DNA from: Mobula hypostoma
Lineage: Eukaryota
Reading direction: 5' to 3'
DNA length: 64,000 nt
Assembly (NCBI RefSeq): GCF_963921235.1
Contig: NC_086097.1
Span: 80,354,001 to 80,418,000, forward strand
A program made the position numbers and the translations under genes. Numbering within the stretch: the first letter of the stretch is position 1; each line of letters begins with the position of its first letter. The notes beneath the pieces were generated by a model that saw only the letters and a list, made by a program, of their open reading frames with translations, searched no databases and had not been told where the DNA came from. Below are positions 1 to 64,000 of the stretch, piece by piece.

Positions 1-178
1 CATGGAATTTCCATCGCTGGGGGTTGTTTGAGACTGGTGAGCTGGTCTTTCCACAAGGCAATGCGGGCTTCAGATGAGGTTGATTGTAATGGAACATGAA
101 GCTCTTCCTTGACTTTAGGCAGCTGGGTGTAGGAGTATGACCATGTAGAGGGTACCTCTCATCAGATGTTTGACGGAA

Positions 179-2704
179 TCATTCTTTCTTGCTGGGTACC
201 ATTCTTATATCAGGGGGAGTGATACCCGCCAGGATATATAGGCTGTTGGTGTTTGTTGGTTTTAAACAACTTTTGATAAGTCGGCAGCTTGCATTCAGAA
301 TGGCATCCATCTTCTTAGCATGAGTAGATCTTTCCCATGCAGGATTGGTGTGTTCAGCAGTGGAATAGCAAAGAGCAAGTGCACTGGTTCGCAATGTTTT
401 CGAGCTTGCTCCCCATTTTGTGTTAGTGAGCTTATTCAGGATGTTGTTTCGTGTGCTCACTTTTGCCTTTGTCTTATTGATGTGGTTCTTGAAAGGGAGG
501 CATCTGTTAAGGGTGACTGCTAAGTAGATCGGGTGCTCACAATGTGTCAGTGGTGCTTCACACCAGGTTACTTTAAGCTGTCGTTTGGCTTCACAGTTCC
601 TGAGGTGGAATGCACAAACCTGTGTCTTTGATGGGTTTGTGCGGAGGTGGTTTTCTTCATAGTAGGATGTTAGTCCCTCCAAGGCCTCAGAAAGCGTTTC
701 CTCCAGGGTGTTAAAATCAGTGCTTTGGGCAGTGATGCATAAGTCATTAGCATATATAAAACGGCGTGTGACATCATCTATAAGTTGGCCATTGGTGTAG
801 ATGTTGTTCAGCAGTGGTGTAAGAACACGTCCCTGAGGAAAACCATTCTTCTGAATACGCCATCTGCTACGCTTTCCACCCAGTTCAACATAGAACCGGT
901 GATTCTGAAGCATGCTTTCTAACAGCTCTGTTAAGTGAGTATCTTTTGTCATCTCTAGGATCTTGCAGAGGAGACGTCTCTGGTTCACTGTATCGTAAGC
1001 TGCTGGCAAGTCTACAAAAACAGCACCTGTTACCATCCCTTGCTCAAAACCATCTTCGATATATTGTGTGAGGTTGAGCAGTTGACTTGTTGTTGATTTG
1101 CCGGGGCGGAAACCTGCTTGCTCTGGAATGATCTTCTCATCTACAGTTGGTGCTATCCTATTGAGTATCAGGCGTTCAAACAGCTTAATGTGGCAAAGCA
1201 GTGAGAGTGGCCGTAAATTCTTAGGATCTGAGGGATCTTTTCCAGGCTTTAATAGTGCTATTACATGTGACTTCTTCCAAATATTAGGTAGCTTGTGTGT
1301 TGCCAGACAGTGGTTGAACAATTGTAGGAGCCATTTCTTTGCTTGCTGTCCAAAATACTTTATCTGCTCCGCTGGAATGTTGTCAAGACCAATTGCTTTC
1401 ACGTGTTTTAGACTAGATATACCAATTTCCAGCTCTTCCATGGTGAGTGGTCCAGTGAAGCCAGGGTCATCGCTGTACTTCTTCCTATCTAGTTGTGCTC
1501 TTGGTTGTTTCTTGTTGGTTTTTCCATTTAGGAGCAACTGGTATGCAGCTTGGTCAGCAGACACATTGGGATGTTGGGCAGCTTTCTTGGAATCGCCTCC
1601 AAGTTTTCCCATGAGAGACCATGCCTTCTTGCTGTTTTTTGTAAGATATATTGTCTCTATCAAGGTGTTGCAGGTGTTTTGACGCTCTTGAGAGATGCTT
1701 AACATCACCCTCTCACCGGTAGACATTGTTTCCTCTGAGAAGGGGCCAGATTCAAACATTGAGACATACTCTCTGTGGAGTTCAGCATTCTCTTTGGTGA
1801 GACCAGAGATGTAGTGTGCTCTACAACCTCGGGGGAACTTCCTTTTGGCTGGTTTCTGGACAGTTTTTGCAAACAGGTTGTAGTGCTCAGGTAGTGATTT
1901 AATACGTTTAACCTTATGGGCAAGTGCTCTTGTAAACCCGTTCCAATCGACCTTCTTGTAGTTGAAGCGTCTTTTGAATGGTACGATGGTTGGTAACACG
2001 GCTGCATTTATCTGAATACCAATAGGACGGTGCTGTGTCTGTGGTATTGGGCCTGTGACAGGCTTCTTGCAGAGGACAGCAATGTCGTTGCTGACAATGG
2101 CAAGATCTGGGTTATAACTGCACTTCCGGCGGGCACTGTAGAAGGAGGCTGGCAATTTAGGATTGTGGACGAGACTCAGCTGGTTAGCATCCATCTATTC
2201 TTTGACTGCTTCTCCATCGTTGTTGGACTCCTTGTACCCCCATTGGGTACTGTGGCTATTAAAGTCTCTAATGATGATCTGTGGTTTACTGTGCAGGTTG
2301 GATACAGGGTTAGAGAAGCTGAGAACTGTGCCCGGTGGCTTGTACACTGAGGTCACTACTACCTTGCTCAGCTCTACAGTTAGAATTTCGATGTTTTCCT
2401 TCTCTGTTTTAGAAGAGGCTTCTACGACTGAACCAGCTCTAACAAATACAGCACTGCCATATTGTTGATGAGGTCTTTCAATATCCAGGAACGTTCCTGG
2501 TACTTTTGGGCGGTTGTTTTCGCTTCCTCTGTGTGTCTCCTGTAGGCACAGGACATCACACTGCAACTCGTTGCAAGATGTAGCGAGGATGTTTTGTTTA
2601 GCTGCAGAGAATCCTTCAGCATTAGCAGATATAACAGATAATGCCGGTCTTAAAAAAGGCACGTGTTTCTGACATCGATGACCTCTGTCTTCAGGCATGA
2701 TCAA
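179..2704 (-). pseudogene. Vingi-like APE endonuclease/reverse transcriptase ORF, disrupted
   Basis: ORFs 2195-2704 and 179-2194 are in frame and separated by one TAG (2195-2197, likely TGG). A TGA at 179-181 is followed by in-frame FRQTSDERYPLHGHTPTPSCLKSRKSF. RT motifs QAGFRPGKST and GFPQG are present, and YADD is mutated to YAND. Confidence 0.85.
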
Positions 2705-2752
2705 ATCAATGGTACAAAAATGTTGAATACACTACTTGCTACGCGTGGTGAT

Positions 2753-2804
2753 GGTAGAATTGGTTGAAACAGGGCCATGACATGAACGCTTCTACCTTGG
2801 CCCC
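2753..2804 (-). ncRNA. HDV-like (CPEB3-like) self-cleaving ribozyme motif at the retrotransposon 5' end, partly decayed
   Basis: Minus strand reads GGGGCC-AA-GGTAGAA-GCG-TTCATGT-CAT-GGCCCT-GT-TTCAA-CCAA-TTCTACC. P1 is GGGGCC/GGCCCT with a G1.U wobble, P2 is GGTAGAA/TTCTACC (7 bp), P3 is GCG/CAT (CGT before CpG decay), L3 is 7 nt, and J4/2 is CCAA. Confidence 0.75.
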
Positions 2805-2993
2805 AATGCATGGTAATTATGGGAAAGATTGAAGGGAAGAAAGCAAGAGGAAGACAAAGACAAATGATGATGGAGACAGCAGCCAGAGAACTGGAAATGT
2901 ATACCAATGAATTGACCCACTTGACCCGAAACAGGAGTGTGTGGGCCATGGCAGTCAAAGCTCAAACTGGGCACAGCATCTGATGATGATGAT
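2805..2993 (+). mobile_element. RTE-clade LINE 3' fragment with (TGA)n tail
   Basis: Translates as MVIMGKIEGKKARGRQRQMMMETAARELEM...RNRSVWAMAV and ends in TGATGATGATGAT. Confidence 0.7.
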
Positions 2994-4489
2994 CAGAGAA
3001 AGAGGTACCCAGCCAAGGTGGAGATGAAAGGGGAGTTTCTTCTCTAAGGGTTGTGTTTGTTTGGAATGTTCTACCTTAGAGAGCTGGGGAGGCTGAGTCA
3101 TTAGCATACTCAAGGATGAGAAAGGCAATTTTTGAACCATGAGTGAGTCACTGGTTATGTGGAGCAGACGAGAAGGGTCAAATTCAGAACAGTTGTTGAA
3201 TGATGAACAGATTGGAGAGGCTTTTTGGCAAACTTCTGTTCCTACACCTTGAGCTCTCCAAAAGTTATTTTGAGATGACACATGACACTTAACAAGCTTA
3301 TTGTAGCACTATCTACAAATGTGATAGGTGCCACATGACAATGAAAATGATGCAACTAATGATTTAAATATACTATAGATGTATTGTTCTACTGCTGAGC
3401 TATTTGTAGTGTCAGCTTGTCTGAGAATATTCATTTGTTTTCCAATTATCTTTTAACAGTTTGTGAATTGGCACAATTAGAGCAACCTACTCAGGAGAAC
3501 TGAGAGTAAACACAGCTGGTGTGGAAATTATCGACAGTGCGTCTTGAAAGTGCAAGCTGTCTGAATATAGAATACATATAGTTACAATTTTAGAATACAT
3601 ATATTGTCCTCTGAAGTATCAAATGAGAGAATGCTTGGTTACAAATCCTCTCTTTGTCCATCTACCTACATACCCAGTACAAGTTATCTAAAAACTAGAT
3701 TGAAGTTTCAGATACCATCAGACCTTTCACTGTAACTTTAATTCGGTTGCCTTTAAAGGAACAATGTCTGATTTGACAGTAATAGGTCTTCACACAAAGT
3801 GATGGAACTCCTTTCAGAGAAGGACTCAGCAACAGCTGCTTTGCAATTCAATCAGTCTAACATGAAAAGAGGATCAGATCTTTCATTGCAGACCGTGCTA
3901 TTTCAATTTGGGAGGAATAAGGTCAAAATTAAATCCAGTTTCAAGAAGTATACTGCAAAGTATTTTTGTTGAAATGCAAGACTGTTATCATAATATTTTC
4001 CTTTCTGTGTTTTGCCCAAACAACCATGCATGGCATTGGCCTGGAATATGTTGATAATGAGCTGATAGTTTTCTAGATGACTGCAGGTCAATGCACCTAG
4101 GGCAGATGCATGAGATGCATTGGAGATCAAATGCCAAAGTCTCTGATCTCCTCTTTGTCCCTAGACTCACCACTGTACAACATAGGAAAGGAGGTCTTTC
4201 AAGTATATTGTATTTCTCATTAAGATAATGGTTAATCTATCTTAGCTTCATTTTCTTTCACTGTTCCCATATTCCTTGATTCCTTTAGTCACCAGAGATC
4301 TATCAAGAATGTCTTGGATGAGTTCAATGAATATATTCTTGTTTGAAAAAGCAAATGAGAATCTGTACACAATAGTCCAGTTAAAGTCTCACCAAAATTC
4401 TCTGAAATTGCAATCAGAATATTCTTTGCACAGATAGATGCAATCACAAGGAAGGCAGGCCAGCTACTTTACTACTTTAGATAAGGTAA

Positions 4490-4648
4490 GAGAGGGAATA
4501 GGAATGGGGAATGGTGAAGGGGGGAGGCAATTACTGCAAGTTCGAGAAATTGATGTTCATGCCATCAGGTTGGAGGCTATCCAGACGGAATACAATGTGT
4601 TGTTTCTCCAACCTGAGTGTGGCCTCATCGTAGTGGTAGAGGAGGCCA
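4490..4648 (-). mobile_element. Penelope-like element fragment (GIY-YIG C-terminus)
   Basis: Closely similar to 13270-13390 (ATGTTCATGCCATCAGGTTGGAGGCTA...CCAACCTGAGTGTGGC). Confidence 0.7.
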
Positions 4649-4649
4649 G

Positions 4650-5945
4650 TTACAGACCTCAAGCTCGAATAAGCCCCTTCAACCACTACCCTCTGTCTTC
4701 AATGCGCAAGCCAGTTCTGAATCCAAACAGCCAATTGGCCGTGGATCCAATGTATTTTAATCTTCTGGATTAGCCTCCCATGAGGAACTTTGTTAAACGC
4801 CTTACTATGGCATTTAACATCCACTGCCCTACCCTCATCAGTCTCTTTTGTTACCCTGTCAAAAAACTCAATCAATTTGATAAGATGTGACCTGCGCCAC
4901 ATGGGCTCTCCCTAATTAGACCATGGGTTTCTAAATGATCATGCATTCTATCTCTAAGAATTTTATCCAGCAATTTCCCTGCAACTGATGTGAGACCCAC
5001 TAGTCTGTAGTTCCCTGGATTTTTTCTTGTTCCCCTCGAAACTGGAGGTACAATATTAGCCACTTGCCAGTCTTCCAGGACCTTGCCTGTGGCTAGAGAG
5101 ATACTGGTCAAGGCCCCAGCAATCTCGTTCCGTCTTCTTCAATAACCTGGGGTCAATCCCATCAGGCTCTGGGGACCTATCCTCCTTAATACTCATTAGG
5201 AGGCCCAACACTTCCTCCTCCCTGACCTCTAATGCCCTAATACACTCAGCAGTGATTTCCTGGTCCTCCATATCCTTTTCCTTGCTAAATACTGAAGTAC
5301 TTATTAAATACCTCACTCACATCCTCTGCATCCAAGCAAATGTTCCCCCCTTTATCCATGAGTGTTCCCCCTCTATACTTAACTTCCAAAGCTTTACATA
5401 CTTTTCCTTTTTCTACTTCATTAAATTAATCACCTTGCTGGACATCCAAGGTTCTCTTATCTTTCCATCCCCATCCTTCCTTCTCACAGGAACATACCTT
5501 TCCTGTACTCTGTGCAATTGATCTTTAAACACCCTCCACATGTCTGATGTGGATTTGCCAGATAAAAGATACTCCCAATGAACTCTTCATAGTTCCTGCC
5601 TAATCCCCTCATAATCTGGCCTACTCCAATTTAAAACTCTCCTACAAAGACCATACCTATCCTTATCTATAACTATCCTGAAAGTTAAGGAGTTGTGGTC
5701 ACTGTTCCCTAACTGCTCACCCACTGAAAGGTCAGTCACCTGGCTACGCTCATTACCCAACACCAGGTCCAGTATGGCCCCTCCTCTCGTTGGACCATCT
5801 GCGTATTGATTAAAGAAACCTTCCTGGAAACACTTAACAAATTCAGCTCCATCTAAACCCCTTGCACTAAGAAGGTCCCAGTTTATATTAGGGAAGTTGA
5901 AATCCCCCATGACAACAACCCTATTATTTTTATATATTTCCTTAA
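4650..5945 (-). mobile_element. CR1 LINE internal fragment (endonuclease to RT N-terminus), degenerate
   Basis: Peptides VVVMGDFNFPNINW, PTRGGAILDLVL, LGNSDHN, PGNYRLVGLTSV and KAFNKVPHGRL lie in broken frames. Confidence 0.85.
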
Positions 5946-6245
5946 CCTCCCACGACACACCGAATTACTCAGAGGCACCGACATTCAGCCCGCCCATCTC
6001 CAGAGCCACAAGATCCCGGGACTCTGAAGGCAACCTAATCTGTAAGGCCACATCCTTGGCATATTGAATAACAGCCCGTTGTGAAACCCCGAGAGCAGGT
6101 CCCATTCCCACAAAGAACTGTAGTCAGTGTGTAACTCCCGGTCAGGGTCTTCAAAGGAACCCCAAAGGGAAAAAAAATCAAGATATTAAAGATAGAAATA
6201 GAGCTGTTTCCAAAGATGTAAGCAAAGGAGTTGCTGTTAGGCCAG
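5946..6245 (-). repeat. Unclassified interspersed repeat, 5' part; same family as 23755-24551
   Basis: Its reverse complement aligns by eye with 23757-24050 (CTCCTTTGCTT.CATCTTTG.AAACAGCTCTATTTCTATCTTTAATAT...GGAGTTACACACT). Confidence 0.7.
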
Positions 6246-6324
6246 ATTTTGTGTCTCTCCTAAGTTCCTCCTCTATCTAGGCCTTTTAACGTTTGATAAG
6301 TTTCAATGAACTCCCCCCTCCAAT

Positions 6325-9300
6325 GAGAAAGTAAGGATGAAATATTGAGGCTTTATAAGGCATCAATCAGATCACATTTGGAGTATTGTGAGCAGTTTTG
6401 GGCCCCTTATCTAAGAAAGGAGGAGTTAGGATTGGAGATAGTCCAGAGAAGGTCCACGAAAATGATCCCAGGAATGTAAGAGTTAATACATGAGGAGCAT
6501 TTGATGGCTCTGGGCTTGTACTCACTGGAGTTTAGAAGAATGAGGGAGGATCTGACTGAAACATATTGAATATTGAAAGGTGTGGATAGGGTAGATGTGG
6601 AGAGGATGTAGTGGGGGAATCTAGCACTAGAGGGTAGGGCCTCAAAATTGAGGGATGTTCGAAGTTAAGTTTATTATCACCACATACAACACTGAGATTC
6701 TTTTTCTGTGGGCAAACCTATAGAACAGCAACTGTAAGCTGTAAACAAATTGTGCAAATGCTGGTATAAATAGGAATAGATAATAAGCATGAAATAATAC
6801 CATAACAGAGTCCTTAAATGAGTGTAGCTATCCCCTTTTGTACAAGAACCTGATCGTTGAGGGGTAGTAACTGTTCTTGAACCTGGCGGTGCAAGTTCTG
6901 AGGGACTTGTACCTTCTACCTGATGTCAGCAGTGAGAAATGAACGTGGCCTGGGTGGTGAAGATCTTTGATGATGGATGCTATTTTTCTACAGCAATGTT
7001 TCATGTAGATCTGCTGGATGGTAGGGAGGGTTTTACCCATGATGTCCTGGACTGAATCTACTCCAAGGCATTGGTGTTTCCATACCAGGCCATAATGCAG
7101 CTAATCAACACATTTTCCACCACACATCTATAGATATTTGCCAAGGTTTTTGATGACATGCTGAACCTCCGTGGACTCCTGAGGTGATATTGTGCTTTCT
7201 TCGCAATAGTATTTATAGGATGGGTCCAGGACAGGTCCTCTGAGATAGTGACACCAAAGAATTTAAAGTTACTGACCCTCTCCACTTCTGATGATTACTA
7301 GCTCATGGACCTCCAGCTTCCCTCTCCTGAATCTACAATCAGATCCTTGATCTTATTGAAATTGAGTGAGAGGTTGTTGTTATCACACCACTCAGCCAAG
7401 TTTTCAATCTCCCTCCTGTATGCTGATTCATCACCACCTTTGATACAGCCCACAGCAGTGGTATCGTCAGCAAACTTGTATATGGTGTTGGAGCTATGCT
7501 TAGCCACACAGTTACAGGTGTAAAATGAGTAGAGCAGGGGGATAAGTACACATCCCTGTGATGCTCCTGTGCTGATGGAGATCGTGGAGGAGATGTTTTT
7601 GCCAATCCGAACTGACTGGATTTCCTCTCTCTACAAGTGAGGAAATCCAGGATCCAATTGCACAAGGGGGTATTGAGGCCCAGGTCTTGAAGTTTACTGG
7701 TTAGTTTAGAGGGTGTTAAATGCCAAGCTGTAATTGACAAAGAGCATTCTGATGTATGCATCTTTGCTGTCCAGATGTTCCAGGGTTGTGTGAAGAGCCA
7801 ATGTGAATTGGAGTGGATCTAAATCACCATTCAGAGAGGAGATGATATGCTTCAACACCAGCCTCTCAAAACACTTCATTACAGTGGCTGTAAGTGCCAC
7901 TAGGTGATAGTCATTTAGACAGGATACCACGATCTTCTTGGGCAACAGTACGATTGAACCCTACTGGAGGCAGGTGGGGTGCTACACACTGCCAGAACGA
8001 GTGGTTGAAGATATCCGTGAATACACCGACCAGTTGGTTGGCACAAGTCTTCAGTACTTGGCCAGGTACTCTGTCTGAACCAGATGCTTTCATTTGATTC
8101 ACTCTCTTGAAGGCAGCCCACACATCATCCTCAGATGCTGAGACCAAATGATCATCAGGAGACATGGGGGTGCACGATGGGTCCCCCCTGTTCTGGTGGT
8201 CAAAGCGAGCATAGAAGGCATTGAGCTCATTTGCAAGTGAGTCTCTGCTGTCCCCTATTTCACAAGATTTAGCTTCATAGGAGGGTATAGCATTCAAATC
8301 CTGCCACAGCTGTTGAGCATCCCTTGTTGATTTCAGTCTAGTCCGGAAGTTCCACTCTGCCCCAGAGGTGGCGTTCCGGAGATCATTTCTGCACCTCTTG
8401 TAGCATTCTTGATCTCCAGACTTGAATGCCTCTGATCCAGCTCCCAGCAGGTTCCGGATTTCATTGTCCATCCAGGGCTTCTGATTGGGTTGAACCTGAA
8501 TGATTTCGTGGACACACTCATCTCCAGCTGTTTTAATAAAATCTGTAACAACCCCGGTGAAGTCATTCGGGTCCTCAGATGTGTTCTTGAACTCGGCTCA
8601 GTCCACTGACTCCAGGCAATCCTGTAAATGTTCCTCAGCCTCCCATGACCATCTCTTAATTATCTTAATCTCTGGAGCCTTGGTCTGTCTGAATACAGGT
8701 GGCAGGAGTAGAGCCAAGTGATCTGACTTGCCAAAATGCAGTCTTGGGAAGGGACGATAGTCATTCCTTATCGTAGTGTAGCAGTGGTCTAGTGTCTTGG
8801 GGCCTCTGGTGGAACAGGTTATGTGCTGGTGATGATTGGGCAGGGTTTTTTTTCAAACAGGCCTGGTTAAGGTCACCGACTATGATTTGAAATGTGTCGT
8901 TGTGGGTCGTTTCTATTTTACAGACAGCATTGTGCAGTTTTGTGAGTGCTTGCTCATAACGGACCGCTGGTGGTCTATAACTGTGGTTAGGATCACGGAT
9001 GTGAACTCCTGAGGCAAATAGAATGGTCTACATTTGATCATTAGTTGTTCTAAGTCAGGGGAACAAGAAGTCAACGTAACCCCAACATCCGTTCACCAAT
9101 GAGGATTGACTGGAAAGCAAACTCTGCCACCTCTTTCCTTACCTGAATTCGAGACTCAAGCCATTCTGGAAATCATAAAAACTTCTGGTCGGATAGCTGC
9201 ATCCGGCGTGTTTGCTGTTAACCAACTCTCAATGCAACAAACAATTGAGATCTGCCTCAGATACAGTAGCCTTGCCCTGAGATCATCAGTCTTATTTTGC

Positions 9301-9768
9301 AGTGTCTGTACATCCGCTAACAAGATGGCAGGCAGAGGAAGCCTCATCTCCCTGCACTTCAGCCTGGTTTGAATCCTGCCCCTCGTGCCGCGTTTTCAGC
9401 CTTGGCCTTGGCGTTGACCCATAAAGGTGCTGCACTTAACTGCTCTGCATTTAACCATCAAACGTGAGATCAGAATATCATTAATGTAATTTCGTAGTCT
9501 GTTAAGAGGAAATTTACATGATTCAGATTGCAGCGTAAGTAGTTCAAAAGGAATATATTTAAGAGGAAAACTGGTACAAATTCCTGCAGCCTGCAGAGTC
9601 ACCGATGTACACCCACATCATCTTTAAAGGTCTGTCCATTTAGAACAGAGACGAGGAAAAAATTCTTTAGCCAGAAGGTGGTAAATCTGTGCAATTCTTT
9701 GCAACAAATGACTATGTAGGCTAGGTCATTCGGTACATTTAAGGAGGAAGTTGATGGATTTTTGATTA
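6325..9768 (+). mobile_element. Old CR1 3' fragment (6325-6660 plus 9633-9768) split by a Rex1/Babar insertion
   Basis: CR1 RT-tail sequence stops at AAATTGAGGGATGTTC (6660) and resumes at TGTCCATTTAGAACAGAG (9633). Confidence 0.75.
6661..9632 (-). mobile_element. Rex1/Babar non-LTR retrotransposon, near full length, frameshifted
   Basis: Ordered peptides RLPLPAILLADVQTLQNKTDDLRARL (EN), [53 protein letters not shown] and SGRRYKSLRTCTARFKNSYYPSTIR. Confidence 0.85.
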
Positions 9769-9789
9769 AGATTCTTAAAGTTACATTTC

Positions 9790-10497
9790 ACTATAGTGGC
9801 ATCAGAAAGTAATCACAGAGGCCTCTCAATCAACACCAAGAAGACAGAAAGCATGGTCATTTCCAGAAAGACAAACATCCCACAACGTGGGATCAAGATC
9901 GGAAATACAAACATCAAACAAGTCAACAAACTCAGATATCTTGGCAGCCTAATAACAAGTGATGGCAGGTGCGACACAGATATCAAATACAGAATAGCAA
10001 TGCTGAAAGAAGCTTTCCAAAAAATGAAGACCATATTAACAGACAGAAAGATGAGCATGTACACGAAAAACAGAATACTGCAGTGCTACAATTATTCCAT
10101 CCTGACTTATGGAAGTGAATGCTGGACCATTTCTCCAGCAATGGAAAAGAGACTAGAAGCAGCTGAATTATGGTTCTACAGGACCACACACACATCAAAT
10201 GAAGAAGTTCTCAGAAGAGCCCAAGCAGTGAGATCACTCATACCAACAATAAGAGAAAGACAACTCAGATTCCTAGGACACATCATGCGGAAAGATGAAC
10301 TAGAAAAACTCATACTCTATGGAAAGATTGAGGGGAGTAAACCAAGAGGAAGACCTCGGCTTATGTACATCAAAAGCATAGCCAGGTGGCTACACATCAA
10401 GGAAATGGAAGTCATCCAAAGAACAAGGGGTAGATCTGTACGGAAAACCATGGTCACCAACGTCCACATCGGATATGGTACCTAGACAGAGAGACAG
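9790..10497 (+). mobile_element. RTE-clade LINE, 5'-truncated, RT C-terminal region
   Basis: ORF 9796-10485 contains GLSINTKKTESMV, LRYLGSLIT, YGSECWT, QLRFLGHIMR and GKIEGSKPRGRPR. AGAC-type tail; candidate TSD ACATTTC at 9783-9789 and 10498-10504. Confidence 0.85.
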
Positions 10498-10659
10498 ACA
10501 TTTCTTCCCCATTCTGATGCTTGGTCTTGACAACAGCTGAACCTCTTGACCATGTCAGCATGCTTTTATGTATTGAGTTGCTGTCACATGATTGGCTGAT
10601 TAGATATTTGCATTAATAAGTGGGTGTACAGGTGTACCTAATCAGGTGGCCACTGAGTG
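10498..10659. mobile_element. Right half of a Tc1-type MITE, same family as 36959-37491
   Basis: Aligns with 37330-37491 and ends in the TIR TGTACCTAATCAGGTGGCCACTGAGTG. Confidence 0.75.
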
Positions 10660-10790
10660 TTCATCAGCTAAGTAAAACAAGCTTGAGAGTTCAGTTCTAT
10701 TTGTCTGTATGTATTCAGATCCTGCCTGGCCTGGTGTGTGTTCCCAGCAATTATATCTGATTCACATTTCCAGCAATTGTGTTTTATTCA

Positions 10791-10965
10791 TAGTCACAGA
10801 TGGCTGTGGAGGCCAAGATATTGTTTATTTTTAAAGTTGAGGTGGATAGTTCCTGATTAATATAGGCATCAAAGGTTATGGTGAGAAGGCAGCAGAATAA
10901 ATAAGCCATGAATGAATGGCAGAGAACACTCAAAGGGCTGAATGGTGTCTATGTCTTATGGTCTA
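10791..10965 (+). mobile_element. CR1 3' end fragment
   Basis: CACAGATGGCTGTGGAGGCCAAG...AAAGGTTATGGTGAGAAGGCAG...GGGCTGAATGG...TCTTATGGTCT matches the CR1 3' UTRs elsewhere in the window. Confidence 0.65.
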
Positions 10966-11184
10966 ATTTATTTTCAATTTATCAGAATATTTCCATGTAC
11001 AATAAGTTCCCACAATAAAGAATAGTAATGTTAATGATGTCTAAAGAATAAAAATCGATAAGGACCATCAGGGTGACTGCTGGCTCTTCTTCAAAATAAT
11101 CCCACGAATAGTTTTTGTATGGATTTGAGACGATGGGCTTGAGCTGCATTTCACATCTCATACAAAAAATTCCATGCTGACAGT

Positions 11185-12038
11185 TGTTACGTACCCCGTA
11201 ACTGGGTTGCCAAACCAGCAGAAATGGATCACTCAGTTGGAGTCTGGAGTACCAGAACTAAGAAAGTTTTATTAAAGAAACAAGCAACACAGTAATCAAA
11301 AGGATAATAAATGCAACAGTTCAACAATGATAAACACACATGTGCACAGAATTAAGATAACAGCATCAATCAAGCTCTATCATTGTCTAGGGGTAAATGA
11401 CCAAATTTCAAAATGACTCAAAGTTCAGTCCAGTTCAGTTCACAGTAATCGTTGCCATGGTGATGGACAACGTGGGGGAAGAGAGAGATAGAAGAGGAAC
11501 AACTGATCATTCAGAACACAGCTTCACTCACAGACCGGCGAGATTGCTCACAAGCAACTTTTGGGCGGGTCCTTGGTGATGTCACCTGAGGTCACCGACT
11601 GTGACCCCTCCTCCAGATGCGGTCGATCCTCTGCAGTGAACCCGGCACCCAGGCAAGGGCGGACACACACCGGGTTCCCGCTGATCGTACCTTTCCACCC
11701 TGGTCGTTGTCTGGTACTTCTCACCCACTCGTGAGAGGCGCACCGCTTCCAGGGTCTCGTTACCTCGGGTGGCGTGTGTCCCGCCCTAGCAAACCGGTCC
11801 CCTCTCATCCCCCCGCTGGGGCACCGCCTGTCCACCACTTCAAACAGTTCACAGTTCAAAGGGGGGAGCCGCTCCAGACAGCTCTCTCTCCCACGTCCCT
11901 GCATTACACATCTCCAGACGCTGCTCCATTGTTCCTTATCTTTCCTTCCCCTGAGGGCAGGTGGCAGACCAACTGCTGATGTCACTGATGCTAACCCAGG
12001 CCAGCAAACATCTTAATTTTATGTGTATTCTCGTAACA
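11185..12038 (-). repeat. 3' LTR of the Gmr1-like element
   Basis: Direct repeat of 16069-16922 with about 22 substitutions counted by eye; terminal inverted TGTTACG/CGTAACA. Confidence 0.95.
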
Positions 12039-12050
12039 CTTCCCCCCTTT
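12039..12050 (-). other. Polypurine tract
   Basis: AAAGGGGGGAAG on the minus strand directly abuts the 3' LTR. Confidence 0.85.
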
Positions 12051-12201
12051 AAGGATTTTTACCGGGAGGTAAAAATTACAAACATGACTACATTATTTGA
12101 TACATACACAATATACAGCTATTTGGCTAACACAGCGAGTTTGAAGCTGTCAACACCTTGACAGACAGTCATCACATTTTCTGTTCCTTTTACACGTGTT
12201 A

Positions 12202-12884
12202 TTAATAATTCCTTAGACCAGGCTCCAACTCAGCAAACTTCCTAGTGGCCAAAAACACTGATGAATTGCGACCAATGTAACCTCTCATTTGGTTTTGTCC
12301 CAGACCACAACAGCAAGGGTCGTCCCATTCCGACTCAATTTTCTCTCGCAAGGGCTTAGTAGGAGGGGGACGGGTATTGACCGCAGAGTTATTGCAAAAC
12401 TTCCTGCAGTACCCCACCATCACCAAGAGCCTTCTGAGGGCCCTCTTGTCTGTCGGGGTTGGGAGATCAGCGATAGCCTGCACTGTAGCTTGCATCGCTG
12501 CCAGCTGCCCCTGTGTCACCACAATTCCCAGGTAAGTGACCCTCGTGTGGCCGAATTCATTTTTTTCAAGGTTCACTATCAAACTGGCTTCAGACAGCCG
12601 TATTAAATTGCCAATACACACCTCTGTGTTCATCAGCCCTTTAGTCACTGAATTACTCAAAAAATATGGGTGTTGTTTACTTGGCTGCCCTATTGTAACC
12701 ACAATCACCCAACGTCCCAGTTCTTTGCATTTCCTCGGGACAATCAAACACATGGGTGCGAGTCGTTTAATTACTCCTTCTAAAGATTCGCTTTGTTCGG
12801 GGATTAAGGGAGAGACCTTATCAGTAGACCTGGCCAAAACAATAGCCTTCTCCCATCTGACCGATCCCATCCTAATCTTTTCAA
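12202..12884 (-). pseudogene. Truncated Pol (RT thumb/connection) remnant of the LTR element
   Basis: LIVNLEKNEFGHTRVTYLGIVV...QAIADLPTPTDKRALRRLLVMVGYCRKFC resembles the Gypsy RT C-terminal region. No YxDD motif is present. It is in frame with the Gag ORF once the Penelope insertion is removed. Confidence 0.75.
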
Positions 12885-12947
12885 GCAACATACATCAAAG
12901 TTGCTGGTGAACGCAGCAGGCCAAGCAGCATCTATAGGAAGAGGTGC

Positions 12948-12983
12948 AGTCGACGTTTCAGGCCGAGACCCTTCGTCAGGACT
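12948..12983 (-). ncRNA. Minimal type I hammerhead ribozyme, core intact
   Basis: AGTC-CTGACGA-AGG-GTCTCGG-CCT-GAAA-C-GTC-GACT: stem I AGTC/GACT, core CUGANGA and GAAA, palindromic stem III (ACGT), GUC cleavage triplet. Confidence 0.85.
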
Positions 12984-13273
12984 AACTGAAGGAAGAGTGA
13001 GTAAGGGATTTGAAAGCTGGAGGGGGAGGGGGAGATGCAAAATGATAGAAGACAGGAGGGGGAGGGATAGAGCCGAGAGCTGGACAGGTGATAGGCAAAA
13101 GGGGATACGAGAGGATCATGGGACAGGAGGTCCGGGAAGAAAGACGGGGGGGGGGTGACCCAGAGGATGGGCAAGAGGTATATTCAGAGGGACAGAGGGA
13201 GAAAAAGGAGAGTGAGAGAAAGAATGTGTGCATAAAAATGAGTAACAGCTGGGGTACGAGGGGGAGGTGGGGC

Positions 13274-13600
13274 CTAGCGGAAGTTAGAGAAGTCAATGTT
13301 CATGCCATCAGGTTGGAGGCTACCCAGACGGAATATAAGGTGTTGTTCCTCCAACCTGAGTGTGGCTTCATCTTTACAGTAGAGGAGGCCGTGGATAGAC
13401 ATGTCAGAATGGGAATGGGATGTGGAATTAAAATGTGTGGCCACTGGGAGATCCTGCTTTCTCTGGCGGACAGAGCGTAGATGTTCAGCAAAGCGGTCTC
13501 CCAGTCTGCGTTGGGTCTCACCAATATATAAAAGGCCACATCGGGAGCACCGGACGCAGTATATTACCCCAGTCGACTCACAGGTGAAGTGATGCCTCAC
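13274..13600 (-). CDS. GIY-YIG endonuclease domain of the Penelope-like element (partial ORF)
   Basis: GVIYCVRCSRCGLLYIGETQRRLGDRFAEH...LPVATHFN...LEEQHLIFRLGSLQPDGMN. Confidence 0.85.
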   Translation of the reverse strand: MRHHFTCESTGVIYCVRCSRCGLLYIGETQRRLGDRFAEHLRSVRQRKQDLPVATHFNSTSHSHSDMSIHGLLYCKDEATLRLEEQHLIFRLGSLQPDGMNIDFSNFR

Positions 13601-15969
13601 CTGGAAGGACTGTTTGGGGCCCTGAATGGTGGTAAGGGAGGAAGTGTAAGGGCATGTGTTTCAAAATGGTTTTTTCCTCTTATCAGGGGGCCCCTAGCTT
13701 CATTGATTTCCACGCTAACACCGACTAGGTTTGTTAGCATATCAAAAGCCGGTGACCGTCTCAGTTCGCGTCGGTCATGATCAATAACATTTTTCCCCCT
13801 GGGCAGCCGGTAAACCTCTTTCATGATTCCACCAACTGTTTCCTCCAGCACCGCAAAATGTCCACCGGGGGGTACCTCGTGGGCCATGTTAAAAACCTCA
13901 TCCCCATAACTCTTTTGCACCACCCCCCACTCCTCATCTGCGGATACTGTACTTGATTTCCCTTTCTTCCTTAGCACTTCCTCATCCGCACAATAGCCTA
14001 CTAGTTCCCTTGTTAAAGCTGTGTCAGAGAGAGCGGTCTCTGCCACAACCATCATCCCCTCGTCTCGCTCCTGCGTCTGCACAAATTCTTTCCCGGCTAC
14101 TGCTACGTCCGTCCCAGCTCCCTCACTACCTCTTGTCTCACTACACCCTATCTCATACAAGGTTGGCAGAAATGTTTCAGCTAAATTCATGTCGGCCTCT
14201 GCAGCTTTCCTCGCCATCCGCCGAGTTACTGCGCAAACGGGATAAACCTGCGAGTCCACAGGCGGGGCCTCCATGCTAGCAGGCTGACCTGTCAATCTCA
14301 CGACTGGGAACACAATTCCTCCGGCGATGTCATTACCGAGCAAGACTTCCACGTCTTTCATCGGTAATTCGGACCTCACCCCGACCGTGACTAGTCCAGA
14401 GACCAGGTTGCTTTGTAAGTGTATCTGGTGCAAAGGGACTGACTCTGTCCCTTCCCCAACACCTTTGACCTCTACCTCCCCAGTCTGGGTCTCTGAGCTA
14501 AACTCTAATACACTCTTCAGTATTAGTGACTGACACGCTCCCGTGTCTCTCCAGATCCGCACTGGAACTGGTTTTAACCCCTCCTTCACTGACACCAATC
14601 CGGCCGAGACAAACCTCTCGCGCCCTTCCTGAACTTTTTCAGACCTATCCTTCCCTAGCGGTTCGCTTAACAGCTCAATACAGCCATTCCAAATTTCCGC
14701 TTTTCCTTTCCCCGTCTCCTTCCTTGGGGCAAAGCACCTGGACGCAAAGTGTCCGGCTTTCCCACAATTATAACACACGACCCCAGGAGACTTCCTACCA
14801 GAATGCACCCGGTCTACCTTATCCTTTTCACTAGTCCCCGGCTTACTTTCTGACTTTTCCGGCGGACTCTCCCCGCCGTCCTGACTACCCTTCTGGTAGC
14901 CTTTACTCGGGGAAAACTTCATTTTATGCGTCAACGCATACTCATCCGCTAACTTAGCAGTTGCGGCTAACGTGGCTGCCTCTTTCTCATCGAGGTAGGG
15001 TCTCATACCCTCAGGGACACAACCTTTAAACTGCTCAATCAGGATCAGTTGTAGCAGTCTGTCATAATCCCCCTCTACCCCCTTCGAGGCGCACCAACGC
15101 TCACAATATGTTTGCATCTCACGGGCAAACTCCAAATACGTGCGGTCCCCCTGCTTCCTCGCATTCCGGAATCTCTGCCGGTATGCCTCCGGGACCAACT
15201 CATAAATCCTGAGGATGGCCTCTTTCACAACCTCATACCTCTGGGCATCTTCCGCGGACAAAGCTGAGTAAGCTTCTTGGGCCTTCCCTTTCAGTACACT
15301 CTGAAGTAAAACAACCCACTTATCCCTCGGCCAGTCCTGACTTATAGCCACCTTTTCGAAGTGGAGAAAGTACCGATCCACGTCGGTATCGTCAAATGGG
15401 GGAACCAGCCTAACCTCCTGGGTCGCCCGGAACCCTCCACCTTGGTTCGGCACGAGCCCCTGCTCGGCCCTTATCCTTAACTTTTCCAGCTCAAATTCCC
15501 TTTCCCTCTGTTTCTCTGTCTCTTCTCGCTCCCATTGCCTCTCTTTCTCCTCTCTCTCTAACTGTCTGTCCCTCTCTCTCTGTTCTCTCTCCAACTGTCT
15601 TTCTCTCTCTTGCCTTTCTACCTCTTTCTCTTTCTCCCGCCTTTCTAACTCTCTCTCCTGCCTTTCTAACTGCTTCTCTTCGTGTTCTAACTGCCGTACC
15701 CGGAACTCGTGCTCGAGTCTCAGTTTTTCAAGCTGTACCTGTACCGTGTCTTCAGCAGGTTTTTCAATAGACACCACCCCCAGCTCACCTTGGGGAAACA
15801 CACCTTTAGATACATAGTGCTCTACAATAGCTCTGTGTATCTCCTCTCTCCTCATTGTCAACTTCACCTTAGCAAGATTCAACCGTTTGGCCACAGCTAA
15901 CAATTCCGATTTCCTGGCATCCTCTAATGCCTCCAAGGTCGGCGCCTTTATAAATTCCTCAGCCTCCAT
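13597..15969 (-). CDS. Gmr1-like Gag-protease polyprotein (coiled coil, SCAN-like capsid, CCHC knuckle, aspartic protease, integrase zinc-finger remnant)
   Basis: 790-aa ORF with an E/R-rich coiled coil, YFLHFEKVA..WPRDKW, LILIEQFKGCVP (SCAN-like), CYNCGKAGHFASRC, RDTGACQSLI, VLLGND and AHEVPPGGHF. The last 20 aa derive from the Penelope insertion. Confidence 0.9.
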   Translation of the reverse strand: MEAEEFIKAPTLEALEDARKSELLAVAKRLNLAKVKLTMRREEIHRAIVEHYVSKGVFPQGELGVVSIEKPAEDTVQVQLEKLRLEHEFRVRQLEHEEKQLERQERELERREKEKEVERQERERQLEREQRERDRQLEREEKERQWEREETEKQREREFELEKLRIRAEQGLVPNQGGGFRATQEVRLVPPFDDTDVDRYFLHFEKVAISQDWPRDKWVVLLQSVLKGKAQEAYSALSAEDAQRYEVVKEAILRIYELVPEAYRQRFRNARKQGDRTYLEFAREMQTYCERWCASKGVEGDYDRLLQLILIEQFKGCVPEGMRPYLDEKEAATLAATAKLADEYALTHKMKFSPSKGYQKGSQDGGESPPEKSESKPGTSEKDKVDRVHSGRKSPGVVCYNCGKAGHFASRCFAPRKETGKGKAEIWNGCIELLSEPLGKDRSEKVQEGRERFVSAGLVSVKEGLKPVPVRIWRDTGACQSLILKSVLEFSSETQTGEVEVKGVGEGTESVPLHQIHLQSNLVSGLVTVGVRSELPMKDVEVLLGNDIAGGIVFPVVRLTGQPASMEAPPVDSQVYPVCAVTRRMARKAAEADMNLAETFLPTLYEIGCSETRGSEGAGTDVAVAGKEFVQTQERDEGMMVVAETALSDTALTRELVGYCADEEVLRKKGKSSTVSADEEWGVVQKSYGDEVFNMAHEVPPGGHFAVLEETVGGIMKEVYRLPRGKNVIDHDRRELRRSPAFDMLTNLVGVSVEINEARGPLIRGKNHFETHALTLPPLPPFRAPNSPSR

Positions 15970-16039
15970 TTCTGCTGTTTGTCTTTTCTTTCTTTCGGGA
16001 ATTTTAACCCAATCAATTTACTCCGTCCCAAATTTAGCG

Positions 16040-16064
16040 TTCAAAATCGCGGACGAGAACCCCA
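16040..16064 (-). other. Primer-binding site, tRNA-Pro-like
   Basis: TGGGGTTCTCGTCCGCGATTTTGAA begins 4 nt inside the 5' LTR boundary and resembles the complement of the tRNA-Pro 3' end (TGGGGGCTCGTCCGGGATTTGAA). Confidence 0.75.
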
Positions 16065-16068
16065 CTTA

Positions 16069-16922
16069 TGTTACGTACCCCGTAACTGGGTTGCCAAACC
16101 AGCAGAAATGGATCACTCAGTTGGAGTCTGGAGTACCAGAACTAAGAAAGTTTTATTAAAGAAACAAACAACACAGTAATCGAAAGGATAATAAATGCAA
16201 CAGTTCAACAATGATAACCACTCATGCGCACAGAATTAAGATAACAGCATCAATCAAGCTCTATCGGTGTCCAGGGGTAAATGACCAAATTTCAAAATGA
16301 CTCAAAGTTCAGTCCAGTTCAGTTCGCAGTAATCGTTGCCATGGCGATGGACAACGTGGGGGAAGAGAGAGATAGAAGAGGAACAACTGGTCATTCAGAA
16401 CACAGCTTCACTCACAGACCGGCGAAATTGCTCACAAGCAACTTTTGGGCGGGTCCTTGGTGATGTCACCTGAGGTCACCGACTGTGACCCCTCCTCCAG
16501 ATGCGGTCGATCCTCTGCAGTGAACCCAGCACCCAGACAAGGGCGGACACACACCGGGTTCCCGCTGATCGTACCTTTCCACCCTGGTCGTTGTCTGGTA
16601 CTTCTCACCCACTCGTGAGAGGCGCACCGCTTCCAGGGTCTCGTTACCTCGGGTGGCGTGTGTCCCGCCCTAGCAAACCGGTCCCCTCTCATCTCCCCGC
16701 TGGGGCACCGCCCGTCCACCACTTCAAACAGTTCAGGGTTCAAAGGGGGGAGCCATTCCAGACAGCTCTCCCTCCCACGTCCCTGCATTACACATCTCCA
16801 GACGCTGCTCCATTGTTCCTTATCTCTCCTTCCCCTGAGGGCAGGTGGCAGACCAACTGCTGATGTCACTGATGCTAACCCAGGCCAGCAAACATCTTAA
16901 TTTTATGTGTATTCTCGTAACA
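16069..16922 (-). repeat. 5' LTR of the Gmr1-like element
   Basis: Direct repeat of 11185-12038, adjacent to the PBS. Confidence 0.95.
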
Positions 16923-18844
16923 CAGTGTAGACTATACCCCAACACTGTCTAAGTTTTGTCCTCAACTCATAATCTTCTAATTCAGAGCTATTGGTCTCAC
17001 ATGCAATAGAATTGTCCAATGAAGCAATCTTAAGGAAAATAAAGCAGAAATCTGAAAGCTGCGCAGAAATGGCATTCAAAAAGAAAAGAACTTATAAATA
17101 TCGACATGGAAAAGCATAAAAGCAAAAAAGAGGGCATACAATACAACAAAAATTAATGGGAAGATGGAGGATTGGGAAATTTTTAATAGCAATCAGAATA
17201 CAACTTAAAAAGCAGTAAGGAGAGAAACGATGAAATGTGAAGGTAAGCAAGCCAATAATAGAAAAGAACATACCTGAAGATTTTTCAGATACTGTATATA
17301 AAGAGTAAAAAAGAGTGATCATTGGATCACCGGAAAATAATACTGGAGAGGTTGTAATGGTGGAGGAAATATATAAGTAGCTTGCATCAGTCTTCACTGT
17401 GGAAGACACCAGCTGTATGCCAAAAATTCAAGCGTGTCAGAGAGATGAAGTGAGTGTAAATGATATTATTTAGGAGAATGTGCTTGAGAGCTGAAAGGTT
17501 GGAAGGTAGATAAGTCACCTGGACCTGATGGATTACACCCCAAGGTTTTGAAAGACGTAACTGAAAAGATTGTGGAGGCATTAGTAGTGATCTTTCAAGA
17601 ATTACTAGATCTTGGAATGGTTCTGGAGGACTGGAAAATTGCAAATGTCACTCCACTCTTTCAGAATTGAGGGGGGCAGAAGAGAGGAAATTATAGGCCA
17701 ATTAGCCTGACCACAGTGTTTGCTAAGATGTTAGAGTCCATTATTAAGGATGAGATTACAGGGTACTTTGAGGCACATGATAAAATAGGCTAAAGTCAGC
17801 ATGGCTTCCTTAAGGGAATATCTTGTCTGACAATCTGTTAGAATTCTTTGATGAAGAAATGGGTAGGATGGACAAAGAGTCAGTGGATGTTGTTCATTTG
17901 AATTTTCACATGAGGCTGCTAAAAAAGATAGAACTCCATAGTGTTACAGGACAGATACTAGCGTGGACAGAAGATTGGCTGACTAGTAGAAGGCAAAGTG
18001 TGGAAATAAAGTGGACCTTTTCTGGTTGGCCCCCGGTGACTAGTACTTTTCGTGTTACATATCAATGATTTAGATAATGGAATTGGTGGCTTCATGGCCA
18101 AGTTAGTGGATGATACAAAAATAGATGGAAGAGCAGATAGAGTTGAGGAAGCAGGGAGTCTGCAGAAGAACTTGGAAAGATGAGGAGAATGGGCAAAGAA
18201 GTGGCAGATGGAATACAGTGAGGGAAGTATATGGTCATGCAGTTTGGTAGAGAGAATAAAGGCACAGACTATTTTCTGAAGGGAGACCAAATTCAGAACT
18301 CAGTGATGCAAAGGAACTTAGGAGTCCTAGTACTGGATTCCTTCATGGTTAGCTTGCAGGTTAAGTGAGTTTTGAAGGAGTCAAATGCAATGTTTGCATG
18401 CATTTCAAGAAGACTAGAATATAAAAGCAAGGCTGTAGTGCTGAGGCTTTATAAGGCATTGGTCAGACCACATTTGCTGTACTATGAGCAGTTTTACATC
18501 CCTCATCTAAGGAAGGGTGTGCTGTCATTAGAGAGAGTCCAGAGGAAGTTTACAAGAATGATTCTAGGAATAAAGGATTTAATGTATGAACAGTAATTGA
18601 TGGCTCTGGGTTTGTACCTGTTGGGGTTTAGAAAAATAAAGGGGAACTCATTGAAATCTAGTAAATACTGAAAGGCCTGACTGACAGTGGACGTGGAGGG
18701 GATATTTTCAATAGTGGAAGAATCCAGAGCCATGGGACTTGCTTTTAGACCAGAAATGAGGAGGAATTTTTGTAGCCAGACGGTGGGGAATATGTGGAAT
18801 TTGTAGCCACAGATATCTGTGGAAAACCTGTCAGAGAGATAGTT

Positions 18845-19548
18845 AAAGGTTCAAAATAGTTCAAAGGTTCCTTTTATTGTCAAAGTATGCATGTACAATC
18901 CAACTTGGATATTGGTCTTCTCCAGATAGCCATGAAATACAGAAAGACCATGAGAGTTGAAGAAAGAAAAGAAGTCAACTCTCTCCTGCCCAGCACGAAA
19001 AAGAAACAAATCTCGCAAACCTTAAAGTCCTCACCCCCTCCCCGCAGAAAAAACAGTGACAATAGCATCAAATTCCCCACTCCTCCGTGCAGGAAAAAAG
19101 TGACAATAGCATCAAATTCCCCAACCCTCCCCGCAGAAAAAAACTGTGACAATAACAGTCCTCGATCCCCTCACTTGCAGAAAAGAACAGCGAAAATAAC
19201 AATCCCTGACTCACTCACGCAGAAAAATACAGCAACAACAACAATCCCTGACCCCCTCACTCACATAAAGAACAGCGACAATAGCACCAAACCCCCCCCC
19301 CCCAAAACCCCACCCCTCTTACACACAACGAATTAACAGGTCACCCACCCACCAATTGGCCACAAGAAAGAAAACACCAAAAAGTGAAGGAAACCAATAT
19401 AAACACAGTCCAATAATCACATAAATCCCAGAATATGGGAAACATCTTTTTTACCTGCATATGAAGAGAGTGGCCGCACGAACTCAGTCCTTTCATAAAG
19501 AGTGACTGCCAACCCTGGTGATGTGTTCATGAATAATAGCGGTGTTTT
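18845..19548 (-). repeat. Non-autonomous retroposon-like repeat containing an internal minisatellite
   Basis: Minus-strand 3' end carries AATAAA plus CCTTTGAAC-type tail repeats (18845-18880), similar to the tail at 24530-24551. It interrupts a CR1. Confidence 0.5.
19036..19295. repeat. Degenerate tandem repeat, unit about 42-45 bp, about 6 copies
   Basis: Recurring CCCTC(A/C)C(N)CGCAGAAAA(N)ACAG(C/T)GACAATA(G/A)CA units without unique spacers. Confidence 0.7.
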
Positions 19549-21419
19549 TTGGGGAGAAGGCAACAGAAGGGTTGAGAGGAAAATAAATGAGCCATGGTTG
19601 AACGACAGAGCAGACCCAGTGAGATGAGTGGCCTAAATTTGCTCCTCTGCCTTATGGTCTATTATTATGTTATTATATCGAAGAAATATTTATATTTATA
19701 TTTATATTTATGATTTATAATTTAAATTTTTAATATTTACCAATTCTAACTATTTTTAATATCTTTAATATTTAATATTTGTAATCCAGGGAGTGTGAAG
19801 CGCAGAATCAAATATTGCTGTGATGATTGTACGTTCTAGTAGCAGTTGTTTGGCAACAATAAAGTATAAAGTATTGAGGACAACTTTTTCTCTCCCTTCT
19901 CGGTTGCATTTCAAGCACATTAGTTATGTTTTTAGTTGGTTTTCATTGTTTGGTATGGAAACAGGAGAGCTCCAAACTTAACTCCCCTCCCTCCACCCAG
20001 TAACAACTACTCCCCACAACCAGAAGTTTGCGTGTTGCAAAAGGTGGCAGGTTTGATTGAAAAAGAATATAGAAGATGTCCTCGTCTGGATTAATCAAAT
20101 GCAAGTGGAAACTTTTTTTGTAATGCCATTTTCGCTTTGAGATTTGCCATTGTTCCTGTTTTTCTTCATTCCTGTTCAGATTTTCCCTTTGACATTCATC
20201 TCTTCTGTTACCATGGAGATTTTTTTTATTGCTCCCATTATAGTTGATATGTGACTATGAGGTGAGCAGCAGAAAAAGATCAGGTTCTGAGGGTTTCACA
20301 TGATTTTTGGGCCTGACCTTTGGATTACAGGGCCAAAAATAGTTGGGGATTGGAATGAAGCTGTCTGAAACTGCACATACAAACTGTCAGTCTGTCCACA
20401 TGGAAGGTTATTAAAGTTAAATAAAGTGTAAGTTTAACAAGTAGCTGGCAATTACAGAAAAACTTGTCCTGTATTGTTGCTGCTACTTTAATTATAGAGT
20501 ATTTGTATATGCAATTACAACATCACCCTAATTTTGTTGAAATGGTTCTGTACGTTTTTATCTTGGATTAATCTTACCTTTTTATTTACAGCATCTAGCA
20601 AAGTGCCAGCAGTAGAGGCTCACCAAAGCCCATTATTGTCAATAACATGAATCAAGAGCCGGACCTATAACCCGGTGCAGTGAATGTAGTGGGATGGATG
20701 AAGACAGCAGAAAATATGTGAAAAACATAAATAAATTAAGAGTAAAGCTAAGTTTTTTTCAAGATCAAATCCTGGTGGACCTAGTTAACCTAATATTAGT
20801 ACAGAAATGGAATAAACAGAATGGAAGGAAGCTTTTAAATCTACCCTCCCACTGCAATGTTAACTCTCTGCATGACTACACCTCCAACATTCAAAAACTT
20901 CTAAAAATGTTCAAAATCAATCATATACTTGAAATGCAAGAACACTGAGAAAATGAACATAATTTAAATCACATAATATTTGGTCTTTATCAAATGGCAA
21001 CCCAATTTTTTTGTTGTAACATTTTCCAATTCTTTACCAGCCTGACATTACGCTGACTAGCTGGCTGACAATTTCCAGGATTATAACTCCTCTGTGTTGG
21101 CATTACATTAACAATCTGCCTGCCCTTTAGCACTCTTCCTGTGCCTAATGAAGATTGAAAGGTCTTATCCATTGTAATTTCCATTTTATTCTTTTGATTA
21201 CTTTGGAAATGTGATAGACTAACTGTTTTGGATTTTGCTCATGTAGAAGGTAACAGAAGGAAGAGGGTAATATGAGGGAAGGTAACGACTCATTTCACAA
21301 AGAGCAGCAGCATAAATGACCAGAGAATATGTACCTTGCAATGATGATTGCAGGATATTTTTGGCCAAAGTTAAAGTAAATTTATTATCAAAGTACTGAC
21401 TGCATATGTTATATTTACA

Positions 21420-21866
21420 CATAGATCATTGCCCCACACACTCTGCTCATGGACTGTTTGTCCCACTCCCTTCAGTGAGGAGGCTATATAGCATTCATGC
21501 CAAGGCCACCAGATTCAAAAACAGTTACTTCCCCCAAGCAGTAAGGCTGATCAACACCTTCACTAACTCCACCAGTGTTTTATTATTTCCTATCAGTCAC
21601 CTTCTGTACAGCATAATATTACTTTATGGATATACAATCAATCTATGTTTATAAGTTATCTTATGTATTTCAATGTTCAATGTAAATCCAAGTACATATA
21701 TGCTGCCATATACAACCCTGAAATTCATTTTCTTGTGGGCATGCTCTATAAATCTATAATAGCATATTAACCATAATAGAATCAATGAAGGACCACACCT
21801 ACTTGGGTATTCAACCAATGTGCAAAAGACATCAAACTGTGCAAATACAATAAGAAAGAAATAATG

Positions 21867-21901
<35 letters not shown>

Positions 21902-22305
21902 TTAAACAATAAATATCAAGAACATAGGATGAAGAGTCCTTGAAGTGAATTCACAGGTTGTGGGAACATCTCAGTGATGGGGCAAGTGAAGCTGACTGAA
22001 GCTATCCCCTAAGGTTCAGGAGCCTGATGGTTGAGGGATAGTAACCGTTCCTGAACCTGGTGGAGTGAATCCTGAGGCTCCTGAACATTCTTCCTGCTTT
22101 CCTTTGACAACGTTCTGTGTAGAGGTGCTCGGTGGTGGGGAGGGGTTTACCAGTGATGTGCACAGCATGTTTATTGTGTGTTTTATTATTAGTATTAATG
22201 TGTTCTTTTATATTTTGTTGTTTTTGTGCTGCATCAGATTCGGAGCAACAATTATTTTGTCCTCCTTTACACTTGCTTACAGGAAATGACATTAATCAAT
22301 CTTGA
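21420..22305. mobile_element. Cluster of Rex1/Babar 3' fragments in both orientations
   Basis: LPSVRRLYSIHAKATRFKNSYFPQAVRLIN (+) and FRSLRIHSTRFRNGYYPSTIRLLN (-). Confidence 0.7.
21867..21897. repeat. (TAA)n microsatellite
   Basis: About 10 consecutive ATA/TAA units. Confidence 0.9.
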
Positions 22306-22494
22306 ACAAGAGAAAATCTGCAGATGCTGGAAAGCAAGCAATACACACAAAATGCTGGAAAATTTAGCAAGCCCATCTGCATCTATGGAAAAGAGTAAAC
22401 AGTCAACGTTTTGGGTTTGAACTTGATTTTGCTTGTGATTCATTTTCCTGCAGGCACTTATAGGAAGATAAAGAAATATAATAGAATTATTTTA

Positions 22495-23500
22495 GGGACT
22501 GATTCTAGCTGGAGGTCTGTGATTGGTAGTGTTCTGCAGGGATCTGTACTGGACCTTTGCTGTTTGTATGAAAATGCAGATGGGTGGGTTAGTAAGTTTG
22601 CAGATGATTCAAAGATTGGTGTTGTTGCGGATAGCACAGATGACTGGTAAAGGATACAGTGGCATATAGATCAGTTCCAGATATGGGCAGAGAAATTGCA
22701 AATGAAGTTTAGCCCAGCCAGTTGTGAAGTGTTGCACCTTGGCACCTTGGTATGTCAAATGTAAAGAGACAGTACACTGTTAAGGACAAGACCCTTAACA
22801 TTGTTGATGAGCAGAAGGATCTTGGAGTCCAAGTTCATAGCTCCCTGAAAGTGGTGATGCAGGTAGATAGGTTGGCAAAGATGGCATTTGCCATGCTAGC
22901 CTCTATTAATTAAGGTGTTGAGTTCAAAAGTCAGGAAGTTATTTTGCAGCTTTATAAAACTCTAGTTAGGCTGCTTCTGGGGCATTGCATAGAGTTGTGG
23001 TCGCCCCATTATAGGAAGGATGTTGAGACTTTGGAGAAGGAGAAGAGGTTTACCAGCAGGCTGCCTGGATTAGAGGGCATGTGTTCTACAACAAGAGGTT
23101 GGATAAGTTTGGGTTGTTTTCTCTGGAGCGGTGGAAGCTGAGAGGAAATCTGCATAGGCATAGATAGAGTAGACAGACAATATCTTTTTCTCAGGATTGA
23201 AATGTCTAATACCAGAGAACATGCACTGAAGGTGAAAGGGGATAGGTTCAAAAAAGATTTGAGAGTTATGTTTTTACTCAGAGAGTCATGGATGCCTGGA
23301 ATGCGCATCCTGGTGTGGTGGTAGAGGCAAATACATTGGAGGCTTTTAAGAGATGTGAGATGTTTGGATAGGCCCATGGATGCGTGGAAATGGAGGGATA
23401 TGAACATTGTGTAGGCAGAAGAGATAGTTTGATTCAGTTGGTTCGGCACAACATTGTGGGCTAAAGGGTCTGTTCCTGTGCTATACTGTTCTCTGCTCTA
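22495..23500 (+). mobile_element. CR1 LINE 3' fragment
   Basis: VLQGSVL, VSKFADDSKIG and QLYKTLVRLLL..WSPHYRKDV, followed by a CR1 3' UTR. Confidence 0.85.
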
Positions 23501-23581
23501 ATAATGAGAAACTATACATGAACAAAGACTGACAAACAAACAATGAAAAAGAAGGCAAATTGCACAAATAACTAAATACAC

Positions 23582-24761
23582 TGTCATGAGTTCCGTGGGT
23601 CTGTGCTAGGAGCCGTAGAGCATTGGACTTTGAGGTTTCTAGAGCACCTGCATGCGTTAATTGTTTTACTTAACTGGAGTTGTTAAGCCCTTGTGTTTTC
23701 TGTTTAATCTTGTCAGGTTTCTGGAGTCAACAATTCTGGAGGGCAGAGCTTAGTCATGGTGGCGCTAAACGGCGACTCCTTTGCTTGCATCTTTGAAAAC
23801 AGCTCTATTTCTATCTTTAATATGTCTATTTTTCCCTTTCAGGGTTCTTTTGAAGACCTTGACCTGGAGTTACACACTAACTTTGGTTCTTTGTGGGAAT
23901 GGGACCCGCTCTTAGGGTTTCATGACTGGCCGTTATCCAACATGCCAAGGGCGTGGCCTGAGAGCTCAGCTTGCCTTTGGAGACCTAGGATCTCAAGGCT
24001 CTGGAGACGGGTGGATTGAAGGTCGGTGTCCCGACAGACAGTGTGTCGTGGGAGACAGAAGATCTTTGGCTGTGTCCTCAGAGTCCTGAGATGTTTGGGC
24101 ACGGAGCTCGGAAAAATCGATGCAACGGACTTTTAACATCGTGAACCAACGAGTTGTTTGTTATGTCTCCCCTCCAACTGTGAAATAGAGACATCTCCTT
24201 CTCACTTATTAGGGAGAGAGAGAGCCCGTGGTATGTCGAATACTGGGTGAAACTCATAGTCTTTGAAGTACTGCAAGTCTCTATCTTTGCTGTTGCTTTT
24301 GCTGCATGCTTGAGTGCTCGGTGGTGGGTGCCGATGCTTTTTTTGCTGGTGGGTGGAGGGGGGATTGTTGCTTGCTGCCGCTTATGCGCGGAAGGGAAGG
24401 GAGCTGGGGAGTGACTTTGGGGTTCTAACATTTAACTGTCATTCATTCTTTGGGGCACTCCTCTGTTTTTGTGGTTGGTTGTGCAGGAAAAACATTTCAG
24501 GATGTATATTGTGTACATTTCTCTGACATTAAATGTACCTTTGAAACCTTTATTTTGTCTGGCATGGGTTTTCCACACACTGTGATTTATTTAAAGCAGA
24601 CTCCTGGTTAGCACTTATCATGGGGTCCTTGTTCTAAGAATGATTTTGGTTGAGCAACTGATATTGGAATTCCTACGTAGAAACTCTTGTCTCCGTCTCT
24701 ACATGGGAGTCTGTGGTTCCTCTGCACTTGGGTTCAGTTGTTGCCAGTATACACCGTGACA
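23582..24761. mobile_element. Probable solo LTR with a nested repeat, inserted in a Rex1 3' fragment
   Basis: Termini TGTCATG...CGTGACA, and the flanking Rex1-like 3' sequence resumes at 24762. No clean TSD. Confidence 0.45.
23755..24551 (+). repeat. Unclassified non-autonomous retroposon-like repeat
   Basis: 5' part matches 5946-6245. The 3' end has ATTAAA followed by a CCTTTGAAACCTTT tail. Confidence 0.6.
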
Positions 24762-25110
24762 AACAGATAAGTAAATAAATAATGTGGAGAACATGAGTTA
24801 CAGAGTACTGGAAAGTAAGTCTATAAGTTGTGGGATCTGGTGAGCAAAGTTATTCATTATACAAACGTAGTTCAGTAGCCTGATAGTTGTGGGATAATAA
24901 CTCATCCTGAACCTAGTGGTGTGGGAACTATGGCTCCTGCATCTCCAGCCCGATGGTAGGAGCAAGAAGAGAGTATGGTCTGATTGATGGGGTTTCTTGA
25001 TGATGGAAGCTCCTTTTTAATTGCAATTCTCCATGTAAATGCCCTCAACGGTGAAGAGGGCTTTACCTGCGATGGATTGGTTTGTATATCCATCACTTTC
25101 TGTAGACTTC
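24762..25110 (-). mobile_element. Rex1/Babar 3' fragment
   Basis: Similar to 6790-7050 and 39800-40030. Confidence 0.65.
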
Positions 25111-26714
25111 CACTAACAAAGATACTTAGAAAATTTGGTTTTGACTAGAAGATGGGAGCTTGAGGGTACCTTGCTTTACCATCTCATCTAAAGGTTGGCA
25201 TCTTAAACAATCTGTCCTGAGGTATTATATACGTAGTCGAGGTGTGTTGGTTGGGAATTTAAATTGTTCACATCACAGACCCACAGGATCATATAGTAAT
25301 GACATTTCTCCCATGTTCTGAAGCAGAGGGATGGATGCATTGCTGAAATTGGCAAATTACCTCTTCACAAGTGCATGCTGGATCCCAATTATGTTTTTGG
25401 GACCAAACTTCACTTGTAATTTCATATTCTAAAGAGAATTTCCCACCAACTGGAGCCACTGCTGAAATAATTTCAGATTTTTCTCTACAATGACGATAAT
25501 GTTAAGTAATACCTGTAAGGGATTCTACCTGTCTCAGAAATGAGTCATCCAGCAGGCAAGGCCAGAAATCAATTCCCACAATTTACATTTCTTGGTGTGT
25601 GAAATTACATCATGTTCTGCTAAACTTCTGCCTGTTCCAGAATTCATGTGAGAAAGGGTCTGAAACAAATCTAGATCTTATTTCTTGAGAAGAGGGTGAA
25701 TTCACATTTTACCATTCAGTTGTCTGAAGAAATACTGTAAGACCATAATCTCACACATCCCTGGCTTGGATTGTTCGACTATAGTAATAGGTTTGGGACC
25801 AAAACTCAAGTTGGAATTTGAAACTGTGTCATTTAAGGGGAAGCTGGAGACAAATACAGTAGGTTTAGACTTGAGGTACCCTGAGTACAAATCCCAGAGA
25901 AGGCTTACACACGAGGATGGTAAAAAATTTCAGAATAAACACTCACAGCAAGATGTTGAGAACTGAACTTATGGACTTGCAGGTTGGCTGCCATGTGGAG
26001 CAACTGACCATAACTGATAACAAAAGCTGACATGGAGATCAGAATGTCAAAAACTATCAGCTCCTCCTGCAAAGCAACTAATAACTTCCGGTGTATGCAG
26101 ACACAAAACCTGAACGCTCACTGCATTATGGCACACTGACCATGGCATTTTATTTATAAAAAAGTCCTCAGTTTGCATTTCCCCTTTCCAAGAGATCCCT
26201 ATCATATTCAACACATTTCAGCATATTTGCAAAGGAATTTAAAATCAGAATGAATCAACCATTTGGTGATCTTCAGTTCAAAACATATTTTTCTTGTCTT
26301 CTGATGTGTATTTAACTCAAAATGACAAAAACATAACAGGCTGTATAGACGCATTAAATTTTGATTTTAAAAATGTCATTGGATAGAAGCTGATGAAAAA
26401 CAAATTGCAACACCACAGTGAACTATGATGATATCTGCATTTGGATGACTGATTGTGAAGTTGATTCTTATTCCCAACTGGTCTTATATGGACATTGTGT
26501 TTCCATCTAAACTTTCTCTCCTCCTAATGCCTAACAAATCTTCCATTCAGTCCTGGCTAAAGAATCACAAGAAATGGTTCCTCTTGTTATTCCTGCACTA
26601 TTACACTTGGTGACTTCATGGGCATAACCTTAGCACCCCTTCGCTTACACCAATATGCTGCATTTCATGTGGGATCATCTGCAAACATCGCAACACTTTC
26701 CTCAAATTAAATGG

Positions 26715-28197
26715 TTGCCTCTTCGTTGGTTATGTGGAACAGTCTGTGCTCCAAACATATTCTGGTACTGCTCCCCAACTTTTCCTTCGGTACATTGATG
26801 ACGACATTGGTGCTGCTTCCTGCACCCATGCTGAGCTCGTCAATTTCATCGACTTTACTTCTAACTTCCCCCAGCCCTCAAATTCACTTGCTCTATCTCG
26901 GACACTTCTCTCCCCTTTCTCGATCTCTCGGTCTCCATCTCTGGAGACAGGCTGTCCACTGACATCTTTTATAAGCCCACTAACTCTCATAACTACCTCA
27001 TCTATACCTGTTCTCACCCCACCACATGCAAAAGTGCCATTCCCTATCCCCAGTTCCTCCGTCTCCGCTGCATCTGCTCCGAGGATGAGATTTTCCATTC
27101 CAGGACATCTCAAATGTCCTCTTTCTTTAAGGATCGCAGTTTCCCTTCTGCTGTCATCAATGATGCCCTCACCCGCATCTCCTCCATTTCCCGCACTTCG
27201 GCTCTCACCCCATCCTCCCGCCACCACAACAGGGACAGAGTTCCCCTTGTCCTCACCTATCACCCCAGTAGCCTCCGGATCCAACACATTATCCTCCGCA
27301 ACTTCCGCCACCTTCAACAGGACCCCACCACTAAGCACATCTTTCCCTCTCCACCCCTCTCTGCTTTCCGCAGGAATCAGTCCCTCCACGACTCCCTGGT
27401 CCACACGAACCTCCCCACGGATCTCCCACCCGGCACTTATCTCTGTAAGCACAAGTGCTACACCTGTCCCTACACCTCCTCTCTTACCACCATTCAGGGC
27501 CCCAAACGGTCCTTCCAGGTGAGGCAAAACTTCACTTGTGAGTCTGTTGGGGTCACCTATTGCATCCGGTGCTCCCGGTGAGGCCTCCTCTACATCAGTG
27601 AAACCCGACGCAGGTTGGGGGACCGCTTTGTTGAGCACCTCCGCTCCGTCCGCCAAAACAGACAGGATTTCCCAGTGGCCGCCCACTTCAGCTCTGCTTC
27701 CCACTCCCATTCAGATTGTCCATACATGGCTTCCTCTACTGCCATGATGAGGCTAAACTCAGGTTGGAGGAACAACACCTCATATACCGTCTAGGTAGTC
27801 TCCAGCCCCTTGGTATGAAAATAGAATTCTCCAACTTCTGGTAATTCCCTCCCCCTCCCTTCCCCTATCCCTATGTCACTCTGCCCCCTCCCCCAGCTGC
27901 CTATCACCTCCCTCATGGTTCCACCTCCTTCTACTACCCATTGTGTTTTCCCCTATTCTTTCTTCACCTTTCCTGCCTATTACCTCCCTGCCTCCCCTCC
28001 CCCACCCCTTTATCGTTCCCCTTACTGGTTTTTCGCCTGGAACCTACCAGCCTTCTCCTTCCCACCCTCCCCCCACCTTCTTTATAGGGCCTCTGCCCCT
28101 TCCCCCTACAGTCCTGACGAAGGGTTCCGGCCCGAAATGTCGATCGAACTTTTCCACTGATGCTGCCTGACCTGCTGAGTTCCTCCAGCATGTTGTG
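26715..28197 (+). mobile_element. Penelope-like element, 5'-truncated (RT C-terminus, GIY-YIG, pLTR with hammerhead)
   Basis: FLRYIDDDIGAASCTHAELVNFI (RT), RVPLVLTYHP and FTCESVGVTYCIRCSR*GLLY (GIY-YIG with a nonsense codon); 3' region like 12885-13270. Confidence 0.9.
28110..28145 (+). ncRNA. Hammerhead ribozyme motif, stems slightly decayed
   Basis: AGTC-CTGACGA-AGGGTTCCGGCCC-GAAA-T-GTC-GATC: core intact, stem III C>T, stem I mismatched. Confidence 0.65.
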
Positions 28198-28679
28198 AAA
28201 ATGGTTGCAATCTCTCCTGAACAAGTTCCTTTATTCTAAGGGCTAGAAATCCTTCGTAGTAAATAGAAGCTCTATTTTTGTCACCTGATGGATGAAGAAA
28301 GAAAAACTGATTGTTAAATGATTGGTGCATTGTGGATATAAAGACAACTTTTATTATAGTCTTCCAGGCCCATGTTGCATTAATGCACTGGGTCACATGC
28401 ACTCAGCAACCCTATAGCATACATATGCGCTGAAAAAGCCGTATAGACTATGAATGTGGCAGCAGTTCCAATAGGTCAAAGGATTAATCAAATCTGAAAT
28501 CTCAAGGGCTGACAAAATAATCCTCACTGTTGGTTCTAATGTCTTCCATGTGACCGTAACGTCAACGTCTTTTTTTAAGTGGTGAGGTGGGGTTGACCGC
28601 ATTGATCTTGCTGCCCATTTGTGGTGATGCAATGTCCCTTCATTTCTATTTTCATCCCTCTTCCCTCTATTTTTTCCAG

Positions 28680-29025
28680 TTCCATCACAGGCAAACACTC
28701 CTCACCATTGACAGCATCTTCAAGATGCATTACCGCAAGAAGATGGCATCCATCAATAAGGGCCCCTATCATCTTGTTGCTACCAACAAGGAGGAGGTAC
28801 AAGAGCATGAAGACCCACACTCAACAATTCAGGAATAGATTCTTCCCCTCAGCCATCAGATTTCTGAATGGTCCACAAACCTATGAACACTGCTGCGTTA
28901 TTCTTTTTTTGCACTATTTATTTATTTTAATATTTTTTATTAATTTTACACCTTTTCACTGTAAAGCTGTTGCAAAACAAAAAAAATCACCATGTAAATT
29001 GATGAAAATAAATCAGATTCTGCTT
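28680..29025 (+). mobile_element. Rex1/Babar 3' fragment
   Basis: LLPTRRRYKSMKTHTQQFRNRFFPSAIRFLNG, followed by a Rex1-type 3' UTR. Confidence 0.7.
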
Positions 29026-31272
29026 AATTCCACTTCATTGTCCCTGCAAGCTTATCAACTCCTCCCAGATTCTACCATTCACTCAAACACTAGAGGCAAT
29101 TTGGGTTGTGAGTTTAAACCAGAGTACCAGAGGGAACTCTCCAGCAATCACAGGCAGAATGATTAAACTCCAGAGGGACAAGTCAGGACTGAACTATAGA
29201 ACTGAACTCGTCTCACTGGACCTGTGAAGCACTGGCTCCACTAGAAGTATTGCCCACTTCATTTGCTTCCAGGGCCATGTCCAAATTTAATTAATCTAGA
29301 ATGGTTGATAAACTAATCCATGACACAATTCAACTGGAAATGTAAATAACTAACGTTTTAGATTGGTCAATGAGGTTAACTGAGGACCAGGATGACTTCT
29401 GATAATTATGATTTCAGATTTTAAACCAATGCATCATCCTTGTTATTTAATCCATTCAGATAATTTCATGTAGAAACATTGAGGCTACATTTATAAGCAA
29501 GACCTGCCTATAGTGACACCGGGAAGACTCACTCTAGAGACTTTATGGGTTGGTGGTGAAGTTATCTGGGAGAAAGAGAGCTCTGAATGCTAGTTTCCAA
29601 TTCCATAACTAGAAGGTGATTTCAGGACGTCATCAAGATAGCGTTCCTCGGTGCAATCAATGTGCTCCCAAGGCATTGGTCATATTGGTGGATTTGAAGT
29701 GTAAAACACAGAAACAGGGGAGAACTGAGCTATCAGTAACTGCACAAGTGTGTGCTATTTGATATAAAGAAATAAAGCATATGATTTAATTTTTCTTTTA
29801 AATTATGCACTTGGACTGGTTCCCTCTGCCAGAATTCTGAACGGTCTATGAGCCCACGACACTACCTGATTTTTTTTTTGCACTATATATTTATTTTGTA
29901 ATTTACAGTCATTTTATGTTTTGCACAGTACTGCTGCTGCAACACAACAAATTACACATCATATAAGACAATGGTAATAAACTTAATTCTGATTCTGAAG
30001 TAACATTTTGGGGATGGCCTGTAATCAGTACTTAGGAACTGTTTTCACCTTGCGCCTGACTAAGCTTTATATTGTTTAGTCCGTTTTATCTGTCAAGTGA
30101 AATACTTGAACACTGGGCAAAAATGTTGCGAGACAGAACATGAATAATACATTTATTGGCATACTATTTTTCTTGTCTTTGTTGTGAGGTATGAAAGCAA
30201 TGTACTGTAATTTCAAAAAGGTATCATTTGGTAAAATGCAAAAGCAATCCAAATTGTTACAGGCAGAATCCTGCTGGCTGTAGCCTGCAATTCCAGTGAG
30301 AACAATTGGACTCCAGCAGTTCAGGTCATGTGTTTTTACATCCACAGCTCACCACAGATCTCAGAGGAGCCGTGTGTTAGTTGCTGATACCTCTGTTGAT
30401 CAATTACATCGCTCGGTCAACTTCAGAATTGGCACTTAGTTATACTGGGATTCCTCTGAGAACCTACTTCTGCAGATTTACAATACCTGGACATTTAGAT
30501 TAGGGAGACAAGCAGTGTGATCAGCTGTTTGTTTTATTTATTTTTTATTTTAAATATTTAATATCACTAATTAATATTTTAATGGTTTCTATATTATTTT
30601 TGGGAAAATATACATATTTTTCTTTTTAGAAGATATTATAATTGCTTCAAATAATCAAATGTCTGGAAATCCGAGATGTTTAAAGACCTGCAAAACATGA
30701 CAAACTTTGAAAGGAAATTTGTAAATCTCTCAACCCCTGACATCGAGGTCAAAAAGCCTAGAACAATTGGACCCAATCATCCACTCTGCAGCAGGATGGG
30801 GTGTGTCTGAGAGGGAGTTTAGGTGAATCAAGTACAGTTTCACTCAAAATTACCAGGAAGCACGAGAAGTTTGGTTTGAAATGAATCACAGAGAGGCACA
30901 CTACATCATAACCCTCTCTTCTCAGGGACTGAGATTGACTAAGGAAGTCAATCCAGAATGAGAATCTGTCAATTGTAGCTTATTAGTTAGAGAGTCTCCT
31001 GAAAGTGATGTTTAGGTCGAGGGGATCTGAACTGTTTATGGTCCCTGCACAAAATTTTACCTTCAGAAAATATGTCCCTTCATTATTTCCTTTTCTTGAC
31101 ATATTTATGTTAGACTGAAGAGGAGGACTCAGTGCAGTATTGTGACAGCTGCCAGGCAGCAGTGATACAAAGAGTGTCAGAATGTGAAGCTTCGGGAAAG
31201 TTTTAAGTGCATTACTTTTCATTTCCTTTTCAACCAGCAGCTCTGGATTATAGGTACTTCTACTAGAAAGTC

Positions 31273-31481
31273 ACACACAAGGCAGTGGAAGAACTTAATG
31301 GGTCAAGCAGAATCTATGGAGGAAATTGGACAATTGACATCTTGGGTTGAGACATGTCATCTGGACTTCATCCTTTACCTTGAGTATGGATGAAAGGTCT
31401 CAACCCAAAATATTGACTGTTCATTCCACCCCTCCCCATTGATGTTGCTTGACCCACTGAGTTCTTCCAGTGCTTTGCGGT
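31273..31481. repeat. Inverted pair of Penelope pLTR ends with degenerate hammerheads
   Basis: Arms 31273-31367 and 31383-31481 are approximate reverse complements, each homologous to the hammerhead-flanking region of 28110-28197. Confidence 0.7.
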
Positions 31482-31489
31482 TTCGTATA

Positions 31490-32715
31490 GTCTTACAACA
31501 CAGAAGTAAGCCTTTTGACCCACCTAGTTGATGCTGAGGTATTGTGCTGCCTAGTCCCATCAACGTGCACCCAGACGATAGGCCTCCATACCCCTCCCAT
31601 TTATGTACTTAACCAAATTTCTCTTAAATGTTGAACCTGCGTCCACCACTTCCGCTGGCAGTTCGTTCCGCACTCTCACCACCTTCTGAGTGATGAAGTT
31701 CCTCTTCATGTTCCCCTTAAACCATAGGCCATAAGATCATAAGACATAGGGGCAGAACTAGGCCATTTGGCTGATTGAGTCTGCTCCACCATTCAATCAT
31801 AGCTGATCCTTTTATTCCCTTCCTTAGCCCCACTGCCTGGCCTTCGCCCCATAATCTTTGATGCCATGGCCAATCAAGAACCTGTCAACCTCTGCCTTCA
31901 ATACATCCAATGATCTGGCCTCCACAGCTACCTGTGGTAACAAGTTCCACAAATTCACTACCCATTCTCTGCATCTATCACCCTTAACCCATGACCTTTA
32001 GTTCCAGTCTCAGGGAATCTCAGTGGAAAAAGCCTGCTTACATTTAGCCTATCTATATTCCTCATTATTTTGTATACCTCTATCAGGTCTCTCCTTATTC
32101 TCCTACACTCCAGGAAATAACCTATCCATCCTTTCCCTAGAATTCAGGTCCTCAAGTCCTAGCATCATCCTTATAAATTTTCTCTGTACTCTTTCAATCC
32201 TATTGATATCTTTCCCGTAGGTAGGGGACCAGAACTGTACACAATACTCCAAATTAGGCCTCACTAATGTCTTGTATAACTTCAACATAACATCTCAGCT
32301 CCTGTACTTAATACTTTGATTTATGAAGGCCAATGTGCCAAAAGCTCTCTTTATGGCCCTATTTAACTGTGACTCTACTTTCAAGGAATTATGGATCTCT
32401 GTTCCCAGATCCATTTGTTCTTCTACACTCATCAGTGCCCCATCACACACTATGTAAGTTTTGCCTTGGTTTGTTCTCCCAAAGAGCAACACCTCACACT
32501 TGTCTGCATTAAATTCCATCTGCCACTTTTCAGCCCATTTTTACAGCTGGTCAAGATCCCACTACAATTTTGGTGTCATCCCCAAATTTGCTGATCTAGT
32601 TTATCACATTATCATCCAAATCATTGGTATAGATGACAAACAACAACAGACTCAGAACCAATCCCTATGTCACATGCCTCCCATCAGAGAGGCAACCATC
32701 TACTACCACTCACTG
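31490..32715 (-). mobile_element. CR1 3' fragment with a nested CR1 3' end at about 31722-31965
   Basis: MEFNADKCEVLLFGRTNQG and [21 protein letters not shown]. Confidence 0.85.
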
Positions 32716-33109
32716 ACTCCTAATGGAAAATACCTGGCTCAACAAGAAAGATAATTCCCCTGTCTAACCAAGGAATTAGATTACAAGACAATATTAAGAA
32801 CCCACCATTTCCACACCCCCCATCCCACTTTCATGAGTGAGACAAATTCAGGTGCAAATATTTATTGAGGTATTGTTATTCTAGTATTTATGTTAAATGT
32901 TTCTTGTTGTGTAACATGACGAAGCAGCCTGACTGAATGGACGCTTTCCATTTCAGTCTGCATCATTTGTTGTTAGATGTATCCATCTAGAATGTATCTA
33001 GAATACTTGCACTTACTCCAGCCAACTACTTCCACAGTGACATGTCTGCAAGTCCATTCTGTTAGACTGCATCTGTGATTATCAATCTTTACCAATCCAT
33101 CTCAATTTG

Positions 33110-35358
33110 ATACAGGGCCCTGGTGAGACCACACCTGGAATATTGTGTACAGTTTTGGTCTCCAAATTTGAGGAAGGACATTCTAGCTATTGAGGGAGTG
33201 CAGTGTAGATTCACGAGGTTAATTCCCGGGATGGCGGGACTGTCATATAGAAACATAGAAACATAGAAAATAGGTGCAGGAGTAGGCCATTCGGCCCTTC
33301 GAGCCTGCACCGCCATTTATTATGATCATGGCTGATCCTCCAACTCAGAACCCCGCCCCAGCCTTCCCTCCATACCCCCTGACCCCTGTAGCCACAAGGG
33401 CCATATCTAACTCCCTCTTAAATATAGCCAATGAACTGGCCTCAACTGTTTCCTGTGGCAGAGAATTCCACAGATTCACCACTCTCTGTGTGAAGAAGTT
33501 TTTCCTAATCTCGGTCCTAAAAGGCTTCCCCTCTATCCTCAAACTGTGGCCCCTCATTCTGGACTTCCCCAACATCGGGAACAACCTTCCTGCATCTAGC
33601 CTGTCCAATCCCTTTAGGATCTTATACGTTTCAATCAGATCCCCCCTCAATCTTCTAAATTCCAACGAGTACAAGCCCAGTTCATCCAGTCTTTCTTCAT
33701 ATGAAAGTCCTGCCATCCCAGGAATCAATCTGGTGAACCTTCTTTGTACTCCCTCTATGGCAAGGATGTCTTTCCTCAGATTAGGGGACCAAAACTGCAC
33801 ACAATACTCCAGGTGTGGTCTCACCAAGGCCTTGTACAACTGCAGTAGTACCTCCCTGCTCCTGTACTCGAATCCTCTCGCTATAAATGTCAGCATACCA
33901 TTCGCCTTTTTCACCGCCTGCTGTACCTGCATGCCCACTTTCAATGACTGGTGTATAATGACATCCAGGTCTCATTGCACCTCCCCTTTTCCTAATCGGC
34001 CACCATTCAGATTATAATCTGTTTTCCTATTTTTGCCACCAAAGTGGATAACTTCACATTTATCCACATTAAATTGCATCTGCCATGAATTTGCCCACTC
34101 ACCCAACCTATCCAAGTCACCCTGCATCCTCTTAGCATCCTCCTCACAGCTAACACTGCCACCCAGCTTCGTGTCATCCGCAAACTTGGAGATGCTGCAT
34201 TTAATTCCCTCATCCAAGTCATTAATATATATTGTAAACAACTGGGGTCCCAGCACTGTGCCTTGCGGTACCCCACTAGTCACTGCCTGCCATTCTGAAA
34301 AGGTCCCGTTTATTCCCACTCTTTGCTTCCTGTCTGCTAACCAATTCTGTATCCACATCATTACCTTACCCCCAATACCGTGTGCTTTAAGTTTGCACAC
34401 TAACCTCCTGTGTGGGACCTTGTCAAAAGCCTTTTGAAAATCCAAATATACCACATCCACTGGTTCTCCCCTATCCACTCTACTAGTTACATCCTCAAAA
34501 AATTCTATGAGATTCGTCAGACATGATTTTCCTTTCACAAATCCATGCTGACTTTGTCCGATCATTTCACCGCTTTCCAAATGTGCTGTTATCACATCCT
34601 TGATAACTGACTCCAGCAGTTTCCTCACCACCGATGTTAGGCTAACCAGTCTATAATTCCCCGGTTTCTCTCTCCCTCCTTTTTTAAAAAGTGGAGTTAC
34701 ATTAGCCACCCTCCAATCCTCAGGAACTAGTCCAGAATCTAACGAGTTTTGAAAAATTATCACTAATGCATCCACTATTTCTTGGGCTACTTCCTTAAGC
34801 ACTCTAGGATGCAGACCATCTGGCCCTGGGGATTTATCTGCCTTCAATCCCTTCAATTTACCTAACACCACTTCCCTACTAACATGTATTTCGCTCAGTT
34901 CTTCCATCTCACTGTGAAAGATTGGAGTGACTGGGGTTGTATACACTGGAATTTAGAAGGATGAGAGGGGATCTGATTGAAACATATAAGATTATTAAGG
35001 GATTGGACACGCTAGAGGCAGGAAACATGTTCCCGATGTTGGGGGAGTCCAGAACCAGAGGCCACAGTTTAAGAATAAGGGGTAGACAATTTAGAATGGA
35101 GTTGAGGGAAAGACTTTTTCACACAGAGGGTTGTGGTTCTGTGGAATGCTCTGCCTCAGAAGGCAGTGGAGGCCAATTCTATGGATTCTTTCAAAAAAGA
35201 GTTAGATGGAGCTCTTAAAGATAGTGGAGTGAAGGGATATAAGGAGAAGGTAGGAACAGGGTACTGATTGTGGATGATCAGCCATAATCACAGCGAATGG
35301 CGGTGCTGGCTTGAAGGGCTGAATGGTCTACTCCTGCACCTATTGTCTATTGCCTATT
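33110..35358 (+). mobile_element. CR1 3' fragment (33110-33248 plus 34915-35358) split by a younger CR1
   Basis: GGGACTGTCATAT resumes as TGAAAGATTGGAG at 34915; YTLEFRRMRGDLIETYKII; CTATTG-type tail. Confidence 0.85.
33247..34914 (-). mobile_element. Young CR1 LINE, 5'-truncated, RT domain with one nonsense codon
   Basis: ORFs 33972-34946 and 33345-33944 are in frame across a TGA (likely CGA). Motifs LDFQKAFDKVPH, GVPQG and FADD; (TTCTATGT)n tail. Confidence 0.95.
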
Positions 35359-36124
35359 GATACACTGTGAGGATTGGTACTATTTTTTAAAAATTGCGAA
35401 ATCCATGCTGTGAAATAGATGTGACAATAAAAAAAAGACCACATCTTCAAACGTAACCTGTCTGTCACAAACAGGCACATTACTATTAGGTTTGATGTTA
35501 ATACATCCAAAGAGTCTTTGCAGAGAACACGATGACAACACATCTGTACCTATTATGTTCAATAAGACCCATTAGTGTCTCAGGAGAATCTTATTTGTAG
35601 TAACATCTGTACTTCATTTTACACTGATGGGGTCTGATTGCTGTGTGATCTTTTAAAGGGGATGTGGATTCAGAGAAGATGTTTTGGAAGGTCTTTTCTG
35701 GATGACCTGCAAATAGAAAATTGCCTTATCTCATCAGAATGGTTCAAGCTGTCCTTAAAACAATAAAGCTAAGTAATTCATTCGGCATATTCCATAATCC
35801 AGTTAATCTCCTTGCTCAACTTTAAAAATAATCACAAAGATTCTTTCCCTTATCTCTATGATCATTCCCTCTCAATGACATTAAGGCTAAAAGAAAAAAC
35901 TTGCTCATTTGGAAGTAGGATAAAGGTGAATCATAAAAACAAGGACAGGAAATTTGAAAAAGAGGGTTCCTTAAGCAGAAGACACTGTAAATCAGTGAGT
36001 ACAGCAGCACAGTGTGAGTGGACACACTGTGAGAGTTAGGGCATGAATATCAGAGCTATGGATGGCTAACACAAGGAGATCAGATAACCAAAATGGTTTT
36101 TAAAAGTTAAAGCTGAACCACCTT

Positions 36125-36420
36125 TATTTATTTATTTAAAGATACAGTGTGGAGTAGGCCCTTTGAGCCATGTTGCCTAGCAACCCCCCTCCCCCCTGAC
36201 AACCCTGATTTAACCCTAGTTTATGCACGGGGCAATTTACTGCGACCAATTAACCTGCCAAATATGCCTTTGGATTGCGGGAGAAGCCAGAGGACCCAGG
36301 GAAAACCCACACACTCCAGGGGGAAGATGTCCAGAAACTCCTTACGGAGGACGCTGGGATTGAACTCTGAACACCGACACGCTGAGCTGTAATAGCATCG
36401 CGCTAACCGCTACGCTACCG
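36125..36420 (-). mobile_element. tRNA-derived V-SINE (HE1-like)
   Basis: Head CGGTAGCGTAGCGGTTAGC with B-box GAGTTCAATCC, V-domain-like GGGTTTTCCCTGGGTCCTCTGGCTTCTCCCGCAATCCAAAG, CR1-type 3' end and (TAAA)n tail. Confidence 0.75.
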
Positions 36421-36958
36421 AGGCTGTTAGCGACATTGATGTATTAAAGTTAGCTTCTCAGTAAATTAAAAGCAAGCATACATTCCAGGCCTTTTTTATA
36501 TATATACCTATTACTTAGTTTAATGCCAAAATAGAAAGCTTAAATTTTAGAAGTTTAATGAAGGTCTGCAAGTGATTGCAAAGCTTATAAGTTTGATTTG
36601 ATATGCAGCTAATTTTGTGGGCAGGGCACCTTTTGTAATATATTTGGAAAAAATGAAGTATGATAATACTCCACATCATAAAGACTGAGCTCAATTGATA
36701 TGGTAAATTGGTCCAGTCACCTAATTGTGCTAATACTGCAGTGAGTTGAAGCTTGGTAAATGCTCTTAACATTTGTGGCTGCTATATATTTGATTTCCTC
36801 ACACTGTGCCTTCCCAAGACATCAGGTCAATCTGACAAGCAACATCTGGTGAATCAGATAATGTTCCTGTAAAAAGCTGGATCTTACGTCACACTATATC
36901 CATACTATATCCTGGTATTGACCTGAAGATGATAAATGTTCACTGACAATGGTCTGTA

Positions 36959-37491
36959 CACTCAGTGGCCACTTTATTAGGTACAGGAGTGGAACCCGGT
37001 GTGGTCTTCTGCTGCTGTAGCTCACCTACTTTAGGGCTTGACGTGTTGTGCATTAGAGATGCTCTTCGACATGCCATTGTTGTAACTCATGGTTATTTGA
37101 GTTACTGTCACCTTCCTGTCAGCTTGAACCAGTCTCTCAATAACAAGGCGATTTCCCCCACAGAAAAGCCGCTCACTGATTTTTCTTTGTTTTTTTGCAA
37201 CATTCTCTGTAAACTGAGACTCTGTAGACTGTTCTGCATGAAAATCCCATGAGATAAGTAGTTTCTTGAGATACTCAAACCACCCTGTCTGGCACCAACA
37301 ATCATTCCACAGTGAAAGTCACTTCGACCACATTTCTTCCTCATTCTGATGTTAGGTCTGAACAATAACTGAATCTCTTGACCATGACCACATGCTTTTA
37401 TGCATTGGGTTGCTGCCACATGATTGACTAATTGACTGTTTGCATTAACAAGCAGCTGTACAGCTGCACCTAATAAAGTGGCCACTAAATG
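36959..37491 (-). mobile_element. Tc1/mariner non-autonomous element (MITE)
   Basis: 27-bp TIRs CACTCAGTGGCCACTTTATTAGGTACA / TGCACCTAATAAAGTGGCCACTAAATG, TA on both sides, and a transposase N-terminal remnant MRKKCGRSDFHCGMIVGARQGGLSIS. Confidence 0.9.
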
Positions 37492-38092
37492 TAGGTCCAG
37501 AATGAGCTTGGGGATAGGACTTGAACTCAACTAACATTATGCTGTCATCCACAGTTCTCTTTCCTTTGGTTATTTTTAATTCTATTCTCCAATTATTATC
37601 TGCCATGAGCCCTGCGGCTTGCTGTAGAACATTGAGCTTCTGGGGTTTTTGAACAGCTGTATTTGCTAATCATTGCCTTAACTGGAGCCGATAAGGCCTT
37701 GTGTTCTCGGTTTGACCTTGTCAAATTCATTGTGATATGTGTTTCCCTCAGTCGATGACTATTTAAAGAGGACTCTCAGTTGGTGCCTTTTTGTGTTCAT
37801 TGAGTCAGAGAGGAAGGATTACTTGGTAGAGTTGCTCTGTTTCTCCTTGAAGGCTCTGATTCTGACACTTGTTTCCATCTCTTCCTGGGGATCCTGCCAT
37901 TCCTCCACACCTGGATCCAGTCCTCCTAGAGCGCACCGTAACATTATCAGAGAAATAAACATAGTAGGTTAAGTGGTCATTACCTGGTCCTGGGATCGTA
38001 CTGTGGTTAAATTGGCTGCTGTATTTCCCCTATTACAAAGCATTTAGTGTAAAATACAGTGCAATGTTCTAGGTTTAAAGGTTTATTATTAT

Positions 38093-38463
38093 CTCTGGGT
38101 GGTGGTGTGGAGATTCGCCTCTACCAAAGGACGTGTAAGGCACTCCTTCCCTCTGCTTGCCTGTAGATTACCCTTGGGCAAGGTGTAGCACCTGCCTAGA
38201 CCACCCCAATCACGGTAATGTGGTGTATGGTTGTATGAGTAGCTGATGCATATCACAAGTCCTGGTCATGCGACCACTGGTGCCAGTCAGACAGTCTCTG
38301 AAGAGTATAGATAATGGCTGGGGTCACCCACCTTGTAAAGTCACTGCACAGAAGACGGCAATGGCAAACCACTTCTGTAAAAAAAAAATTGCCAACAACA
38401 ATCATGGTTAAAAGACTATGTTCACTTACGTCATTTGACACGGCACAGATTAATGGAGATGAT
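38093..38463 (+). mobile_element. RTE-related non-autonomous element/SINE
   Basis: Contains AGAAGACGGCAATGGCAAACCACTTCTGTA, the RTE/Bov-A-type motif, and an RTE-like 3' end. Confidence 0.6.
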
Positions 38464-38699
38464 TAATATCTCACAGTGAGAAAGGAGGTCTTCTTCATTT
38501 TCAAATTACAATCTGGTTTGTTATTATTTAACAAATATACACTTTCTCACTTTAGATATCTGCAAAAACAATCCAACACTTTGCTTTATCATTGACAATT
38601 GAACACATTCATGACTGCACTAGCAGATGAGATACAAGGTAGTTGTTTGTTTTAATCTTTTATATAGGATAAATACTGCAATTATTTTCAATTTTTTTA

Positions 38700-39272
38700 T
38701 GTAATGGCTTCTCTGTAATGTTAACTGATGAGGCTAATGTAATGGCTTCTCTTTAATGTTAACTGATGAGGTAATGGTTTCTGTGTAGCAGCAATGTTTG
38801 GGTTATAACTAGGGATAATGGGTGGCTATCCAATGGGAGAAGTGTTATTCTTTCTTGTGTGTCTGGAAGCTGGGGTTTTTCGCGGGCTTTCGTTGAGGAG
38901 CGGAGAAGAGGAAGGATGCACATGGAGAGCGCTGGTAGACCACCGGACAGTGTATACTGGAATCCGAGGATCCGAGGGTCGGCGACTTTGGCGGAGGTAG
39001 TTGGTGGAGGAATGCCTGCTGAGTGAGCTCCAACTGAAATTGGGACTTTAACTTTGGGCCCTTTTTTTGTTTTGTTTATTTTCATACTAACCCTATATTC
39101 AGATTAAGATTCATAAAGTCTATCATATGGTGTACTGTCTGATATTTTGCATTGTGGGTTTGTGATTGGGAGTACATTACACAGCATCCACTCAAACTTG
39201 AATACCCTGTTTGGCGGGGCTGAAAGCTGATTCCCCTAGACGAACGTGAGCGGGTGAGCCCGGAGAGTTACA
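38700..39272. mobile_element. Solo LTR
   Basis: TGTAAT...GTTACA termini, TSD TTTA (38696-38699 and 39273-39276), internal tandem duplication of GTAATGGCTTCTCT.TAATGTTAACTGATGAGG; homologous to 40411-41000. Confidence 0.8.
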
Positions 39273-39604
39273 TTTATTAAACAAAAATGCTTTGTACAAT
39301 ACTCATGATACCAAGAAATAAAAACAAGTAAATAATGTAAAAGACAGCTGAGTTTGCTTCTGTGGAGAGAGTGGATCAAAAGAAAGAAACTTTTATTTAT
39401 TTCTTGTTGTGATCTCAGTACATCCAAGGCATTTACATTTAAGAAAATACATTTAAATTAAAACACCAGCTGTAATTTAAAATAGTAATAGTAATATTTT
39501 GGGCATTAGTCTTGAAACAGATTTGGGCAGAAGCTAAAACTTTAACTTATCTCTATTTTCAAAATGCTTGAATATTTACTGTCTAATATTTTCTTTCATT
39601 TGCT

Positions 39605-41100
39605 CAGAATCAGAATCAGATTTATTATCCAGCATATGTTGAGAAATTTGTTAACTTTACAGCAGCAGTACAATGCAATACATGATAATATATAAAAATC
39701 CCTGTGAATTACAGTAAGCATATATATAATAGTTAAATTAAATAAGTAGTGCAAAAAAGAAATAAAAAACTACGGAGTAATGTTCATAGGTTCAGTGTCC
39801 ATTCAGAAATCGGATGGCAGAGGGGAAGAAGCTGTTCCTGAATCACTGAGTGTGTGCCTTCAGGCTTCTGTACCTCCTTCCTGGTGGTAACAATGAGAAA
39901 AGGGCATGTTCTGGCTGTTGGGGTTCTTTAGTGTTGGACACTGCCTTTTTGAGACATTGCTCCTTGAAGATCTCTTAGATACTATGGAGGCTGGTGCCCG
40001 TAATGGAGCTAACTAATTTTACAATTCTCTGCGACTTACCTCGATCCAGTGCAGTCCTCACTCCTGCTCCCGCCCCCATACCAGACAGTGATGCAGTCAG
40101 TCAGAATGCTCTCCATTGTACTTCTGTAGAAATTAGGTGACACACCAAATCTTCTCAAACTCCTAATGAAATATAACCGCTGTTTTGCCTTCTGTATGTT
40201 GGGACCAGGTTAGGTCCTCAGAGATATTAACACCAAGGAGATTGAAGTCACTCACTCTCTCCACTTCTGATCCCTCTGTGAGGTTCGGTGTGTGTTCCCT
40301 CATCTTACCCTTTCTGAAGGCCACAATCAGCTCTTTGGTTGTACTAATGCTGAGGGCATCACTGTGACTGTGACACCACTCAACTAGCTGTTACATCTTG
40401 CTCTTGTATGTGTAACATGCTGTAAGGTTTCACTGCCAGTGTAATGGCTGCTCTGTAATGTTCCACTGCTAGGGTAATGGTTTCTCTGTAGCAGCAATGT
40501 TTGGGTTATGACTAGAGGTAATGGGGCCTTTGGAATGTATGTTAGCCAATGAGCGGGATGTTGTTCTTTTTTGTGGGTCTGGGAGCAGGGATTTCGTGGT
40601 CTTTTGTCGGCGAGAGATGAAGAGGGAAGACGTGTGGAGAGAGCTGGTAGACCACCGGACAGAGTAAACGGGGAGTGAAGGTCCGAACGTCAGTGACGCT
40701 CGCAGGAGATTGATGGTGGACGAATGGCCTTATCAGTGAGCTCCAACGTGCACGTTTGACCTTTTCCTTAAAATGGGCCCTTTTTCTTTTTATTTTCTTT
40801 ACTAACCCCATTTTCAGACTTAGATTTATAAACTCCTATCAGTTAATTGCATACGGTCTGCTGTCTGATATTTTGCGGTGCGGATTTGTAACCAGGCAAC
40901 ACATCACGCAGCATCCACACAAATGAGATTTCTCAGTTTGGCGGGATCAGAGGCTGTCTTCCCCTAGACGAGCACGTGCTGGCCGAACCTGAGGGTTACA
41001 TACACCATTTTGTCACCATCCGAGATCCTGCCAACAATGGCTGTATGTATCATCAGCAACTTTATAAACATTTGAGCTGTGTCTAGTCACACAGTCATGT
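39605..41100 (-). mobile_element. Rex1/Babar 3' portion, split by a solo LTR
   Basis: (GATTCT)n tail at 39605-39620; homologous to 6790-7520; resumes after 41000. Confidence 0.8.
40411..41000. mobile_element. Solo LTR, same family as 38700-39272
   Basis: TGTAAC...GTTACA termini; flanks TATG/TACA are consistent with a CpG-decayed TACG TSD. Confidence 0.8.
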
Positions 41101-41201
41101 TAAGAACTTATTCTGCTAGTTTGCTGGGATACCAGACCTAGCATTTCAAACTGGTGTTCCAGAATTAAACAACTAATATTTATATATTCCTTTTAAAATT
41201 A

Positions 41202-41492
41202 TCAGAATCAGAAGCAGAATCTGAATCAGAATCTGATTAAATAAAACTGTTATGAAATCTGTTAGTTTTGCAGCAGCAGTACAAAGCAATACATGCTAAA
41301 TATAGAAAAAACGGAATTACGGTAAGTATATGTATATTAAATAGTTAAATTAAAATAAGCAGTGCAAAAATAGAAATGATAAAAGTAGTGAGGTAGTGTT
41401 CATGGGTTCAATTGTCCATATAGAAATCAGGTGGCACAGGGGAAGAGGCTGTTCCTAAATTGCTGAGTGTGTGCCTTTAGGTTTCTGTACCT
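41202..41492 (-). mobile_element. Rex1/Babar 3' end fragment
   Basis: Near copy of 39605-39875 with a (GATTCT)n tail. Confidence 0.75.
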
Positions 41493-42341
41493 AAATAAAG
41501 GAGGATTGCTATTTATTCCTGCAGTGGCCAAGTGATTTCATATGGCTTAAGCTCACGTCTTGATTAACCGGTGACCCTTATCACCTCTACTGTGTACATT
41601 GTGCTTGATGAACAATATAAAGTAAAGGATATGAATGTCTTGCCATCCACATGGCAGTAATTAAATCAAGTGCTTCTGCTGATGTTAAGAAAGTGCTTGA
41701 GCTTTGCTCCTCTACTTCATGCCATTATCAGCAGTGCTCCGTTGAATTATTGCCTTGTAGCTCATTGCTTGCTATCTGTTATTTCTAGTAACCTCCTCTG
41801 TCATTCCCGCTTATCAAGATTGCAACTGAAACAGGGATCTCTAATGTATGCAGTTCCTTCTCACAAAATGCCAGGCACATTTTCTCTTTGCTGAAAGATG
41901 AGGGAGGGCCTCATCCAGTTTTCCTTATGTCAAGGTCACGAAAGATGCTCTTGCACCAGTCATAAAAAAAAAATCCTCTGAATTGAAGACATGACTAGTC
42001 AGAGCCTTGGATGGAAAAACACAAGGAAATGAATTGTTCATATTTGAATTTGTCCTCTGTTTCCCCTTAAAATATAAGCCATTTGTTTTTGGTTTACTTC
42101 TGGAGTTACTGTCTTATTTCAGTAATGTCAACTTGACTCATCAATGGCATCATCAGCAGCAATGATAGTCAATCTGTTCATGCGCAGGTTCCAATCCAGA
42201 GCATAACAGCCTGGCCTTACTGACTGCACCTTCTACACCCCATAAAATGTATCAATTCGCATACTACAGCCATTCTTGCATTGGGGCAGGATGAAAGGAA
42301 AGCGGCTTCTTTGAAATACAATAGCAATTCTATCAAATCTC

Positions 42342-42477
42342 AAACAACAGGAATTCTGCAGATGCTGGAAATTCAAGCAACATACATCAAAGTTGCTGGT
42401 GAATGCAGCAGGCCAAGCAGCATCTATAGGAAGAGGTGCAGTCGACGTTTCAGGTCGAGACCCTTCGTCAGGACTAA
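42342..42477 (-). mobile_element. 136-bp Penelope pLTR-end insertion carrying a hammerhead
   Basis: Nearly identical to 12880-12988 over the shared part; 12-bp TSD CTATCAAATCTC at 42330-42341 and 42478-42489. Confidence 0.9.
42440..42475 (-). ncRNA. Minimal type I hammerhead ribozyme, core intact
   Basis: AGTC-CTGACGA-AGG-GTCTCGA-CCT-GAAA-C-GTC-GACT. Confidence 0.85.
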
Positions 42478-43387
42478 CTATCAAATCTCTTCTGTTCTTT
42501 CCTAGTTGGTAATGACTTGCCTTGGCATTCACAGACTGGAATCTCATCATTTTTCATTGATAGTGAGTGCACATGACATGTTCATTCAAATTACATAACC
42601 AGGTGTATTTAGAGAACATAGGTCATTGGGTTGAAAGGCTGCTGGGTAGTTTTCAAGGAGACGGGCATTGGCTCATCTATTATCTCTGTTTCTAATCGAA
42701 GAAGATTTATAATCTGTTGACAATGGGTAGGTTAGCTAAAAATACATCAAAGGTTCTAACTAAGACCAAAAAAACTGTATTTTGTGGCCATAGTTTGTGA
42801 TACTTGCAATCATTATTTATTCTACTGTGCATTGTAAAGTTGCTATTAATTTTTCCTTGTGAACTGATGCAGTTGATTGTGTTGTTGGGTAGGAAGTTCC
42901 AACATATGCAGTGGCAATCAGGTGTACTGACAAGTCAGTGTCATTGCTAGGACATTTGTTGATTTAGTTGATGGTAGTGATTGGACAAGTGGGACAACAG
43001 TATGCAGGGTCTATTTTTATACCTGTTTTTCAAGAACAGGATTCAACACTATAGCTGAGCCATTGTTTAGTCAGTACCCATGCTATGTTCCATGTATAAC
43101 TAGTTCCTGATAATGCACAAAGTAAATCGAACTGGGTGAAAACTGCCCTCTAAGATGGAGGCAAATTTAGGAAGATATGGCTACTTCCCCCATAGCTTTT
43201 CTAGATGCAGATGATTGAATATACTTCAGTCTTTTCTTTAAGGCTCTTGTGATAGGATCTGCAATAGTCTTCACCTCATCAGTTAGAGGTAGACTGTAGG
43301 TAGTTATCAGCAGACGGTTTTCTTGTTTGACCTGATACCATGTACCGTGAATCCGTGTTGTTACATGGTACCATGGTGCATAAGCTC

Positions 43388-43889
43388 AAGAGGTACTGCA
43401 GATGCTGGATATCTAGAGCAATGCACACAATGTGCTGGAGGAGCTCAGCAGGTTAGCGGCGTCTGTGGATGGGAATAAATAGTCGACATTTTGGGCCAAG
43501 ACCCTTCATCAGGACTGGAAAGGAAGGGGGAAGAAGTCAGAATAAGAAGGGAGGGGAGGGAGAAAGAATTACAAGGTGGCAGGTGATAGTGAAACTAGGA
43601 GAGAGTGAGGAGATGAAGTAAAGAGCTGGAAAGTTGATTGGTAGAAAAGATAAAGGGCTGGAGAAGGGGGAACCTGATAGGAGAGGACAGAAGATCTCGG
43701 GAGAAAGAGGAGGAGGAGGAGCACCAGAGTGAGGTGATGGGCAGGTAAGAAGAGAAAATGTGAGAGGGGAACAAGAATGGTGAATGGTGAAGAGGGGGAG
43801 GAGGGAATCTGTTTATAAACGTCGACTGTTTATTCCCTTCAATAGATGCTGCCTGACCTGCTGAGCTCCTCCAGCACTTTGTGTGTATT
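43388..43889 (-). mobile_element. Penelope pLTR fragment with an inverted terminal copy
   Basis: 43420-43491 and 43817-43889 are inverted repeats. The hammerhead at 43481-43516 has GAAA changed to AAAA. Confidence 0.75.
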
Positions 43890-44688
43890 ACCACGGTCAT
43901 AATATCAGATCAGGTAGGGAAACTTATTCCTTCCCAACTGTATATTGCTGTGAAATTCCCTCTGGGAGAGTTTGTCCTACATGTGGCTTCCTAATTCATG
44001 GAGCTCTCTCCTGGTCATTACCTGAAAGTCAGAGTTCAGGTGGGTTCAGGGGGATGGCAGTTGGAGGGTCCATTTGGAAGTTCCTGGATGGGAAAACCAT
44101 ACCAAAAACGGTTCATGAATTCTGCCAGTTATATTCAGCAGGATAGATGCGCCTCCTGTTCCTGGCTGTTTTCTGTCTCTATGTAAATTTCAGAGTTAAT
44201 AATTCTTACATTTTATCTTGAGCTTTTCTCATTTTTCAGTGAAACAAATGCACAAATAACCATTAAACGCATTAAGCATCATTAATATAGTTGACTAATC
44301 AAAGTAAATTGGAATCTGAACTCAATGATCATTTTGGTTTTGTTTTATTGTTCTGGTGTTTTTTCTTCCAAAAACCTTTGTTTTTTTCACTAATATTTAC
44401 AGAACTGACCTTTTGCAATCATGACCCGAGGTCTCTAATGCATCTATTCAGAAAAACTCCACAGTAAGCTGGATTTTAAATTTTAAAAAATACACTTTTT
44501 ATTGCTGCCAAAAATTGACTTTTCCTGTTGGAAAATGCAAAGTGTAAGTGTCATTGTTATAATAAGGAAGGCCCATTAAACTAGAATTAAGACAAGCAGC
44601 ATATTTCTAATTGCCATAAATTTACGGCCTTAGGATACCCATGTCGAGGCTTCCTATTATACAAGCTACAAGCTAATTTTGTGCATGT

Positions 44689-44901
44689 TGTAGAGTAATG
44701 TAATTAATGAAAATATACATAATTCAAAACCACCAACATTGAGTTGGGGTTCACTTCAAGAGGCTGGTCTGATGTGATGACGTAATTACACAAAGGACCT
44801 TTAGCCTGCTTTGTATTCAGGTTTTGGAGTTCGATAAATGTGTTGTTAAGGTTTCCTTAAACTTAAAATGCCTCACATTGTTTTGTTTGTGAAGACCTAC
44901 A
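44689..44901 (+). repeat. 5' LTR of the Gypsy element
   Basis: Diverged direct repeat of 50993-51202 (AGAGGCTGG.CTGA.GTGATG, AAAGGACCTTTAG, TTTCCTTAAACTTAAAA.GCCTCAC). Confidence 0.85.
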
Positions 44902-44902
44902 T

Positions 44903-44917
44903 TGGTGACCCCGATGC
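44903..44917 (+). other. Primer-binding site, tRNA-Trp-like
   Basis: TGGTGACCCCGATG follows the LTR; the complement of the tRNA-Trp 3' end is TGGTGACCCCGACG. Confidence 0.8.
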
Positions 44918-46873
44918 TCTCGAACGATTCCAGAGTTATTAAACATGTTGGCCAATGCAGTCACTTTGAAACTCCTGGAGGTTTGGGAGCAAAAATGCCG
45001 CGGCTTGTTTTGTAGAAGCTGAGGCCTAGTTCACGCTGTGAGAAACTCCTGCCATTGACTCCAATTCTTCTATGTGGTAGTGTCGCTCGGAAACTCCACA
45101 GCTACAAGAGTGGTCTACTAGAACACCTGCCTGAACACGATAAATACCAATCACTGAAAACTCAGCTTTCTCAGACTTTTGGACTATTGAAGTCTGAATG
45201 CGCCAAACAGATGCACTCCTTGCCCGGCCTCGGCGATGCTAAGGCATTGGAGCTAATGGACCACGTGCTGCTGCTCCTGGGAAATCAACATCCTTGTTTT
45301 ATTTTCAAAGAACTAAGCAAGTGACTGATCAAGTTCACATAGCCCTTGCTAATGTACCTGTGATGGACTATAGGGAGCTTGCTAAAATAGCTGATAGTCT
45401 ACACTCAGCTAGGCAGCAGTGGATCATTCCTCCTCCTTTCTCAACCTCAAAAAGCCCAGTTAGCAAAGCTCCCAACAGAAGAATCCCAGTGGCTGCATAA
45501 CAGATGACACTGGGCTTGCTTTGGTGCGAATGCTAGGAAGTGCCGACTGCCTTGCAGCTTTGAAAGTGTTAGCGCATCAGGATATCAGAGATCTGTGAAC
45601 ACCATGGGTTCCAGCTGCCAGAGACGTCCACTGTTCATTACGGATGCTGTTTCAGGGCGACGCTTCCTGCATGACATGGGTGCCCAAGTGAGTGTGCTAC
45701 CAGCATTGCCTATTGAAGAGAAGACAAAACCTCGCTGGAGACCGCCAATGGCAGCAGGATCCAGACTTATGGGACCTGGCGGGTGATGGTATGCTTCTAT
45801 GGGCAAAGATACACATAGGACTTGTCCTGGCTAAAGTGGCTAGACCTCTGCTCAATGCAGATTTCCTTTGTGCCCAAGAACTATTAGTAGATCTTAAGAA
45901 ATGCTGGGTTGCGGATGTCAAGGGCTTTGAGTCATTACCCTGCTCCCCCAGTAAGACTCTATCAAGCACATGCACCGCTGTAAGTGAGTTTACTCGACTG
46001 CTGGGCAAATTTCCATACCTCACCAAGCCCACGTTCTCCATTACAGTAACAAAACATGACCTCAAGCACCATGTTCTCATAACTCGCCTGTAGGTCCATG
46101 CCTGCGTGTGTAGACTGAAACCAGAAAAGTTGGCAACTACAAAAGCTGAGTTTACCAACATGGAAAGACTTGGCATTGTACGCTCGCCGAATAGCCCCTG
46201 GGCTTCACCACCCCATAAGGTCCCTAAGTCCGATGGTGGTTGCCACCCATGTGGTGATTACCGAAGCCCTAATGAGGCCACCACCCCCAATTGTTACTGG
46301 GTGCCAGACATCAAAGACTTTTTGATATATTTAGCTGGAAAGTCAATTTTTTCCGAAGTTGATCTAGTTAGTGGCTACCATAAGGTGTCTTTGTGCTCGA
46401 AGGATGTTCCCAAAATGGCTGTGATAACCCTATTTGGCCTCTTCGAACTTCTGCGCATGGCACTTGGGCTGAAAAATGCAGCACAGACTTTCCAATGGCT
46501 GATGGATTCTGTATTAAAAGACAGAGTTTCTTTTTGTTTACTTGGATGACATATTTGTCACCAATGTGTCCAAATCCAAACACGTGTCTCACCTCTGCAC
46601 GCTTTTCAAATGCTTAAGCCAACATGGATTGGCTATTAACCATGTTAAGTGTCAGTTTGGGTTGTCAACCATTCATTTTCTTGGCCATCACATCTCCGCA
46701 GAAGGTGCAAAACCCTCCCATCAAAAATAGCCTCTATTATGGATTTCCCTCTGCCCTGCACTCATAAAAAAGCTGCAGGAACTCTTGGGTCTGGTAATTT
46801 TCTGCTTCATTCTGTGAGTTGATGAACTTATGCTTCCCCTATACAGTGTGCTTAAAGGCAATACCTCTAATTA

Positions 46874-49391
46874 TAGAAACATAGAAACATAGAAAATAGG
46901 TGCAGGAGTAGGCCATTCGGCCCTTCGAGCCTGCACCGCCATTTATTATGATCATGGCTGATCATCCAACTCAGAACACCGCCCCAGCCTTCCCTCCATA
47001 CCCCCTGACCCCCGTAGCCACAAGGGCCATATCTAACTCCCTCTTAAATATAGCCAATGAACTGGCCTCAACTGTTTCCTGTGGCAGAGAATTCCACAGA
47101 TTCACCACTCTCTGTGTGAAGAAGTTTTTCCGAATCTCGGTCCTAAAAGGCTTCCCCTCTATCCTCAAACGGTGGCCCCTCGTTCTGGACTTCCCCAACA
47201 TCGGGAACAACCTTCCTGCATCTAGCCTGTCCAATCCCTTTAGGATCTTATACGTTTCTTCAGATCCCCCCTCAATCTTCTAAATTCCAACGAGTACAAG
47301 CCCAGTTCATCCAGTCTTTCTTCATATGAAAGACCTGCCATCCCAGGAATCAATCTGGTGAACCTTCTTTGTACTCCCTCTATGGCAAAGATGTCTTTCC
47401 TCAGATTAGGGGACCAAAACTGCACACAATACTCCAGGTGTGGTCTCACCAAGGCCTTGTACAACTGCAGTAGTACCTCCCTGCTCCTGTACTCGAATCC
47501 TCTCTCTATAAATGCCAGCATACCATTCGCCTTTTTCACCGCCTGCTGTACCTGCATGCCCACTTTCAATGACTGGTGTATAATGACACCCAGGTCTCGT
47601 TGCACCTCCCCTTTTCCTAATCGGCCGCCATTCAGATAATAATCTGTTTTTCTATTTTTGCCACCAAAGTGGATAACTTCACATTTATCCACATTAAATT
47701 GCATCTGCCATGAATTTGCCCACTCACCCAACCTATCCAAGTCACCCTGCATCCTCTTAGCATCCTCCTCACTGCTAACACTGCCACCCAGCTTCGTGTC
47801 ATCCGCAAACTTGGAGATGCTGCATTTAATTCCCTCATCTAAGTCATTAATATATATTGTAAACAACTGGGGTCCCAGCACTGAGCCTTGCGGTACCCCA
47901 CTAGTCACCGCCTGCCATTCTGAAAAGGTCCCGTTTATTCCCACTCTTTGCTTCCTGTCTGCTAACCAATTCTCCACCCACACCAATACCTTACACCCTA
48001 TACCGTGTGCTTTAAGTTTGCACACTAATCTCCTGTGTGGGACCTTGTCAAAAGCCTTTTGAAAATCCAAATATACCACATCCACTGGTTCTCCCCTATC
48101 CACTCTACTAGTTACATCCTCAAAAAATTCTATGAGATTTGTCAGACATGATTTTCCTTTCACAAATCCATGCTGACTTTGTCCGATCATTTCACCGCTT
48201 TCCAAATGTGCTGTTATCACATCCTTGATAACTGATTCCAGCAGTTTCCCCACCACCGACGTTAGGCTAACTGGTCTATAATTCCCCGGTTTCTCTCTCC
48301 CTCCTTTTTTAAAAAGTGGGGTTACATTAGCCACCCTCCAATCCTCAGGAACTAGTCCAGAATCTAACGAGTTTTGAAAAATTATCACTAATGCATCCAC
48401 TATTTCTTGGGCTACTTCCTTAAGCACTCTAGGATGCAGAGCATCTGGCCCTGGGGATTTATCTGCCTTCAATCCCTTCAATTTACCTAACACCACTTTC
48501 CTACTAACATGTATTTCGCTCAGTTCCTCCATCTCACTGGACCCTCTGTCCCTTACTATGTCTGGAAGATTATTTATGTCCTCCTTAGTGAAGACAGAAC
48601 CAAAGTAATTATTCAATTGGTCTGCCATGTCCTTGCTCCCCATAATCAATTCACCTGTTTCTGTCTGCAGGGGACCTACATTTGTCTTTACCAGTCTTTT
48701 CCTTTTTACATATCTATAAAAGCTTTTACAGTCCGTTTTTATGTTCCCTGCCAGTGTTCTCTCATAATCTTTTTTCCCCTTCCTAATTAAGCCCTTTGTC
48801 CTCCTCTGCTGAACTCTGAATTTCTCTCAGTCCTCAGGTGAGCCACTTTCTCTGGCTAATTTGTATGCTTCTTCTTTGGAATTGATACTATCCCTAATTT
48901 CTCTTGTCAGCCACGGGTGCACTACCTTCCTTGATTTATTCTTTTGCCAAACTGGGATGAATAATTGTTGTAGTTCATCCATGCAACCTTTAAATGCTTG
49001 CCATTGCATATCCACCGTCAATCCTTTAAGTGTCATTTGCCCGTCTATCTTAGCTAATTCACGTCTCATACCTTCAAAGTTACCCCTCTTTAAGTTCAGA
49101 ACCTTTGTTTCTGAATTAACTATGTCACTCTCCATCTTAATGAAGAATTCCACCATATTATGGTCACTCTTACCCAAGGGGCCTCTCACGACAAGATCGC
49201 TAATTAACCCTTCGTCATTGCTCAAAACCCAGTCCAGAATAGCCTGCTCTCTAGTTGGTTCCTCGACATGTTGGTTCAAAAAACCATCCCGCATACATTC
49301 CAAGAAATCCTGTTCCTCAGCACCTTTACCAATTTGGCTCACCCAGTCTACATGTAGATTGAAGTCACCCATTATAACTGCTGTTCCTTTA
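46874..49391 (-). mobile_element. Young CR1 LINE, 5'-truncated within the endonuclease, inserted in Gypsy pol
   Basis: Nearly identical to 33247-34914. EN motifs MGDFN, PTREQAILD and SDHN; (TTCTATGT)n tail at 46874-46895. Confidence 0.95.
47240..48649 (-). CDS. CR1 reverse transcriptase (ORF2 fragment)
   Basis: 469 aa with [31 protein letters not shown] and FADD. There is an upstream nonsense codon at 48827-48829 and a frameshift near 47258. Confidence 0.85.
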   Translation of the reverse strand: MIMGSKDMADQLNNYFGSVFTKEDINNLPDIVRDRGSSEMEELSEIHVSRKVVLGKLKGLKADKSPGPDALHPRVLKEVAQEIVDALVIIFQNSLDSGLVPEDWRVANVTPLFKKGGREKPGNYRPVSLTSVVGKLLESVIKDVITAHLESGEMIGQSQHGFVKGKSCLTNLIEFFEDVTSRVDRGEPVDVVYLDFQKAFDKVPHRRLVCKLKAHGIGCKVLVWVENWLADRKQRVGINGTFSEWQAVTSGVPQGSVLGPQLFTIYINDLDEGIKCSISKFADDTKLGGSVSSEEDAKRMQGDLDRLGEWANSWQMQFNVDKCEVIHFGGKNRKTDYYLNGGRLGKGEVQRDLGVIIHQSLKVGMQVQQAVKKANGMLAFIERGFEYRSREVLLQLYKALVRPHLEYCVQFWSPNLRKDIFAIEGVQRRFTRLIPGMAGLSYEERLDELGLYSLEFRRLRGDLKKRIRS

Positions 49392-50992
49392 ATGTGCTTG
49401 ACTTGTGAATGGATAGGACCAGGGCATTTGATAATACCAAACAAGTTCTTTCCAACACAACCCTCCTCAACACACCCATAGCCATTACTACTGACGCTTT
49501 AGACTATGTGCTGGGTGCTGGTCAGAGGCGTGTGGCAACTGCTTGCTTTTCAGGTGACAGCTCCATCCCACCCCCAAAAGGAAGTACAGGATGTTTGACC
49601 ATTTGACCTATCTGGCCATCTGTAATTTTCATTTTCTTCTGGAGGGTTGCCATTTCACAGCGTTCGTTGACCACAAACTCCTTGTATACATGATGGTCAA
49701 AATATCAGATCCTTGGTATGTGTGGCAGCAATGCCACCTGACCTACGTATCAGAGTTCCCAAATGATACACAATATATCAAGGGGAAAAATAATACTATG
49801 GCTGATTGCCTCTTATGGCCAGCCATTGAGACCATACACATAGGGGTTGATTATGCCAGCATGGCAATTGACCAAGATACTGACCCAGAGGTCACGGCTT
49901 AACAAACAGCGGTCATGGCCTGCGGTTGGCTGACATTAAGTTTGGGGAAGCTGTGGTTTCTCTCCTGTGCAAAGTCTCAACCAGTCACCCTCACCCCATT
50001 GTGCCATTGGCATCTTTTTAGCGATGGTTTGACAATGTCAATGTGGATCTTGTTGGACCTCTACCCTCCTACCCTGGTTTCACACATCTTCTTACGATGG
50101 TGGACCGTGCCACCATGGGGCTAGAGGCCATCTCTCTAGCACTGACGACAGCTGCAGACATGGTTTTGGCGTTCATCAGCACCTGGGTTGCTCAGTTTGG
50201 CACCCCATCCGATATTTCCCCTGACCACCGTCCCCAATTCATATCAGACCTCTGGGCTACAATGGCCCAGAACTTCAGTGTTAGGCCACATCACTCAGCA
50301 GCTTATCACCCTCAGTCCAATGGCCTAAGCAAGCAGTTTCACCACTCTCTAAAGGCAGCTCTGAGGGGCTTCCCTGATGGATGAGCGTTGCCACGATCAT
50401 CTCCCGTGGGTCCTGCTGGGGCTCAGAACAGCTCTAAAAGAGGACCTGTAGTCATCAATGGGTGAGTTAGTATACGGGCAGCCATTACGAGTGCCAGGTG
50501 ATTTTATTCTTGACGCAATAACTATCTGGTTGGCCTCCCAATTGCGTGCCACCGTCCTCAGTAATTTCAAATCCTTATCACCGATTCCTGCCTCCCATCA
50601 TGGCATACAGCACCCTTGGGTTCCTGTTGACCTACATTCTGCCGTGTTTGTTTTCATCCACTATAATGCATACCAACATCCCCCTAGGTCCCCTCACGAT
50701 GGCCCACTCCCCTTTTGGAATGAAGAGGTAAGACTTTTATCATAGATAAGAGGGGCAATCCTGAATGTGTTTCAGTAGACCATCTTAAACTGGCCCACCA
50801 AGATTTGGAGAATTCCACTACCATGCCCCTGCAGTCACGGCATGACCATAAGCATGTCAACACACCGTTGGACAAGCCAGAGGCACCTGCTGTTCCTCCA
50901 CCCATGGAACACAGGACCTGACCTGGGCAGCTCATCTGAGCTCCGGGCTGGCTCACAATGCTGGTTTCAGTGAATTTTTGATGGAGCTCCTG

Positions 50993-51202
50993 TGTAGGAT
51001 AATGCAGTTGGTGGAAATGTATGCAATTCACAACCACTGACATTGAGGTGGGGCTTACTTTCAGAGGCTGGGCTGACGTGATGCAATTACGTAAAGGACC
51101 TTTAGTGTGCTTTGTGTTCAGGTTTCAGAGCTCAATAAATGTGTCGATACAATTTCCTTAAACTTAAAAAGCCTCACGTCATTTTATTTCTGAAAACCTA
51201 CA
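50993..51202 (+). repeat. 3' LTR of the Gypsy element
   Basis: Diverged direct repeat of 44689-44901; contains AATAAA. Confidence 0.85.
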
Positions 51203-51496
51203 ACATCAACATTCTTGAGAAGGTAAAGAAAAACTGTCAGAGCATGTCAGATTCTCAATGTGTCATTTATTGTATCCTAAAGGATTTAAATACAAATGGA
51301 GTGTGGTCTGGTTAAGGTGGTAGATATCTTATACCAGGAAGAGTATCTCATATCTTTCTCATACCGGAAACAGAACATTGACCAAGAAACAGACTGCAGA
51401 AGAAATTCAATGGATCAGGCAGCAGCTTTGAAGGAAAGTGGACATTCCATGTTTTAGGTCGAGACCCTTCATCTGAAATTAACATCATCTATCTTT

Positions 51497-51745
51497 ACTT
51501 TGAGCTCTGTCACGGGAAGAGATTATCAGACAACAAAGAAGCATTTTCAAGGATATGCTCAAGGCAGAATTGTTCTGCATGAGCGCTGGGTTGAGCACAC
51601 CACCTTGTAAAGTACTGGCCCCATTTGCCATTGCCTGCCCTGTCTGGGAAGAGCCTACAGCTCCCGCATTGATCTCATCAGCCACCTCAGAACAATAAAA
51701 AAAGAAAATAAACCAATCATTCTTGATCCCAAGGATCTTGCTAAG
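51497..51745 (+). mobile_element. Old RTE (BovB-like) 3' fragment
   Basis: Remnants read as KHFQ/KDMLK and CPVW..AYSSRIDLISHLR, resembling the RTE C-terminal zinc motif. Confidence 0.5.
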
Positions 51746-52950
51746 ATGTAAAATGCTACATTGTGGGAATTCATCTCTCTCTGCCTAGCTGCTGCTGAAA
51801 TCTTGCATAAAATGAATTTATATGGTTAAGGCAGTTGATAGTGACAGATAGAATTTGCATTTATTCTTCTTTGCCAACAAAGCCACTTTCATGTTCAGTT
51901 CTTAATCTTAAACATTTGCTATTGTGATTATGTTTGTCAATGTGTGAACTGATTTGAATTTAGCAATAATGACCAGATCATCTGCTTGCTGGAATTAGTT
52001 GAAACAATGGTGATGGTGATAAAGAATATTTTATTCAAGATAACAAAAAAATCATTTAACAGAGCCATCAAGTGCTGATATGAGCTTGAATCTACAGTAG
52101 TGATCCTTGGAATTCATTGTCAGAACGATAGGTCATATCATAATTTAGCTCCTGCAGTGGAAATGAAGACACACTTTTCAGAAAGTGTCCAGGGATCTCT
52201 TGAACTGCGTATGCTTGACACTGAAAACAAAGGCGATTAAGTTTTCAATTCTTATCAGAGACAGTGGTTTCAATTTGCATAAGAACCCCACGTTGGTCCA
52301 CCCACGCAACAAAATGGAATCTTTGAAAGGCACTTTGATACACTTACACAGAGGAGGAGAGGTACAGGAATCAGCTCTGCCACTTCTTGCATGATGTGGG
52401 CTGTAAAAAGGTTTTCTGCCAATGCGTGGCTACATTTTTTTTCTGTGCTCTGGGGTCCTTCTCACTGCATTAAACATATGAAATTAATTACATTAAAGGC
52501 ATGCTTGCTAGGAGCTTCCAGGCTTTAAGAAGCAGTGCTGTTTTGTTACAATATTTTGCATTTTTTGCATAGATGAGCACTGGGATTGAAATAGTTCTGC
52601 TTGAGGATCTACTACAGCTTCCAATTTTAGACATCAACAGCTTAGAGTTGGTATAATCACAGCAATTAAACACCACTTATCACAGAAATGGAGCATCAAT
52701 ACAGCAGATATTGGGAGACATTGAAAAACATACTTCTCTCATCCACTCCTTCGGAACTGAAGAGGCAATATGAAATGATGGTGAGATGAAGGCAACCAGC
52801 ATACTGAATTCCATTTTCTAAATAATCAAGTTATAAAGCACTACAACAAATAAGTAAGTCCTTTGGCCCATCTAGTCCATTCGAACTATTATGCTGCCTA
52901 TTCCCTTCAACCTGCACTCAAACCAAAGCTTTCCCATTATCACTCATACT

Positions 52951-53986
52951 TTTGGAGGCCTGTGACTAGTGGTGTGCCACAGGGATCAGTGCTGGGTCCA
53001 TTGTTATTTGTCATCTATATCAATGATCTGGGTGATAATGTGGTAAATTGGATCAGCAAGTTTGCTGATGATACAAAGATTGGAGGTGTAGTGGACAGTG
53101 AGGAAAGTTTTCAAAGCTTGCAGAGGGATTTGGACCAGCTGGAAAAATAGGCTGAAAAATGGCAGACGGAGTTTAATACAGACAAGTGTGAGGTATTGCA
53201 CTTTGGAAGGACAAACCAAGGTAGAACATACAAGGTAAATGGTAAGGCACTGAGGAGTGCAGTGGAACAGAGGGATCTGGGAATACAGATACAAAATTCC
53301 CTAAAAGTGGCATCACAGGTAGATAGGGCTGTAAAGAGAGCTTTTGGTACATTGGCCTTTATAAATCAAAGTATTGAGTGTAAGAGCTGGAATGTTATGA
53401 TGAGGTTGTATAAGGCATTGGTGAGGCCGAATCTGGAGTATTGTGTTCAGTTTTGGTCACCAAATTACAGGAAGGATATTAATAAGCTTGAAAGAGTGCA
53501 GAGAAGGTTTACAAGGATGCTGCCGGGACTTGAGAAACTGAATTACAGAGAAAGGTTGAATAGGTTAGGACTTTATTCCCTGGAGCGTAGAAGAATGAGG
53601 GGAGATTTGATAGAGGTATATAAAATTATGATGGGTATAGATAGAGTGAATGCAAGCAAGCTTTTTCCACTGAGGCTAGGAGAGAAAAAAAAACAGAGGA
53701 AATGGGTTAAGGGTGAAGGGGGAAAAGTTTAAAGGGAACATTGGGGGGTGCTTCTTCACACAGAGAGTGGTGGGAGTGTGGAATGTGTTGCTAGATGAAG
53801 TGGTAAATATAGGCTCATTTTTAATGTCTAAGAAAAACTTGGACAGGTACACGGATGAGAGGTGTATGGAGGGAGATGGTCCAGGTGCAGGTCAGTGGGA
53901 CGAGGCAGAAAAATGGTTCGGCGCAGCCAAGAAGGGCCAAAGGGCCTGTTTCTGTGCTGTAATGTTCTATGGTTCTATGGTTCTAT
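52951..53986 (+). mobile_element. CR1 LINE 3' fragment
   Basis: [37 protein letters not shown] and [15 protein letters not shown]; (TTCTATGG)n tail. Confidence 0.92.
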
Positions 53987-54547
53987 AAATGAAGATGTGG
54001 ACTTAAGCAGTCAAGTAAACAAAAGAAGATAGAAAATTAATTTGGCTGTCTTCTTCTATTTCCCAAAGGTCTTGTTCCAATTATACAATGTTGGGAAGGA
54101 AATTAACAGAAACATAAAATTATTCTTTGTTGAGTCCAGGAAAGATCAATGAAGATAACCATCAGAGTTAAAGGATGTGGAAAAGAAGTAAATAGATCAA
54201 CATCACTTCTAGTTTTATTCTGCATTTTCCTAGATGCATGTCATGGAAAACTGCTAAATAGGCCATTTTCTAACAACCCCTCACCAACTTGCCCCATGCC
54301 AAATAACACAGGAATCACCTGTATCGATATTGATTATATTGGGGCTTTATTCGGAAAAATAAATTCTGTGGCAGAATAATTTTTTTAAAATATGAGGTTG
54401 TCTCATGAGAAGGTGTTTCTACATGTAGGAGATGTAAAAAAAAGCTAGAAGTAATATTGGAATATGTCAGTTACTAATAAATCCAATAAATAATTCAGAT
54501 GAAATTTCTTTACCTAGATAATGGTTGGAACTCACTATCAAATAGAG

Positions 54548-55660
54548 AAATGCCATCTATAAGTTTGCTGATGACACAGCTATTGCTGGCTGGATTTCAG
54601 ATGGTGACAAGGAGTCGTACAGGAGCGAGATATATCAGCTAGTCGAGTGGTGTCGCAGCAACAACCTTACACTCAATGTCAGTGACATGAAAGAATTAAT
54701 TGTGAGCCTCAAAAGGGTAAGATGAGGGAACGCACACCAGTCCTCACAGAGGGATCAGAAGCGGAGGGAGGGAGGGAACGTTGACTCAGACCATGAGAGG
54801 CCTGCATCGGGCATTTTCATGCCTCACAAGGCGCAGATTGGAAATCTGTGTGGGGCGCCACTCCTCACACAGACTAGCGCGATGTGTGATTAAGTGCCTT
54901 GCTCAAGGGCACAACACGCTGCCACAGCTGAGGCTTGAACTAGCAACCTTGTGATAACTAGATGAATGCCTTAACCACTTTGCCACGTGCCCAACACATA
55001 AGCGTTGGAAGAGTAAGTAATCAGAAGTGGAAAGAGTGAGTAATTTCAAGTTCCAGGGTGTCAAAATCTCTGAGGATCTATCCTGGGTCCAATATATCAA
55101 TGCAGTTACAAAAGAGGCAAACAGTGACTGTATTTCATTAGGCATTTGAGGAGATTTGGTGTGCCCAAAGACACTCGCAAATTACTATGCTGTGGAGAGC
55201 ATTCTAATCGGCTGCATCACTGTCTGGTATGGGAGACCACTGCACAGGATTGATACAGGCTGCAGTAAGTTATAAACTCTATCAGCCTCATCATGGGCAC
55301 TAGGTTCCATAGTATCCAGGACACCTTCAAGGAGCGATTCCTCAAAAAGGCGGCATTCATCGTTAAGGACCCCCATCACCCAGGATATGCCCTCTTCTCA
55401 TTGCTACCAGCAGGGAGGAGGTACAGGAGCCTAAAGGCAAAGGCCTAATGATTCAGGAAGAGCTTCTTCCCCTCTGCCATCAGATTTTTGAATGGACATT
55501 AAATCTATGAACACTACCTCACTACTTTTTTTGCACTACTTATTTAATTTAACTTTTTAAATTTTTATGAATATATATACTGTTTTTACTATAAGTTCAC
55601 AGTTTTTATTATCATATATTGCAATGTACTGCTGCTGCCTGACAACAATTTTCATGACAG
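54548..55660 (+). mobile_element. Rex1/Babar 3' portion, split by a SINE
   Basis: NAIYKFADDTA...WCRSNNLTLN and ERVSNFKF..VKISEDLSW remnants. Confidence 0.8.
54766..55019 (-). mobile_element. tRNA-derived SINE with (TCCC)n tail
   Basis: A-box TGGCAAAGTGG, B-box AGTTCAAGCC, core GTGCCCTTGAGCAAGGCACTTAA; TSD ATCAGAAG(C/T)GGA at 54754-54765 and 55020-55031. Confidence 0.8.
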
Positions 55661-56269
55661 CATGCTATATTCAAAAATGACATACATTTTGGTTGTCAAA
55701 GCTGAAGATCGGAGATTAAAATATATTTTAAGTTTTTAATTAAGTTTTTAACACAAAAGAAAATTGCAAAGGAGTGGAGATGCATTAACCTCGTCGAAGG
55801 CTTTGATTGATGTTAAAATATAATTTTCTCACATTTCTTGCAATAAACTTGCATTTAAGAATACTGAAATGGTGAAGTATGAATGGAAATGTAAGGGGAA
55901 AAGATGGGGCAAGGAAATAAGACCCTAAGAGATAGGAGCAGAACTAGGCCCTTTAGCTCATTGAGTCTGCTCCACCATTTCATCATGGGTGATCTGTTTT
56001 CCCTCCAACCCCGCTCTCCTGCCCTTCTCTTCATAACCCTTCATGCCATGACTAATCAAGAACCCATGAGTTTCCTCCTTAAATACACCAGTAACCTGGC
56101 CTCCACAGTTACCTGTGGCAACAAATTCCACCGATTCACCATCCTCTGACTAAAGAAATTCTTCTTCATCTTCATTCTAAATGGATGCCCTCTACCCTGA
56201 GGCTGTGCAGTTGGGTCCTAGTCACACCCACTATAGGAAACATCCTCTCCACATCCATTCTATCTAGGC

Positions 56270-59121
56270 TAGTGTTGCCCAACCTTTAGTCCAACACGCC
56301 TTGGAAGCACTTTCATACTTGCAAATTCCCTCTTAGGCATAATGTACTTTCCAGCACCCCCATAGTGTAAAAACATGTCTACCATATGCCAACAAGAGAA
56401 AACTTATTCTGCTTAAAATTTTTATTTGTCTTTGAACCTAGATTACACAGCACCTGTGTGCTATACAGCAGCTTTGATATCAATGTGATCCTTGAGCTTG
56501 ATGGTTTTTAGCAAGAGTTGGAATATCTGGTTGAAGTTGTGACAGCAAAAACCTTAAGTCCCCACACGTAACAATGTCCAAGTGGTTTCTGTTTTTTGTG
56601 AGTATGTGGTTCACTGCACTGAAGCCTCTTTCAACAAGGTAGGAGGATGGAAATGCATGGCTCTTCTCCAAAAACCAGAAAACTTCAAATGGCACTGTAG
56701 ACACATACCACAAAAGCCAACATTTTTGAAAGCAATTTTGCTCTTCATAATTCTGAATTTCGATAATTCTTTCTTGCAAGCTCTCTTCCTGTTCTTCCAC
56801 CTGAAATGGGTTAATTACCCAGTTTGGAATTTCCAGATTGCTCATATCCTTGAATTGATTCTGAAAATCCTTCTTCAGTGATGGTAGGTGTAAGCAGTAC
56901 TCTTGCAAATTACCATCTGTGAAAGTGAGTGCCAAACATTCCATTCAGGCAAACTGTGAAAATATTCTTCTCCCAATGTTTTGCTCATATATATTTACAA
57001 TTTTCTGATAAAAGTGGCACTTCACCTTTTTCCTGTATTAAATTGAAATTCTCACACTGCAATTTCATATTTAGAATGTTCATTTTGTCCTACAGATCAA
57101 CTCGGTATGACATGTCTTCACATAGAAGTGGAATCTTGTACCCCAAGCTTTTGTTGACTTTGAGCAAAAATTCAACCACAATGTCAAAAAGATCAAATAA
57201 ACATTTTAAACAACAGCTTTTTGATGACCAAAGTACTTCACTGTGAAGAAGCAAGCGTTCAAACTCTTCATCGTAATCTTCGCATAACTGGTGAAATATT
57301 CTGCTATTTAATGGATGAGCTTTAATTTTGTTGATTGCAGCTATTACAAGAGTTATGCTTGAAAAAGTCACGGCTGAGGTTTTGGCTGCAAAATATTGAC
57401 AATGAATTACTCAATGGATTACAAACAGAATTGGAATTTCTTATTTCATAAATGCCACTAAACCAGCATGGTGAACTGTCATATATGGTGCTCCATCTGT
57501 TGCTCAAGAAACCACATTCCTGATCAGAATACTTTTATCCTCAGTATACATTTTGAGCTCATTGTAGAATGATTCTCTGTTGATATTTGTTTTTAACTTT
57601 TTACGAAAGGGAATCTCTTCCTAAACTTTTCTATCTTTGATAAACCATTTTGATATGCCATTAGCAATGCCTTGTCCAGTTGACACATCCACTTGAATCC
57701 CAAATTCTGATTTCTGTAGCTCTGTGCATAGCTGATACTCAGTGTCTTCACTCATTTTGTCAACATGACGAGCTTCAGCATTATTACTCAGATGAATTGA
57801 TTTTAAAGTACTGGTATCCATTTTCAGAACAGTGGTGAGCACTTCTGACACAGCAGAGCATGTATTATTAATCTTTCACCAATTGTATGAGACTTTCCAC
57901 ACTTAGTTATCATTTTGGAAATGTTATAAAAAGCAATGAGACCACTATCAAGGTCACTTTTAGTTTTCTTAGGCAAATGACTCAAATGTGCAATACTTTT
58001 CAAATGCTTCTTTCATCAACTGGAACTCAGTAATACCATGAATAGCCTTTTCAGGGTGTCTTTTACACGAATGTTCCTGCAATCTTGATGGTCTCATGGT
58101 TTCATTAGACAGTACAGTATTACTAATAAGACACATGGGGTGTCACTGATCTGACGGAAATGGAATAAAACCATACTCCCAGGTATGTTACATTGTATTG
58201 GTGCACTTTCTATAGTTTGTTCTTTAGCTCGATTAGAATTCAAGGCATCACTGCCTTCAGACGCAGAGATTGTGCCATATGTATTTATCCATTGTTAATG
58301 GGGCTAAATTAAAATAAAAAATTAACACAAACTGGGAATGTCTATTGGATGTTGATGACAGCAGTGAGTTGACATGAATGGAACAATGGTAGTGGCACGC
58401 AAAGAAATGGGCGAGGCGCAGATGAAGATGATCACAACAGAGAAAATTACATTGACAACAATTCAGATTGGAATTTGAATGTTAGTCAGGATCGAGCTGG
58501 TGTTCGGCAAGCTACCTTTACACTATTCCAGTTGGCGCAATTGACTAATCATGTAAGGTCTCTTAATCCCCAGAGGTGGTTCTTGTCCACACATATGGAG
58601 CTGAGGTTGCTTTGAATACCTCAATAGGAATCCTCGGGGTCAGCAGGTTCACTGATTGGCTCAATTTCACTGCTCAGTTCCGGCCAGCACTGTATCATTT
58701 GCGCAACTTGTTTTCCGTAGATTTGTAGAGAAAGTTGAGAGGGTGTACTTGACTTACCAGTTGTTGAATTGTATGAACTTTTTCTGTGCTGTGAGTCAAG
58801 GGGAACTGTTGGGCACCTGGTTACTAATTTATGCATCCCCAATAATGTCTTTTTAGTTGGTAAGGTTGGCTGAGATTGCCGAGTTTCAGATCTGTTGTGA
58901 TGGTGAGTGCTCATCACCTGCAGAGCTATGGTTCTTCCTGTAATCCAGTTCCTCATCCTTTCTTTTTCGAAGTGTTTGCTCTACTAACAGTCAGTCAGGT
59001 CTCATGCCTCAAGATGGGATGCCACTTACTGTCATCCCAAGAATCTTCAATGCTCCCTGACGACTTCTATTTCCCCTAACGCCCCCTTAGGAAATGCAAC
59101 TGACCCCATTGGGAATCACTA
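56270..59121 (-). mobile_element. hAT DNA transposon, Buster/Charlie type, full length but degenerate
   Basis: Imperfect TIRs TAGTGTTGCCCAA / TTGGGAATCACTA; 8-bp TSD ATCTAGGC / ATCTAAGC (nnnTAnnn); transposase remnants. Confidence 0.9.
56480..58290 (-). pseudogene. Buster-type hAT transposase (ZBED/SCAND3-like), frameshifted
   Basis: SIHLSNN, FGIQVDVST, INKIKAHPLNSRIFHQLC, LLLHSEVLWSS and FPSSYLVERGFSAV...GDLRFLLS...HQAQGSH. Confidence 0.85.
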
Positions 59122-60213
59122 ATCTAAGCCTTTCAACATTCAATAGGTTTCAATGAGATCCCCATTTCATTCTTCTAAATTCCAGCAAGTACAGGAGCAG
59201 AGCCGTCAAATGCTTCTTATACAATAACCCTTTCATTCTTGGAATTATTCTCGTAAACCTCCTCTGAACCCTCTCCAATATCAGCACATTCTTTCTTAGA
59301 TAAGAGGCCCCAAACTGTTCACAAATACTCCAAGTGAGGCCCCATCAGTGCCTTATAGAGGCTTAACATTACGTCCTTGCTTTTATATTCTAGTCCTCTT
59401 GAAATGAATGCTAACATGGCATTTGCCTTCCTCACTACCAACTCAACCTCCAATTTGACCTTTAAGGAATCCTGCACCAGGACTCCCAAATTGCTTTGCA
59501 CCCTGGATTTTCAAATTTTCTGACCTTTTAAAAAATATTCCACGTTTTTTACCCTTCTACCAAAACACACTTCCTGACACTTTCCATGTTCCCCTTCTTT
59601 GCCCATGCTCCTAATCTAAGTTCTTCTGCAGCTTCCCTGCTTCCTCAACCCATTTTCGTATCATCTGCAAATGCATCAATTCCATCATCCAAATCTTTGA
59701 CATATAATGTAAAAAGATGCGGTCCCAGCACTAACCCCTGTGGAACACCATTAGTCACCAGCAGTCAACCAGAAAACTCTCCCTTTATTCCAACTCTTTG
59801 CCTCCTGCCAATCAGCTAATCCCCTATCCATGCTAGTATCTTTCCTGTAATACCATGACTCTTATCTTGTTAAGCAGCCTCATGTGCAGCACCTTGTCAT
59901 AGGCCTTCTGAAAATCCAAAAAGACAACATCCACCTCTATTCCTTTGTCTATCCTGCTTGATATATCTTCAAAAAATTCCAAGAGATTTGTCAGGCAAGA
60001 TTTTTCCTTAAGGAAACTATGCTGAGTTTGGCCTATTTTATCATGTGCCTCCAAGTACCCTGAGTCCTCATCCTTAACAATCAACTCCAACATCTTCCCA
60101 ACTACGAGGTCAGGTTAACTGGCCTATAATTTCCTTTCTTCTGCCTTCCTCCCTTCTTGAAGAATGGAGTGACATTTGCAAATTTCCATTCCTCTGGAAC
60201 CATGCCAGAACCT

Positions 60214-61077
60214 TAAAAAAAAGAAATTCTGCAGATGCTGGAAATCCAAAGCAACATACATAAAATGCTGGAGGAACTCAGCAGGTCAGGTAGCATTCAT
60301 GGAAATGTTGACATTTGGGGCCAAGACTGTTCTTCAGGATGGAGAGGAAAGAGAAGACAACAGAATAAAAAGGCAGGGGAAGGGGAAGAAGGATAGTTAG
60401 AAGATGATAAGTGAAGCCAGGTGGGTGGGAAAGGTAAAGAATTGTAGATGAAAGAAGCTAACAGGAAAGGAGAGTGGACCATTGGAGAAAGGGAATCAGG
60501 AGGGGTGCCATGGAGAGTTGATAGGCAGGTGATGAGAAGAAGTAAGAAGCCAGATGGGGAATAGGAGAAGAAGAGAGGAGGAGGAATTTTTGTTTACTGG
60601 AAAGAGAAATTGATATTTATAATCTGAATTAAAATGTTTGGCCACCAAGAAGTTCCCCTTTCGCTGGATGGAGCAGAGGTGCTTGACGAAGTGGTACCCC
60701 AATTTATGTTGGGTCTCACCAATGTAGAGGAGGCCACATCAGGAGCACCTGATACACTGGATGTTCCCAACCAATTCGCTGGTGAAGTGTTGTCTTACCA
60801 GGATCCTGAATAGTGGTAAGAGAGGGGGTAAATGGGTTGGTTGCTTGCAGGGGTATGTGCCAGAAGGGAGAATAGTGGAGAGGAGTGAATGGACAAGTGA
60901 ATAATGGAAGGAGTGATCCCTGTAGAAAGTGGAGATGGGGCAAGTAAAGACGCGTTTGGTGTTTGGATCCCTTTGGAGATGGCAAAAGTTGCGGAGAACA
61001 ATGTGTTGGATGCAGAGACTCTTGAAGTGGTAGGTAAGGACAAGAGATGTGGGCGAAGGCAGCGTCAATGGTGGCCT
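60214..61077 (-). mobile_element. Old Penelope-like element fragment
   Basis: LVLTYH..LCIQHIVLRNFCHLQRDP, GIY-YIG remnant and pLTR end; TSD CATGCCAGAA(C/T)CT at 60201-60213 and 61078-61090. Confidence 0.85.
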
Positions 61078-61423
61078 CATGCCAGAATCTAGTGATGCTT
61101 GAAAGATCATTATTAATGCCTCCACAATCTCTTCAGCTACTTCTTTCAGAACCCTGGGATGTTGTCTATCTGATCCAGGTGACTTATCTACCTTCGGACT
61201 TCTCTGCTTCGCAAGTACTTTCCCCTTAGTGTCACTTCTGCCTCCTGACACTGTTGATCTTCTGGCATACTGCTAGTGCCTTCCACAGTGAAGATGGATG
61301 CAATTTTAGTTCATCCGTCATTCTCTTGTCCCCCTTTACTACCTCTAGAGCATATGTACATTAAATACACCCAGGACATGACAAAAATAAATACAAATGG
61401 ATTAGAAAAGTAGTTTTTAAACG

Positions 61424-62625
61424 TTCATGACCGATTCAGTTTTTAAAGAATGGGATAGATTGGGTATTAAATGCTTCCAGGATTTGTTTGTTGGAGGAAG
61501 TCTTCTTTCTTTTGAGCAAATGTCAGCTAAATATATGTTACCCAAAACTCACTTTTTCATTATTTACAAATTAGAGACTTTCTACATTCTCAATTATATA
61601 CATTTCCTATAAGTTCCTATAAGGATTTATTAGATGTAATTTTTAATCTGAAACATTTTTATAATGGATCAATATCCAATATTTATGGTATGTTGCTAGG
61701 AATGAGAAATGTTCCTATAGACAAAATTAAAAATCTTTGGGAACAAGATTTACAGACTTCAATCTCCGAGGAAACTTGGAATGAAATTTTAAAATTGATC
61801 AACACTTCATCGTTATGTGCCCGTCATTCCCTCTCACAATTTAAAGTGGCTCATAGGGCTCACATGTCTAAAGATAAGCTATCTCATTTTTATTCGGATA
61901 AATCTCCTTTCTGTGATAGATGTAATAATGGAGTAGCTTCGTTAAATCATATGTTTTGGACATGTCCGAGCCTTGAAAAATATTGGAAGGAAGTATTTCA
62001 AACTTTCTCGGTACTTTTCAAGGTAAATTTTAAGCCTAACCCTTTGACGGAAATATTTGGTATTGTTGGAGGAAAAGACTTTATTTTGGAGACACCTGAT
62101 TTGCATATTGTGTTTTTTATTTCTCTTATAGCTAGGAGGGCGCTCTTGCTTAAATGGAAGGATGCTGTTCCGCCTACTCTTGCTCAATGGTGACGTGATG
62201 TTATGTCATGCTTAAGTTTAGAGAAGATCTGTTGCTCAGTTTTTGAATCTAGCCAAGACTTTTATACATTGTGGGGACCATTTTTGAGTTATTTTCAAAA
62301 CCTTTGATTTTTTGTAAAAGTACGGATGGTGGCTAATAATACACTTACTATATGATAAGGGTTTCCCCCCCTTTTTTCTTGCTTTTCCTAACAGCTCTGA
62401 CTTTGGTAGTGGGTTTAGATTTTTTTCTGCATAACAAAATTATTATATTTCAATATTACAATTTAATCTAATTTTTTATGAATACAGGGTATTGTGATTG
62501 TGAATGTATTTTTATTATAATGTATTTGGTACTATTTTATTTTTTTCTTTTGACTTATAATATATATCTCCTTGGACACTATATTCCTTTATGCAGTGAC
62601 TAATAAAATTATTGAAAGAGAAAAG
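61424..62625 (+). mobile_element. L1/Tx1-group LINE 3' fragment (ORF2 C-terminus)
   Basis: FKEWDRLGIKCFQDLF, KNLWEQDL, QFKVAHR and CDRC....SLNHMFWTC (CCHC); T-rich 3' UTR, AATAAA and A-rich tail. Confidence 0.85.
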
Positions 62626-63284
62626 TAGTAAAAAACAATTAAGAAAGCAAAAGAAACTGAAACTAATTATCAAGGAATGCAAAATGAAGTAATAAAATAT
62701 TTGCCAGACACATTAATAAAAATGAGGAAGGCTGTAATGGGAATGTAGCGATTAACTAACAAGCAGGACAACAGATCTGTTAATGATAAGGAAATGGGAG
62801 GAATATTAAATCATTACTCTGCTCCAGCATTCACAAGGGGTATAAAACAGGGGGACATGTAAAAAGAAATAAACATTTAACATAGGAAAAGTTGATTCAG
62901 TGGATAAACCAATCAACACAAGTAGTATAAAACCTCTGGTTTAATTGAATTATTCCCATTAAGCTTGAAGGAATCTAGGGATAATATAGCAGAAACGTAA
63001 TACATATGAGATTGTAGTGCCAAGAAACTTATGGATAGCCAACATAATACCCACACTTCAGATGGATCAGGGACAGAACTTAATCATGGATTATAAACCA
63101 AAAAATTTAATATCAGTGCCAAGAAATACATTGGAATCCCTGTTAGAGGAGAGAATAAAATCATAAGACCAAAAGCATAACAATGAATAGTTGGTTAGAG
63201 AAAATCTTGACTAAGCTTATTGAATTTTTGAGGAGGTAGCTCTGTCAATGATGGTAATGCAGTTGATTTCCCTTCAATTCAGCC

Positions 63285-63680
63285 CTCTTCTTCACTTTTG
63301 AAATTTCCTTAAGTCAAGGGCAATTTGCTTCCACTTTGGTTTAATGGATTCTGAGGTCTGGCCAAAGCAGAAACCACAGATTCTTCCATGGAAGGGGCAG
63401 CGGATGGCTGACAAGACAGATGCAAAAGTAGTTTGTGAGGTGGCACACCACTTCTCCTGCTTAGACAGGGCTTCTATCTGTTTCTGATGCATTGACTTGA
63501 GGTTGTCTATACTATCCATAATGCTCCTTCTCTACTTTGGAAGATCATGGGCTAGGGATTCCAAAGAGGCAGTTGTGATTGTGCAATTTTCAAGGAGGCT
63601 TTGAGCATATCCTTGAATATTTTCCTCTGCTTGCCACATTCCATGTTAGAGCTTGGAATAGAGCATCTGCTTTGGAAGAT
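63285..63680 (-). mobile_element. Old RTE 3' fragment
   Basis: CPFHGRICGFCFGQTS resembles the RTE C-terminal zinc motif; FKDMLKASL-like remnant near 63595-63620. Confidence 0.55.
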
Positions 63681-64000
63681 TGGTGCCAGACATACAGCAT
63701 GTGGCATAGCCTTCCCAATCCAGTTGACCAAATTTTACTGAAGTTCAAATTCTTTGCTTTTATCATTTGCTTTGGATTAGCAGATTTTATTGAGACAGAT
63801 TGACTTAAATTTTGATGTGCTCTACAGGTTTATTTTTGCAACAAGTACTGAGATACAGTGAAAAAATTTGTTTTGCATGCCATCCGTAGAGATCATTTCA
63901 AAGTAATACAGTGGAAAAGCAAAGACAGAATGAAGAAGTTTGGTAATTGGTTATTATAGCCATAGGTAAAAAGGTATGGTGATAACCTTTGTTTTTGTAT

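Follow-up and report, generated by a model that had tools for sequence, protein, structure and literature searches.

The 5′ end of a dead full-length Vingi-type LINE very probably carries a homologue of the mammalian CPEB3 ribozyme

The window, that is, the whole stretch of 64,000 nt analyzed here, holds on its minus strand what is very probably the 5′ end of a dead full-length Vingi-type LINE carrying a ribozyme homologous to that of mammalian CPEB3, for which a self-cleavage step is proposed. Judged by its sequence, the head of the element (nt 1-52) is a CPEB3-type HDV-like ribozyme fold that lacks P4. What the window contains is an inactive fossil copy with a mismatch in P3 and a broken ORF. 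Nucleotides of the head are numbered from G1, which is window position 2804 on the minus strand, and its parts are as follows.

2753..2804, minus strand: the whole fold, a CpG-decayed copy of a P4-less CPEB3-type HDV-like ribozyme (RF00622 score of 29.2 bits, sister copies, covariation)
2804-2799, minus strand: P1, nt 1-6, partner nt 29-34
2798-2797, minus strand: J1/2, AA, read from the sequence
2796-2790, minus strand: P2, nt 9-15, partner nt 46-52
2789-2787, minus strand: P3, nt 16-18, partner nt 26-28
2786-2780, minus strand: L3, nt 19-25
2779-2777, minus strand: P3′, nt 26-28
2776-2771, minus strand: P1′, nt 29-34
2770-2769, minus strand: J1/4, GU, read from the sequence
2768-2764, minus strand: 5-nt linker where P4 would be, read from the sequence
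2763-2760, minus strand: J4/2, CCAA, with the candidate catalytic C at 2763
2759-2753, minus strand: P2′, nt 46-52

The 52 nt that the initial annotation had quoted as a ribozyme capping a Vingi element were located, letter for letter, at 2804..2753 on the minus strand, and its reading of the parts held. They follow the order P1-P2-P3-L3-P3′-P1′-J1/4-J4/2-P2′ of HDV-like ribozymes, and a G1-U34 wobble, read directly from the window copy, closes P1 at the predicted cleavage site. P2 is perfect in this copy, nt 9-15 forming seven Watson-Crick pairs with nt 46-52, and P1 has the predicted 6 bp, with the 5-nt linker in place of P4. In the alignment to the Rfam CPEB3 model, nt 42 (2763), the candidate catalytic C, falls on the residue that opens J4/2. 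P3 is imperfect in the window copy, where GCG faces CAT to give a G-U pair, a C-A mismatch and a G-C pair. The residues of the putative P1.1, a helix of 2 bp, are as in the CPEB3 ribozyme, UUC at the start of L3 and GU in J1/4. The 27-nt core of the head occurs once in the window, and none of 100 shuffles matched it with up to three mismatches. Thermodynamic folding of the best sister copy yielded nested P1 and P3 as the MFE structure; nested-fold energies were not better than those of shuffled sequences (z of +0.13 for the best copy and -0.75 for the window copy), the pseudoknot being outside the folding model.

Among mammalian self-cleaving RNAs, the CPEB3 ribozyme, reportedly the subject of Salehi-Ashtiani et al. 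in 2006, has been studied best, and it has been connected with memory. In a permissive scan of 251 nt, its Rfam model (RF00622, CPEB3_ribozyme) matched the window copy with 29.2 bits (E 4.3e-6), which is under the gathering cut-off of 35 bits for this family, and a scan of the whole window at the Rfam gathering thresholds gave no match. No ribozyme family besides RF00622, the other HDV-type Rfam families included, matched the 251-nt stretch at E ≤ 10. P4 of RF00622 is deleted in the alignment, 6-7 nt standing for 19-21 model positions. The resemblance of the window head to RF00622 exceeds chance. According to a preprint on the CPEB3 crystal structure, the first J4/2 residue of that ribozyme is the catalytic C57, its L3 consists of 7 nt containing an ACGU palindrome, and its P1.1 comprises one G-C pair and a U-U pair, with G37 and U38. 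An older proposal cited there derives HDV ribozymes from the CPEB3 ribozyme.

We searched the host genome (3.48 Gb) for further copies. First-look candidates numbered 52 with element nt 1-205 and 4729 with the 3′ region, the usual surplus of 5′-truncated LINE copies. RF00622 was scored on 59 candidates and gave 43 matches at E ≤ 10. As the initial annotation had anticipated in pointing to this model, it matches the site, and ten sister copies, all from the P4-less family, exceed the Rfam cut-off (35.3-43.8 bits; best E 2.4e-7). The majority sequence of 38 distinct head copies in the family alignment is GGGGCCAAGGTAGAAGCGTTCACGTCGCGGCCCTGTTTCAACCAATTCTACC, in which P1, P2 and P3 are intact, J1/4 is GT and J4/2 is CCAA. 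The predicted family consensus was borne out in that L3 TTCACGT and P3′ CGC are found in most of the 38 copies (21 and 24, respectively). C42 is retained in 36 copies and nt 1 is G in 23, and the pairs are all standard for P2 in 30 copies, for P3 in 25 and for P1 in 13; none of the 38 matches the majority 52-mer exactly. The deviations of the window copy had been read as CpG decay, correctly, as C22T, G27A and C28T are all CpG transitions. Family-wide, 50 of the 103 substitutions in nt 7-52 are CpG transitions, which fall at 8 of these 46 positions.

The family shares with the mammalian CPEB3 ribozyme (RF00622) the order of the fold, with the majority identical over AGAAGCGUUCACGUCGCGGCCC, the 7-nt L3 UUCACGU with its ACGU palindrome, J1/4 GU, the C at the catalytic position first in J4/2, and a P2′ that starts with UUCU. 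It differs in having the 5-nt linker instead of P4, a P1 of 6 rather than 7 bp, a compensatory C-G to U-A change in P2, and CCAA rather than CGAA in J4/2. The CPEB3 ribozyme is also single-copy, in CPEB3 intron 2, whereas the family is multi-copy and stands at LINE 5′ ends.

The element that carries the window head is 3101 nt long with G1 as its first base, and its single ORF for APE and RT has lost its coding capacity. Its features other than the head are listed below.

2805..2814, minus strand: 5′ copy of a 10-bp target-site duplication, ACCATGCATT, read directly
L086 6703..6694, outside the window: 3′ copy of the target-site duplication, ACCATGCATT, directly after the element 3′ end
2699..2752, minus strand: rest of the 106-nt 5′ UTR (element nt 53-106), starting with ATCACCAC
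2195..2698, minus strand: start of the ORF, with the ATG at 2698 and the AP-endonuclease domain; in-frame stop at the end
179..2194, minus strand: second part of the ORF, including the reverse transcriptase domain; frame broken at 179
1..178, minus strand: C-terminal coding remainder, running beyond the window

The 3′ copy of the duplication lies 297 nt past the left edge of the window. Because the 10-bp duplication flanks both ends, this is a complete insertion with G1 as its first base. The leader between head and ATG is 54 nt long, and element nt 53 onward begins ACCACCACCAC in the family as against ATCACCAC in the window copy. Pfam matched the AP-endonuclease (Exo_endo_phos, E 1e-5; Exo_endo_phos_2, E 1.1e-5) and the reverse transcriptase (RVT_1, E 1.8e-24); past the left edge of the window the element continues with a CxC..H..C knuckle and terminates in ...GATAAGAAGAAG at L086 6704. 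This 3′ end was defined from match coordinates, all 39 other long genome matches stopping at query 593-601. No RNase H was detected in the element by Pfam, which gave Exo_endo_phos, Exo_endo_phos_2 and RVT_1 only, nor was a precomputed RNase H family found among the 120 homologues listed. The listed homologues measure ~970-1000 aa, mostly on contigs of ~3.0-3.4 kb, and come from fishes, Anolis, amphioxus, echinoderms and insects; the one from Anolis carolinensis has 48% protein identity. Elements of the Vingi clade are compact and have one ORF, which encodes APE and RT but lacks an RNase H domain (PMC13708176); the element, at 3101 nt, has this architecture. Together with the homology of its head to those of named Vingi elements, as distinct from an RT phylogeny, this supports its assignment as a Vingi-type LINE.

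Two further LINE fragments lie on the minus strand of the window, an AP-endonuclease fragment at 5587-5964 (Exo_endo_phos_2, E 1.7e-8; LINE debris) and a reverse transcriptase fragment at 7298-7630 (RVT_1, E 1.8e-6, below the Pfam cut-off). Given their order, they derive from different elements.

We searched metagenome contigs for relatives of the element with an alignment of 19 homologues as the query and obtained 80 loci. The N-terminus was present at 23 of them, or 21 distinct loci when L097, L098 and L099 are counted once; these three are identical over 235 nt, flank included, and are uninformative on the 5′ boundary there. Strong HDV-like folds were found at four of the 21 distinct loci, L097 (=L098=L099), L093, L104 and L135, each 376-392 nt upstream of the ORF match, with LINE proteins that are 42-51% identical. 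L097 scored 55.6 bits with RF00622 and has P4 as well as a mammalian-type P2. The matches of L093 and L135 to the F. prausnitzii HDV model were weak (30.9 bits, E 0.087, and 33.1 bits, E 0.026, respectively), and the fold in L104 was detected by our own descriptor alone. No fold was found by two descriptors at 16 of the 21 distinct N-terminal loci, several of these contigs being too short upstream to tell; L106 gave one weak, probably chance match with the first descriptor. Both descriptors are loose, with 60 and 39 matches per 348 kb of shuffled sequence. In Rfam scans, which covered 19 of the 21 distinct loci, no ribozyme matched beyond those named, a search of genome contigs returned six loci, none with the N-terminus, and an exact 22-nt core pattern had no match in viral contigs. 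Two Vingi-like elements, L091 (~290-420) and L092 (~90-190), have in common a conserved GC-rich stretch, GGTGGG...GGGCCCCACC, that lies some hundreds of nt before the ORF; neither HDV descriptor fits it, and it might be a different 5′ structure.

Base pairing was compared across seven lineages, namely the host family, two other host-genome sequences and the four metagenome loci. The table of pairs was made by script. P2 was paired in 49 of 49 cells, as against 9-22 of 49 with the 3′ strand slid, a count inflated by the parser, which picked the P2 register for best pairing; the compensatory changes are unaffected, and at least two pair types occur at every P2 position across the seven lineages. 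P3 was paired in 21 of 21 cells in the seven lineages. For P1, the five intact lineages showed pairing in all 30 cells, the G1 pair being G-U in four of the five and G-C in one. L3 reads TYCNNGY in the intact lineages, and its sixth base is A in the P1-impaired L087 and L088. J1/4 starts with G in six of seven lineages and with T in L087. J4/2 is C-N-A-A in six, the exception being again L087, a P1-impaired single-copy relic with TGAA and no J4/2 cytosine. P1, P2 and P3 covary across lineages: the compensatory changes to which the initial annotation had looked for support were found in all three helices.

The annotation had also placed the boundary of the element at G1, and the flanks of the copies agree with this. 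In the window, homology ends at G1, and the adjoining 66 nt upstream belong to another high-copy repeat. Copies in the genome begin at G1, none of the 38 having a common sense sequence upstream. Eight stand in sense orientation with unrelated DNA upstream. In three bipartite copies the head is followed at once by the terminal 110-215 nt of the element, and in the remaining 27 it is immediately preceded by an antisense stretch from the element's 3′ part. The antisense part in these 27 runs from ~nt 3100 down to a variable point (412-2982) and meets the head most often at nt 1-3 (21 copies), less often at nt 4-5 (five) or nt 9 (one). For 25 of the 27, the head arm ends within nt 68-98. Seen from the opposite strand, the rearranged copies are 5′-truncated insertions capped by an inverted head, as expected of twin priming with RT run-off at the RNA 5′ end. 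Most of them are independent events, because their junction points differ.

These inverted-cap loci are L006, L010, L013-L019, L021, L047-L055, L058 and L071-L084. Their priming zone is narrow and lies just 3′ of the ribozyme fold (nt 68-98), which, by analogy, suggests that the second-strand primer may be held near the RNA 5′ end, perhaps by a head-bound protein as in R2. The bipartite derivatives L008, L020 and L061, in which the head extends from nt 1 to nt 73-283, are non-autonomous elements of the internal-deletion type known for Vingi in hedgehog. The 66-nt repeat directly upstream of the window insertion (2805-2870, minus strand) is very young and abundant, with 100% identity at no fewer than 19 places and 1047 first-look candidates; the initial annotation had taken it for RTE DNA.

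For the origin of the end at G1, we propose the following course. Live copies would presumably have been transcribed from upstream DNA or within longer transcripts, and the ribozyme would have folded as a nested double pseudoknot and cut immediately 5′ of G1. The element RNA would then have started with the intact ribozyme, bearing a 5′-OH, followed by the 54-nt leader and the ORF, and this ribozyme-headed RNA would have been the template for target-primed reverse transcription. Every full-length insertion would start at G1 because the cleaved RNA templates reverse transcription. The fold may also have had a role in translation or in protection of the 5′ end. Among the RNA runs listed, none contains the sequence. 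From the sequences compared here, self-cleavage of a longer transcript 5′ of G1 appears to be the most likely mechanism.

Genomic copies show where the template RNA ended, at G1, and not how this end arose. An internal promoter in the head could also place it there, as Pr77 does in L1Tc, with the fold being structural and non-cleaving; the short P1 and the missing P4 would suit such a role. L1Tc unites promoter and ribozyme within the same 77 nt, according to PMC3383444. The two mechanisms are not mutually exclusive. Against a purely structural fold, all three helices are conserved together with the catalytic C, the wobble at G1 and those residues of L3 and J1/4 that P1.1 requires, and the compensatory changes across lineages point to selection on a fold in which G1 sits exactly at the scissile position. 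We therefore regard a promoter-set end with a non-cleaving fold as improbable and favor self-cleavage.

L1TcRz offers the closest parallel in position, being an HDV-like ribozyme on the very first nt of an APE-type LINE of a sister clade. It cleaves at +1 and stays on the element RNA. It has no sequence similarity to the head by Rfam, and it also serves as an internal promoter. The HDV-like ribozymes of other LINE clades act in 5′ processing of co-transcripts and are retained in the 5′ UTR, as cited in PMC5786205 and PMC8256844; they differ from the head in sequence, in the presence of P4 and, often, in large peripheral domains.

Sequences of Vingi 5′ ends have been printed, under another interest, in the supplement of Kojima 2018 (PMC5786205), where CENSOR aligns the alligator SINE2-1_AMi to four named Vingi elements at their 5′ ends, namely Vingi-2_Gav nt 2-74, Vingi-4_Crp nt 1-64, Vingi-1_BF nt 8-69 and Vingi-2_SPur nt 395-451. 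The heads were viewed there as LINE 5′ parts feeding SINE bodies; Vingi is absent from the ribozyme-bearing clades named in section 23 of that paper, and the heads are not called ribozymes. Leaving out distal P4, the Vingi-2_Gav head, GGGGCCATAGCAGAAGCGTTCACGTCGCGACCCCTGTCAGG...CCTGCGAATTCTGCTAA, agrees by our own count from the printouts with the Rfam CPEB3 consensus used for comparison, GGGGGCCAcaGCAGAAGCGUUCACGUCGCGGCCCCUGUCAGauucUGgugaauCUGCGAAUUCUGCU, at 52 of 54 positions. Counted likewise, the host family shares 32 of the first 36 nt with Vingi-2_Gav. The initial annotation had suggested that a Vingi-type element could be a relative or the source of the CPEB3 ribozyme, and this link is supported by the near identity of named Vingi 5′ ends to the CPEB3 consensus, P4 stem included. 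These Repbase heads are homologous to the family and lie at or near nt 1 of elements of similar size (3128 bp in Vingi-2_Gav). They differ from it in P2, which is GCAGAA/UUCUGC of the mammalian type or, in the invertebrates sea urchin and amphioxus, AGGA/UCCU as against AGAA/UUCU in the others. Unlike the family, the Repbase Vingi heads and the SINE2-1_AMi body keep the P4 hairpin. The match of the family to named, P4-bearing Vingi heads supports the Vingi assignment and, by sequence comparison, the view that the P4-less form is a variant derived from a P4-bearing ancestor.

A likeness of this kind could also reflect convergence under the constraints of the HDV-like fold, in which only six nt are invariant according to a review (PMC8256844) that treats the question of convergence as unclear. 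Constraint on the fold would hardly account for the helices, however: the LINE lineages compared here differ freely in P1, P2 and P3, and yet the 52 of 54 positions shared by Vingi-2_Gav and the Rfam consensus include both strands of P2 and the base of P4. The P4 stem of SINE2-1_AMi, CAGATTC/GAATCTG, is likewise that of the mammalian consensus, and RF00622 alone among the HDV-type Rfam families matches the window. Convergence is thus very unlikely, and kinship of the window and Vingi heads with the mammalian CPEB3 ribozyme is strongly supported by sequence similarity.

In lacking P4, with a core of ~50-55 nt, the family resembles drz-Mtgn (Riccitelli et al. 2014) and the phage theta ribozymes. 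According to PMC10879173, those come from metagenomes and phages, whereas the family here belongs to a eukaryotic LINE, and the origin of P4-less minimal HDV-like ribozymes is described in that paper as undetermined. The family provides a eukaryotic, retrotransposon-borne example of such a ribozyme. Activity of the short-P1, P4-less form has been shown in the metagenomic minimal ribozymes only, the family here being known from sequence.

The CPEB3 ribozyme is most simply explained as a domesticated Vingi-type head. More specifically, it quite probably goes back to the head of such a LINE, or of a SINE or bipartite element of Vingi descent, inserted into CPEB3 intron 2 in an early mammal, such ribozymes being ancient and still widespread in Vingi across deuterostomes. 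The human genome retains an ancient trace of Vingi, X12_LINE (PMC5753468). Some of the HDV-like ribozymes described in sea urchin and amphioxus in 2009-2011 may belong to elements now classed as Vingi. A limited check of the literature, with key papers of 2009-2011 outside its range, found no paper that links Vingi or retrotransposons with a CPEB3-type ribozyme.

Similarity alone gives no proof of direction, and LINEs can transduce host RNA or template-switch onto it, so that the ribozyme might have passed from a mammalian CPEB3 transcript into a LINE and spread with it. The distribution of the heads makes such a transfer extremely unlikely. The same head is found in Vingi of sea urchin, amphioxus and crocodilians and also on metagenome contigs, whereas the CPEB3 ribozyme itself has been reported in mammals only (PMC8233481). 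It is present as well in the host genome, where no RF00622 match exceeds 43.8 bits and all 43 lie away from the five loci at which PF16366 detected a CPEB ZZ domain. Transfer from LINE to gene is the likelier direction, because the LINE heads have the wide host range.

With a LINE origin, the CPEB3 ribozyme, held to be mammal-only and without outgroups, gains a concrete source family and many outgroups, and its origin is now testable by comparative genomics and cleavage assays. The ribozyme would matter for applied work as well. Vingi-1 of Anolis is under development as a gene-insertion tool in which the native 5′ UTR is kept (PMC13708176); if the proposal is true, native Vingi 5′ UTRs in gene-writing constructs contain a self-cleaving ribozyme, which affects RNA design.

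Two of the RF00622 matches in the host genome, both on C22, bear P4 and were considered as true CPEB3 orthologues. They were rejected, as both lie away from the CPEB loci; one is a relic present in single copy whose P1 has 4 bp, the other a copy of a high-copy tRNA-SINE. The single-copy sequence, at L067 1513-1575 (C22:47905489-47905551), scores 34.5 bits with RF00622 and is CPEB3-like, with P4 present, a perfect 7-bp P2 (GGAAGGA/TCCTTCC), P3 GCA/TGC and a P1 of only 4 bp; it could be either a relic or a copy that was domesticated.

The SINE is ~265 nt long and is represented by L175-L179 (e.g. L175, C22:62251350-62251950, minus strand), with 2939 first-look candidates and copies that are 88-91% alike. 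A tRNA-like head comes first, followed by a body, an A-run, a P4-bearing Vingi-type ribozyme module and a tail that resembles the 3′ end of the LINE described here. SINEs of this kind have been derived from bipartite Vingi elements (Kojima 2018, PMC5786205). The ribozyme module has P1 GGGTC/GACCC, P2 GTCAGGA/TCCTGAC, L3 TTCATAT and J4/2 CCAA, and it probably cleaves poorly or not at all, since the copies retain the tRNA head.
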